The notes below the pieces were generated by a model. It did not search any database. It saw only the letters and a program-made list of their open reading frames with translations, and had not been told where the DNA came from. From Octopus sinensis (Eukaryota): 64,000 nucleotides of DNA. Below are positions 1 through 64,000 of this stretch, in pieces. Location: contig NC_043011.1 of assembly GCF_006345805.1 (NCBI RefSeq), positions 10,540,001 to 10,604,000 on the forward strand. Direction: 5' to 3'. Position 1 is the stretch's first letter, and each line of letters opens with the position of its first letter. The position numbers were made by a program, and so were the translations under genes.

Positions 1-579
1 TGATTATCATTATTTGAATAGAGGGTTGTGAGAGGTAGAGGGGTAAGAAAGGAAAAGAGAAAGGGCAGTGGGAAGGGGAAGAGGGAGAGAGAGAGAGTAA
101 GAGAGAGAGATACAAGCAGATAGATAGACAGACCGACAGAGATAGAGGAACCAAAAGCAAATCTGAAAGTGGAGAAAGGCCTACATAAAAGTTTAAACAA
201 CAGATCGGAATTCAACGAAAGAAGACGGGTAAAGAGAACATCTTTAACAGACATTCAAACATGTTTGTATATGTGGGTGTGTATGTAGGTATGTATACAC
301 ATATACTTTCAGACAAACACACACACAAACAAACACGCGCGCGCGTACATATATATATGCATGCATTGCATATATATATATATGTTTAATTAGAGGATAT
401 GTTAACCTCATGAAGGGATGGTTTCATCCAAAGCAATATTGATTCAATACCTAGTATTTAGGGGAATTAACTTACTTAAAATAATAGCTCTCTATATAAA
501 ACATACAGTTTACATTCATTTGAAAGAAGAAAAGGAAATGGAGATTAGGAAATTAATAACTGTTTTTTATTAACAAATT

Positions 580-680
580 GGTCATCTTCGCTGTTTCAAT
601 TAATACTTAATAATTTAATTACAAATTTGTACATTAAATTTACAATTATGTGACATGAGTATAATTTCATCAGAGGAAAA
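580..680 (-). ncRNA. Degenerate hammerhead-ribozyme-like motif with long stem II (probable Penelope-like-element relic)
   Basis: Minus strand reads CTGATGA-aattatact...agtattaatt-GAAACagcgaaga. The intervening sequence forms a long AT-rich hairpin and AATAAA follows downstream. The cleavage-site GUH is missing (GAAACAGC-G-AAGA versus expected GAAACAGCTGTAAGA). Confidence 0.45.
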
Positions 681-1125
681 ACGTTGTACCTTTGGATGTT
701 ATACGTGGGCTTATCAGTTCACTTCAGCAGACTGAATGTTAAGATTTGTATTGTTATTTGCTTGGGTGAGGGGTGTGTGTATATATATATATATATTTAA
801 ATATGCACGTGTATTTTTCATGGATATTTAGAAGACTCACCTTAAAAATAGAGTACAAAATCTACCCCCTTTGCACCTGGTTAACAAGGTGAGATGATTG
901 AGATTCCGTCATTTCTTGGTTTATGGGGGTCGGTCTGTCGTGTGACCACGCTATCTTTTCGATAAATCTCTATAAACCTTTTGTTATACACGTCATTGCA
1001 CATACAACTGAGATAAGATAATCAATAGCTGTAGGATTTGCACTGGTCGAAGATGAGTTCCTGTTTTTCATCAAATGAAAAAGCGTTCACATAGGTTGGC
1101 TATCCCAACTCGCCAAACTCACACT

Positions 1126-1127
1126 AC

Positions 1128-1219
<92 letters not shown>

Positions 1220-1260
1220 CGTATATATTTATGCATGTATGTATAAGTGTGTATACGCAT
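1126..1260. repeat. (TA)n microsatellite
   Basis: Direct reading of the sequence. Confidence 0.95.
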
Positions 1261-2151
1261 ACGAATATACACATGTTCGCGTGTGTGTGTTCTCAAAAGA
1301 AATGAAAGTAACCAGCTAAAACAGCCGAACGTTGATGCTGATAAAGCGATAAAAAGAAAATGCTGTTACATTTTCGACCGGGTTTATGGATGTGAAACTC
1401 TGCGGGGTCTCATCTCAAGCATTTTATGTTCTGTAGCATTTTATTGAGCATGAACGAGATACAAAATGCAGACCAATAGTTACAAGACATTGAAACAAAT
1501 AACAGAGAGAACAATAATAGCAGAAGTGAAAGCTAACCTTGGTTATTAATAAAATAGCGTTTAATATGATATATCGAGAAAATAACCTGGTCGTCGGTTA
1601 GAATACACTGGAAAGCGGAATAAAATACTTGGTTGTATTTAGTTTCGGAGTTCGAGCCTAACTGATGTCGATAATGTCTATCGTTCTTCTGAAATCAATA
1701 AAATAATCACAAATAAAACACTGCAGCTCTTCCGATAAATGGATGGCTTTGAGTCTATTAAATAAATCTATATTTTGTACAATCAGGCCCATGAGTTCTA
1801 AGAAATAATCTAACTTAATTGTTTTAACATTTCTTGCAGACAATCTCACTTTTCATTTATCTAGATTATAAAAGTACCAGTAATATATTTAGAGACTTGA
1901 CTTCAATATATCTTGCCCCTTTAAAATTGTCTTGTATCTACAGGATTTGATCCTTAAAATATCTTCCAAGAGCTAATAGTAAAATTGAATGCCAAGTACG
2001 AAACCTGAACCATAACATCTTGTTGTTTAGAATGTCACTAATCATCACCAAAAAACAACAAAAACACTCGCTATTTCCTGCTGAAACTTGGAGGTATGCT
2101 AATGAAGCTAGATTTATAATTAGGTCGTATTAAAATGATTTTGTATAGCTT

Positions 2152-2300
2152 AAGTACAAGGTCAGCAATTCTGAGGAGAGATCAGTCAATTTCAATGATC
2201 CCAGTACATAAATGATACGTTATTTTATCGACCCCGTTGAGATAAAGGGCAACGATGACCTTGGCAGGATTTGAACTCTGAGCATAAAGAACTGGAAGAA
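2152..2300 (-). mobile_element. tRNA-derived SINE fragment
   Basis: Matches the recurrent SINE in this window (ttttatcgaccc...gaccttggcaggatttgaactc, i.e. reverse complement of the B-box region); compare 61920-62045. Confidence 0.7.
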
Positions 2301-3482
2301 ATTTTACAAAGTCATATTAAACATACAAAAACAATGAAAAAACATAACAAAAATTATCATTATAAACCTGCCTAATATAACTTGAAACGACAACGCAACA
2401 AATTTAGATGGTATATACATCAACTGACGTTAGCGACATCTGGTGGATGGAGTAAGAGAAACGCGACCAGAGTAATATAACATGTCAGGTGAAGCAAGAC
2501 AGGTTAGAAATGAAAGAAGATACCACCAGTGTAGGTTATGGAAATATCTCTAAATATATTAACATCAATGAAATGAAAGGTGTATAGTAAATGATAGAAG
2601 AGCGGATAAAATACGGTACTTAGTGACGGACCTTTGAATTCAAGCACGCAGATCAATAAAATTCAAAGCCGAGGAATAATAAGTACCAATTAACTACTAA
2701 GATCGATTTAAAGTTGTGCCTCTGCTGGAGCAGCTAGAAACCTCTATGAGGTAGGAAAGAAGCCAGAGGTTGTGCTGTTCATATATATAATTTTATTAGT
2801 GGAGTTGACTGCAATGATGATGACATAGATACGTTCCTCTTGGTCGGTCATAGAACATTTTCACCTCGAAGAGGATTGGGGTATGTTGAAGGTGGGCGAC
2901 TTTCGGAGAGTTTCAGTTTTGAGGCAAATGGTTGGATAAGGGGAAATAACGCCTTGTTGGAGTTAGTAATACAGTGGGGGTGGGGATGATAGGCAAAATG
3001 TGGGAGGATTTATTAATTGAACGGAGGGGCATGGAATATGGCCTAAAAATTATTAATTTTAGAAAGAAAATTATTAAAGTCCTTCACGTGAAGAAACAGA
3101 ACCGATCTATATATCTAAATCCATACACGTATGGATTTAGATTTTTTTCTTCTCTTTTTTCTCTTTTTTCTCTTTTCTTTATTCCTCTCTTCCTGTTTTT
3201 GATTTGACCTTACAAATACATTCCCTACTTTTAGGTCACATTAAATAAAAACCTTGATTCAATAGCATTGTGTACAAACTTTATACTTGGAATGACCAAT
3301 TTTAGATACTATTGGATTTTACTTACAAGGTATTGGAATCTTATATATATACCATTCTGCCTAAATAATGGATCTACAAATGCAATATCCCTGCATATCT
3401 CACATCTATTGTCATTCCTCCACTTCATTCTCTATTTCGTATCTTATCTAAGATAACTATTACTTAACCATTTTCTCACACC

Positions 3483-3530
3483 GTCTCCGATGAAGGGATA
3501 TAATAAATATCCCGGAAGCGGCTGTAAGAC
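3483..3530 (+). ncRNA. Degenerate minimal type I hammerhead-like motif
   Basis: gtct-CCGATGA-a-gggatat/aataa/atatccc-gGAAGCggctGTA-agac. Stem I (gtct/agac), a perfect 7-bp stem II and the GUA triplet are present; the core carries substitutions. Confidence 0.55.
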
Positions 3531-3751
3531 CTTCTATTTATAAATGTTCTAAATTCCTCACAGCCTTGGTTTTTTGTTATCTCATTCTGAAAATAATTTT
3601 TTTTTATAAATACACACGCTGAAATATAACCTAAGTTGGACTCCTCATTCGCATAATCACAGAACCTGGAGCTTAACTATGGTCAATCCGTAGCACTTAC
3701 TTAGCATTACCTGACACCTTTGGGTCTTCTTGACACCATTACCTCTCATAG

Positions 3752-3813
<62 letters not shown>

Positions 3814-3830
3814 AATATATGTGACAACTA

Positions 3831-3913
3831 TTCGGTAGCCATGATAAAACTCCGAGTTTCGGATGTCGGGCGGAAACCCACGCCGCTATCTCTTCAGTTA
3901 TCCAGCCACCGAA
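3831..3913 (-). ncRNA. Type I hammerhead ribozyme with intact core
   Basis: Minus strand: ttcggtggct-g-gataa CTGAAGA gat...atc c GAAAC tcgga GT T ttatc-at-ggctaccgaa. About 15-bp stem I, CUGANGA and GAAA boxes, short stem III, GUU triplet. Confidence 0.7.
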
Positions 3914-3950
3914 AAAATGCTATGAAAATGACCGTTAAACAAAGGCATTT

Positions 3951-4037
3951 TTTCCGATGGCCGGATAACTGAATACATGGCGGCGTGGGTTTCCGCCCCG
4001 ACATCCGAAACTCGGAGTTTTATCATGGCAACGCAAT
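3951..4037 (+). ncRNA. Decayed second hammerhead copy (inverted partner)
   Basis: gataa CTGAATA catgg...catcc GAAAC tcgga GTT ttatc. Core G8 is changed to T and the outer stem I is degraded. Confidence 0.55.
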
Positions 4038-4352
4038 AATTGTCACATATTATATTTACAGATAAATTCCTCTATTTACATAATATTGAGGTCTCTTTCA
4101 TTCTTTTGTTGTCTTACTATTTCTATCAATATATATATATATATCCATGCATGGGTGTGTGTATGTTTTGTGTGTGTGTGTGTGTTACTCAACTGATATC
4201 GTTAGATAACTGCTGGAAATGTCTTTCTATCAATAAACACATTCTCAAGACAAATTTTTAATTTGTTAGAAAATATTACAATAAAGATAACAACGTCGTA
4301 GATTTCCTTATTGCCGGATCTGTTGCATCATACACACCCAACCACCACCACT

Positions 4353-4406
<54 letters not shown>

Positions 4407-4534
4407 TACTCGTTGTTCTTACTCTTCAAAGAATATAATTTCCACCTTTCAAAAAAAGTCCGTTTTGGAACGTATTTACTTTCTCTTAATTATACCTGAC
4501 ATTTCTTGAAGCAAGAAAAGAAACCGTAATGTTA

Positions 4535-4738
4535 ATGGTGATGATGATGATGATGAGGCGGATGATGATGGTGGTGATCTGTAAAAAATGGTGGAGAGCA
4601 ATCAATGATAACTATATTAGAAGAAGAAGAAGAAGAGAAGAAGAAGAAGAAGAAGAAGAAGAAGAAGAAGAAGAAGAAGACGACGACGACGACGACGACG
4701 ACGACGAAGAAGAAGAAGAAGAAGAAGAAGAAGAAGAA
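4535..4738. repeat. Compound (GAT)n/(GAA)n/(GAC)n microsatellite
   Basis: Direct reading; explains the poly-E/D/K/F ORFs. Confidence 0.95.
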
Positions 4739-5754
4739 TTTATTTGGCAGATATCTTTTAAGATATGCAGATTTCTTAACTAAAATTGCGAATATAATTG
4801 AATCGAGCTTTGTTTCACTTTCTTTAGCCCCGACCACACACCCTCTTTCTTTCGTTCACACCTCTTATAATCACGCACACACACACACACACACCACACA
4901 CACACACAGATATGAGTACATGCATTTGAAAAACGTCGCAAATGAATTTATTAGCGTTATCTATTCTTAAGTACATTGCCATTTTGTGAGTGGTTTTCTC
5001 GATGGTATTTATGGTGGAAATCTAAAACAATTCTAATAATTTAGTGTTTTGCACAGATTGCAAATGGAGCAGTCTTTTAGTGTTCCTCCTTGAAACGGGG
5101 TCTTGTGATTCGTTTGAAGAAGATTGACTTTTTATTATAGGCTTGTGGTCGCAACTGGAACGTCGTTTAAATATATACGAGTGTATATTTATGTGTGTGT
5201 GAGTAGGCGCATGTAGATAAGGTGAGTCATAAACCTACGTATAGATGGCGAAATATCCAAGTCAGCTATCAACCATTTCCTTTTAAAGATTCATCTTATA
5301 CTCTTCCTATTTGTGTAGGGTACACACTCAGTTAATATTTGATCATTTTTATGTGTGACTATATATAACAGTCGCGCGCGCGCACACACACACACATACG
5401 TATAAACTTACACCCGTGTATATATGCAAACATACGTGAAGGATTCGACTGAAAGGATTGTAAATGTGAGCTTATCTTTTTTATTAATCTGACATCTGTT
5501 GTTCGTTGAAATTGCTCATGGTGATCGAGTAAACTCTCCCTCTCTCTTTAGTAACTCTTGTTTTTGTTATTGTTAATGTTTTGCTGTTGCTGTTGTTGTT
5601 GATGTTCTTCTTCTTCTTTCCCTTCTTTTTTTTGTCGTCGTCCTCGTCATCATCGCCGTTTTCATTGACGACAAATAACGGTTCCCAAACAGAAGCAGTA
5701 CCGTCATGTCCTTGATGAAGTTCGGGTGGAAGCTGTCCGAAAACCACAAAAGAT

Positions 5755-6360
5755 TAAAGGTTGTTTACAGAGATGACCACTATTTACCAGAGCCATGCTC
5801 ACAGAATGAAGTTCAATGGAAGGGAAACCTCTGTTGAGGACAAACCACTCAGTGAGTGATCATCATCTGCGACCGCTGACATGAATCAATTACAAGTAGG
5901 ATTCGGAAACGGACGCTTAGTCTGTAGAATAGCATCACATTTTTTCTTCAAGGCCTAAGAACTCCAAGAACCAGCTGCCGGCACAAAAGGTCACGGTGAT
6001 TGTTTCTTGGGACTCTAAGGTATTGTTGTATCTCAGGCAACATAGTTGTGGACTAGTACAGAGAGATAACAGGGTAGGATTCAGTAACGGATTCAGTAAC
6101 GTGAAAGAGCCAATAAAAGACCGTTCAAACTACAGCCTCACCAATCCTTTCTCTGGTGCACCGAGAACACAATAACAATAAAAAGAAAGAAACAAGGCTA
6201 AAGTCCTACAATGATTATTTTTTCAGTCTGAACCTAATAAAAACCACCATGAATGCAGAATAATATTCTTTCGCATTCCTTCACCATTCCAGCGATATTA
6301 AAAAAATGGAATTCTTCACTGATGTGGAATAAGTTTGTGCAACAAGAGACAAGAAATTCG
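5755..6360 (+). pseudogene. Highly degraded mariner (Tc1/mariner) transposase relic
   Basis: Hand translation gives KFNGRETSVEDKPLSE (cf. mariner F..G..S.ED.PRSGRP) and PKNSKNQLPAQKVTVIVSWDSK (cf. PK......SAGKVM..VFWD.KG). Confidence 0.6.
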
Positions 6361-6550
6361 ACTTGACATCAATATTTATAGAAGGATTCTCTTTTTGTTC
6401 TCCGTATTTTGATTATTTCTTCTTCTTGTGATATTTATCATGTCTCTGACACTTCATAGACAAACCCAAAATTTCTGAACTTTGCTGAATTACAATCAAT
6501 CGTGTGGTAAATTATTGGTCACTGACCTGAAAAACTCTTGATTATATTAA

Positions 6551-7056
<506 letters not shown>

Positions 7057-7058
<2 letters not shown>

Positions 7059-7605
7059 GCCCTGATACAGTACCAGGCAGTGGCTCTCAAGGCTTCTGAT
7101 CTTGGAAGTGTTATCATGTACATTGTTTTGTCTTGGTATAAAAGATGGGCTACAGCAAATATTCTGCTCAATACCACAGATTTGCTTGTCAGTTGTTTGA
7201 CCTTAACCAGTTGAGCATGTTCCTTAGTGGCTGACGATATGTGCATCTCTGATCACGAGCAGAAGTAGTGGGGGAGCATCATAGCCATGTGTTGAGAGGG
7301 ATTCTTTGGGGTTTGAATAATTCACCTCTGGAAACATGGGTGGTTCTTTCAACATCCTTAAACAACCCTTATTCAGGGACCTTTTGAGCGGGATGGGCTA
7401 CTCAACCTGAAGGAAATTCTAACTGGGCCCCACCTGCAAGGTCATGCGCTGTTTATCTTGATATGAGATCACCATGTCGCGCACATATGGTTGTGATGCA
7501 TGTGCCTGGTGTACCCTTATCAGACGGGTAGTCATGATGGGTATATTGGGCTTCGTATATTTTACCCCAGTGTCTCTTTGATGGCATGAACTGCTCTCTC
7601 ACTCA
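7057..7605. mobile_element. About 550-bp non-coding interspersed element embedded in (AAT)n
   Basis: Sharp GC-richer block flanked on both sides by (AAT)n, with no credible ORF and no TIRs. Mobile nature is inferred. Confidence 0.5.
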
Positions 7606-7624
7606 ATAATAATAATAATAATAA

Positions 7625-8025
7625 TTCATTGTATTATTAGCCACAAGAGCTTACATAAAACAACATAAAATGACCTGACAGCATAAAAGAAAACAAAAGA
7701 CGAGACAAAGGGTTTTACGGCAAATAAACATTTGAAAACAAGGAAAAATCTCCCAAAAGAGAGAATTAAGGGTACTCATGGAAAAATCCACAAAAGCCAC
7801 CGGTGCTTGATCAACAGGGCAAGAGCCCTTTTCCTTTTATTTCTTTACAGGTGTACGCATGGAATTGGTCCTTTCACACTGGTAATTCTTCCAGCATTCA
7901 CCCAACTTTCAACAAACATGCTAGAAGGCTACACTTCCCTCCCCACTCTCAACTTCCTTTTCAAGTGAAATTTGAAAAGGTTGATGATGGCTTGGCCAAA
8001 GAGGAAAGTGTCTGACTTTAGCCCT
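7625..8025 (-). mobile_element. 3' end of an L1/Tx1-like LINE (ORF2 C-terminus and 3' UTR)
   Basis: Minus frame GLKSDTFLFGQAIINLFKFHLKRKLRVGREV*PSSMFVESWVN, then a T-rich UTR ending ttgtggctaataat, similar to the 3' end at 56790-56866. Clade assignment is from recall. Confidence 0.45.
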
Positions 8026-8029
8026 TGCA

Positions 8030-9125
8030 CAGAGAAATGAAATTCAAGGTCAGCGAGGCGTATCAAAAAAGGTGATGATGGTGTTGAAATCCAACCTGAA
8101 TGCCAAAAAGTTGCTTACCGCAGTTGCGGTGGTCCGATATAGAGCGTCCATCCTCAAACGGACTAAGGAGGAAGTATCAACACTAGATAGAAGGACGAGA
8201 AAGTCGATGACGTTGCATGGGGCGCTAAAACCGAAAGCAAACGTAAACAGATTGTATATGAAAAGAAAGAATGGTGGCAGAGGACTAATTGTATAAGGAC
8301 CATTGTATAAGGAGTGAAAGAAGAACGCTTGCCGAGTATTTGTTAAATAGCGATGAAGACCTGCTGCAAAATGCCGCGAAAGATATGGGTGTAAATGCAG
8401 ATGAAATGATGGGCAAGGAACAGTTTAACCAAATAGCTTAGGAAAAAAGAAAAGAAGACCTTCTTGGAATGAAAATGCACGGACAGTTGGAAAAGAATAC
8501 ACAAGACGTTAAGGAAAGCACAGCATTGTGGGCATGGCTCGAGTGAGGTGATTTGAAGCGTACCACAGAAAGCCTAATCAATGCTGCACAAGACCAGGCT
8601 CTCGCTACCAATTCAGTGAAGTATAACATCTATAAAACTTCTGACACCCAGAAATGCAGTCTCTGTAGAAAGAGTGTAGAAAATGTGATCACCTGGTAAG
8701 TGGATGTGAGAGCCTTGCACAAAAAGAATACAAGCGCCAACACGATAAAGTGTGTGTGCATGTTCATTGGCTGTTATGCCGTAAATACCAATATGAAGTA
8801 ACAGAGAACTGGTATGAGCATGTACAAAGTAAAGTTATGCAGGAAGATGGAAAAGTAACGATACTCTTGGACTATAATTTTCAAACGGATCGTGTAATCG
8901 AGCACCGTCAGTCGGATATTGTCATACCGAATAAGAGAGACAAATACTGTCAGATCGTTGATGTAGCCATACCAAATGACATGAAAGTCGTGTGTAAAGA
9001 GGTTGAAACAAATCACTAAATACTCCGAATTGAAAGTGAAAATGGCAAGACAGTATGGAATGAGAGAGGTTAATGTAAAAGTGATACCAGTGGTGATCGG
9101 TGCATTGGGTTCAATCGCAAATGGC
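8030..9125 (+). mobile_element. R4/Dong-like non-LTR retrotransposon relic (RT C-terminus, CCHC knuckle, restriction-like endonuclease)
   Basis: LDRRTRK.MT.HGAL.PKA.V.RLY..RK.GGRGL; LK.TTESLINAAQDQAL; KCSLCR...HLVSGC..LAQKEYKRQHDKV; SDIVI...IVDVAIP.D; VIPVVIGALG. Multiple stops and frameshifts. Confidence 0.88.
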
Positions 9126-9584
9126 TGAGGATATAAAGTAGGATTTTTTGTCTCGTAGTCGACAGTTCACATCCCATCATTGGTGCTATGAGGAAACAAG
9201 TTAAACAATGATGGTATGAAGTTCACAACCATCATAACGACAGTGTTGCTGCGGAATATATTTGCATTGAGATTTAAATAGAAAATAATGAAGCTCTTCT
9301 GTGTCGTTGTCATCTTAGCAGAATTCAAAATCGAGCTTTTCCTTAAAGAAAACACCAAAGATATTTTTCAACGTGGATTTCTTAAAAGTGTAAGTCATTT
9401 TTAGAACCATTCTGTGTTGGATTGTCATGGAACATCGGAAACCACAGACGGTTATCTTTAAAAAAGAAAAAAAATAGGTAGGAGATGAAAGAATTTTAGA
9501 ATTGATTCCATTTTCAGACACTTCCGTTTTGGAACTTAACTTTGTCATGTGAAAAGAAACTAATTGGTATCTATCTATATATAT

Positions 9585-9636
<52 letters not shown>

Positions 9637-11814
9637 ATATCAGAAAAATTCTTAAAGCAGTTTCATGAACAGATGCATAGATGGTGCATCTTGAGCAAAA
9701 CAAACGACAGCTATCCAAATAACAGCGATCTATTCTATCGTCGGAGGGAGAATGAGATAAAATCTTATTGAAAACTTGGGTTTACTACTATTATGGAGTA
9801 TAGGGGAAGATTGAAAGAAGTAAATAAGGTCTTACTAATAAATAGAAACTAATAATCATGTCAAGGGATAGATATATGAATTTCTAACGTATGAGGAAGA
9901 TATATAGAGACAGAGGAATGGGCTGTGTCGATACGAGTAGAGAGAATGATAAATAGCATAGAGTGAAGAAAGCCACGTATATATGGCGACTGCCAGTGGG
10001 GAAAGAATAATAAAGTTATCCGTTACGTAGATTAGCCAGCGGGGGTAGGGGTGTTATGTAAGATAAATAATACGTATTATCTAAAGAAGTTTGGCGTGGT
10101 GGTCAACGCGATGAGTGTGAGATTATGCTAAGTAAAAAAGACTGAGATGATATGGAGGGACAAGGTTATAAATAATTTGATTGCAACTGGGTTTAGATAG
10201 CACTGAGTGTTGTTTTCTTAATCTATTCACTAACGGCATTCACTCCATCAACAAAGTGAGGAAATACTTTGTGTGTGTGTGTGTGTGTACAAAAGATCTG
10301 TATCTAGTGAAACGGAGATAAAATGTGTAATTCAAGTCTTTTCAGGAGAGCACTAGTCGCGCAATATTGAAATAGCTCCAGTCAAGTAGTGAAACTTTAT
10401 TGTGATCTCAACTTTCTTCGTTTCAGAACGGATAAAATATCGTAAAACAAGGTTTGATACTTTAATGAGTTCCAATGTATGAAACAATAACCTACGACCA
10501 CATTGAGAGCTAGTCTTTCCGGTAAACTAAAGTATAAATAATGAAATGTCTTGTTGCTTGCAATTCGCGAACTCTCATACGAGACTCTCATCTATTGTTC
10601 ACACAAATGTTTCCAATGTACAACGTCTGTCTGTAAGATGAAGGCAAACATACAGATCACACATTATTAACTCACTATTTATAAATTGAGGGAATCAGCT
10701 CAAAGGAGTCGACTACAAAACAAAGCATATCGCAGTCAATGAGGTCTGTATAACACATCTGCAGGTTTCATTACACACGCCACAAAGAAAAAGAACATTA
10801 TATATCATATATTATTACACATGGATTATTATCATTCATTATCATATATTATTACATATCTTATTATTTATCAAATTCTGTATTTCTATACAATCGCATC
10901 CAACCACAGAAACAACCAATGGGAACTGGGGAAGAACAAGACCAATCAACAGTTCTTTTTATTCCCAAACTAATTCAGATAGTGATTATCAATCTTGTGC
11001 CTTCCTACAAATCTGTAAATCAATCAAAAATCATTTTGCATAAAATGTTTTACAGTGTGGCGGCGTTACGTATTTTTAAATTTAGAGTTCAAATTCTGCC
11101 CAGGCCTATTTCCTCATTTGTCCTTCTGAACGTAAAGTGGCCGAGAAAATAAACGGTGGAATCGATTAAATCGAAGATAACTCTCTTCCAAAATGTGTCA
11201 CCTCGTGCCTTCGTTGAAAGATATCATTATTATTAAACCTCCCCCGCCTCCTCCTCCTTCCATTTTCCTCTTCCTCCTCCTCTTCTTCCTCTTCGTTTTT
11301 ATTAGAATTTACAAATGCAAACGGATTGTTATTCTAAAAGATTGCTTTTGTTTTGAGTAGATTTCAATGTATTGAAGAGAAATAGGAAGTGTGACAAGCA
11401 TGCCTTTCCGAGATTCATCGATGACATCAATGAACAGAAATGGTCTGAAGTCAGTTTGCTGCTAATTTACCATTTTTTTCTACGACCACCGACAGAATAT
11501 TGTAAGATTTTGTGAAGAAAACATAAGTAATTCCAGTGATGAATACCAAATGCGTTCCGTAGCCATAACTTAGAATCATAATGAACGCTTTAATCTTGAA
11601 ATGATGTAATTAATGGTAATTTTGGTCGGAGAAGTTGATAAAAGAAAATTAAACTTAATCAAATGGAAGAAAATTACAACACAATTTTTTGCCGGCCACG
11701 AAATAATTGAGTTGTTGTCACATCATTTGCATAATCTCTTCACTCATTTCCATTCATATGCACACTTACATTTTCCTGCCTATTTCTTGGTCTACCTCTT
11801 TCACACCCACATAT

Positions 11815-11866
11815 ATACGTATGTAATGTATGCATATACCCATACATATGCACACATATACATGTG

Positions 11867-11898
<32 letters not shown>

Positions 11899-12120
11899 TG
11901 TATGTATGTATGTATGTTGTATGTATGTATGTATGTATGTATGTCTGTCTGTATGTATGTATGTATGTATGTATGTATGTCTGTCTGTATGTATGTATGT
12001 ATGTATGTATGTATGTATGTATGTATGTATATATATATATATATATATATATGAGTATGTATGTGTATATACATTTGTGTGTGTGTATGAGTCTGTATAC
12101 ACACACAGATACATACACAT
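11815..12120. repeat. (TATG)n/(TA)n compound microsatellite
   Basis: Direct reading. Confidence 0.95.
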
Positions 12121-12934
12121 ATTCAGGTTGGGCTTGAAATTGAGAGGGAGAATGTTTATGCGACATATATTAAAAATAATGATTTTTAACTGATCGAGTT
12201 TAATAAATATTTACATAAAATATATACACACACACACACTCAAATATATGCCTGTATATACATGTTCAAACACATACCCATACACACACATACATGAAAA
12301 TGTATCACTGGGGTCGATATGCCAGCATGAATATATACATGTATGTGTATATATACATATATACATATGCATACATAATCACACACTCACAAGACACAGA
12401 CACACACATACATATATATAAATATAACAATTATATATGCGTGTGTGTGTGCATACATATAATCACATGCACATCTATACCTATAAGTCCCAGATGATTA
12501 TTAGGATCGATGGAATCGACCACCCATCTCCCCCCCCCCCACACACACACACACACAAAATTATAAAATTCCAAACTGCTGGCTACCAGCAAACAGGGAC
12601 TGGTAAAAATATTTAATGAAACACTATGAGTAGAAAGTCTTTGACTCAAGGTGGAGAGGTGCGGAAACTATTACTAAAAAAGCAGTAAACGCTGTGAGAT
12701 AGCAACGCCATAGATTTCTGATCTCTCGCAGACAGATATTTACCAATCTACATAAAGAAAGATATCGATCGTATGTTGTGGTGAAGAAACATCAGGTGGG
12801 TTAATTAACTACATATTATAGATGAGTGAGGAAGGCGAAATATTAGAGAAAAATATTTAAAAAAGGAAAGTAAAAGAAAAATCTGGTTGGAAACGTAAAC
12901 GTAGTTGATTAGATTTATATGTATGTGTGCATGT

Positions 12935-13033
12935 ATATACATACATACATACATACTACATACATACATACATACATACATACATACATACATACATACA
13001 TACAAACATAGATAGATAGATAGATAGATAGAT

Positions 13034-13072
<39 letters not shown>

Positions 13073-13087
13073 GATAGATAGATAGAT

Positions 13088-13136
<49 letters not shown>

Positions 13137-13165
13137 GTAGGTAGGTAGGTAGGTAGGTAGGTAGG

Positions 13166-13245
<80 letters not shown>

Positions 13246-13254
13246 GTAGGTAGG

Positions 13255-13325
<71 letters not shown>

Positions 13326-13365
13326 TAAGACAGACAGACAGACAGATAGACAGAAAGATAGATAC
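12935..13365. repeat. (TACA)n-(GATA)n-(GGTA)n-(GACA)n compound microsatellite
   Basis: Direct reading. Confidence 0.95.
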
Positions 13366-13404
13366 ACACAAACACACATACACTCATATGCATATATACA
13401 TACA

Positions 13405-14260
13405 CATAGTGGTTAGTCTTTCGAGCCCGAGTGGCGTCCATCTTATCTTCAGGAGGAAGCGTTAACTCGACTAGATTTACCATTTCCTTTCTTTCATGCT
13501 ATATGATAATATCCGGTTTCTTCGTAACTGGAATGAGAAAGAATACTTGGCACACAGGAGAATCTTCAGCCACCTCCCAATACCCGTTTGATTTTCCATC
13601 GCTCACAGAAAGATTCTTCTTCAAACGGATCTACTGTCCTGAACTCACGAAGGTAATGAAATCTCTGGTTGATTCCTTCAGTGGTTTTTCGCCACTGTTG
13701 ATGAGAGCAATTTGGTTCTTTATCGCATTGATAATCACTTTAAGGACCAGATTGTACTTCTATGTATATCGATTCAATGCCAGTGAAAGTATATATTTCA
13801 GTACCCCGACTTTTCCGCATCTGCATTTCTCAATTTCTGATACGTTCTAACTTACTAGGATGAACGAATCAGAAAACTTAGACGTGATGTAGTCCACTTC
13901 CATATCTTATTCCAACCTATTAACCTATTTTTCTCTCAACAACGTCTTCCTCCCATTTTGTTATCTGTCCTTGTTGAGAACATGGAATCAAATGAAGCTC
14001 CCATCTTCCTGTTTCCCTTGCTTTGACGCTGTTGCCGACAACAAATCAGCGTTCGCTCCGCATCGTGCCTGAAATGGTCTGAAGCCAACGGCTCTAAATC
14101 CAAGCCTCTTCCGAGGAATTTGCGTTGCACTCACCATATCTCGATGTGTAAGGGAAGACAGGATGTCAGGAAATGGAAAGCATTTCCTGACCGTTTTTAT
14201 TTCTGGTGGATTACGCCTGATTTCTATATCCTTCGATTCTCTTAGTATCGTCACCGTTCA
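13405..14260 (-). mobile_element. Hero-like (RLE-type) non-LTR retrotransposon relic
   Basis: LRESKDIEIR.NPPEIKT.RK; L.HRDMV.ATQ..R..LG; W..IWKW...RLSFLIRS; KCRCGKVG.LKYILS..LNRYT; KKPDIII...LVELTLPPED.MDA.RARKTNHY (PD-ELT endonuclease motif). Confidence 0.75.
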
Positions 14261-14354
14261 TCGTTCATCTCTTACCTACATTATAAATTTCGACCATTCT
14301 GCTGTTATGTGTGTGTGTGTGTGTGTCTGTGTGTGTGTATGTGTGTGTGTGTGA

Positions 14355-14540
14355 GCGTCTTTGTGTTCGTGTTTGTCCTCCACGATCGCTTGACAACCGG
14401 TGTTGGTTTGTTCACGTCCTCGTGAATTAGCGGTTTGGCAAAAGAGACCTACATAATAAATACCAGGCTTTAAAAGAAATGAGTACTAGAGTTTATTCGT
14501 TCAGCTAAAATCGCTCAAGGCGGTGCTCCAGTATGGCTTG
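14355..14540 (+). mobile_element. SINE 3' half
   Basis: gcttgacaaccggtgttggt...gcggtttggcaaaagagacc...aaggcggtgctccagtatggc; the same family lies on the minus strand at 33270-33640. Confidence 0.7.
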
Positions 14541-14744
14541 TGTCCAGGAAGCGAAGCACATAAAATTTTTAAGTAATATATAGGAGCACTGCCTAACAAT
14601 CCTTTCGATCTTCTCTCCGAGCTGTACCACTTAACCATTCTTTCTAATATTTGGACCCTCCACAACAAATATCTAAATGGATTTAATTGGACCCACCGCA
14701 ACAAATATCATTGATGACGAACATTCTTCCACTGTCTAACCAAT

Positions 14745-14842
14745 ATTTCTCCGATGACGAAATACCCAACTTGTAGGGTCTTCGCTCGATACGCTGCTCC
14801 AAAAGCTAGCTGGGATATCCCAGAAACAGCTGCCAGAGACTC
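14745..14842 (+). ncRNA. Degenerate hammerhead-like motif with extended stem II
   Basis: tttct CCGATGA cg aaat acccaac...gctgggatatcc ca GAAAC agct GC C agagac. Palindromic stem III (CAGCTG); GUC is changed to GCC. Confidence 0.5.
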
Positions 14843-15100
14843 TCTTTACTAGTTTGTACTGTTTTTAACCATTCGTTATGTCGCTAAGTTTTAGATTGAA
14901 TTCAATGACATTAAATGTCGTTGCCTTGAATGGCCTAATTGTTTGCCTTCGCTCACTACTTTAACCTGTTAACTGAAAAGGATGCCATCATTTTTGAACA
15001 AGACAATCACACAACCACAACCTCAACCGTTGTTCTCACTGGAATTTTAGTGGTACACATATGTGAGCAATTAGAATGCACACCTATTGGTCTGAGTCAT

Positions 15101-15180
<80 letters not shown>

Positions 15181-15599
15181 ATATATATATATATATGTAT
15201 GAAAGACGGAATTTATATTATATTCCTAATCCAGAAACGCGTTCGTAAATGACCGTTAGACTTTGTTTTCGTTTTTTCTTCCTTCTGTTTTGCATATGTG
15301 AATTACAAGGGATATGTCGTATGTGGAGTCTCATTTGTAGAGAATAGAAATAAACAGTCTGCTATTTGACTGCTATTTCTAATTTTTTTCGGTGTGTGGC
15401 TAAACAACCTGTTGCCTGCCTCTTTTATTTATGTACAAAATATATATTGAACTTTCATAAAAGTTCCTACCGTTAATGGTTATATTTACATGCCGAAATC
15501 TACCAGTAAATAATTGTTGTTGTTTTTTTAAACTATTAAAGAAATTATTTACTCTTATTATATTACTGTATGTATATATATATATATCTTAGATAACTT

Positions 15600-16510
15600 A
15601 GATTGGTTTCGGCCATTATCGGCCCAGGCCATAACTAACTCAATAGCACCACCTGGAAAAGTATTTTAGTTAATTATTTCGGGACACCATGGACCACTCA
15701 AGCAGAGATTTCTTGTTGGTTGAGACGTATCCAGGTGGAGGTGGTTTATCTGGTATTTCCTGGAAGAATTTGCCCAGGTACCGTTTGAAAGTTGTGGGGT
15801 CTTTTTCTACTTTAATTTCTTTCAGGATAACATTGAAAAGTGTAGGACCATTTGCAGTGAAGAAATTGTGTTGCAATGTTCTTATGTGATGTGATCTCAA
15901 CCTTTGTAGGGGACGCATTGCACGGGGGCCTAGTCCTGGGTGAATTGTAAACATAATGCCAATATCATTTGGATAATATTGGTGGAATATTTTCCACATG
16001 GTACAAATGATGTTTCGCTCATGGTGCCGTTGCAGAGAATAGAGCTGCAGCTGTTTAAGTCGAGCCCAATAATCAAATCGCATCATGCCATTTATTTTCT
16101 TTTTTGTGATTGATCTTTTGGCGCTTCGACCCTCATTCTGTCTTTGATTTTGTAGGGAGACCGCAATGGGCAGCAGTATTCGAGGTGGGGCCTAGCGAAT
16201 GTGGAGAAGAGAAGGATGATAGTTTCATGATTCCTAGATTGAAAAGTTCTTAGGATCCATGAGCACATTCTGCGGGCAACCTCGATTTTTTGTTGATGTG
16301 CACACTCCAGCTAAGTTTGCAGTCGACGGTTACACCTAAGTCTCTGATATTATGCGATGGTTCAAGTGGGTGCTCGCGGGGTTACTGCACATAGGTCCGA
16401 TTGAAGCATTGTTCGATCATATGCTTCCTTAATGACTTTCTGGAGCTTAGAGTCATCTGCAAATATTTTTAGGGTGCTATATTCAATGGAATCAGCAATG
16501 TCATTGATAT
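15600..16510 (-). mobile_element. CR1-group LINE 3' portion (reverse transcriptase relic)
   Basis: INDIAD...LKIFADDSKL; RDLGVTVD.KLSW..HI; WILRTF.SR; RPHLEYCCPL.SPY; YW.RLK.LQLYSLQR; K..L.KF.QEIPDKP..PGY. Confidence 0.88.
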
Positions 16511-17639
16511 AGATATGTATAGATATGTATATATAGATATGCATATATACATATATATACATATATATATACATATATATATATATACAAGCACACACAC
16601 ACACACATATATATATATTATATATATATATATACATACACGTACGCACGCACACAGACATAAACACACGCACACAACACACACACATTCACGCATCCAG
16701 ACAGAGACACACGAGTTTCTCTTCGTTTTTGTGTTCACCTCAGTCTCTCTCCACCTCTCCCTTTCTCCCTCTCTCCTCCCCCTCACACATCAATACTCTT
16801 TCCTTCATACTACGATTGTTCAATGAAACGGTCAATTAATAGATTATCGTAGTTTCGAAACCGAATGCCCGTAGAGGCCGCAGCGGCAGCGGCAGCGATA
16901 CAAAGAAACGGTTTCAGAGAAAACATTGACAAGAAACTTTTGGCGACTTGTTTAAGACTGAACTAGATTTATGATTCTGTTTATGTGCCGATATCTGCTC
17001 AGAGAAATATAAAACAAAACCGAAACAAATAAATTCGAGATTTGTTTCAAATGTGTTTGCACTCTTTCAACTCCATCTCGACATCCCGGCTGACAACCAC
17101 TAGTTTCGTGTTTCAATTAACTTACCGCCAAACAGGCTTCAATATCGACTCCCTGGTAACCGAGTGACGGTGTGCGTGTGTGTGTGTGTATGTTTTGGGT
17201 GCAATGATTGAAATGTGTCTATATTTCCAGTGAAATACAGCGAAGCGATGCGCAGTCCTACTTATGGCATCAAACGAGGTATCTAGCCAGGGTGATATTC
17301 AATTGCTTTGTAAATGACGCCGATCGGAAACTGATCGCGCTGAATTTGTTATAAATAAAATCATAACAAAAACATAAAAAGCACAAGCTATGCTTATCTT
17401 GGAGTGCACCAGTCTTCTCAGATTAAAGGAAATGACGCTTGGGTATAATTATACTTAATTTTCAACGTTGGCTATTTTCCCTGATCGCCTATTAGGAATA
17501 TATCTACCATATCCATTTAAACTGGAGAATCTGAGTTCAAAACATATACATACGCAATATGTATAATATATATTATATACACACATAGAGAGAGAGAGCA
17601 CTAAATGAGAATGACTCTCCCCAGACACAAAAGAATGCG

Positions 17640-17657
17640 TGTGTGGTGTGTGTGTGG

Positions 17658-17688
<31 letters not shown>

Positions 17689-17698
17689 TATATATATG

Positions 17699-17736
<38 letters not shown>

Positions 17737-17807
17737 TATGTATATTATATATATATATATGTATATATATATATAGTATATATATATATGTATATATATA
17801 TATTATG

Positions 17808-17838
<31 letters not shown>

Positions 17839-17966
17839 TATATATATATATATATATATTATTAATATATATATCATATATATATATATATATTATATAT
17901 ATATATGTATATATGTATATATATATATATATGTATATATGTATATATATTATATATGTATATATA

Positions 17967-18030
<64 letters not shown>

Positions 18031-18117
18031 TGCATACATATACATACAGGCATATAAATATATACGCGCATGCAGAAACTTATGCAGACTCCTTCCAATT
18101 GCTCTTTCACATACTCT

Positions 18118-18165
<48 letters not shown>
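17640..18165. repeat. (TA)n tract followed by (TC)n
   Basis: Direct reading. Confidence 0.95.
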
Positions 18166-18167
<2 letters not shown>

Positions 18168-18640
18168 TATTTCAAAGCGCTATCAGTTTCCTCTCAGTAT
18201 TTCAAATAACGTCACGATTTATCTGTTCTTCTCCTTGTTAAGAATCCTCTTTTTCAGCGAGAAAATAGTTCTATTGAAAACTTTTCAAGCATTTGCAACC
18301 GCGTTACTGGAGCAGTTAATAGATGTAAACATGTTGCGGTCGAGCGGACAGTCCATGAAAGGCAATGGCAGCTGACTGAGTAAAAATTCGAAATACTATT
18401 TGAAAGATCACCGATTTTCATCTTGAAATTGCTGCTACATTTACCAACAATAAGAATAAATGCCATGAGGTGGCACAACTTACTGTTGTCCACAGAAGGA
18501 CCACAACTGGTGCAGTGAGACATCAACACATCATCATAGATTTAAGAGACATTGTTTATAATTTTATATATTTAGGTTTCTTTCACTCAATTTTATTTGG
18601 ATCAAAAACATTCCAACCACAGCCATCCCGGAATTTGTGT

Positions 18641-18694
<54 letters not shown>

Positions 18695-19527
18695 ATGTGT
18701 ATGGATAGATAGATAGATAGATATATAGATAGATAGATAGATAGATATTGCGTTCCATTAGCCAGCTTGTTAAGACGGTAAAGCTTGGTTTAAGGGAGTT
18801 TGGCTGCCGTATTTACAAAGAGACTCCTCGGGAAAGTCCAGTGTGGCCGACACTCAAACATTTACACGGTATCTTTTAGCAGCCATTTTAACATCTATTT
18901 CTTTTCTCTTCTACTCTCCTCCACTTTCTTCTCTTTTCAGTTTTTTCTTTTACTTTTCAGGTTCTTCTTCCTCCCCTTGTCCTCCTCCCCACCCCTTCTT
19001 CTTCTTCTTCTAATCCCTCTAATTTTTCCAAGGTTTCTTTATTACCCCTTTATTTTTGTAACTCTTTCTTTCCTCTTTCTTTTTTATTTCCCTTGTATTT
19101 ACCTCCAGTTCTTTTAGTTCTTAATTATTTTCACAAATAATTCTCACTTTTATCTCCCAATGCCACTCTCACAACTTATCACCGATATATTTTATGTCTT
19201 CTTTCCCTTACTATGTTTATTTATTTCATAATTTCAACTGAAAGACTTCTTTTTTTTCTTTTCTTTTTTTTTCTTCAAACTAAGGTGAAATAGTTACTAA
19301 GCAACGAATAGTCTTCTCCAAAATTATGTGGGTAACATTTTCTACGTTCTTTGCTTTCTGAAATCAAAGCATTCACATTAAAATACGAAATACAAAATTT
19401 ATCGTTTTTATTTGTATATTCAACAGGAATATGTTGTCTTCACGAATACAATTTGTTTTGACCTGTTCCTTTCTGCAAAATAGTCAGATCAGAAATGGCT
19501 TTCTTCTTCTTCTTCTTCTTCTTCTTC

Positions 19528-19563
<36 letters not shown>

Positions 19564-20074
19564 CCTCCTCCTACTACCAACCACATTATATCATTTGAAG
19601 TATTGCAGAGTATTGAACGCTGGAGCTCTTATCAATAGGATACAACGATGCCACTATTCACAGAAATTATGGGATTTGGGCATCAAATAAAACACTCAAT
19701 AATTTTGGTGTTCTTTCTCTCTTGATATTTGCTTCCACATGGAATTCATTTGCTCTTAGCTGGATGAGTCATTGATAGCCACACCAAAATGTAACACCTT
19801 CACACCAAGTGTCACTCTCCCGATTATCTCCCTTAAACTTCGCTCATCTTTAATATTTAAAGTTAAACTTCTATACTAGGAAGACGAAGAAGAATGAGAA
19901 ATACTGTTGGATATATTTAAGTTGCTTCACAACGTTACCACAAAATATCTATCGATATATCTATTGATTAACAGAAGAAACTAAATAAACGTTAAATGGT
20001 TTCATAGATACAACTAACTACAAGATTAAATTCATTAAACAGTAATTTTAATATGTGAAGGGAGGAATTATATG

Positions 20075-20875
20075 AACTATAACATGGAAGAGGGTGCATG
20101 ATAAATATATCATGGAAGAGGATGTATATATAAAATATACAATGCAATAGGGTATATATTAACTATATAATGTAAGAGGATGTATATATAAAATATACAA
20201 TGCAATAGGGTATATATTAACTATATAATGTAAGAGGATGTATATATAAAATATACAATGCAATAGGGTATATATTAACTATATAATGTAAGAGGATGTA
20301 TATATAAAATATACAATGCAATAGGGTATATATTAACTATATAATGTAAGAGGATGTATATATAAAATATACAATGCAATAGGGTATATATTAACTATAT
20401 AATGTAAGAGGATGTATATATAAAATATACAATGCAATAGGGTATATATTAACTATATAATGTAAGAGGATGTATATAAAAATATACAATGCATAGGGTA
20501 TATATTAACTATATAATGTAAGAGGATGTATATATAAAATATACAATGCAATAGGGTATATATAACTATATAATGTAAGAGGATGTATATATAAAATATA
20601 CAATGCAATAGGGTATATATTAACTATATAATGTAAGAGGATGTATATATAAAATATACAATGCAATAGGGTATATATTAACTATATAATGTAAGAGGAT
20701 GTATATATAAAATATACAATGCAATAGGGTATATATTAACTATATAATGTAAGAGGATGTATAATAAACATATAATGCAAGAGGGTATACATGAACTATA
20801 TAATGCAAGAAGATGTATATTAACCATATAATTTAAGAGCATGTATTTGAAATATAGAATTTAAGGGGATGTTTT
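20075..20875. repeat. 58-bp minisatellite (30+28-bp dimer), about 11 near-identical units with diverged monomers at both edges
   Basis: Unit aactatataatgtaagaggatgtatatata|aaatatacaatgcaatagggtatatatt repeats from about 20133 to 20762. Confidence 0.95.
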
Positions 20876-21301
20876 AATAGTCGTGATTAGAGACACAAGC
20901 ATAGCTCTCTAGTGGAGCAGGGCTAATGAACTTCCTGTAGTTGTCTATATTGAATCACAGCTTATCAATTTGCTGCAGACTCTCCTCTCATGAACAACAT
21001 GTGACCCACTTGTCTTTCTCTCTTACAACTAATCAACTTCATGTTATACCAATTTCTCAGTAATTCTTAATATATCGCCTAAACTCCCACAAACTCCACT
21101 TTCTAACTTATGTTAACTAACTTCCTTTAGATAGGCATAACTCAGAAGAAAGGCTCTTCTAAGACTGTTGTTTTGTTTTATTTAGCGTATTGAGTACTTA
21201 AAGTAACTGATTATCAATAAAAGTAACTCTTATATTTTTAATATTTTTTTTAGCAATGTCCCATTATGTTTGTCTGTCTTCCTTAAACATATAGGCCTTG
21301 T

Positions 21302-21761
21302 GGGATCCGGACAAAAGCCCCCTCGGACAAAAGCCCCACGGTTATATCTTTTCGGCTATTTTTTCATTTTTAGAATTTTTACTTGAATGTATCGACCCCA
21401 GAATTTTGTTTTTACTTGTTGCAGTTGTTAGACTGTGGCCGGCCATGCTGGGGCACCACCTTGTGAAAATTTTAGTCGATCGCGCTGGTTGAAAATCATC
21501 AAAAAAATTCTGGTGTTGTTACATTCGACTAAAAATTCTCCAAGGTGGTGCCCCAGCATGGCCACAATCTAATAACTGCGACAAGAAAAAGGAAAAAAAA
21601 TTCTGGGGTCGATACGTTCCACTAAAAATTCTTCAAGGCAATGCCCCAGCATGGCCTCAGTCTAATGACTAAAACAAGTTAAAGGTGAAAAAGAAAACGA
21701 AAAGATATTCGAAAAATATAACCGCGGGGCTTTTGTCTGAAGGGACTTTTGTCCTACACTC
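21302..21761. mobile_element. MITE/foldback element with about 60-bp TIRs carrying a tandem GGACAAAAGCCCC motif
   Basis: Left ggacaaaagccccctcggacaaaagccccacggttatatcttttc matches the reverse complement of the right end. Possible degenerate 9-bp TSD (aggccttgt / tcgccatgt, 6 of 9). Confidence 0.75.
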
Positions 21762-22447
21762 TCGCCATGTCTGATTAGAAAAAGATAAACTGTGGGATTA
21801 TCTTCGACTTCGAAGTCTTTATAAGTTAAACTCGTAGCAGTACAATGATTAGTAAGAAAAGCAAGAAAATGTCTTTCATTGTGGGACCTATTTACAACTA
21901 GACGGCCTGGGGCACAGAGAGTTGAGTATTTCAGCCTTAAACAAAAGTTGTGATTGTAGAAAAGATACAACAGTTGATCATTTGTCTAGTAATTTTTGTT
22001 TAGTTATTTCTTTAGCAAAGACAATGTCTGTAGTTGGTGGGGGTGGGGAGGCGGAAGAATCAATTCCAGTTTATGTCTGGTATTCAGAAGAATGAAAAAC
22101 AATGTTGGAATTTCAAACAGAAATTGAAGGAAATGCAACCTAACTGATACCCATTCACTTCTAATCACTTCCAAGACACAGTGATGATGTCGGCTAGGAG
22201 TTCAAAGCATGCTGTAAGTTTCGAGACGGACAATATCATAGATACGCATGCGCGTGTGTGTGTTTGGAGATTGCATTACTGATGTTTCAACCTTAAGGTA
22301 TTTTCAAATATTAAACCCTACATTATATGTATTGAGTACTATATTAAAAAAAGATCTTTCGTTTTAATCTCATTAACAAAGAACATGTAGGACACAGACG
22401 TACATATGCACATGCTTACACCCCCACTCCCCCACACACCCACACAA

Positions 22448-23085
22448 GTATGAATGTCATTATTGAGTTTTATATAAAGATTTCTTGCCAATAGTGAAAG
22501 AGTCGGTTTCTAACCTAGATCCAAGGCTCGTTCCTAGGAATTTCAACATGGACAGGGTATTTTTGTATGTGTGTATCCCTTCTATTCTTTAATTATTATA
22601 AATCTTCCACAGAAGAGGGACCCAGTTTCCAACAAAGATACAAATCTCCATCTTTGGAATGTAGTTCACACAGAGAAATTTACATTTGGAACTATGCATG
22701 CATGTATGTATGGATGTATGTATGTATGTATGTATGTATGTATGTATGTATGCATGTATACATGCATGCATGTATGTATGCATAAGTACATACTGGGTAT
22801 TTTTGTATGTATGTATGTATGTATTTAACCATTTAAATTCTTACTCTGAAGACGGAGCTGATTTCTAACAAAGATACAAAGCTCCATCTTTGGAATGTTG
22901 ATAACAAAAACAATGTAACATTATAAACTTGAGAAAAGTCTTGCATATTTTTACTGTTCCGCTTACAAATTGTATTTGTAATGTGTGAATCAATTGGTTG
23001 ATTTTTTTTTCTGGAAACCCAAGCTTATTGAGACTGACAGTCGGGCAAAAACTTACAAACCAACAGCTCCAATTATTATTGGTAT
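22448..23085 (-). mobile_element. 3' end of an RLE-type (R4/Dong-like) LINE plus two short downstream units with related 3'-end structure, each ending in (TACA)-like sequence
   Basis: Minus frames FIPIIIGAVG...LNKLGFPEKKINQLIHTLQIQFVSGTVKICKTFLKF; three related motifs at about 22854, 22617 and 22499. Confidence 0.65.
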
Positions 23086-23146
23086 AAATGTATGTATGTG
23101 TGTATGTATGTATGTATGTATGTATGTATGTATACATGTATGTATG

Positions 23147-23180
<34 letters not shown>

Positions 23181-23233
23181 TGTATGTATGTATGTATGTA
23201 TACATGTATGTACGTATGTATGTATGTATATAT

Positions 23234-23964
23234 GTCAGGTCACTTTCGAGTGCCACTGGTAACATGTAACCCAGTACTACCTGTTGCATGGTCGGGTCGT
23301 CGGCAACTAAACCGGCAACCCCACCAAGCTTGCTTGGTGAGGAGGGTGTTTATTGGACACCCTGCGGGATGAAAAAAAAACCCGTCAAAGGGCGGAGGAA
23401 CTGTTGAGAGTCAACGGCCATCCAATAAATGTATCATGCGCGGGGACATAGAAATAATCGGACTGAATACCCGAACGCGCAGTTAGACCATTGGGAGTGA
23501 AGGACTCCTAGCCTTTGTTAGAGCATCCTTCAAGGAGAAGGTAACTCCTCAACTGGGATAACTCCAACATAAAATCTGCGGCTCAGCGGTTACCGATGAT
23601 GTTGAATTGTTCTTTTTTTCGGATTATGGCTGCTGTTGCTTAGTGAGGGGGATTGACTCAGTGCACAGCCTTTCCTCACTTTAAAAAAAATCTTCTTGCA
23701 CAGGCATTGCACGATAACAACATTGATTGATTGATTAAATTGATTAACTAATTCATGATTGTTGATGGCACTGTGAGTCTCAACTGAACGGCTAGCTGTA
23801 GCCTTATACAACTACAGCCGGCTATTACCAGTAAAGGTCTTAGTACCCAATTTTGTACAAGACATTGTAGATCTTTAGCTGGGCTAAAAAGTCACATTTG
23901 ATCACAGCACCAGTAACAGTTAAGCTTCGTGCAATGGCCATACTCGATAACGAGAGGACAGCCA
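23234..23964 (+). mobile_element. Non-autonomous RTE-derived retroposon in (TATG)n, with about 190 extra bp
   Basis: Homologous to 47417-47969 and 48436-48979 (opposite strand). Carries an RTE-5'UTR-like motif (ttagagcatccttcaaggagaaggtaactc); no ORF. Confidence 0.75.
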
Positions 23965-24581
23965 TAATAATGTATGTATGTATGTTTCTATGTATGGAGC
24001 TATTCCAATGTGCAAATTGGAGAAAGTATATGGCAGCACCATTTGCTATGCAGTGGAGTCCATTTATTCATTAGAAGCTGATCATTTAGTTTATCGCCGC
24101 TGTTTTGTCGCTCGAGCGAACACAGAAGCTAAAAGTAGCGATGGAGGAAATGTATATTTAAATTAACACACACACACACCACACACACACACACATACAC
24201 ATACAAAGGTATGTGTGTATATATAAATGTATGCATGAATGTAAAACACTGGATTGTGTTTTAATCGGTGTTAAAGCGATGCAAATGTGGAAAAGGAGAA
24301 AACAATCTGCAGTTGAACATCAAATGTTGCTGCATGCTTTACGTTGCAACTTTAATATAACAAATAAGCAGCTGCATTGTGTTGTTGCAGCTGTTGAATA
24401 TGCAGCAGTAGCAGATGGTGTAGATTCAATGTAAGCAGGTTTATGTTTTGTCCGTGTGACTAAACACAGCAAATAGTGCGAGACTGAGTGGCGGCCTTGT
24501 GTCAGATGGGTTAGAATTGTGGGTAAAACTGGGTTCCATGTGAACATACCACCAGCTGCAGTTGGGATGGCTGCTACAGCC

Positions 24582-24765
24582 GGTGGTGGTGGTGGTGGTG
24601 GTACTGGTGATGGTGGTACTGCTGGTGGTGGTGGTGGTGGTGGTGGTGGTGGTGGTACTGGTGGTGGTGATGGTGGTGGTGGTGGTGGTGTGGTGGTACT
24701 GGTGGTGGTGGTGGTGGTGGTGGTGGTGGTGGTGGTGGCGGTGGTGGTGGCGGTGGTGGTGGTGA
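24582..24765. repeat. (GGT)n microsatellite
   Basis: Direct reading; explains the poly-G/V/W/P/H ORFs. Confidence 0.95.
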
Positions 24766-25134
24766 TTGTGCACTGTAATGAGGGATAAACATAGAAACAG
24801 GAAACTGTTTAACAGTATCTCATTCGACATACACACACACGCATGCGCACGCACTCTCTCTCTCTCCTCTCTCTCCCTCTCTCCTTCCTCTCTCTCTCTC
24901 CTCTCTCCTTCCTCTCTCTCTCCTCTCTCCCTCTCTCCCTCTCTCCCTCTCTCTTATTCATGCGAATGCGAATATTTCCGCGTACGGATGCGCACGCTCG
25001 TATTTGTTTTTCGATGATTGGGAAAATTTGCCAACACGATGAAGATTCGGCTGAACTTACCCTCCAAGAAGTCAATGAAATATGTCGACATCTTTTGACT
25101 GATGTCCAGTCTTTCTCCGTATTTTACTTCCATT

Positions 25135-25278
25135 GATCCAGTTCAGTGTTACTCTAGAACTTCCTGACATTCGATCTGTTCACCAGAGAGATTAAAATGG
25201 ATTCAATTGATTAAGTTCAATTTACCTGATGAACCGACCGGACGCCCGGTAAACTCTAGAGCAACACTCAACTGGATT
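25135..25278. ncRNA. Inverted pair of degenerate minimal hammerhead-like motifs
   Basis: Plus 25226-25278: CTGATGA accg...cggt AAAC tctaga GCA acactcaactggat. Minus 25186-25135: CTGGTGA acagatcgaatgtcag GAAGT tctaga GTA acactgaactggat. Confidence 0.5.
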
Positions 25279-25326
25279 AACCGAAAAGAATTACTATTTT
25301 CTAATACGAATTACAGTTCTATTCTG

Positions 25327-25530
25327 GATGTGTGTGTGGGTTTGTGTGTGTGTGTGGGTTTGTGTGTGTGGGTTTGTGTGTGTGTGTGGGTTTGTGTGTG
25401 TGTGTGGGTTTGTGTGTGTGTGTGGGTTTGTGTGTGTGTGTGGGTTTGTGTGTGGGGGGTTGTGTGTGTGGGGGGGTTTGTGTGGTGTGTGGGGGTTTGT
25501 GTGTGTGTGGGGGTTTGTGTGTGTGGGTTC
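25327..25530. repeat. [(TG)n GG TT] minisatellite with 14-18-bp units
   Basis: Direct reading. Confidence 0.85.
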
Positions 25531-26354
25531 GCGTAAAGCAGTTTGTCACTCCGTCTTTTAATGAATCGCTAATATACGGTTCAAGTACCAGACTAATATA
25601 CGAAGTGGGGCGAGGTGATACGATCGACGAAACTCTCAAGGCCCAACAAATGAACCCCAAACAACATCAAACTGTAGTTCAGTCACTGAAATCGTAAAGG
25701 AATAACGAAAGTTTCACAAGTGGAAAATCGATTGAAACAAAGAAATATCTTCCAAGGATTTTATTATTCTTTAAAGAAACATTTTCCTCACATAAAAAAC
25801 TTCTATGAAGACAGTCGTTAATGTAAAAGAACCTTTAAATAAATGTTTTTCACCCTCAGACCATAAACAATCATTTTATTGTAAACTTTTCGAATAGATT
25901 TATATTGTACAGCGATCAAATTCGTTCTCCTTAAACTCCTTCCGCCCAACCGAATTTGAAAAGGAAAAATTCATTCTTACTTTAAAGCGTCTCCAGTGTT
26001 TCCCGATTCTGTTTTGCCAGAAGTAGATTCATTTGAAAGAAGGTCTCTCTAGGGTTCTGTTCGTCTGTATGTATGTGTGTGCATGTTTATATGCATGTGT
26101 CTGTTGTGTGTGTATGTGTGTATGTGTGTGTGTGTGTGTTTGCGTATATGTTATGTGTGTGAGTATGTGGTTACGTATGTATCTGTTGTGCATGTGTGAA
26201 TGTGTGGCTGTATATGTTTTGTTTGTGTGCGTATACGCCTGTGTATATATGTGTGTGTCGTCGTGTGTGTGTATATATGGATATGTAATATGCACTCGTC
26301 AAATGATAACTGTGCGTTGAAATTAATATGCAAAAACAAAACAAAATACTAATG

Positions 26355-26570
26355 TGATAAGCTGGCGGTAACGTTAGTGCGCCACTCAAAATGCTTTGCG
26401 GCATTTCTTCCGCCTTTACGTTCTGGGTTCAAGTCCCCCCGAGATCAACTTGGCCTTTCATCCCGTTCAGGTCGATGAAATAAGTACCAGTTGAGCACTG
26501 GGGGTCTATGTAGTTGACTGTACCCCTGTCCCGAAATTGCTGGCACTGTGGTAGAATTTGAAACCAAGGA
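26355..26570 (+). mobile_element. tRNA-derived SINE, near full length
   Basis: A-box-like tggcggtaacgttag, B-box gggttcaagtcc, body gcctttcatccc...gtcgatgaaataagtaccagttgagcactgggg. Confidence 0.8.
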
Positions 26571-26810
26571 AGTGCCCAGGGACGCCTGCTGCAAGAAAAC
26601 CTAAAATGGAGTGAGCCAAGAAAAATATAACTCAAATTGTTTTAGCTTATTCCATAAATATGTTAAGGCCAACCAAATTGTTCGTGTTTTTAATGTCTCC
26701 CCAGTAGAATCTCATTATTAATGTGAGATGTTATCACGAAAGTCGTTCTCTAATAGAGCCTCAACAATTTTAACTCTTTTCCTAAAGACAAAACCATGAA
26801 CTAAGCAATG

Positions 26811-26898
26811 AGAAGAAGAAGAAGAAGAAGAAGAAGAAGAAGAAGAAGAAGAAGAAGAAGAAGAAGAAGAAGAAGAAGAAGAAGAAGAAGAAGAAGAA
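26811..26898. repeat. (GAA)n microsatellite
   Basis: Direct reading. Confidence 0.95.
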
Positions 26899-28905
26899 CT
26901 TTTGACTATTCAATTCGATGAACAATCAGATTTATTTCTAAAACAATTTCTTCACAGATTCCCCTCCCTTACCCGTTGCGATACACAACACGCCATATAT
27001 GTACACAAATCTCCTCCTACTACAAGACCAAAGACTAACAATAGCAAAGATAATATCAAACAAAAATAAAATTCTGAGTGACGAAAGTTGGAAGTGTGTC
27101 TTTAACGAACCTATCAAAATATAATGTGAATAAGTTTTTTTGTTTTTGTTTTTGAGAATAATGGGGTGAAAATATAAGCATAATGGCTGAACAATTGCTA
27201 TAAAATGGTAAAGGAAACTGAATTGTGTCTTAAAATCATTGAAATCTTTATTGGTATTGATTTTATTAAAATTAATACCCAATCATTTATACCTTAACAT
27301 CAATAGCAACAGGAATAAAAACAGTTATAGGTAAACATCGTTGATTATTGAAGATACAAAAGTCGGCAAAAAACTGTAACATTTTGGGGAGTTAGTTTTG
27401 TTGGTGTTTGGATTACCGAATTGCGCTGGATCGAGAGAAAGGTTAATGCAGGTGAATTAATCTGATTGATGAGAAAATGCCAATTAATACGATTTTATGC
27501 AATAAAGTTCCACGAAGGATTCGAATTATTTCTTCGCTGTATTTTGAGTAGCAATATGATGCAGAACAAATATCTCAGAGACCTTACTTCAGAAAGCACC
27601 AATTATTTGGTTTCTCGCCCAAGTCTACAGACTTTATCAACATATATCGAGGAAACATACATACATACACTCACACACGCACGGACACACACGCACGCAC
27701 ACACGCACACACGCGCACGCATACACGGATGCACACACGCACATGCACACGCATAAATTGCTGTATTTGCTGGTAATATATTGGAAACTGACCTCAGCAA
27801 GATTTGAACTGTAAATATTAGGGTTAAAAACTAGGCGCAAACAAACGATTACCGATTCCTGCCGAATCAGTTGCGTTAATTAGTTTCCCTGCTATATTAA
27901 TTAACAGGAAAAACGTTTATCAGAGGAAGGAGAATGAAGAAGTATTGAAGGCATTCTTTAATTCTGTTTTGTCAGCAGATGTCAATTATTTTATAACGCC
28001 AAACATACATAATGTGGACCAAAGAATTATTCACCAAAATCTTAGTGATGTCTCATGTTTGGCAACCAAGTTTAGAGGAAGGCTTTATTACAATAAAGAA
28101 AATATGAGAGAAGAACGTAAATAACCAGAAACGATTTGTTTATGTAAAATATTTATATTTAGTTTTCAGGATGACTCCACTGAGCTTTGTCCCCCGCCAC
28201 CATATTGTGGATATTTAATATGTTTCTTGTCACTATATTATCTTCATTTTCCTATATATTGATCACGTGTAGCTCATCTCAATTGAGTAAAATATTTCGC
28301 TGAGGAGGTCAGGTAATATTAAAACATGTCTGTTATTTTTAACAGTTGGTTTTAAGAAAGAGATCCATTCCTGTCTTTATCTGCTGATTGTCGAAAAATA
28401 TCCGTCAACTTGCCACATTGTGTGATTGTTATTTCAGAATTTTAACAGTTCTACAGGGTATTCAGAATACCAATTGCTTCGATAATATTATCCGATTAAA
28501 TTTGTCCAACTCATTGTATTAGATCAGTCAAACCCCAAAGTTGTTTTTTTAATATGCTGAACGCTTCCCACCCTCGTAAAGTGTTTCCTGTCATATTGTA
28601 TGCGATATATCTACGTCAAAATATCACGTGACTGGTGTGCAGCTAAGCAAGATATGTATTTTAACATGTATAATTTCAGAAAACGAAATAAATATCAGTG
28701 GAATAATGATTGTTATCGTGTTATCGTCTTTGTACAAGATGCAACAGTTGCCGCCTACAATTTGCTTTAATTAAAATAATATCTTTGCAATCAGCCGCAA
28801 TAATGCCACATTACAGAGTTTTAATTAAATTCTGAGGCGGATTATTCCCTGCTGAAAACAACAAACGCACACATACATAAACTCACACACACACATGCTA
28901 TTTGA

Positions 28906-28958
<53 letters not shown>

Positions 28959-29214
28959 GTGAGTGAGTGAGTAAAACAGAGAAACAGAGGGAAGGATAAA
29001 ATAATGAGGAATGATTAATAAAAATAATGGTACTTAGAAAACTTGTGATGATCAAAGCAACTAATGATTTTTAATTCCACAATCGGATTTCTCTGCTTCA
29101 CAAATGAAGACAATATCTGCTATTAATAAAACCTTAATTAAATGTACTTGGTTCAAATTTCAGTTGGTAATATCACAATAACGATGAATATTCTTATCGT
29201 AAGTTTTGATACAT

Positions 29215-29390
29215 TTCAAATTTTGGTACAAAGCCAGCAATTTCAAGGACGGGATAGGTCGAATACATCAGCTCTAGTGTTCAACTGGTACTTATTTTAT
29301 TGACCTTGAGCAGGATGAAAAGCAAAATCAACCCCGGCGGAATTTGAACTCGGAACGTAAAGATGGATGAAATACCGTTGAGCAGTTTGC
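29215..29390 (-). mobile_element. tRNA-derived SINE
   Basis: caactggtacttattttattgacc...ggatgaaaagcaaa...cggcggaatttgaactc; same family as 26355-26570. Confidence 0.75.
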
Positions 29391-29398
29391 TCATGTTT

Positions 29399-29481
29399 AC
29401 TAATATTTTTATAAAGCTAAAACATCCCAGTCAGGCAACTCTTGACTGACTGGGATGCTTTAGCTTTATAAAAATATTAGT
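29399..29481. repeat. Hairpin with 36-bp arms and an 11-nt loop
   Basis: actaatatttttataaagctaaaacatcccagtcag / ctgactgggatgctttagctttataaaaatattagt, one mismatch. Confidence 0.9.
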
Positions 29482-29744
29482 TAATACTATTTGTTGAGTT
29501 TTTCACGTAGGCCACGAGGGCAGAACAAATATGTAAGTAGTTACGCGAAGCAATAATGGGAAATCAACAAACTTCAGGTTTGTTTGAATATGTTTGGGAT
29601 AGATTTCAAATTATAAAAGCTTTTTCACTGCCGCGAAGAAAAGAAAGAAAAAAGAATTTTCGCTTTCAGTACAAGGTGTACTGATCTTTTATAAAGCTTG
29701 CTACTTAGCTCAAAATCTGACCGTCTTGGTATCTGGCACTGAGG

Positions 29745-29940
29745 ACAACCAACAAGCTAGATATACATCTATTAGTCCAGAGCTGGAAGAATCCTTAGCA
29801 CGCCGGACAAAATGCTCAATAGTATTTCGTTCGTCTTTACATTCCACAAATTCACAATGTTCAAATTCCACAATGGCCTATTTTGCCTTTCATCTTTTTG
29901 GGGTCCCAAACATGCTTGCCTTGTAGCAAAATTTTAAACC
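29745..29940 (+). mobile_element. tRNA-derived SINE, degraded
   Basis: gagctggaagaatccttagcacgccggacaaaatgc...gttcaaattcc...ttttgcctttcatctttttggggtc. Confidence 0.65.
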
Positions 29941-30186
29941 ATTATATATAGCATTACATTCAATACAAGATTTTAATTTAACCTTTGAGATCTAAAGACA
30001 GGGCTAAAAAAATAAGCATGCCAACTGCTTAGAATTGGCGCCAGAATTTAAAAACAGAACCCCACATAAACCCGGGATTAAATGCCGAGATGAAAAATAA
30101 TCAAATTCTACGATAGAATTAAGAATTCATATAGACACAGTAGAGACTAGGTAAGGCTTTAATATTGCATCTCTCTCTCTCGCTCG

Positions 30187-30218
<32 letters not shown>

Positions 30219-31397
30219 CTCTTCCTCTCTCTTTCTTTCTCTCTCATTCTCTTTGTTTCAGACTTAGAGAAAAAATGATGAACAGTCCTATCGTATTAAG
30301 AAAACATTATTCCACTTCATGTAGAGATAAGTTAACCACTTGATAGTACCTATGTACATCTAGGTGGACTGAGCCAGCGAAAACACGTTCATCAACCGAC
30401 ACCGATGATGAGAAACAACGAATTGACGTGGAAACATTCAATGGCATGTGTGTGTGTGTGTGTGTGTGTCTGTCTCTGTGTGTGTGTGTGTTTGTGTGTG
30501 TGTGTTAGTGTGTGTGCTTGTGTGTGTGCGAAAGGAGTATATATATTTATGAATGTATTTATATAACTGATTATTCAACACACGAAAACGTTTATATTTT
30601 ATGTTGCCATTATTATCAGAAAAATATTGAAGCTGAAATGACAAGATTTCAATAAAGTTAATTAATTAAGATGCTAAAATTCCCGCTAAAAGAATATCTG
30701 ACAAATTACAAAAGTCTGCGGATCAATAGACTGCCTGTTTTTAATAGATTTGAATTTAGAATGAATAAAATTAATTTCATTAAAGTATATCTTAAAAGTT
30801 TTCAAGTCAATTTCGATTTTATGTTCTCACTACTATCAGACAAGAGTCTCACGTTACCTCAATTGACCCTGACATGCATCAAAGTTAGGAAAACATTTTA
30901 GTGTAGCCGATCGATATCAACAGATTTGATGTGGCTTAGATTCTATTGTTAAGAAACTTCACAGAAGTGTGTCACGTATTCAAGTACAAAACTACAGTAT
31001 TTATTCCAATACATAGCAATGCATTCCTCTTTATTCTATTATATTTTATGTAAATTAGTTTGGCTACAGCATATATATATATGCGTGTGTGTATGTGTAT
31101 AGTACTGTCTATAATATTACTAACCGTACTCTCTATACTATTATAGCACCTGTTATTATTAGTAAGACATATTTTGTTTTCAAGCCCTACATTCTGGTTA
31201 CCTCTTTTTCCATATCTTTATATTATCTAATTCTTCGAGAAATACATTCTCAACTGTTGAGACAGATATTTCAATCAGGAGACTCTTTCCTCAAAATATC
31301 GTGTCTCATTGCAATGATATCAACTAAAATAAGTTCAATGAATCCTTTTCTTGCTTTGAATCCAACAACGAAGTCAACGTTTATCTTACATTTCCAA

Positions 31398-31855
31398 TTG
31401 TGACCTCCTTCGGTCATGAATAACCATGGGATTGCAGTTAGAAAGTTACCCTCCGAGGCACAAGTCTGGGCAATGTTGTTTATGGAAGACCAGCAGTCGC
31501 CCACGCATACTAGCCTCCCCTCTCCACGCCACCAAGGGAAAGGCAAAGGCCGACACAGCTTGGCACCATAGACGTCGCAGCTCATTTATTAACGTGCAAG
31601 TGGCTGAGCACTCCACAGATACGTGTACCCTTAACGTAGTTAAGTGTGACAAGGCCGGCCCTTTGAAATACAGGTACAACAGAAACAGGAAGAAAGAGTG
31701 AGAGAAAGTTGTGATGAAAGAGTACAGCAGGGTTCACCCCCCCCCCCCCCCGCCGAAGCCTCGTGAGCTTTAGGTGTTTTCGCTCAATAAACACTCACAA
31801 TGCCCGGTCTGTGAATCGAAACCGCGATCCTACGACCGCGAGTCCGCTGCGCCTC
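31398..31855 (-). mobile_element. tRNA-derived SINE with RTE-like 3' tail
   Basis: Minus strand head gcggactcgcggtcgtaggatcgcggtttcgattc (B box); tail cccatggttattcatgaccgaagga. Confidence 0.7.
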
Positions 31856-33269
31856 TACACATTTCCAGTTAACCTGTACGAAACATCATGTCCTTACTAG
31901 TGCGCTCTCGAGGATAATAACAAAACGCTTTTGTTATTTTGGTCAGGCAAAATGGTATCAGAATGATTCCTTTCTTTGCCTTTTTGTCACAATGACAGTT
32001 TCCAAAGCAGGTGGCGGTTCTTCCGAGTACCAAAGAGGAGCATTTTGTTGCCGGTTGAGTATATGAAAAGTTGTTCTGCCACATTGCTGTGACCACCACC
32101 ACCACCACCACCACCACCACTACACCCCTCTCCTTTAACTGACCAATTATTCGCCAATCTGTTTCATCCGTGGCAATAAAAGATTAAAAGAAATGCCAGC
32201 CAAAATTGAAACCACGACCTTCATTATGTTAGCGAGATTGGTTTGATCTGATTGATGGAGTTGTTTGAGGGAGCGCGGAGGTGAAAGTATTCGGTTAGTT
32301 AGTCAGTCAGGTGGTGGTGGTGTTTGATTGTGTGATTGGTTGACTAGAGAAAGGGGGTGGTGTTGAGGAGGGGGGAGGTATTAACTGTTTCATTATCCTG
32401 TGAAGTTAATAGAATAAAAAGGCGACGTAATTAACTGTGTGTCATTAGCGCTTTCTGAGGATATGCCTCGGTGAGTGTGAGTGTGTATGTGTGCGTGTTT
32501 GTGCGTGCGTGTGTGCGTGTGTGTGTGTGCGTGTGTGCGTGCGTACATGTCTTTGTGGATATATACATGTGTACAATTATGTGTGTGATTACGTAAGTGT
32601 TTCTGCATATTTTCCTGAGAGTCAGACATTTAATATCGAAAACATTAATGATTCAACAGTGTGTCCAGTCAGATCCTCAAACGCATCTGCCCACACTCAC
32701 GCACACATATACTCACACTCACACTCACACACACACACACATGCACACGCACACACGCACACTTACACATGCACAGATATACACGCACGCTCACATACAC
32801 ACACATACGCACATACACGCATGCACATACGCATGCACATATACACAAGCACACATATATACACACGCAAGCTCGAACACACATACGCAGTTGCATACAC
32901 AGCCACGCACACACACTTACACAAACAAACACACATACGCACATATTGTTTGCTGGTTTTAGACATTGGATTGAGGTCATACGAGAAGGTTCTGCTAATT
33001 ATATCGATCCCAGCAATTAGATCCTCATTTGATCGATTTTTATTGAAGGGCTAAGTTCACTGCAGATATGACACTTTGGGAATTGTGACATCTTTTAATG
33101 ACATCAAATACCACAAGACGTTCTTCACCAACTTCCTTCGAACCAGATTCCGTGTGTCAAACCAGGTTTACAAGGAATTGGCCAGCCTTTGTCCAATTTC
33201 CAAGAGATTTCCAAGATAGGGCAGCACCACTTTACAGCTCGGACTAACTTCTTATCTTTTCTATTTTCT

Positions 33270-33640
33270 CTTTTGTTTCAATAATCTGCGGCCATGCTGG
33301 AGTATTGCCTTGAAAATTTTAATCGAATGAATCGACCTCAGAACTTATCTTTTAAGTCTGGTATTCATTTTGTTGGTCTCTTTTTGCCAAGCCGCTCAGT
33401 TACGAGGACGTAAACACACCAACACCAGTTGTCAACAGTGGCAGGGGACAAACATACACACACACATATAAATATAATGTATATACGATGGAGTTCTTTC
33501 AGTTTAAGCTTGCTAAATCCACTCACAGAGCTTTGATCATCCCGGGGCTATAGTAAATATTTACCTAAAGTAACACACAGTGGGACTGAACCCAGAATCC
33601 TGTGTCTTGGAAGCAATCTTCTTACCAACCAGCTACATCT
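33270..33640 (-). mobile_element. tRNA-derived SINE, near full length
   Basis: Minus strand: tggttggtaagaagattgcttcc...ctgggttcagtcccactg head, internal (TG) tract and tail shared with 14355-14540. Confidence 0.75.
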
Positions 33641-33646
33641 ATGACT

Positions 33647-34011
33647 ATGTGTGTGTGTGTTGAGTGTGTGTGTGTGTGTGTTGTGTGTGTGTGTGTGTGT
33701 GTGTTGTGTGTGTTGTGTGTGTGTGTGTTGTGTGTGTATGTTGCGTGTGTGTGTGTGTGTTGGTGTGTGTGTGTGTGTGTGTGTTGTGTGTGTTATGTGT
33801 GTGTGTGTGTGTGTTGTGTGTGTTGTGTGTGTGTGTTGTGTGTGTATGTTGCGTGTGTGTGTTGTGTGTGTTGTGTGTGTGTTGTGTGTTGTGTGTGTTG
33901 TGTGTGTTGTGTGTGTTGTGTGTGTGTGTTATGTGTGTGTGTGTTGTGTGTGTGTGTGTGTTGTGTGTGTTGTGTTGTGTGTGTTGTTGTGTGTGTTGTG
34001 TGGTGTGTGTG

Positions 34012-34042
<31 letters not shown>

Positions 34043-34137
34043 GTGTGTGTGTGTGTGTGTGTTGTGTGTGTTGTGTGTGTGTGTGTGTTGTGTGTGTGTG
34101 TGTTGTGTGTGTTGTGTGTGTGTGTGTGTTGTGTGTG

Positions 34138-34168
<31 letters not shown>

Positions 34169-35090
34169 GTGTGTGTGTGGTTGTGTGTTGTGTGTTGGTG
34201 TGTGTTGTGTGTGTGTGTTGGTGTGTGTGTGTGTGTGGTGTGTGTGTGTGTGTGTTGTGTTGTGGTGTGTGTGTGTGTTGTGTGTGTGTTGTGTGTTGTG
34301 TGTGTGTTGTGTGTGTTGTGTGTGTGTGTGTGTTGTGTGTGTGTGTGTGTGTGTGTTGTGTGTGTTGTGTGTGTTGTGTGTGTTGTGTGTGTTTGTGTGT
34401 GTGTGTGTTGTGTGTGTTGTGTGTGTGTGTGTTGTGTGGTGTTGTGTTGTGTGTGTGTTGTGTGTGTTGTGTGTGTGTGTGTTGTGTGTGTTGTGTGTGT
34501 GTGTGTTGTGGTGTGTGTTGTGTATGGTGTGTGTTGTGTGTGTTGTGTGTATGTGTGTTGTGTGTGTTGTGTGTGTGTGCTGTGTGTGCTGTGTGTGTTG
34601 TGTGTGTGTGTGTTGTGTTGTGTGTGTGTGTGTGTTGTGTGTGTGTTTTGTGTGTGTGTGGTGTTGTGTTGTGTGTGGTGTGTGTGTGTGTTGTGTGTGT
34701 GTTGTTGTGTGTGTTTGTGTGTTGTGTGTGTTGTGTGTGTATGTGTGTGTGTGTGTGCTGTGTGTGTTGTGTGTGTGTGTGTGTGTGTGTTTGTGTGTGT
34801 GGTGTGTGTGTGAGTGTTGTGTGTGTTGTGTGTGTGTGTGTGTTGTGTGTGTTGTGTGTGTTGTGTGTTGTGTGTTTGTGTGTTGTGTGTGAGTGTTGTG
34901 TGTGTTGTGTGTGTTTTGTGTGTTGTGTGTGTGTATTGTGTGTGTTGTTGTGTGTGTGTGTGTGTGTGTGTTGTGTGTGTGTGTGTGTGTTGTGTGTGTT
35001 GTGTGTGTTGTGTGTTGTGTGTGAGTGTTGTGTGTGTTGTGTGTGTTGTGTGTGTGTGTGTGTTGTGTGTGTTGTGTGTTGTGTGTGCGT
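33647..35090. repeat. About 1.45-kb interrupted (TG)n array
   Basis: Direct reading; source of the 400-500-aa Cys/Val ORFs. Confidence 0.97.
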
Positions 35091-35994
35091 GTGGCCGCCC
35101 TACTTAAACATCTGTGACATATACAAACACTGTATTCCGACGGAAAAATATAGAAGCGACGAGATTCATTGTTAGGGTAAGTTATTTCTCTTGGTTGGTC
35201 GAATTGGTTGGGAGTTTTAAACTTTAGCAAGTAATTCAATTCTAACGAAACATTCTTTGAAATGTTTCAGCGTTCATTGAAAATATTTGAATTGATTCAA
35301 AATGGCGATTTTTTTTATTGTAAACGTGAAATAACGAAATGAAGTTGTCAGTGAGTGTAGTGTTAGGGGCGAATTATTTTAACTCTCCATAGAATTTTAA
35401 AATCCTTGTACATTTAACCGATGCATGGGGATAACTTATGTGTTTCTTATAAATGTTAGTCATCTCATATTTCTGAATCTCGAATGTAATTTTGAGCGTC
35501 TGGAAAACATAATTCATATGTTACTCATGATCAATTGAGAGATTGAGCTCCTCATAATCCGATGATTGTTCGAAACTTCCTGGATATGAAACTCAGAGTC
35601 ACGATGTATTGCCATTTACAGACTACATGTAGTTATGTGTATTTATGGGTTTGTCTATTTATATATAGCAAAACCTACTCGAAGGTTTAGCCCCAACATG
35701 GCTGAAATCTAATGTCAAAAACCAAAGTGCATGTGTGTGTGTGCATGTTTGTGTGCATGTGTGTGTGTGTGCGTACGTGTGCCTGTGTGCGTCTGCGTAT
35801 TAACGTATGTATGCATGCTGATTTATATATATATATATATAACACGTATGTATATAAACACACTCACAGTTCTTTTCCTAGTTCCAGCGAACTGGATGTA
35901 AACATGTAGAAGCATAAATTATTATGTTAAATTTGAAAAATATATTCTGGAGAGATTTTTTTGTTTTGCAATTGTTGTTTCCTTTCTAACACAA

Positions 35995-36025
<31 letters not shown>

Positions 36026-37274
36026 CATACATACATACATACATATATACATACATACATACATACATATATACATACATACATACATACTCACACACAC
36101 ACGCACTTGCATGCGCGCGCACCCCATCAACCACCTCCAGACGCACACACACACACACAAGCACACACAAGCACACACGCACTCACATACACATATATAG
36201 TCTATTACCCTGGAGTTAATAGATTTTCTGTCACTCCTTTATTTCGGAGGAAATTATAAGTTCATGTGAAGCCTTCTTTGTGAGAAACGAACTACGTCAT
36301 CAATTTATGCTGGGTTATTACCAAAATAGACTTAACATAATATACAGCTAAAAATAGATTCAAGACTGCTTTTGGGTAGTGAGATCCAGTTCTTGCAATT
36401 CATCTGTCATGCAAAAGGTCAGAATATCAAAATAGTTTCGGTAAACATCGACGGTTGAATAATATATAACTTTCTCTAATGAACTGTCATAAGAGAGTTG
36501 CCAGTTTCTAATATATGCTTTCATTGCAGGTCGTGATAGATATGTTATTTTCGCTCGCTGTCGGCTTGTTTCTATTTAGATTTTTGTCGATAAAAGTTAA
36601 TTAACTTTTCGGGGAATTCTTCTGAATAAACTATCAGCACTGTTTTTGTACTGCTGAGTCCAAATACGAATCTGGGTAGAGCTATGATATCTTATTACCT
36701 GAATCCACCAGAAGTGCATGGATAGTATTAAGAAAGACACACAATTCGTTTTTATGTGTTGTAATTGTTTAACATAATTAAGTTTCTGTTGGTTAAGTAG
36801 AAAGGTTTTTATATTTAAAGAAGGAAAGCGATATGATGTGGCATTTCCAAAAGAATTAACGGCAGAAGAGAAGAGAAATAAATTTGATATGTTGTAAATT
36901 CGTGTTGCTATCGTGTTCCTGCATTATCTACAATGCTCGCCGTCGGAGCAGGTAAATAAATACATATTCAATGGCTGAGGGAATAGATTGATTCTCTTTG
37001 CGTTTTTATGTAGATATATTGAACATTAATGAAACTGTAAATTAACAATTAGAGATTGGGATGTATTAGGTCTGGTCAATACTATACGATGGAGGAAGAA
37101 AAAACGGGATTGAAAATTTGACTAAATCTAGCAGATGCGTCCACGTAGAAGCTTCTTCGTTAGCCTGTTGTTGACGTTGTTGCTGGTCTTCTTGTTGTTT
37201 AGCCCCAGGTCAGTCTTGATTCAATCTTCTATTTTAGGCATCGTGTACTAGAATCGAATTATCTAATAGTTCTT

Positions 37275-37591
37275 TGTTATGGGGATAATAGTAATAATCG
37301 AACACCCCTCCCACGTGAAGAATGGTATGTGCTAGTCATTACAAATACCGGAATGTCAATCGAATAGACGGTCATAGATAGTCGCATCTTTACTTGTCTA
37401 ACTGTTATATCGGAGTGGTTGTTATAACAGTCCGACAGAAGATTACAACAGTGGCGACGAGGAATTAAGAAACTCACGAGGATTAAATAAACTCACTAGG
37501 AGCTTTTTGTGCGAATTTTACGGTATACAAAATCGTAAAATTATGGACGAAGTGTTGGACGGTTTGCTCGAGTTGCAGAAACAGCAGCAGC

Positions 37592-37632
<41 letters not shown>

Positions 37633-39533
37633 ATGCTGCAATTTATGAATAAGTCGTCAAAAAATGCTGAAAAAATGTTCTCGCCAGATTATGTTGCAAA
37701 CCCAATAACGGAATTTAAATTTGAAGCAGACGAGAGACTTACCTTCGAGGCGTATTATAGAAGATAGGGACATATCTTCAATAAAGAGTGCAAAGATTGG
37801 GATGACGATATGAAAACGCGTCTAACCCTAAGAAAATTGGCAGCAGGAGCACATGAGCATTACAGCAATTACGTACTCCTGAAAAAACCTTCTGACATAA
37901 ACTTTAAAAATACAATAGAAATATTGTGTAAAATTTTTAGTGAGAAAAGTTCAATACACGCTGGAAATGTTTGAATCTAGAAAAGAACAACGATAAGGAC
38001 TGCATCACATATGCTGGTAGAGTTGACAGAGAATGTGAAGAGTACAAACTGGATGAGTTAACGCCAGACATGTTCAAGTGTCTGGTAATTACTCAGGGAC
38101 TAACTGCAAAAAAAGACGCAGAAGTAAGAACAAGAATTCTCGCTAAGCTGGAACAAATCCAAATTGTAACCTTACAACAACTGTCAGAAGAGTGTGAAAG
38201 AATAGTAAATCTAAGGCACGGCACAGAGAAAATTGAATATAAAGATTGATCGCAAGTGAAACAAGTGCGAAACAGGCAGAAGAGAAATCAAGTGTGTTGT
38301 ACTAAAATACAGTAGAAACAGGACAAGAATCAGGAAACAAACCCGTATTTTGTATGTGGAGGTCTACACCAGAGAAAAAATTGCTCTTTAAGAAAGTGCA
38401 ATGTTTCCGTTGTAGAGAAATGGCATATGAAAAGAGCACTGTAAAACCACGATGACAAAACGTTGGAACAAAAAAAAAGAGTAAACAAGATGTCGTCGAA
38501 AGAAAATGGTAATGTGAGAAAGGAAAATTGTAAATATGAAAATTGAAAATATAAGAGTAAAAATGCAGTTAGACACTGGAAGTGATATTAGCATTGTGAA
38601 TGAAGAAAGTTGGAAGTATAAAGGTAAGCCGAAATTAAGTAAATCTACAAAAGTAGCACACAGTGTTACGGGTAAGGCATTGTATTTTGTTGGTGAAATT
38701 GTGTGTCATGTGACAGCTCGTGACCAAATGAAAACGGCAAAAGTATATGTGTTAAAAAATTCAGTAAGTCTCTTCGACACAGAGTGGATGGAACATTTCA
38801 AATTGTGGAATACACCCATAAGTGTATTGTCGGGGAATATAGTCGATTCAGCCGAAGGTTCGAATGCAGTTGAGGGATTAAAACGAAAAATAAAGCTTTT
38901 ATTTCCAGAGGTTTTCACAGATGAACTGGGCTTCTACACGAAAACGAAGGCAAAATCTTAGTAAGACAAAGTGCAACACCTGTATTTAAGCCAAAACAGA
39001 ATGTACCGTATGCGGCGCTAGAACAGGTAAATAAGGAACTTGAAAGACTTGAAAGCTTAGGAATAATCGAGAAGACGAATCACTCAGATTGGCAGCACCT
39101 ACGGTCTACGTAAAAAAAGGAAAATAAGTTAAGTGTTTGTGCAAATTTTTCAACGGGGTTGAATGATTGCTTAATGTCACGTAACTACTCATTGCGGAGT
39201 CCTGAGGATGTGTTCGCAAAATTGAATAGAAGGAAATTCTTCAGTTCCATATTTAAGACATGAGGAATTATGTACATTATTTACATTATTTACAATTCCT
39301 GAAAGAGGATGCCAAATTAAAAATAAAAACATTAAATGTGTAACTATGAAATAGAAAAAACTCAAAAGAGGGAGGTGGAGGTGATATAAAAATTATTGCT
39401 AATAAAAGAAATAGAATTACACTTCCTTAGAAAATAGAACTTAAAAGGTGAGACGTTATGGGGATAATAGTAATAATGTACCGCCCCCTTCCACGTGATG
39501 AGTGGTATGTGATAGTCATTACAAATACCGGAA
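37275..39533 (+). mobile_element. Internally deleted Gypsy/Ty3 LTR retrotransposon
   Basis: 5' LTR TGTT...AACA 37275-37450; PBS TGGCGACGAGGA 37452-37463 (complementary to the tRNA-Ser(GCU) 3' end); Q-rich gag; protease LDTGSDISI; RT start PVFKPK..VPY...ELERLE.LGII; purine tract, then partial 3' LTR 39454-39533. RNase H and integrase are absent. Confidence 0.9.
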
Positions 39534-39947
39534 AAGAAAATAATAACTCGAGTGTTTGTCTTAAACAATTACGTGTTCGTAGTTGCTTGCACCATTCCTT
39601 TGTTTCTTTCGATGCCCATGCAGTCACGAGTAGATACAAACAACCTCTTGTTGAACCTCAAATACGCGATGACTGGCGGCAGATCGCCGCTGTGCCTCGA
39701 CTTGGAATGACAAAAAGCAAAATCGACCGCGACAGGAATTGAACCTTGACCATAAAAATCTGGACGTAAAGAAAAAAAAAATAGAACTACCATTACCAGG
39801 AATGTGACACGAACGAATCCAAAGGCCCAGTCGCCGTTAAGATTATTATAATCATTTCAGTGGCAGTGTGCACACGAACCACACACACACATATAAACAA
39901 TTATAAACACACACGCGCGCGCGCACACACGCACGCACACACACACA

Positions 39948-39980
<33 letters not shown>

Positions 39981-40149
39981 AGTTGTGTTATAAACTAGCA
40001 CCGTTGTCTCCAATGGCAGTTCTATAAATTCATTTGTTCATGTCTGTGAAGTGCGGAATTTAACCCACCTCCACGGGAAAAGTAAGTATTATTATACTAG
40101 CAACCTATCCAAGAGACAATTTGTCCGTAATCTATTTTAAAGTAAATCC
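39530..40149 (+). repeat. About 620-bp direct repeat, copy 1
   Basis: Near-identical to 42104-42733. Confidence 0.95.
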
Positions 40150-41625
40150 TAAAATGCAAAAGGGTTCTTGCAAGACCACTACAAAAGCTCTTCTAGAGGC
40201 ATATGTTCTATCCATAAGAGAGGTAGCAGAGCAGATGCTAAAAATTACGGACCCATCTTTCAAACCTCCCATCTCAGCAAAGTAATGTAACGCATTATCA
40301 AGAGAAAACTGATCGCGTTCCTTGAAGATAATGACTTGTTCCCTGGCACCCAGCATGGTTTCCACTCAGAAAGAAACTGCTTCACACGGCCTTTGTAGCT
40401 TAATGACTGTGTGTTGAAGCAACTAATGAATCGCTTAAACATGAATGTGATAATCTTAACTTTGTAAAGGTCTTTGATAAGGTCGATCACGTGATGATGT
40501 CACAAGCTACGGAGGCTTGGCATAGTCGGAAAACTGGAAGAGTGGTTATATGACTTCTTAAAAGACAGAAACCAAGTTGTGGCAGCCAATGGAGCCCTCT
40601 CCAAAGAGACAATTATAGAATGGAGTACCTCGGGGAACTGTATTGGGGTCACCACTGTTCATGGTAGCTCTTTCAGACATACCATCAGTTACAAAGAGAC
40701 CCACACTTACTAGCTATGTCGGCGACACAAAAGCAGTACAAGCAATTAAAGAACCTTCTGATGCTAATCTTCTACAGAAAGATCTAGATGCCATATATAC
40801 ATGGACCGAAGAAGACAATATGCAATTAATTTAATGCAGGTAATCCCAGGCCCTCTGCTAGCCAGCTAAATGGTGCCCACAAGCTGCAACAATGATACTT
40901 TGAACCAAATGGAGCAGCAATCCTAGAATGACATACAGTGCGTGATTCGGGGATTGATATGAGCAAGGGTGCCTCATTTCACGTACATATCACCAAGCTA
41001 GCGGCAATGTGCAGACGAATGACCAGATGGATTCTGAGATCAAGGGACCAAGAAACTGTTAGCTCTATGGAGGACATTTGTACTCAGCTGTCTGGACAAC
41101 TGCTCTCAGTTGTGGTCACTCTACAGTGTCAAAGTATTAGCGGGACTTGGGGCAGTTCAGCGGTACTACACCAGGAAAATTGCATTGATAGAACAGCTAA
41201 GCTACTGGAAGAGATTGAAAGAGCCACGACTTTACTCCTTGGAGCTAAGACAGCAGAGGTACGCAGTGATATACGTATGGAAGATCCTGGAGGGGCTGGC
41301 ACCAAAATTGGTATCGAGAGTTATATCGGCCCCGAACTGGACGTCACTGCACTGTTTTCAAAGATCCCAGCTATCTTGTCCAGAGTGAAGACCATGTATG
41401 GCAATAGCTTGGGATTTAAGAGCCCACAGTTATTTAACGCCCTGTCAAAACGTCTGAGAGATCTTCATGAAGTAAGGGGTAGATGTTTGCAAGAAACAGC
41501 TTCATCTCTTGCTATCCAAGGTCCTAGATGAACCAGTATCAAAGCAGGATACTCAAAAGAGGGCAGCAGTGTCGAACTCCCTCCTTCACTAAAACCAATC
41601 ACATGAGACTGGGCATTAAAAATTT
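40150..41625 (+). mobile_element. CR1-group LINE relic (reverse transcriptase and 3' end)
   Basis: TSHLSKVM.RII; QHGF; KVFDKVDH; GVP.GTVLG.PLF; YVGDTK (decayed YADD); YWKRLKE.RLYSLELR.QRY. Confidence 0.88.
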
Positions 41626-41776
41626 GATTACAGTAGCGGTGTTCAAGCATGGCCACAGCCTTAGGGCTGAAACGTATAAATGAATAAAAGAATATGTATA
41701 CATACACACACACACACACATGCACACACGTGTGTATGTATAAATAAATGTGTGTGTGTATATATATACTGCATAC

Positions 41777-41859
<83 letters not shown>

Positions 41860-42103
41860 GTGTATGTGTATGAGAAAACATGTACTACAACCAACCGTGT
41901 GGTGTCTCATCACCCAATTTTATCTCTGCCGTATGCCCCAGTTTCTAATTCTTTGTAATTTTTGTCTTTCTTCTCCCATAACGCACACCTTGACTCCATA
42001 TCTATCAATGTCAAATTTTCCGCTAAGTTTGAGAAAGCCGACATCGTACACCCGCGAAATCTGTTCAAGCATAAAAGTAAACTTTTTTTTTTCTTCAGTA
42101 TGA

Positions 42104-42733
42104 GGAAAAGAAAATAATAACTCGAGTGTTTGTCTCAAACAATTACGTGTTCGTAGTTGCTTGCACCATTCCTTTGTTTCTTTCGATGCCCATGCAGTCA
42201 CGAGTAGATACAAACAACCTCTTGTTGAACCTCAAATACGCGATGACTGGCGGCAGAGATCGCCGCTGTGCCTCGACTTGGAATGACAAAAAGCAAAATC
42301 GACCGCGACAGGAATTGAACCTTGACCATAAAAATCTGGACGTAAAGAAAAAAAAAATAGAACTACCATTACCAGGAATGTGACACGAACGAATCCAAAG
42401 GCCCAGTCGCCGTTAAGATTATTATAATTATTTCAGTGGCAGTGTGCACACGAACCCACACACACACATATAAACAATTATAAACACACACGTGCGCGCG
42501 CGCACACGCACGCACACACACACATACACACACACACACACACACGCACACACACACACGCAGAAGTTGTGTTATAAACTAGCACCGTTGTTTCCAATGG
42601 CAGTTCTATAAATTCACTTGTTCATGTCTGTGAAGTGCGGAATTTAACCCACCTCCACGGGAAAAGTAAGTATTATTATACTAGCAACCTATCCAAGAGA
42701 CAATTTGTCCGTAATCTATTTTAAAGTAAATCC
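42104..42733 (+). repeat. About 630-bp direct repeat, copy 2
   Basis: Near-identical to 39530-40149. Confidence 0.95.
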
Positions 42734-43037
42734 GGAATTAAGTAACGAACCAGAAGATCAAGAAGAAATTCGCAGTAAATAAGACTAATAGAATAAAAGA
42801 GAGCACGCTCTACCAATATCGAAAGTCCTTGGCACTCCATTGTCATCACTGCTAGTATCTACCAATATTTACCCCCATTAATATCACCAACAGATTGCAA
42901 CGAATCAAATGATTGTGGATTGTGATACACAAGAGATGTCAGCCATGTGTAGATGCAATTATTTTTGGGTCTACATGAGAGAATTGTTATCTGCCAACTA
43001 ATGGGGAGATATATCATCTTATATAAACAAAGATATA

Positions 43038-43083
<46 letters not shown>

Positions 43084-43634
43084 ATACACACACACTCACA
43101 CACACACACACACACTTCCTGTATCTGTCAGACACCCGATCTCGTCATTGTCTGAAGCCCAAACAATCAACTTGCAGCTGATTGCAGACACACATCAACC
43201 CCGACCAACAACAACAATGTAACAAACTACCTCCACGCCGTGCCAGATGGAAGGACTGAACTCCTACAGAAATAACAAACCAAAACAATTACTACAGAAA
43301 TTTGGGGGAGGGGGAGATAAAAAGTTCTTTATATTTCAGGGAATGGGTGAGGTACACCACTTCCCTTGCAATGGGGGTAAGCTGTAAACGTGATATAAAA
43401 TGTAAAATTTGTTGGATTTTGCACAAACATATTTCGGATTAAATACGAATGGATCTAATGCAACGTCTCAAGCCCACACGACGACAAACATTACACGCTG
43501 CACTTCTCCACAACCTACCTACCTATCTGTCTGCCTGCCATTTTCTCTTTCTCTTTCTCGTCTCTTTCACTCTCTCTTTTTCTCTCGTTCTGTCTTCCCA
43601 TACATATACACACACACGCATATGCACACACATA

Positions 43635-43672
<38 letters not shown>

Positions 43673-43678
43673 TATATA

Positions 43679-43709
<31 letters not shown>

Positions 43710-43838
43710 ATATATTTATAAAGAAGAAGTTTGAAACGCCACAATATAAGATAAATTTTAATTTTCTCAGAGATTTTACATGTTTCGGTTCTTCTTGAAA
43801 AAACGAACCTTATCAAAAATAGTTTTAAAAGTTAAGTG

Positions 43839-45034
43839 GGATCTTTTCAATTCTGAAGCCAGGACCACAGATCTTTCTACTTAACTAAATAATCTGAAAC
43901 TTCGTATGCTGATAGAGTCTAGCAAAACAAGACACAGGTTGGAACTAGTTTATTTGAGAAAAATCTATTTTATGACTTTAATCGTAGATTAAAACTGCGA
44001 ATTTTAACCAATCAGATTGTTTGTTTTCATGTGTAAAACTTGACTGCATTCTATTAGTGTGACGTAGAAAGCGCTTTTGTGGACGTACTAACGTTCGGAA
44101 AACTGTAAACAAACACAGAACGTAACGGCAGACGAAATACGGCTACGCATTTCGCCCGGCGGGCTAACGTTTCTGCCAGCTCTTTGCTTTTTTAATATTA
44201 AATTTCGGCGAAGTTTCGCTTGTCGTAGCACAAGTTTTCCGTCGATTTCCGTAAAAAACTTTTATTTTTTTACATAAGTAATGAGAGCGAAAGAGACTAA
44301 GAGGAAGCGATTTTATGACGAGGGAAGTTTGTCTTTGAAGTTACCGTCTAGGGGAAGCATTGATGTACATGTGTGTGTGTGTGTGTGTTTGATGGGGTGG
44401 GGAGACAGTATGTTGTGTAAGTGAAGTGCTTCTGTTAGTGTGTGTGAAGAGACAGAGAGAGTAATGTGTGAAAGAGAGAGATAACTGAAATTTTTTACTC
44501 GGTGTATGTGTATATGTATGTCTGCATGTATGTGTGTGTGTGTATGTATCTATGTATGTATGGCCGATTCATCGTAATTACGATGAATCGGCCATACATA
44601 CATACACACACACACACATACATACACACACACACATACTTACACATACATACACACACACATACATGCAGACATACATATACACATACACCGAGTAAAA
44701 AATTTCAGTTATCTCTCTCTTTCACACATTACTCTCTCTGTCTCTTCACACACGTTAAATAATTAGAAGGATGCGCTTGTTTACATTTAAGATGTTTAAT
44801 ACGTCACGAAATTGGTGGTCGAGACGGAGTAAATAAAATAAAGCCGAATGACGGAATATCATTGGTTAAAATTCTAATTATTAAACAACGTTAAACTTAG
44901 AAGTTACAATTCCGTTTTCATTCTGGTTTACAACAAAGTTTACTTTTGACACATTCTACCAGTATACGAAGTTTCAAATTGTTTGGTTCAGTAGGAAAAA
45001 TTTGAAAAAACTGGCTTCAGAATAGAAAAGATCC
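43839..45034. mobile_element. Non-autonomous DNA transposon with GGATCTTTTC TIRs and 8-bp TSD
   Basis: ggatcttttcaattctgaagccag / ctggcttcagaatagaaaagatcc; perfect TSD GTTAAGTG at 43831-43838 and 45035-45042; SINE fragment inside at about 44115-44185. Confidence 0.88.
44438..44752. repeat. Spacer-less palindrome centred on CGTAATTACG (44573-44582)
   Basis: Arms match except for extra (CA)/(TACA) microsatellite in the right arm. Confidence 0.92.
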
Positions 45035-45176
45035 GTTAAGTGTAATAAAAAAGTTCATAATTGTTTCTTACTAGTCTCAACAGAGTTCACGTGGTGGTGT
45101 TTTGAGTGGGGGACCATAATGGCTGTCTTGTACGTTGACTAGAATCGTTGGCTGTATTAGTGACCGTTGGCCGATA

Positions 45177-45400
45177 TAGCAGTAGTAGCAGAGACCGTTG
45201 GTCGTAGTAGTAGTAGTAGTAGTGACCGTGGTGGTGGTAGTGGTGGCTGGAGTTGTAGCAGCAGTTCAGTGGCTGTAGCAGCAGCAGCAGCAGCAGCAGC
45301 AGTGGAAGTGGCTGTTGGTTGTAATAGCAACTCCAACCACCACTACCACCACGGTCACTACTACTACTACTACGACCAACAGTTTCTTCCACTGCTGCTA
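45177..45400. repeat. Inverted repeat of about 75 bp made of mixed trinucleotide repeats around a (CAG)n-containing spacer
   Basis: gttggtc(gta)n gtgaccgtggtgg...ggagttg / caactcc...ccaccacggtcac(tac)n gaccaac. Confidence 0.85.
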
Positions 45401-45734
45401 TTACACACAAACTGGCACCTTCTCACGAAGGAAAGCCTTTGTTGCTTATGACCCATGACATGGTACAGAATCTTGGATAAGCACCACATTGTCAAGCTGA
45501 AAGTTCTGCTCCATCGAAGGTAACAGTTCTTCAGGATGTCCAGATACTCCAGGCGCAGGAGTGGGTGTGTAGGTGCAGGGGTAGCTGTGTACGTGCAGGA
45601 GTGTTCATATTGTGGATAATGTAATTCAATGATGATTGAGTTGCTTGAGGGTGATTCTGTCTCTTAAACCTATCTATTTATATATATATATATACATATA
45701 TATACTCACGGCATCCCTTTTACCAGAAATGTAA

Positions 45735-46045
45735 AGATATTGGTACCAAATTTTTGGGCGCGAGGTAAGCAATTTCGGAAGGCTGAAAGGCGAAGTCATC
45801 CCAGCCGGAATTTGATTTCAGAATATAAGCACAGACAAATACTGCTAAGCTTTTCGCCCGGCGTGCTAACGATTCTGCCAGCTTGTCACCTTAAGATATG
45901 CAGAAATATTCTTTTTTATTCTAGGCACAAGGCCCGAAATTTTGGCGGAGGGGCCAGTTGATTAGATCAACCCAGTACGCAACTGGTACTTAGTTTATCG
46001 ACCCCGAAAGGATGAAATACAAACTCGACCTCGGCGGAATTTGAA
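45735..46045 (-). mobile_element. Two adjacent SINE fragments
   Basis: Both match the SINE at 61920-62045 (ttcgcccggcgtgctaacgattctgccagc; tttatcgaccccgaaaggatgaaa...ctcggcggaatttgaa). Confidence 0.75.
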
Positions 46046-47416
46046 GAAATGTAGAAATATTAAAGAGTTGGTAACTTCTTCTCATGGCAGTTATTAAAGG
46101 AACAATTTAAAAGTGGCTCGATGTGTATCAATCAGATTTTATTAAGGACAACGTTAACTCAAATTGCTGATTATTTGCTGTTGTTTTGTAGACTAATTTA
46201 TCATATATGACTTAATAATTTGTAGATTAACAGTTGCATTTATATTGACTCCTTATAAAGTTTTCTTGAATCCATCTAATAATTTCTAGGACAACATAAC
46301 CTTTTAAATTTCCGACAAAGATGATTTGAATGTAGGGATCCCAAATTCCTGCTGCTACTACTACTACTACTACTGCTACTTCTTCTTCTAATGCCATCTT
46401 GCTGCTGTTTACGTCACGAGTTTTCAAAAGAAATCGATTTTTACTGCCGTTCAAATTTAATATTTGTTTTATGATTAAGCAAAATGTTTGCTGCTCAATT
46501 ATTATTCTTCAACTCCCTGAGGTTAGCTCTGGCTTCCATCTTTCTAGTCTCGACAAAATAAAGTACCAGTCCCTAAAAGGATCGAGTTAATGACTTCCAC
46601 TTTCTCAGAAATGTTTGTGTCCTGGTGAGAGGTGACTGCCACGGCTAGATTGATTATATTTACTAACATCTCTTCATGAACTTCAGTTCCAGTTGAGATG
46701 GTTTCGTCACCTCTCCAATGTCTATAAACGAATTACTTGTTGATTATTTAACCATACTTATTAATATCTGGGTTGATCCAATTAACGATAATTCTTCCAT
46801 GCCATGTTGAGTATCATTATAAGTTCTAAAAAAAAACCCATTTGCTTCCAAATCTGCCAATTTGGAGGACATGTAAGTGCCATCAGTCAGATGTACTTAA
46901 GAAGGGTGGTCTGTCTCAACACGTGAGTCCATAGATAGTTAAACTGGGGAAATATGGCGAAAGACTGCTACCCACTGCGGGATGGATTTTATTCGAGTGG
47001 ATTTCGGAGTTCCTCGAGCTGCTTTTCGTTTGACAGGAAGGCTAAGAAGCTATTCTCAGACTGGTACCTATGGCTAAAGGGCAAAACAGGTGGATGAGGC
47101 TAAAAGGTGTTGAGAACATTTAAAGTGGTATTGAGAATGCAGAGAGAGGGAAGAACTACACTTTAGTAAATAAAAGTTGCACAACTTTAAGTTGAATGAA
47201 AGAACCGATTCTGGGAGTGGAAATTCGAGAGATAAGCACAGACAGAGAATGATTGAGTTTTGTGCTAGCATTTTGTCGCATGTTAGCCATTGGATGTCTA
47301 TTTAGAGAGGGTTGTACCCAACTGTGAGCCGAATATTCTAACCACTAAATCGCCATGCATACATACATACATACATACATACATACATACATACATACAT
47401 ACATACATACATACAT

Positions 47417-47969
47417 GGTGGCTGCCCCCTCGTTATCGAGTATGGCCATTGCACGAAGCTTAATCAATGTTGTTATCGTGCAATGCCTGTGCAAGAAGAT
47501 TTTTTTTAAAGTGAGGAAAGGCTGTGCACTGAGTCAATCCCACTCACTAAGCAACAGCAGCCATAATCCGAAAAGAAGAACAAGTCAACATCATCGGTAA
47601 CCACTGAGCTGCAGGTTTTATGTCGGAGTTATCCCAGTTACCTGAGTTACCTTCTCCTAGAGGGATGCCCTACCAAAGGCTAGGAGTCCTTCACGCCCAG
47701 TGGTTTAACCGCGCGATCGGGTATTCAGTCCGATTATTTCTATGTCCCCGCGCATGATACATCCTTAAGACATTTATTGGATGGCCGTTGACTCTCAAGA
47801 GTTCCTCCGCCCTTTGACGGGTTTTGTTTTTCATCCCGCAGAGTGTCCAATAAACACCTTCCTCACCAAGCAAGCTTGGTGGGGTTGCCGGTTTAGTCGC
47901 CGACGACCCGACCATGCAACAGGTTGTACTGGGTTACATGTTACCAGTAGCACTCGAAAGTGACCTGAC
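47417..47969 (-). mobile_element. Non-autonomous RTE-derived retroposon, tandem copy A
   Basis: Flanked by (CATA)n; near-identical to 48436-48979; minus strand has the ggtagggcatccctctaggagaaggtaactc RTE-5'UTR-like motif. Confidence 0.8.
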
Positions 47970-48435
47970 ATACATACATACATACATACATACATACATA
48001 CATAATTACATACATACATACATGCATGCATGCATGCATACATACATACATACATACATACATACATACACATACATACATACATAATTACATACATACA
48101 TACATACATATACATACATACATATACATACATACATACATACATACATACATACATACATACATACATACATACATACATGCATGCATGCATCCATGCA
48201 TGCATACATACATACACACATACATACATACATACATACATACACATACACATACATACATACATACATACATACATACATACATCATACATACATACAT
48301 ACATACATACATGCATGCATGCATCCATGCATGCATACATACACACATACATACATACATACATACATACATCATACATACATACATACATACATACATA
48401 CATACATACATACATACATACATACATACATACAT

Positions 48436-48979
48436 GGTGGCTGCCCCCTCGTTATCGAGTATGGCCATTGCACGAAGCTTAATCAATGTTGTTATCGTGC
48501 AATGCCTGTGCAAGAAGATTTTTTTTAAAGTGAGGAAAGGCTGTGCACTGAGTCAATCCCACTCACTAAGCCATAATCCGAAAAGAAGAACAAGTCAACA
48601 TCATCGGTAACCACTGAGCTGCAGGTTTTATGTCGGAGTTATCCCAGTTACCTGAGTTACCTTCTCCTAGAGGGATGCCCTACCAAAGGCTAGGAGTCCT
48701 TCACGCCCAGTGGTTTAACCGCGCGATCGGGTATTCAGTCCGATTATTTCTATGTCCCCGCGCATGATACATCCTTAAGACATTTATTGGATGGCCGTTG
48801 ACTCTCAAGAGTTCCTCCGCCCTTTGACGGGTTTTGTTTTTCATCCCGCAGAGTGTCCAATAAACACCCTCCTCACCAAGCAAGCTTGGTGGGGTTGCCG
48901 GTTTAGTCGCCGACGACCCGACCATGCAACAGGTTGTACTGGGTTACATGTTACCAGTAGCACTCGAAAGTGACCTGAC
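48436..48979 (-). mobile_element. Non-autonomous RTE-derived retroposon, tandem copy B
   Basis: As copy A, with a 9-bp deletion and at least one substitution. Confidence 0.8.
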
Positions 48980-49669
48980 ATACATACATACATACATACA
49001 TACATACATACATACATACATACATACATACATGCATGCATGCATGCATGCATGCATACATACATACACACATACATACATACATACATACATACATACA
49101 TACATACATGCATGCATGCATCCATGCATGCATACATACATACACACATACATACATACATACATACATACACATACATACATACATACATACATACATA
49201 CATACATACATACAAACGAAGGTACTGTGAATAAAGATAGAGTGACCCAAGAATATTACATCAGACTAAGAAACATAATGCTTAGGATGTTGCATTCATA
49301 ATCGTAGGCTCGTGGTTTCCATCCCTGGAGCATCTCGTGTGTCGTTTTCTTGACCAAAATACTTCGTTTCATGTTGCTTTAATCCATTCAGTAGCAAGAC
49401 TCCGCGAAACCGCGATTACGATCCAATGGCTCATGAAGGACCTTTCGTGGACTCTCCCTCCGACTTCGAATTATGAGTGCGCAGTCATTCCATAAGCTAC
49501 CTCCCCCCCCCACACACACACACACACTCCTACTACATTAATTCACATGTATCAACGGGATTTCACGTCATCTTCATTGAAATATTTCAGAAATGCAAAT
49601 TTGAGTTTTTCTTTTCATATTAAAAATCATTCCATGGTTTATAGAGCGAATCTATGTGGTTAAAGGCAT

Positions 49670-49711
49670 GTAGACAGACAGGCAGGCAGGCAGGCAGACA
49701 GACAGATAGGC

Positions 49712-49747
<36 letters not shown>

Positions 49748-49835
49748 GGACAGACAGACATACAGACAGACATACAGACAGACAAACAAACAGACAGGTA
49801 GGCAGACAGACATAGATAGATAGATAGATAGATAG

Positions 49836-49885
<50 letters not shown>

Positions 49886-49911
49886 GCAGGCAGGCAGGCA
49901 GGCAGGCAGGC

Positions 49912-49986
<75 letters not shown>

Positions 49987-50015
49987 CAGACAGATAGATA
50001 GATAGACAGATAGAC

Positions 50016-50093
<78 letters not shown>

Positions 50094-50095
50094 GT
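49670..50095. repeat. (GACA)n/(GGCA)n/(GATA)n compound microsatellite
   Basis: Direct reading. Confidence 0.95.
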
Positions 50096-50564
50096 AAATG
50101 TAGAGATTTGAGTCAATTAAAACCTATCATTTACATATCTCGGCGATGTGCTAAAGCAATGCGCTGCCTTTGAATTTCTAATTAACATTCTTACTAAACC
50201 TGCTTTCCGCTAATATGCATCATTAAAATCTATAATTTTATGTGCAGTTACCAGAATTCCACACAACCAGATTATTTGGAGGGATGCAGCTCTCAAGTAG
50301 AAGTGAAGAACCTTTTAAATAGTGTCGCTAACAATTTGTTTGCTAGTTAATTATTGTAACCAGTTTCTGGATTTCATGGAAGTTTTGAAGAAGGAACAGT
50401 GTTAGAAAGAATATATGAACACCATCATTATTACGATAAAATGCACACGCGTTGTGCTTAGAGCAGAAAGGACTATTACAGTGATATGTAATACTGTGCA
50501 ACTCATCGAATTTGTAATATTTAATTGAGCTGTATTACAAATTCGATGTAATTCGATGAACTGT

Positions 50565-50834
50565 GTGAAAGCGTGTGGCCTGGTGATTAGGCTGTTTCAC
50601 TCACAATCGCTAGATCGTGGGTTCGATTCCCTGACTGGGCAGTGCATTGTGTTCTTGGGCAAAGCACTTCATTTCACGTTGCTCCAGTCTCCCTTTCGAT
50701 CAGGAGGGGGGAATGTTGGCCTGCTCGCCTAGCCAGCGGGGTGGTGTCATTTGAAGGCTAAAACAATGCAAAAACGCATTGTGGCCAGCGATGTGTAACA
50801 ACATCTGATAATCTGGTCGGTCATGTGATCACGT
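50565..50834 (+). mobile_element. tRNA-derived SINE
   Basis: A box tggcctggtgattagg, B box gggttcgattcc, followed by ttgtgttcttgggcaaagcactt. A decayed head of the same type lies at about 49280-49395. Confidence 0.75.
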
Positions 50835-51249
50835 AAACTGAGCTGTAGTTATTAAATCGAATCAAACTAGATTAGGGAAACAAATACGTCACACACACAT
50901 TCGTACACACGCGCGCACGTGATGGACTCTCCCGTCGGTTCCAACCAATGAGAATCCAACAACTTACACTTTCTTTCTCAGTCATAATGGTTATGTCAAA
51001 TGTGACATTTGAGTCTTGCCAACGATTTGCAAAGATCCCCATAGATGTTGCAATTATGAGGATTACGGGTCACTGCTGGCGGTATATTTACAGCTGCTTT
51101 TCTCATTTGCCTCGCAACCCTAAGCCTGTTAATGTTGGCTGAAGCAACGTTACTTATACCATTTCGAGACGAAGATTTCCATTTTGTTCGCTCCAAGGAG
51201 TTGTGAGTTCTATTAACCCTAACCATAAACACACATACATACAAATGTG

Positions 51250-51725
51250 GTGATTGGTGATTGCTTCATCTTCGCAGAGGATTAGCCCTCGCTGTCAATG
51301 GCATTTCTGACCTTTCGTCTATGACACAGAAGTGTCGCTACAGATCTACATGGTTTAATGAAAGGTGACAGATAAAATTTGTGACTTCCACTGGATTGAT
51401 TGGGTCACTTTGTAAGACATAATTTCCGTGAACTGCCATGTGCCCCTTCGGTTCCGAAATCCACTTGCAAGCCCTTTCACACACGACACACGTTGAATCA
51501 CCCGGTCTAGTGGGAAGGATGTTGCATACACTTGATCTTTACTGAGACGTCAGATGGTTGTCATGCTCAACCTTGGAAAGGAGTACACGGCCACACCTTT
51601 CATACATATCCAACACTTAATGTTCTCATTGAGGTTCTGATGTGAGTCTCTTCCAAAGCCAACGCCTTAGGCTTTCATGCTCAAGTCGAACCTCTTCAAA
51701 TGTTTTGCAACTTTCCCTTATACGA
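51250..51725 (-). mobile_element. RTE-clade LINE 3' end relic
   Basis: Minus frames give PYKGKLQ...ALALEE and a C2H2-like C.V.RAC....PKGHMAVH, followed by a short 3' tail. Confidence 0.45.
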
Positions 51726-53785
51726 TTCCTTCAATCAACTTTTTCCAAAGCTAGTTTTTCCCAGTTCTTTACGTTTATTTGCAGTCCTTTCAGGTTGTCT
51801 TTTATGCAGTTTTTGTACTTTTTTTAATATATTCATACACACACATATGGACATATATACACACCTATATGCAATCATGCGTAAACTCACACACATAGAA
51901 AGTTGTTAGATCCATGGCAGAGATTGTCCGATTTGTTCCATCTCTGCGCCTTGAATCCAAATCTTAAAAAACCCCTCCAACTTTGATGTTTCGGCGGTGT
52001 ATTGAGGAGGGGTCAGATGAGGTGCCTTATGGTATTTGTTTTGGATCTTGGTCTTCTAATGGCAACCTTAGTCATAATTTTGGCACCAATCAACATCGGT
52101 ATTGAATTTTTTTTTAACAATATAGTTGGATATAGTCCAAAGGAAACACTGCACCGATCCATGTTGGCACTTGTGAGATTGTATGGAGAGGTTTACGTTG
52201 ATGGACAACAATGGCTTCACAAAAAACTGTGCTTATTTAAATCTGCCCGAATTATAACCTTCCCTATTTATAAAATGTATAAATTCTAAACTTCAGTAAA
52301 CAAAAACTACTCACACTTCAAAGTGTATCCTTGAAAATAGAAATATATATAACGAAAATACCACTAATGCTACATAAATCTGATCTTTGATGTAATAGTT
52401 GTTTTGGTCTTTTGAAAATAACGTACGTCAGATCGAAGTCTGGAATGAAATGACTTATGTTACAGAACTAATCAAATTACCAATTTCTAATGGCAGTTTT
52501 CGTTAGCATTTCCTTTATTGTTTCTACAATTAGTAAAATGAAATCTAGAAATGCCAACATTGAAACTAAATGACTCCTGTCTGTATATTAAAAATCATTT
52601 AAAAAGTTTATTTCTTATAATATTTACCTAGTCTATTGTTCAATTCATTGATTTCCGTTGATCGAGCAATCTCTTGATAATTCATTCTAAATTTTATCAA
52701 TCCTGTGCCTGATTGGTTTCTGTCTAACCAATTTATGGAATCACTTCCCAATTTGAAATGATATCCTCATGCTCTTCATTAGCAATATATCAATATTTCA
52801 AGATGTAGTTGTCAAACTTTAAGATTCCTGCTATTTATTTATTGACATACATCATATGTCCTCAACTCCGATCGTAGAAGATTATGGAAGATAAAACGAC
52901 CAGGTTTCTAAAGATTGTCATAAATTTCAAGACTTTGCATGTTTTCTACAGGTATTCTACATGCAATTTATTCCAATTCAGTGTCCACCCGTATTGACCA
53001 CGCAGTGTCTGTTGACTGCACAGGGTGTTTTCGGAGAAAATTCATTAGAAATCATTACAAACTAACGAAACTGTTTCTAATTTGTAGCTAACTCTCCACC
53101 TAAATCATTTAACTCAACCTAATTGTGACAAAAAATAAGACACTGTAACTAGGAAACATTAATTACATTGTTCAAGAAACAAATTTTTCTACTTATGAAA
53201 GCTGATCCATTAGGACCTTTGTGACACAACCCTCGGTACACATCATCTTTTATACTTAAAAAATAGCAATAATTATGCTTCATGGTATTGTTCGATTTGC
53301 ATAGCGTTCAATAAATATTCCTTCTCTTAAAATATAACCAGTTTTAAGGGCCATCTAAGATAGCATTAGTTAGTTTTGATATATTTAAATAAAATCTTTA
53401 AAACAACGGAACCAAAACAAAAATTTTCAATAAAAATTCTAGAAGTTAGATTATTCAGAGATAAAATTCGTTTATATTGCTATCACAGAGTGAAAATGCC
53501 ATATCTGTCTTTCGAAATCATAGAAACTTGCCAAGAATAGTAAAACGGTAGATGAAAAATATCTTGGTCTATTTCGATAACTTGTGGCAAAATACTAAAT
53601 CTTTCTCCATTAGACGTAAAAAATAGGTAGAAAAGCTATGGAAACTATGATAATAACAAGAAGACGATTTTAATAAACATGACTTCGTACGTCTGATGAC
53701 TTTCATCGCCGTCGCCATACAAGTAAATAATACATGTCTGAGTAAAACTGAAGACTTTAGTACAAACCGAAACTCTGCTCAACTA

Positions 53786-53824
<39 letters not shown>

Positions 53825-55280
53825 ACACACACACACACGCACGCACACACACATACACACACACGCACACACACACACACGCACCCAAAGTTAATTGTTT
53901 TATCAAATTAACAGTGGGGTTTCTATTTAGGAACAGCAATCAAATTTTCCTCAAATCTTGCCTTATACTCCTTAAAAAGGGATCAAAGCTAAAAAGTAAG
54001 ACAAGATGGTCTTATCTAGAAGACTGCTTACATTATAGCTCTGCAACATCAACATAGAGAAGGAAGAAAGAGAACGATTGAATAGTTCTTACTGTTTAAT
54101 CTCAGATCAGTCATGGTTAAGCTGCTCTATCATCAAAAGTGTTTCAGCCGTGGCCAACCCGTCAAAATATTGCTGTATTTAGAAGTCAGTGTTGGCGATG
54201 GTGTCAGCGCCAGCTTTTAAAAGCTGAATGCAAAAGTTGGCGGGGAAATAAGTGATATTAACCGATGCCAATTTCTAGCAAGTATTCAATAAACTCTGAT
54301 ATTTGTTCTGTTTTCTGGAGAATCTTCGGTAGAAATGGAAGCTGAACCAGCATTCGACTCTTTTTTATACTTCGATATGATGGTAATTTCATAGCTTTTC
54401 TATTTCTTTCGAGCAGCATTATTCATGGTTTGGAAGCATCGAGAAGTGTAATACAGTACACTTGTTTATATTGTTGCTTTCTTATATCAGGGACTTCTCT
54501 GTCCGTCAGCACAAACAGCTCCCAAATTGTCAAAGTCCACTTAATAGTCAGTCAAAATGTGATTCTTGGATATTTTCAGATTTGGCGTGGAATGCCCACA
54601 ATAATCCCCGAATGCAGTGGCTCTCAAACTGACCTAGCCCTAACCCTAACCCTACCACCCCAACAACAACAGCAGCAGCAAAAATATTTCACTCCTCTGA
54701 TGAGAATATAAAATAGATTTTGCGTCTCTAGAGTTCTTTCCTCATCATGGTGTCAGACAAAACCGTCTTCACCTCATTGGCCATGACAATTTGCTCACCC
54801 ATTTTCCAATACTCACTACCCCTCTTCCACCCCTATGATAACCCCCAACTAATGGACAAAACTCCCCCAAATAGTTATATCTGTGATTTTCTTGTCTTTG
54901 TTCTTTTAAAAGGCCAAAGTTAATTTTTTTAATTACTTTATTTGAGACGAGGGGGATGATCGTGTGCAGCTTTTTTCAGAAACAAACACACACAGCGACA
55001 CTCTACATAATCCTCGAGGATACAGACAGTGTTTTCTACAATAATTTCCAACATGGTTGACAGTGATATTTTAACTAGTTTAATTATGACCACAACATAT
55101 AATCTGGGAAGGAGGTCATTTTGTCCCTTCTGTAATTGTTGTGGTGAGAGTACGACACTCTCTGGCGAGAATAGATGGGACCACTGCATATAAATAGCAG
55201 CGGTTTGACGGAGTCGGCAGTTCACCGTTTGGTTTTCGTAGTAGTCGTCAATCGCTCGAGTGTTGTTGTATTTGAGTTCG

Positions 55281-56866
55281 CTCCATGTGAGTTGCTGCCT
55301 TGTTAATTTGCTGAATTGTTGAATTCTTGTTGTTACTTGAATTTATTGCAGTTTTTATTTGCCTTCCCCGTTTCTGGCCGAGGTTATGAGGAGCATTGTT
55401 GTGGAGGGTGGACAAGTGAAAACGGGAAGTTGTGCTGCGGTAACTGGCAGAAGCCTGTCAGCGTAGCTACTACAGGTCCGGGAGTTAGAGGTCGGGGACG
55501 GGGACTTCAAGAAGTGCAGCGCCTTGCTGAGGAAGGAGAGGGACTGTCTAGGGCTGGTGCCTTTCAGGGAAGTTGTTGAGAGTTTGGAAGGGGAAACTAT
55601 CATATGTGGAGCGCTGAACATGGCATCAAGGAGGGTAGCGGTGGCGACCGTGGAAGCGGTTGAGGAGTGTTTGAGGGAAGTGGAGGAATCAACCACGTTC
55701 TGCACCGGAGGACGGAAGTTCGACGCGGTGGGGGTGCGCTTCGTGAGCGAGGGTGAGGCGGGTAGGTGCTCCACTATGGCATTGAAGTCGGTGGAGTGGA
55801 CACTGCTACCTGCTTGCTGTGGCAAGCGTGCGGCCAGGGTGGGGTGGGTGGAGTGCCCTTTGAAATTGACGAGGCATGGCTTGTGGCCTACAGAGGAAGA
55901 TACAGAAGTTTTTAAAATGTTGAAGACGACGGAGGTGAACTGCTAGACGTAATGGTCCATGTAAGCCTGCCAGACCTTCATTAGATTGTGAAAGAGCTGG
56001 TGTTACCTGACGAGACCAGATTAAGGAGTGTTGTGGAGGGTAGACCGCCAATATGTTTTGCGTGTGGAGGAAGGGGACACATGAAGGCCAAGTGCCCCCA
56101 GAAACACGAGGAGGAAATAATAGAAACAGAAATGCAAAAAGAGAATACAGTTGTAGAGGAGGAGAAAATAGAGAAACAATTTACGGTGGTGAAAAGAAAA
56201 AAGAACTTCGAATCACCCCCTAAAAGCCCGAAGGAGGAAAAAAGAAAAAGAAACGAGGAAGAGAACAAGAAAGAAAAGAAGAAAAATGGGAACTGAGGAA
56301 GCGTTACCTTCAACCAGTAAGGAAGAAGGAACACGCCAGGAGAATGAAAACGAAAGAGATTGGACGAAGAGAGTGTTGAAAGATATCAGAGAAAGATTAC
56401 CTAGAGGGAGAAATTTAGGAAACCTCGTAGAATAGGAAAAAGGTGTTGAAATCGAAAAGAGGGTAACAAAGATGAAAAATGTGATCCGAGTGAAATTGGC
56501 AAACTGAGAAGGTAAGAAGGGCGTGCTGTTGGGGAGAGAAAGAGGGGAGAGATTAGTAGAACTGTTTGGGGGAAAAAAAGAGTTTAGATACGACGAGTTG
56601 CCCCCTGTTTCGACGATCTTATGCAATATTTGTTTGTTTAAAAAACAAAAAAGACACATGACTGTAAAGTGAACAGTAATTTAAAAGAACAGTGAAATGG
56701 AACTGCTTGCATGGGGAGGGGGGGCGAGTAAACCATTTCCTCCTCCTTTTTTTTTCATAATCATAGTCCATTCGATATGTGTTTTATATGTACCCCAATG
56801 TCTTGGTTTGTCTGTCCTTATGGCGTCCCCTCTTTAGAAAGGCGATGTGCCTAAATAAAAGAAATC
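55281..56866 (+). mobile_element. ORF1-only (HAL1-like) non-LTR element inserted in the Gypsy LTR
   Basis: Decayed ORF with VVEGRPPICFACGGRGHMKAKCP knuckle and K/E-rich tail; no EN or RT; 3' end aataaaagaaat; flanking AGTTCG duplication (55275-55280 and 56867-56872). Confidence 0.65.
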
Positions 56867-58051
56867 AGTTCGTAGTTTGGTCTTCGAAGTCCAGGTACAG
56901 TTTACAGTTCGAGTTAATGTGTTGGAAATATTGATTGTTGGTTCGTAAAAGACTGCTGCTTCGTTGCGTGTTTGTTTCTGCTGCTGTTTCTATTTTACAT
57001 TGTTATAGCACTGTTACAGTGTATTCTTCATCTAACGTCGACACTATCAACCATATTGGAGGCGTAAGGCTGTAACATCTGGTGACGGGGATTTTTCGAA
57101 GCTCACGAAGGTTATTTGACGATATTGTGCGTCATACAAATTGTTAAATTAAAGAGAACCTATTCGCTGCAGTAATACGGCTTCAAGAGAAGCAACAACT
57201 ACAGCAGTTGCAGAAGCAAATATTACCACAACAACAACAACAGTTAATTGAGTTACAGTCAAGGAAGACCGAAAATTTGATAAGTTCATTTACGCCAGAC
57301 GGCGTGACGAACTCGCTTTCAGAATTTACTTATAATCGGGGGGGGGGCATTACGTTTCCTGCGTACTATAGAAGGTATGAGGAAATTTTTAACAACGATT
57401 GTAAGTCATGGTCGGATGAGGAGAAAGTGAGGCTATTACTACCCTAGGTAGCCCCCGGCCGAGTATATCGCTACTGTAACTTTATATTGCCCCAAAAGTC
57501 GAATGAAATTAGTTTCTAAGAAACTATTCAATATCTTTTGTGACAAAATTTCGTTCTTTATTACTGGAATGGAGTGTTGCAACTTAACAAAAAATGACGA
57601 CGATAATTTTATTACATACGTCGAAGTAGTCAGCCGTATGTGTGAAAACTTTGAACTTCAGGAACTCACTCAGAATATGTTTAAATCCGTTATCTTCGTA
57701 ACCGAAGATATAGAAATTCGGACAAGGATTCTCTCAAAAATGGAGCAAGCGAATCAAAACTTAACCCTACTGATCATTGCAGAAGAATGTCAAACAATGG
57801 TAAACCCGAAGCACGACGTGAAAAGAATTCAAGAGAAAGACTCTAATCCATGTTACGGATGTGGAGGCCTACACTTCAAAAAAGAGTGTCCGTTTAAAAG
57901 CCGAAAATGTTACAGTTGTTAGAAACCTTATCACAAGAGCTCACACTGCAGGACAAGATTACGACGATCGAACGCAAAAAATTTAAAGGTATTTTTAGCA
58001 GAAAGTGAATATGACACAAAAACAAGAAAATTTGCAGATATAAAAAAATGG

Positions 58052-58858
58052 GGATCTTTTCCTTTTGAACGGCAGTTTTCAACACAATTTCAACACAATT
58101 TCGTATACTAGTAGAATGTGTTTATAAAACATCATTTTTTCTTCGCTTTATTGAGAAAATTCTATATGTTGTAACATATTTCGACTTTAATTTCGAGCAT
58201 TTCGGCTATTTTAACCAATCGCTGACCTCCATTGACGTAAACAACATTCCGTGCTGTATGAATATGTCCCTCCTTTAAGAAACAGATTGGGTTTATTTAC
58301 ATTTGTGAAGAAAAAAAGATACCCTTCTCCCACCCCTAACCCTAACCATAACCCTAACCATAACTCTAAACCTAACCCTAAAATAGATTGAAATGCAATA
58401 GATCGATACTAGAGTTATAATTATGGGTGACAATTTCATTTGACACCACTAGAAAAAAATCCCATTTTCCGTAGCGGTGTCGTATGAAATTGTCACCCAT
58501 TATTATAACCCTAGTATCGATCTATTGCATTTCAATCTATTTTAGGGTTAGAGTTATGGTTAGGGTTAGGGGTGGGGGAAGGGTATCTTTTTTTCTTCGC
58601 AAATGTAAATAAACCCAATCTGTTTCTTAAAGGAGGGACATATTCATACAGCACGGAATGTTTTCACCCCAAATGGAGGTCAGCGATTGGTTAAAATTGC
58701 CGAAATGCTCGAAATTAAAGTCGAAATTAAAAGAATTTTCTCAATAAAGCCAAGAAAAAATGATGTTTTATAAACACATTCTACCAGTATAGGAAGTTTA
58801 AAAGTGTTTAGTTAACTAGAAATTGTGTTGAGAACTGCCGTTCAAAAGGAAAAGATCC
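58052..58858. mobile_element. 807-bp almost fully palindromic MITE with GGATCTTTTC TIRs, 8-bp TSD and internal (CCCTAA)n/(TTAGGG)n
   Basis: Perfect TSD AAAAATGG at 58044-58051 and 58859-58866; arms of about 400 bp; removing it rejoins the Gypsy gag-protease sequence (...NGVIIKLQLDTGS). Confidence 0.93.
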
Positions 58859-60119
58859 AAAAATGGTGTAATTATTAAACTTCAGTTGGATACGGGTAGT
58901 GATATTTCAATCATAAATGTGGATACATGGAGAAAAATCGGTAAACCGAGGTTACCTAGAACAGCGAAAATTGCGCGTGGCCTGACGGACGATGAATTAC
59001 ATTTCATGAGCGAAATGTGTACAGACGTTACATTTCGAGGAGAAACACGTGAAGCAAAAATATTCATTGTGGAGAAAATCGTCTGAGGAACTGAAGAGAA
59101 AATTAAAAAAGATGTTTCCTCAAGTACTACCGGAAGACTAAGGTCTACGTAGAAAGACTGAACCCTGCTTTAAAGTAACCGAAAACGTTGTGCCTGTATT
59201 TAAATCTAACAGAAAAGCACCGTTCGCAGCGTTTGAAATCGTAATTGAAGAGTTGGACGGACTGGAAAAGAGTGGAATCATGAGAAAGGTGGATTACTCG
59301 GAGTGGGCGGCGGCCACGGGGTGCATTAAAAAGACATAGAATAAGATTAGGACTGAACGACTGCTTAAAGACCGTCCACTCCCGACTCAGAGGACATTTT
59401 CGAAAAATGGTGGAAAAACTTTCTCCAAATTGGATCTGTCTGAGGCTTATTTACAGATTAAAGTAAATTACAAAGGCTCAACGTATCTGATAATAAATAC
59501 ACATAGAGGATTGTACAGATATAGTTAGCTACCTTTTGGATTAAAGGTTGCACCGGCAATATTTCAGCACACCATGGGCGCTATGTTGTCTGATTGTGAA
59601 TTTGCAATCCCTTATTTTGACGATCTGTTGATTAAGAGTAATTCACGTGAACAACGTGTAGAGCATATAAAAGCTGCGATCAAGAAAATTAAAGAGTACA
59701 GGTTCACTTTGAGTGAAGAAAATGCGAATATATTTTGCCTCAAATTAAGTACTTAGGGTAAATAATTGATGGCAGACACAATAAAGAATATGCCTGCTCC
59801 GACAGATATACCGACATTACAAGCGTTTCTTGGTCTGCCAAACTACTACCGAAACTACAATCCTAACTCACACAAATTAAGATCTCCATTAAATGACTTT
59901 CTAAAAAAGGAAGTAAAGTGGAATTGGTCGGTTAAATGCCAAACGCATTTAAAGAAATAAAAAAAAGTTCTAATCGCAGATTTGTCTCTAGCGCATTTCG
60001 ATCCTGAAATAGACGTTGTTGTAGCGTCTGATGGTTCGGAGTACGGAATAGGAGCAGTTTTGCTGCACAAGTATAAAGATGGAAGTACGAAACCAGTGAT
60101 TCATGTTTCACACATTTTA

Positions 60120-60520
60120 CATTTGAATTCTGTTTTATCATTCTCTTGATGGAATTTATTCCGCAGGACCTGCTCCTCCTCTGCTGCTAAAATCATTTCC
60201 TCGATATCTTTCTTCAATATTCTTCTCTGTAACCACTAGGTGTCTCTTTTTATTTTTTTAAAAGCCTGAATGGAGTTTCTTTCTTTCAAAAGTTCACTTC
60301 TATTTTTTTTCACATCTCCCTGTCATCTTTTTTTTTTTTTTGCCTTTGTTGCTTTTTGCTTTGTTTCTTTTTTTGGCTTGGTTTTTGTTCTTGTGGGCTT
60401 TGCTAATTCTGTAAACATTCCTTCGATTGTATTCTCTAGTTTTATTACATTTTCATCTCATAAAAACCCTCTTCTTTCTCGTTTATTAATCGTTCATATC
60501 TGATTGGATGTTCGTGAGAG
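60120..60520 (-). mobile_element. R4/Dong-like LINE fragment
   Basis: Minus frame WLQRRILKKDIEEMILAAEEQVLR (cf. WL...LK.ETE..I.AAQDQAL). Confidence 0.6.
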
Positions 60521-60699
60521 TGTGCATGCATTGTGAGCTACACCTTTGCTTTTCGGTGGATAGTTCAATCGTTTCCACTCAATAAGTCCTGCTTATCATT
60601 GTTTTTATAATGTTTCTCATATTCAGTTTAGATTTTTAAATCATTTTACAAAAATATTCCATCATTACTACCACCACCACCGCCACCATCTTCCTCATG

Positions 60700-60990
60700 A
60701 CCTTCGCCTCAGCACACTGATTCCGTGCCAATAATTAATGCTGAGAGAGAGCAACCCATAACAGATGAGTAAAACTCTCTGATTCCCGTCCTCTCATATA
60801 TTTCAAGAACCTTCCTCAAAATCTGAGCTGTTCTTTAACATTGTCATCTTCTGAAACAAGTTCCAAAGATTCTAATCCATGTCTATATATTAGTTGTAAC
60901 TGTCCAACACCCTCTATCTCTCAGTATTACTGGTATGACTTCATCTTTTTTCTCATGCTCCACATTTTGTGAATTTCTCTCTTCAAATTT
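60700..60990 (-). mobile_element. R4/Dong-like LINE 3' end fragment
   Basis: Minus frames VIPVIL..VLD and LFQK....TAQILRKVLE, followed by a short UTR. Confidence 0.5.
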
Positions 60991-61369
60991 CCATACCACT
61001 TATTCCCTTCCTTGCCTCATTATTCTGTACATCTCCGCCACAAATTTCCGATGCAACATCAATAATCAGAGTCTTTCTCTTATTCGGAAATGTCAGCTTT
61101 ACTTACCTATATCATGTGATTATATTGAATCTTCAAAATAGACTGATTCTACCTCTGACACATATGACTCACCTGACTCTACCAATGTTTCAGTCTGCGC
61201 TCATACTAACCATTGTTCCGTTCTGTTTCTTGCACATATCTCACTACACAATCCTGCAAATGCTGTCTTTTCTCCTTTTCTTTGTATATGTCTTTTGGGC
61301 TACTGTGGCTACGCTCATTATGATCGCACATTGTGTCTTCTTTCATTCTACACAATGATGATGATGATA

Positions 61370-61670
61370 GTCTTATGTGGTCGATGAAAAAGGTAGCAGT
61401 AATACTAATAATTGTCGGAGCCCTGGGGACAGTGAGCAAAAATCTCGGGAAGTACGCGGAGAAAATAGGGGCTGCAATAAGGATGGAGCACTTGCAGAAA
61501 ACAGCACTGCTTGGAACGGTTGGAATACTCCTGAAGGTGCTCGAAAATTAAGAGGTGTTACCTTAGTTCACTGATAGTGAACAGCTGACACTGTAGTATA
61601 TCTCCAGCATTAGAAGCTGTGCAAAGGCAATAATAATAATAATAATAATGATGATGATGATGATGATGAT
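61370..61670 (+). mobile_element. R4/Dong-like LINE 3' end with (AAT)n tail
   Basis: LMWSMKKVAVILIIVGALGTVSKNL...EHLQKTALLGTVGILLKVLEN*, short UTR, then (AAT)n(GAT)n. Confidence 0.8.
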
Positions 61671-61677
61671 GACAATA

Positions 61678-62045
61678 TTTTCTACTCTAGCACAATGCCC
61701 GAAATTTTGGGGGAGGGGGCCAGTCGATTAGATCGACCCCAGTACGACCCCAGGATGAAAGGCAAAGTCGACCTTGGTGGAATTTGAGCTCAGAACCTAA
61801 ATACAGACGAAATACCTATTTCTTTACTACCCACAAGGGACTAAACACAGAGAGGACAAACAAGGACAGACACACGGATTAAGTCGATTATATCGACCCC
61901 AGTGCGTAACTGGAACTTAATTTATCGACCCCGAAAGGATGAAAGGCAAAATCGACGGAAATTGAACTCAGAACGTAACGGCAGACGAAATATGGCAACG
62001 CATTTCGCCCGGCGTGCTAAAGTTTCTGCCATCTCGCCGCCTTAA
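61678..62045 (-). mobile_element. Dimeric tRNA-derived SINE
   Basis: Minus strand: ggcggcgagatggcagaaactttagcacgccgggcgaaatgc head, B box gagttcaattcc; the body is repeated twice with two different tails. Confidence 0.85.
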
Positions 62046-62064
62046 TAATAATAATAATAATAGT

Positions 62065-62240
62065 TTCAAATTTTTCCAAAAGGACAGGCATTTGTGGAAG
62101 GGGAAGAGACGATTACAATCGACTCCAGTCTTTCACTGGAACTTAATATATCGACTTCAAAAGGATGAAAGGCAAAGTCGACCTCGGCGGAATTTGAACG
62201 CACAACAGTGATGAGTGAAATACCGCAGAGCATTTCGTCT
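62065..62240 (-). mobile_element. SINE fragment
   Basis: aaaggatgaaaggcaaagtcgacctcggcggaatttgaac. Confidence 0.75.
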
Positions 62241-62260
62241 CAGACGACAGCAGAACAGAA

Positions 62261-62304
<44 letters not shown>

Positions 62305-62306
<2 letters not shown>

Positions 62307-63397
62307 CAACATGGAAACTGAATTACAAAAGATGCTGAAGGAGAAATGGAGAGAAAGATCCCTTCATGGCCAGTATCCTGCAAGGCTCGACAGAGAGGAA
62401 GTGAGCTTTAGTAAGAGCCAACAATGGCTGAAAAGCTTTGGACTAAAAGCGGAAACGGAAGGACGGATTCTCGCTACAAGCAATTATAAAAACAAAATAA
62501 TGAAAACAGGCCTCAACACCAAATGCAGAATGTGCAACCTGCACAATGAGACAGTTGACCACTTCCGTCCTCTTGGGCTGCCCAGTCCTTGCCAAGTCTG
62601 AATATGTATACAGACAAAACAAAGTAAGCAGTTATATCCACCGGACAATATGCCAACATTACATCAAAACGAACAGCGGATGGTATAAGCATGAGCCAAG
62701 CAAGGTACAAGGCAACGGTCAGGCCACAATCATCCGGGATATGCCGGTTCAAACCGACAAAGAAATAAAAAGCTAAACGCCCAGACATAATAGGGATTGG
62801 GGGAAAAAAATACCTGCTTACTGATAAACACTGCAGTCTCTTCTGATCAAAATATTGTCAAAAAAGAAGTGGAGAAATTTTTGAAGTACAAGGAATTCGA
62901 AATTGAAGTATTCAAAATGAAGGTTTAAGCAATATCAATAATAATCGGAGCATTGGGCATGTTAAAAAATCATATGAACAAAAATGTAGAAGCTATACCT
63001 GGATCCTCAATACTACACACTGTCCACAAAATAGCCCTGCTAGGAAAAGCCCACATTCTACGCAAGACACTATCAATTCAATAATACAACCTAAACAAAA
63101 CAACCCACAAATACAAGACACATTCTGTCCAGTGAAACAAACTCCCACCAACAACCCAGAAAACCGAAGCATTACACACTCAACACAATACAAGTGAAGA
63201 CAGCACAACAAAAGACAGTACCACACTTGAGAGAAAAATCGCTAACACAATACAGTACTGGGAAGAATTTGCACACCCACTGTAGCAGAAACGAAAACAC
63301 AATGCTGCACACACCTCAGCAACTCGGATGTGTAGCAGGAGATGCAGTAGAAGTTTGCCACAGTCTACTAAATACTGAACAGTTATATATAATAATA

Positions 63398-63450
<53 letters not shown>
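62305..63450 (+). mobile_element. R4/Dong-like LINE 3' portion ending in (AAT)n
   Basis: W.ERSLHGQYP; WLKS.GLKAETEG; KCRMC....ETVDH..LGCPVLAKSEY; WYKHEP; RPDII; IIIGALG; KIALLG.AHILRKTL. Confidence 0.88.
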
Positions 63451-63451
<1 letters not shown>

Positions 63452-64000
63452 GGAAGTGGCTAACAAGATATGGGACACTAAGAACAAACTACATAAAATA
63501 TAGAATAGACAACACATAAGAAAGTGATAAGTGCAGAATCTATGGGCAAAATGATGAGATCGTATGGCATATTACCAGCCAATGAACGCCACAAGCCCAG
63601 AAGCAATATAAGAGACACCACGACAATAAAGCAAGGCTTGTTCATTGGACACTTTGCAACAAGTATGGACTTGACAGAGTAAAAAAATGGTAAGACCACA
63701 AACCCGAAGGCATCATCGAAAATGATAACGCAAAAATCCTGTGGGGTTTTATGATTCAGTGCGACCATGAGATAGAGAATAGGAAGCCAGACTTAGTCTT
63801 AATTGAGAAAGAAACCAAACTATGCTGGATCGTAGATATAGTATGCCCAGCTGACAACAAGGTATACGATAAGAAAGAAAGAAAAGTCGATAGGTATGAC
63901 AGGTTAGCTTGGGAGGTGAAGCAGTTGTGGTCACTGAAAAAGGTGGAAGTGGTACCAATAATTCTCGGAGTCCTTGGAACAGTGAGTAGAAATCTCGGGA
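63451..64000 (+). mobile_element. Another R4/Dong-like LINE fragment starting in the (AAT)n tail (runs off the window)
   Basis: AQKQY..HHDNKARLVHW.LC; PEGIIENDNAKILW.F.IQCDHEIENRKPDLVLI...IVDIVCPAD; LAWEVKQLW...VVPIILG.LG. Confidence 0.88.

What the first reader, a model, noticed from the sequence alone, without database searches (positions are those of the whole stretch)
3810..4130. Apparent MITE hairpin is a back-to-back pair of hammerhead ribozymes, one with an intact core
Seen: each arm, read from the centre outward, is a type I hammerhead. The minus-strand copy (3913 to 3831) keeps CUGAAGA, GAAA, a short near-palindromic stem III (ACUC-G-GAGU), a GUU triplet and about 15 bp of stem I; it has one extra C before GAAA. 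Predicted cut is between 3848 and 3847. The plus copy has CUGAAUA and a decayed stem I. Known: Penelope-like elements (PLEs) and retrozymes carry minimal type I hammerheads, which can act as dimers, and PLEs often insert with an inverted terminal repeat. Inference: this is a roughly 320-bp non-coding ribozyme retroelement in (TA)n in which a transcript from either strand ends in a hammerhead while also carrying its antisense, a possible folding-order switch.
Basis: partly seen in the sequence, partly recalled or inferred. Interest (0 to 1): 0.75.

Follow-up and report, generated by a model that had tools for sequence, protein, structure and literature searches.

The report
Two-armed stub of a Penelope retrotransposon
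This hairpin is a single, decayed insertion of two back-to-back scraps of a protein-coding jumping gene (a Penelope-like element), each with that element's hammerhead-ribozyme motif (cutting untested); it is unlikely to be an RNA switch, and such stubs likely form when the copying enzyme starts twice near the RNA's front end and runs off it.

Summary
The two hammerhead-like arms are real, and the minus-strand copy keeps the core (predicted cut 3848/3847). They are not a 320-bp ribozyme retroelement. They are two 5'-truncated pieces of the pseudo-LTR of an autonomous Hydra-clade Penelope-like element (RT plus GIY-YIG; at least 2,910 tail copies), joined head to head in (TA)n. The central junction occurs once in the genome. 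The arms end at the family's two fixed sites, about +110 and +40 from the cut, as expected from priming on both DNA strands. In the full transcript the antisense hairpin (-173 kcal/mol) abolishes the hammerhead fold, so a switch is unlikely. Sister copies add a mechanistic clue. First-pass arms pile up 60-80 nt upstream of the cut (29 of 72), not at the cut. Arms that loop back stop there again (12 of 12). Arms that crossed the ORF read through (20 of 21). This suggests an RNA 5' end there and a second template without that end, possibly a circle. RNA reads showed no end pile-ups. The scan has already reported two-armed Hydra stubs and 5' run-off on other DNA.

The parts
3754..3810 (.). (TA)n target tract, left flank
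   Evidence: sequence; family copies end in TA tracts
3812..3945 (-). Short-end arm: pseudo-LTR fragment from -98 to about +36 relative to the hammerhead cut, subfamily A
   Evidence: 93% identical to natural copy L033; family short end at +31 to +45 in 42 of 46 inverted arms
3831..3913 (-). Type I hammerhead motif with intact core: CUGAAGA 3897-3891, GAAA 3860-3857, 3-bp stem III with palindromic loop, GUU 3850-3848; predicted cut 3848/3847; cleavage untested
   Evidence: 7 substitutions and 1 gap in 100 columns against the subfamily majority, none in the core
3945..3945 (.). Head-to-head junction of the two arms (one shared G); unique in the genome
   Evidence: 1 match at up to 1 mismatch in G000
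3945..4129 (+). Long-end arm: pseudo-LTR fragment from -75 to about +109
   Evidence: 92% identical to L033; the same long end recurs in sister copies
3953..4036 (+). Broken hammerhead copy: G8U at 3974, G10.1C at 3976, outer stem I disrupted; homologous cut position 4019/4020
4062..4129 (+). PLE 'tail': about 65-70 nt between the short and long ends, present on one arm only
   Evidence: tail concept from PMC8557442 and PMC11167929
4129..4144 (.). (TA)n tract, right flank; no target-site duplication can be told apart from it

Best explanation
The hairpin is a one-off, decaying insertion of two 5'-truncated pseudo-LTR pieces of an autonomous Hydra-clade Penelope-like retrotransposon, joined head to head in (TA)n and likely made when both nicked DNA strands primed reverse transcription on the element's RNA. 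Shown: parentage, the two fixed 3' ends (about +40 and +110 from the hammerhead cut), the unique junction, and a pile-up of arm 5' ends just upstream of the hammerhead. Inferred: the GIY-YIG domain nicks both strands in (TA)n; the RT starts at two internal sites just upstream of the ORF; it copies back through an uncut hammerhead; it stops at about -55 to -85, most likely the RNA's 5' end; and the two short cDNAs are joined by microhomology. The hammerhead is the element's ordinary pseudo-LTR ribozyme. At this locus it is probably silent, because any transcript through the insert makes the antisense arm first and folds into a long hairpin.
For: Parent: longer copies run upstream from the motif through a 3' UTR into a GIY-YIG frame and an RT fragment. 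L056 is a natural pLTR-ORF-pLTR with a 717-aa open frame and a 2,578-nt unit. 979 homologues reach E<=1e-20 among 7,995 scored. Motifs match the published Hydra definition. Copy number: 2,910 exact matches to a 31-nt tail pattern, 0 for the reversed control. Two-armed form: 46 of 87 unselected long-end copies (90 loci, 3 near-duplicates dropped) have an inverted arm within 150 nt, counted only where it ended at +5 to +70; 42 of the 46 end at +31 to +45, 20 carry the core on both arms, and 13 are window-like. 5' ends: 29 of 72 arms reaching -60 stop between -60 and -80 (0.40 per 20 nt, against 0.03-0.12 beyond -100). Loop-back copies leave at -63 to -87 and re-enter the early ORF in 16 of 30 subfamily-A 5'UTR loci; similar loops occur in subfamily B. 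Fold: full hairpin -172.6 against -32.4 kcal/mol for the isolated motif, with hammerhead helix probabilities 0.00. Literature: dual minimal hammerheads 100-700 bp apart on opposite strands (PMC4209133); inverted 5'-truncated copies and the tail (PMC8557442); priming on both strands, two internal start sites, uncut RNA as the main substrate (PMC11167929).
Against: No RNA 5' end was observed: two lays of three raw RNA runs from a related organism gave no place where many molecules begin or end, with both strands about equal. The window's arms start at -75 and -98, so one lies upstream of the main peak. A predicted helix between -88..-74 and +237..+252 (probability about 0.9-1.0 in subfamily B) could also stall the RT there. 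Pfam did not recognise the full ORF, and GIY-YIG was only faint on a fragment (E 0.012). Covariation within the family is not above shuffles. End positions come from alignments and can be off by several bases.
Confidence: 0.88

Rival explanations
1. Same parentage, but the arms stop at -60 to -80 because the RT stalls at a long-range helix that pairs the bases just upstream of the hammerhead (-88..-74) with ORF codons 9-14 (+237..+252), not because the RNA ends there. Arms that have already copied the ORF strand would have opened the helix and read through.
For: RNAfold predicts the 15-bp helix in natural copy L056; duplex -15.4 kcal/mol, 1% of shuffles as good. Subfamily-B loop-backs mostly land at +242 to +252. 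Arms with 1.1 kb or more of ORF stop there in only 1 of 21 cases (p=0.0014 against 29 of 72).
Against: Loop-back arms have also copied the partner strand, yet 12 of 12 that reach -50 stop or jump again at -53 to -82. The helix is weak in subfamily A (shuffle fractions 0.14, 0.23 and 1.0) and reaches p<=0.05 in only 4 of 16 distant relatives. Subfamily-A loops land at +254 to +444.
Confidence: 0.2
2. One reading: a non-coding ribozyme retroelement of about 320 bp that moves as a unit and acts as a folding-order switch.
For: Both strands carry a hammerhead copy, and window-like stubs are common (13 of 46 two-armed copies).
Against: The junction is unique and junctions differ among stubs. One arm has lost G8 and G10.1. 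The antisense arm is transcribed first and the hairpin is about 140 kcal/mol more stable. The parent encodes its own protein.
Confidence: 0.04
3. A MITE or other DNA-transposon derivative with terminal inverted repeats.
For: Short, palindromic, and inserted in TA.
Against: The arms are unequal pieces of a retroelement's end, the junctions vary, and the parent is an RT/GIY-YIG element.
Confidence: 0.01
4. The motif is a hammerhead relic that no longer cuts anywhere in this lineage.
For: The youngest subfamily (copies about 97-99% alike) has U4C in 50 of 51 copies, a change reported to lower activity considerably in vitro (PMC3088659). No pile-up of arm ends at the cut and no RNA ends there.
Against: The other core positions are kept across subfamilies: core changes 23/803 against 146/3126 elsewhere in A, p=0.025, though biased by the anchor used to collect copies. 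U4C still allowed viroid infectivity. The PAc hammerhead cuts only when its protein is present.
Confidence: 0.35

Closest known systems
Hydra clade of C-terminal EN+ Penelope-like elements, including Hydra-1_Obim of Octopus bimaculoides (Craig et al. 2021, PMC8557442; passages, sections 3 and 11, supplement rows read)
   Same: Unit under 3 kb, single ORF, RWK, DKT, CxCx5C linker, no CCHH in the endonuclease, CxxC and CxH around E and N, (TA)n targeting, hammerhead in the pseudo-LTR, inverted truncated copy plus tail. By eye the RT is close to the Hydra-1_Obim rows shown.
   Different: A different family from Hydra-1_Obim, whose listed hammerhead has other stems and a 1-nt loop III. This family's stem III strings were not found in that supplement. 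The tail is about 65-70 nt, against the 30-40 bp described. The youngest subfamily carries U4C.
PLE hammerheads with a small palindromic helix III (Cervera and de la Pena 2014, PMC4209133; parts 1-2 of 4 read)
   Same: Type I motif in pseudo-LTRs, palindromic 15.2-16.2 region suited to dimers, and dual motifs 100-700 bp apart on opposite strands already reported in Schistosoma.
   Different: The unpaired base is on the 3' side of stem II rather than between positions 9 and 10.1. Stem II is long with internal loops, and stem I is extended.
PAc (Poseidon_Ac) of Anolis (Frangieh et al. 2024, PMC11167929; parts 1-2 of 4 read)
   Same: Works like it: both strands cut and extended, two internal RT start sites bounding the tail, uncut RNA used as template, no RNA-seq ends at the cut.
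   Different: Different clade. Here both start sites lie in the 5' UTR, about 100-170 nt before the ATG, rather than inside the ORF. The parts read do not map where cDNA 5' ends fall in genomic copies.
Metazoan non-LTR retrozymes (Li, Clavereau and Pollet 2026, 10.64898/2026.07.22.740005; part 1 of 5 read)
   Same: Type I hammerhead derived from a PLE pseudo-LTR. The loop-back copies found here (such as L215 and L314) have two or three tandem hammerhead units and resemble nascent retrozymes.
   Different: The window insert is head to head rather than tandem, and it has no copies of its own.

Membership tests
Hydra-clade PLE (parent element) | Single ORF with RT and C-terminal GIY-YIG, unit under 3 kb | tested here: met
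   717-aa frame with YKDD and C-terminal IIY..YVG motifs; unit 2,578 nt. Pfam gave nothing on the full frame and GIY-YIG E 0.012 on a fragment.
Hydra-clade PLE (parent element) | RWK motif and DKT in place of DKG | tested here: met
   RMRWKAF and SDKTKN in the L056 frame
Hydra-clade PLE (parent element) | CxCx5C linker; no CCHH between GIY and YIG; CxxC and CxH around E and N | tested here: met
   CSCRNKELC; no Cys between the motifs; CGLC..E..N..CPH
Hydra-clade PLE (parent element) | Insertion into (TA)n | tested here: met
   TA tracts follow the long end in most of 90 unselected loci and flank the window insert
Hydra-clade PLE (parent element) | Placement inside Hydra in an RT phylogeny | not tested
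   No tree was built; only a by-eye comparison with the supplement alignment
PLE insertion structure | Inverted 5'-truncated copy with the tail at one end only | tested here: met
   Window has one long and one short end; 46 of 87 unselected copies have an adjacent inverted arm
Type I hammerhead ribozyme | Core CUGANGA, GAAA and UH with helices I-III (minus arm) | tested here: met
   One extra base in stem II next to G12. In the isolated fold, stem I is well supported but the tested stem II and III pairs have low probability.
Type I hammerhead ribozyme | Core intact (plus arm) | tested here: not met
   G8U and G10.1C
Type I hammerhead ribozyme | Compensatory changes in the helices | tested here: inconclusive
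   Within the family, 87.5% of cells pair but no measure beats shuffles. Across distant relatives the same fold occurs with unrelated stems in 34 of 71 loci, 0 antisense.
Type I hammerhead ribozyme | Self-cleavage after GUU | not testable with these tools
   Needs an in vitro assay; RNA lays showed no end pile-up
Rfam hammerhead families | Score at or above the gathering threshold | tested here: not met
Non-LTR retrozyme | Tandem head-to-tail units that move as a non-coding element | tested here: not met
   Head-to-head arrangement; junction unique
MITE | Many copies of one unit with terminal inverted repeats and a target duplication | tested here: not met

The most novel reading that the evidence does not exclude
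The genome records two different templates for this Penelope-like element. One is a linear RNA that starts about 70-75 nt upstream of the hammerhead cut: the RT starts at the tail in front of the ORF and runs off after 110-190 nt, leaving stubs like this one, or jumps back into the early ORF and makes tandem mini-loops that look like newborn retrozymes. The other has no such end and yields the long and more-than-unit-length copies. That second template would be a circle made by hammerhead cutting in both pseudo-LTRs and rejoining. The hammerhead's job would then be to turn the transcript into the only template that can give a full-length, transposition-competent copy.
Probability: 0.3. Interest if true: 0.72.

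Novelty: new member of a known kind. Interest (0 to 1): 0.34.

Why it matters
The locus itself is ordinary debris, one of thousands of stubs. The family statistics bear on an open question. PMC8557442 says hammerhead function in EN+ PLEs is unclear, and PMC11167929 found it dispensable for insertion in vitro. Here loop-back arms stop at the -55 to -85 boundary in 12 of 12 cases and ORF-crossing arms in 1 of 21. That contrast makes the circle hypothesis of PMC4209133 directly testable in a young, high-copy family. It also offers a route from PLEs to retrozymes.

Tried and rejected
Rfam found no hammerhead. Pfam and PDB sequences did not recognise the full ORF. RNA: no run on record as RNA held the stretch (no RNA holder listed). 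Lays of three raw RNA runs of a related organism plus one contig set each gave no begin/end pile-up, about equal strands, and depth mainly on the motif and tail, which fits passive transcription of stubs. They do not test cleavage. Excess of arm ends at the cut site was looked for and not found; there is only a broad rise from -20 to +20. Splicing as the source of the -75 boundary was considered (a YAG acceptor-like site lies there) and rejected, because the re-entry points vary from +226 to +444 and the exit points by about 10 nt either way. A scrambled (SGC-type) hammerhead order, a lead, was not needed: the strands are in the usual type I order. The conserved long-range helix was tested in 19 sequences and was not general. 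An initiator/DPE-like spacing at -72 was noticed by eye, but it is too short a motif to count. The descriptor hits at 13569 and 673 were set aside: 13569 lies in what reads by eye as a degraded coding fragment, and 673 was not followed. Paper searches found no report of run-off or loop-back statistics for PLEs; ('Penelope-like', 'strong-stop', 'hammerhead') returned 0 papers. The library lacks most subscription journals, and bioRxiv supplements were not available.

Full report
1. Observation. The insert lies between (TA)n tracts at 3754-3810 and 4129-4144, with inverted arms 87-88% complementary. The minus strand reads as a type I hammerhead: stem I, CUGAAGA (3897-3891), a long stem II, GAAA (3860-3857), ACUC-G-GAGU and GUU, with the cut predicted between 3848 and 3847. 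Folded alone it gives z -2.5. The plus copy has G8U, G10.1C and a damaged outer stem I (z +0.4). Rfam recognises neither. All relative positions below count from the cut (0 = first base after it).

2. Parentage. The motif is a repeat in this 2.7-Gb animal genome: 2,458 first-look candidates, and 2,910 exact matches to a 31-nt pattern from the tail against 0 for the reversed control. In longer copies the motif is preceded by a 3' UTR and then an endonuclease frame and RT fragments. A protein search found a younger sister subfamily (B) with near-identical copies. Locus L056 is a natural pLTR-ORF-pLTR with a 717-aa frame and a 2,578-nt unit. Its motifs (RWK, DKT, CxCx5C, no CCHH, CxxC..E..N..CxH) match the Hydra clade as defined in section 11 of PMC8557442. 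That paper's supplement lists Hydra-1_Obim, a related but different family. No tree was built, and Pfam and PDB sequence searches did not recognise the frame. The window's arms belong to the older subfamily A (92-93% identical to L033) and differ from its majority at 7 substitutions plus 1 gap in 100 columns and 8 in 113.

3. Is it a hammerhead? Within the family the evidence is weak. 87.5% of cells pair, but covariation does not beat shuffles. The core is only modestly better kept than other positions (23/803 against 146/3126, p=0.025 in A; p=0.07 in B), and the anchor used to collect copies biases this. Across distance the evidence is strong. Of 77 metagenome loci encoding relatives at 40-47% identity, I scanned 71 (six short internal fragments left out). 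A type I descriptor hit the sense flanks of 34, the antisense of 0, and shuffles a mean of 0.0. Hits lie mostly about 180-220 nt before the ORF or 70-300 nt after it, with unrelated stems and in several cases the same stem III. The 'extra C' is a family trait, best read as a bulge after a G10.1-C/U11.1 pair (inference). Subfamily B has U4C in 50 of 51 copies, a change that lowers but need not abolish activity (PMC3088659 passage). Cleavage is untested.

4. Not a unit and unlikely a switch. The central junction occurs once in the genome at up to 1 mismatch. I examined 90 loci taken in chromosome order from the first 100 listed tail matches and dropped 3 near-duplicates. 46 of the 87 have an inverted arm within 150 nt (counted only where it ended at +5 to +70), and 42 of those 46 end at +31 to +45, while the anchor arm ends at about +110. 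20 of the 46 have the core on both arms and 13 are window-like, with varied junctions. The window (-98 to +36 and -75 to +109) is one of these. A transcript through it from either strand makes the antisense arm first. The hairpin is -172.6 or -164.4 kcal/mol against -32.4 for the isolated motif, and hammerhead pairs have probability 0.00. PMC4209133 already describes such opposite-strand pairs, and PMC8557442 describes the inverted copy and the tail.

5. How it likely forms. PMC11167929 shows for the PAc element that both strands are cut and extended, that RT starts at two internal sites which bound the tail, and that uncut RNA is the main substrate. The fixed long and short ends here fit that scheme (inference). 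The 5' ends of 133 arms are not uniform. 29 of 72 arms reaching -60 stop between -60 and -80 (0.40 per 20 nt), against 0.03-0.12 beyond -100, with a lesser broad rise from -20 to +20 and no spike at 0. An RT moving 3' to 5' has already opened stem I by then, so the hammerhead itself should not block it there (inference).

Copies containing the 5' UTR fall into two classes. Loop-back copies leave at -63 to -87 and re-enter at +254 to +444 in 16 of 30 subfamily-A loci. In subfamily B, loops were seen in 6 of 20 loci and in 4 insertions among 30 loci (plus one tandem array leaving at -148); they mostly re-enter at +242 to +252. All 12 second passes that reach -50 stop or jump again at -53 to -82. 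Arms with 1.1 kb or more of contiguous ORF behind them read through: 1 of 21 that reach -60 stops there, and the rest go on as far as -1073 (9, 9, 3). I left out six copies with large internal deletions or short ORF stretches; five of them passed the boundary and one ended at -56. Fisher p is 0.0014 against first-pass arms and 4e-8 against loop-backs. I counted these classes by hand from alignment boundaries.

The simplest reading is a physical RNA 5' end near -70 for stubs and loops, and a template without that end for long copies. An internal promoter in the pseudo-LTR is known for D. virilis Penelope (PMC2377424 passages). The rival is a stall at a predicted helix between -88..-74 and +237..+252. 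It explains the read-through but not the repeated stop in loops, and it is not general. Read-through transcripts of tandem arrays could also supply end-free templates.

6. RNA. No run on record as RNA held the stretch. Raw RNA runs of a related organism, about 6% read, gave no begin/end pile-ups, near-equal strands, and depth of the order of 100 per strand on the motif and tail against about 0-12 on the 5' UTR and ORF. This neither supports nor excludes cleavage or a start site.

7. Earlier notes. One search gave me the wording 'two-armed' and the lead of laps round a circle, from other families in this genome. I noted the run-off idea, which showed five unchecked notes with the same reading for Hydra-type stubs in this and other genomes. 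They are not independent support, and they mean the pattern is not new to the scan. One of them says stubs also record the cut site; I saw no spike there. The contrast between loop-back and ORF-crossing arms did not appear in the lines shown.

8. Verdict. The locus is an old stub of a new family in a known clade (confidence 0.88), interest 0.34. The circle reading has a probability of about 0.3 and would merit about 0.72. Papers seen: PMC4209133 parts 1-2 of 4; PMC11167929 parts 1-2 of 4; PMC8557442 passages, sections 3 and 11, supplement rows; 10.64898/2026.07.22.740005 part 1 of 5; PMC2377424 and PMC3088659 passages only.

Noticed in passing
window 3440-3600 (+), core-like CCGAUGA at 3487-3493: A second, unrelated hammerhead-like repeat family (3,662 first-look candidates, 40 scored). 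Six of 7 other copies printed also read CCGAUGA (U4C) and one CUGAUGA; the window copy has lost GAAA. At least three of the listed copies have a long inverted partner nearby. U4C therefore recurs in two families of this genome.
   Followed up: partly
L056 and other subfamily-B loci (L057-L075): A young sister subfamily (about 97-99% identical copies, open frames up to 717 aa) has fixed U4C in its hammerhead core and a much shorter 3' UTR (about 220 nt against 700-1,100 nt).
   Followed up: partly
L215, L314, L168/L189, L169/L170: Tandem mini-units of 300-520 nt (hammerhead, tail, 5' UTR, ORF start) with the same junction repeated; in L314 a scrambled filler is repeated too, and in L169/L170 both arms share nearly the same junction. 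Candidates for nascent retrozymes copied from a small circle or from a mini-element.
   Followed up: partly
L056 4386-4372 with 4061-4046 (minus strand; -88..-74 with +237..+252): Predicted 15-bp long-range helix between the sequence just upstream of the hammerhead and ORF codons 9-14; strong in subfamily B, weak in A.
   Followed up: partly
L168, L174, L175, L189 and L198, L199, L210: Further recurrent arm 5' ends at -148 and at about -208 (the latter in an AT-rich repeat); unexplained.
   Followed up: no
L216-L292 (metagenome contigs): Distant Hydra-type elements often have U opposite U at positions 10.1/11.1 of the hammerhead, and several share this family's stem III sequence.
   Followed up: no
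L031 8432-8803 (+): Fragment of a more distant Hydra-type endonuclease frame; no hammerhead core seen by eye in the first 500 nt after it.
   Followed up: partly
window 13420-13900 (-): Degraded coding fragment that by eye resembles the C-terminal endonuclease end of a non-LTR retrotransposon (label recalled, not tested); the hammerhead-descriptor hit at 13569 lies inside it and is probably chance.
   Followed up: no
window 15670-16191, 38518-38961, 40932-41531, 55355-56680, 57452-57922: Open frames that by eye look like retroelement debris; no host gene was evident among 47 frames of 130 aa or more, most of which are simple repeats. Not tested against Pfam.
   Followed up: no
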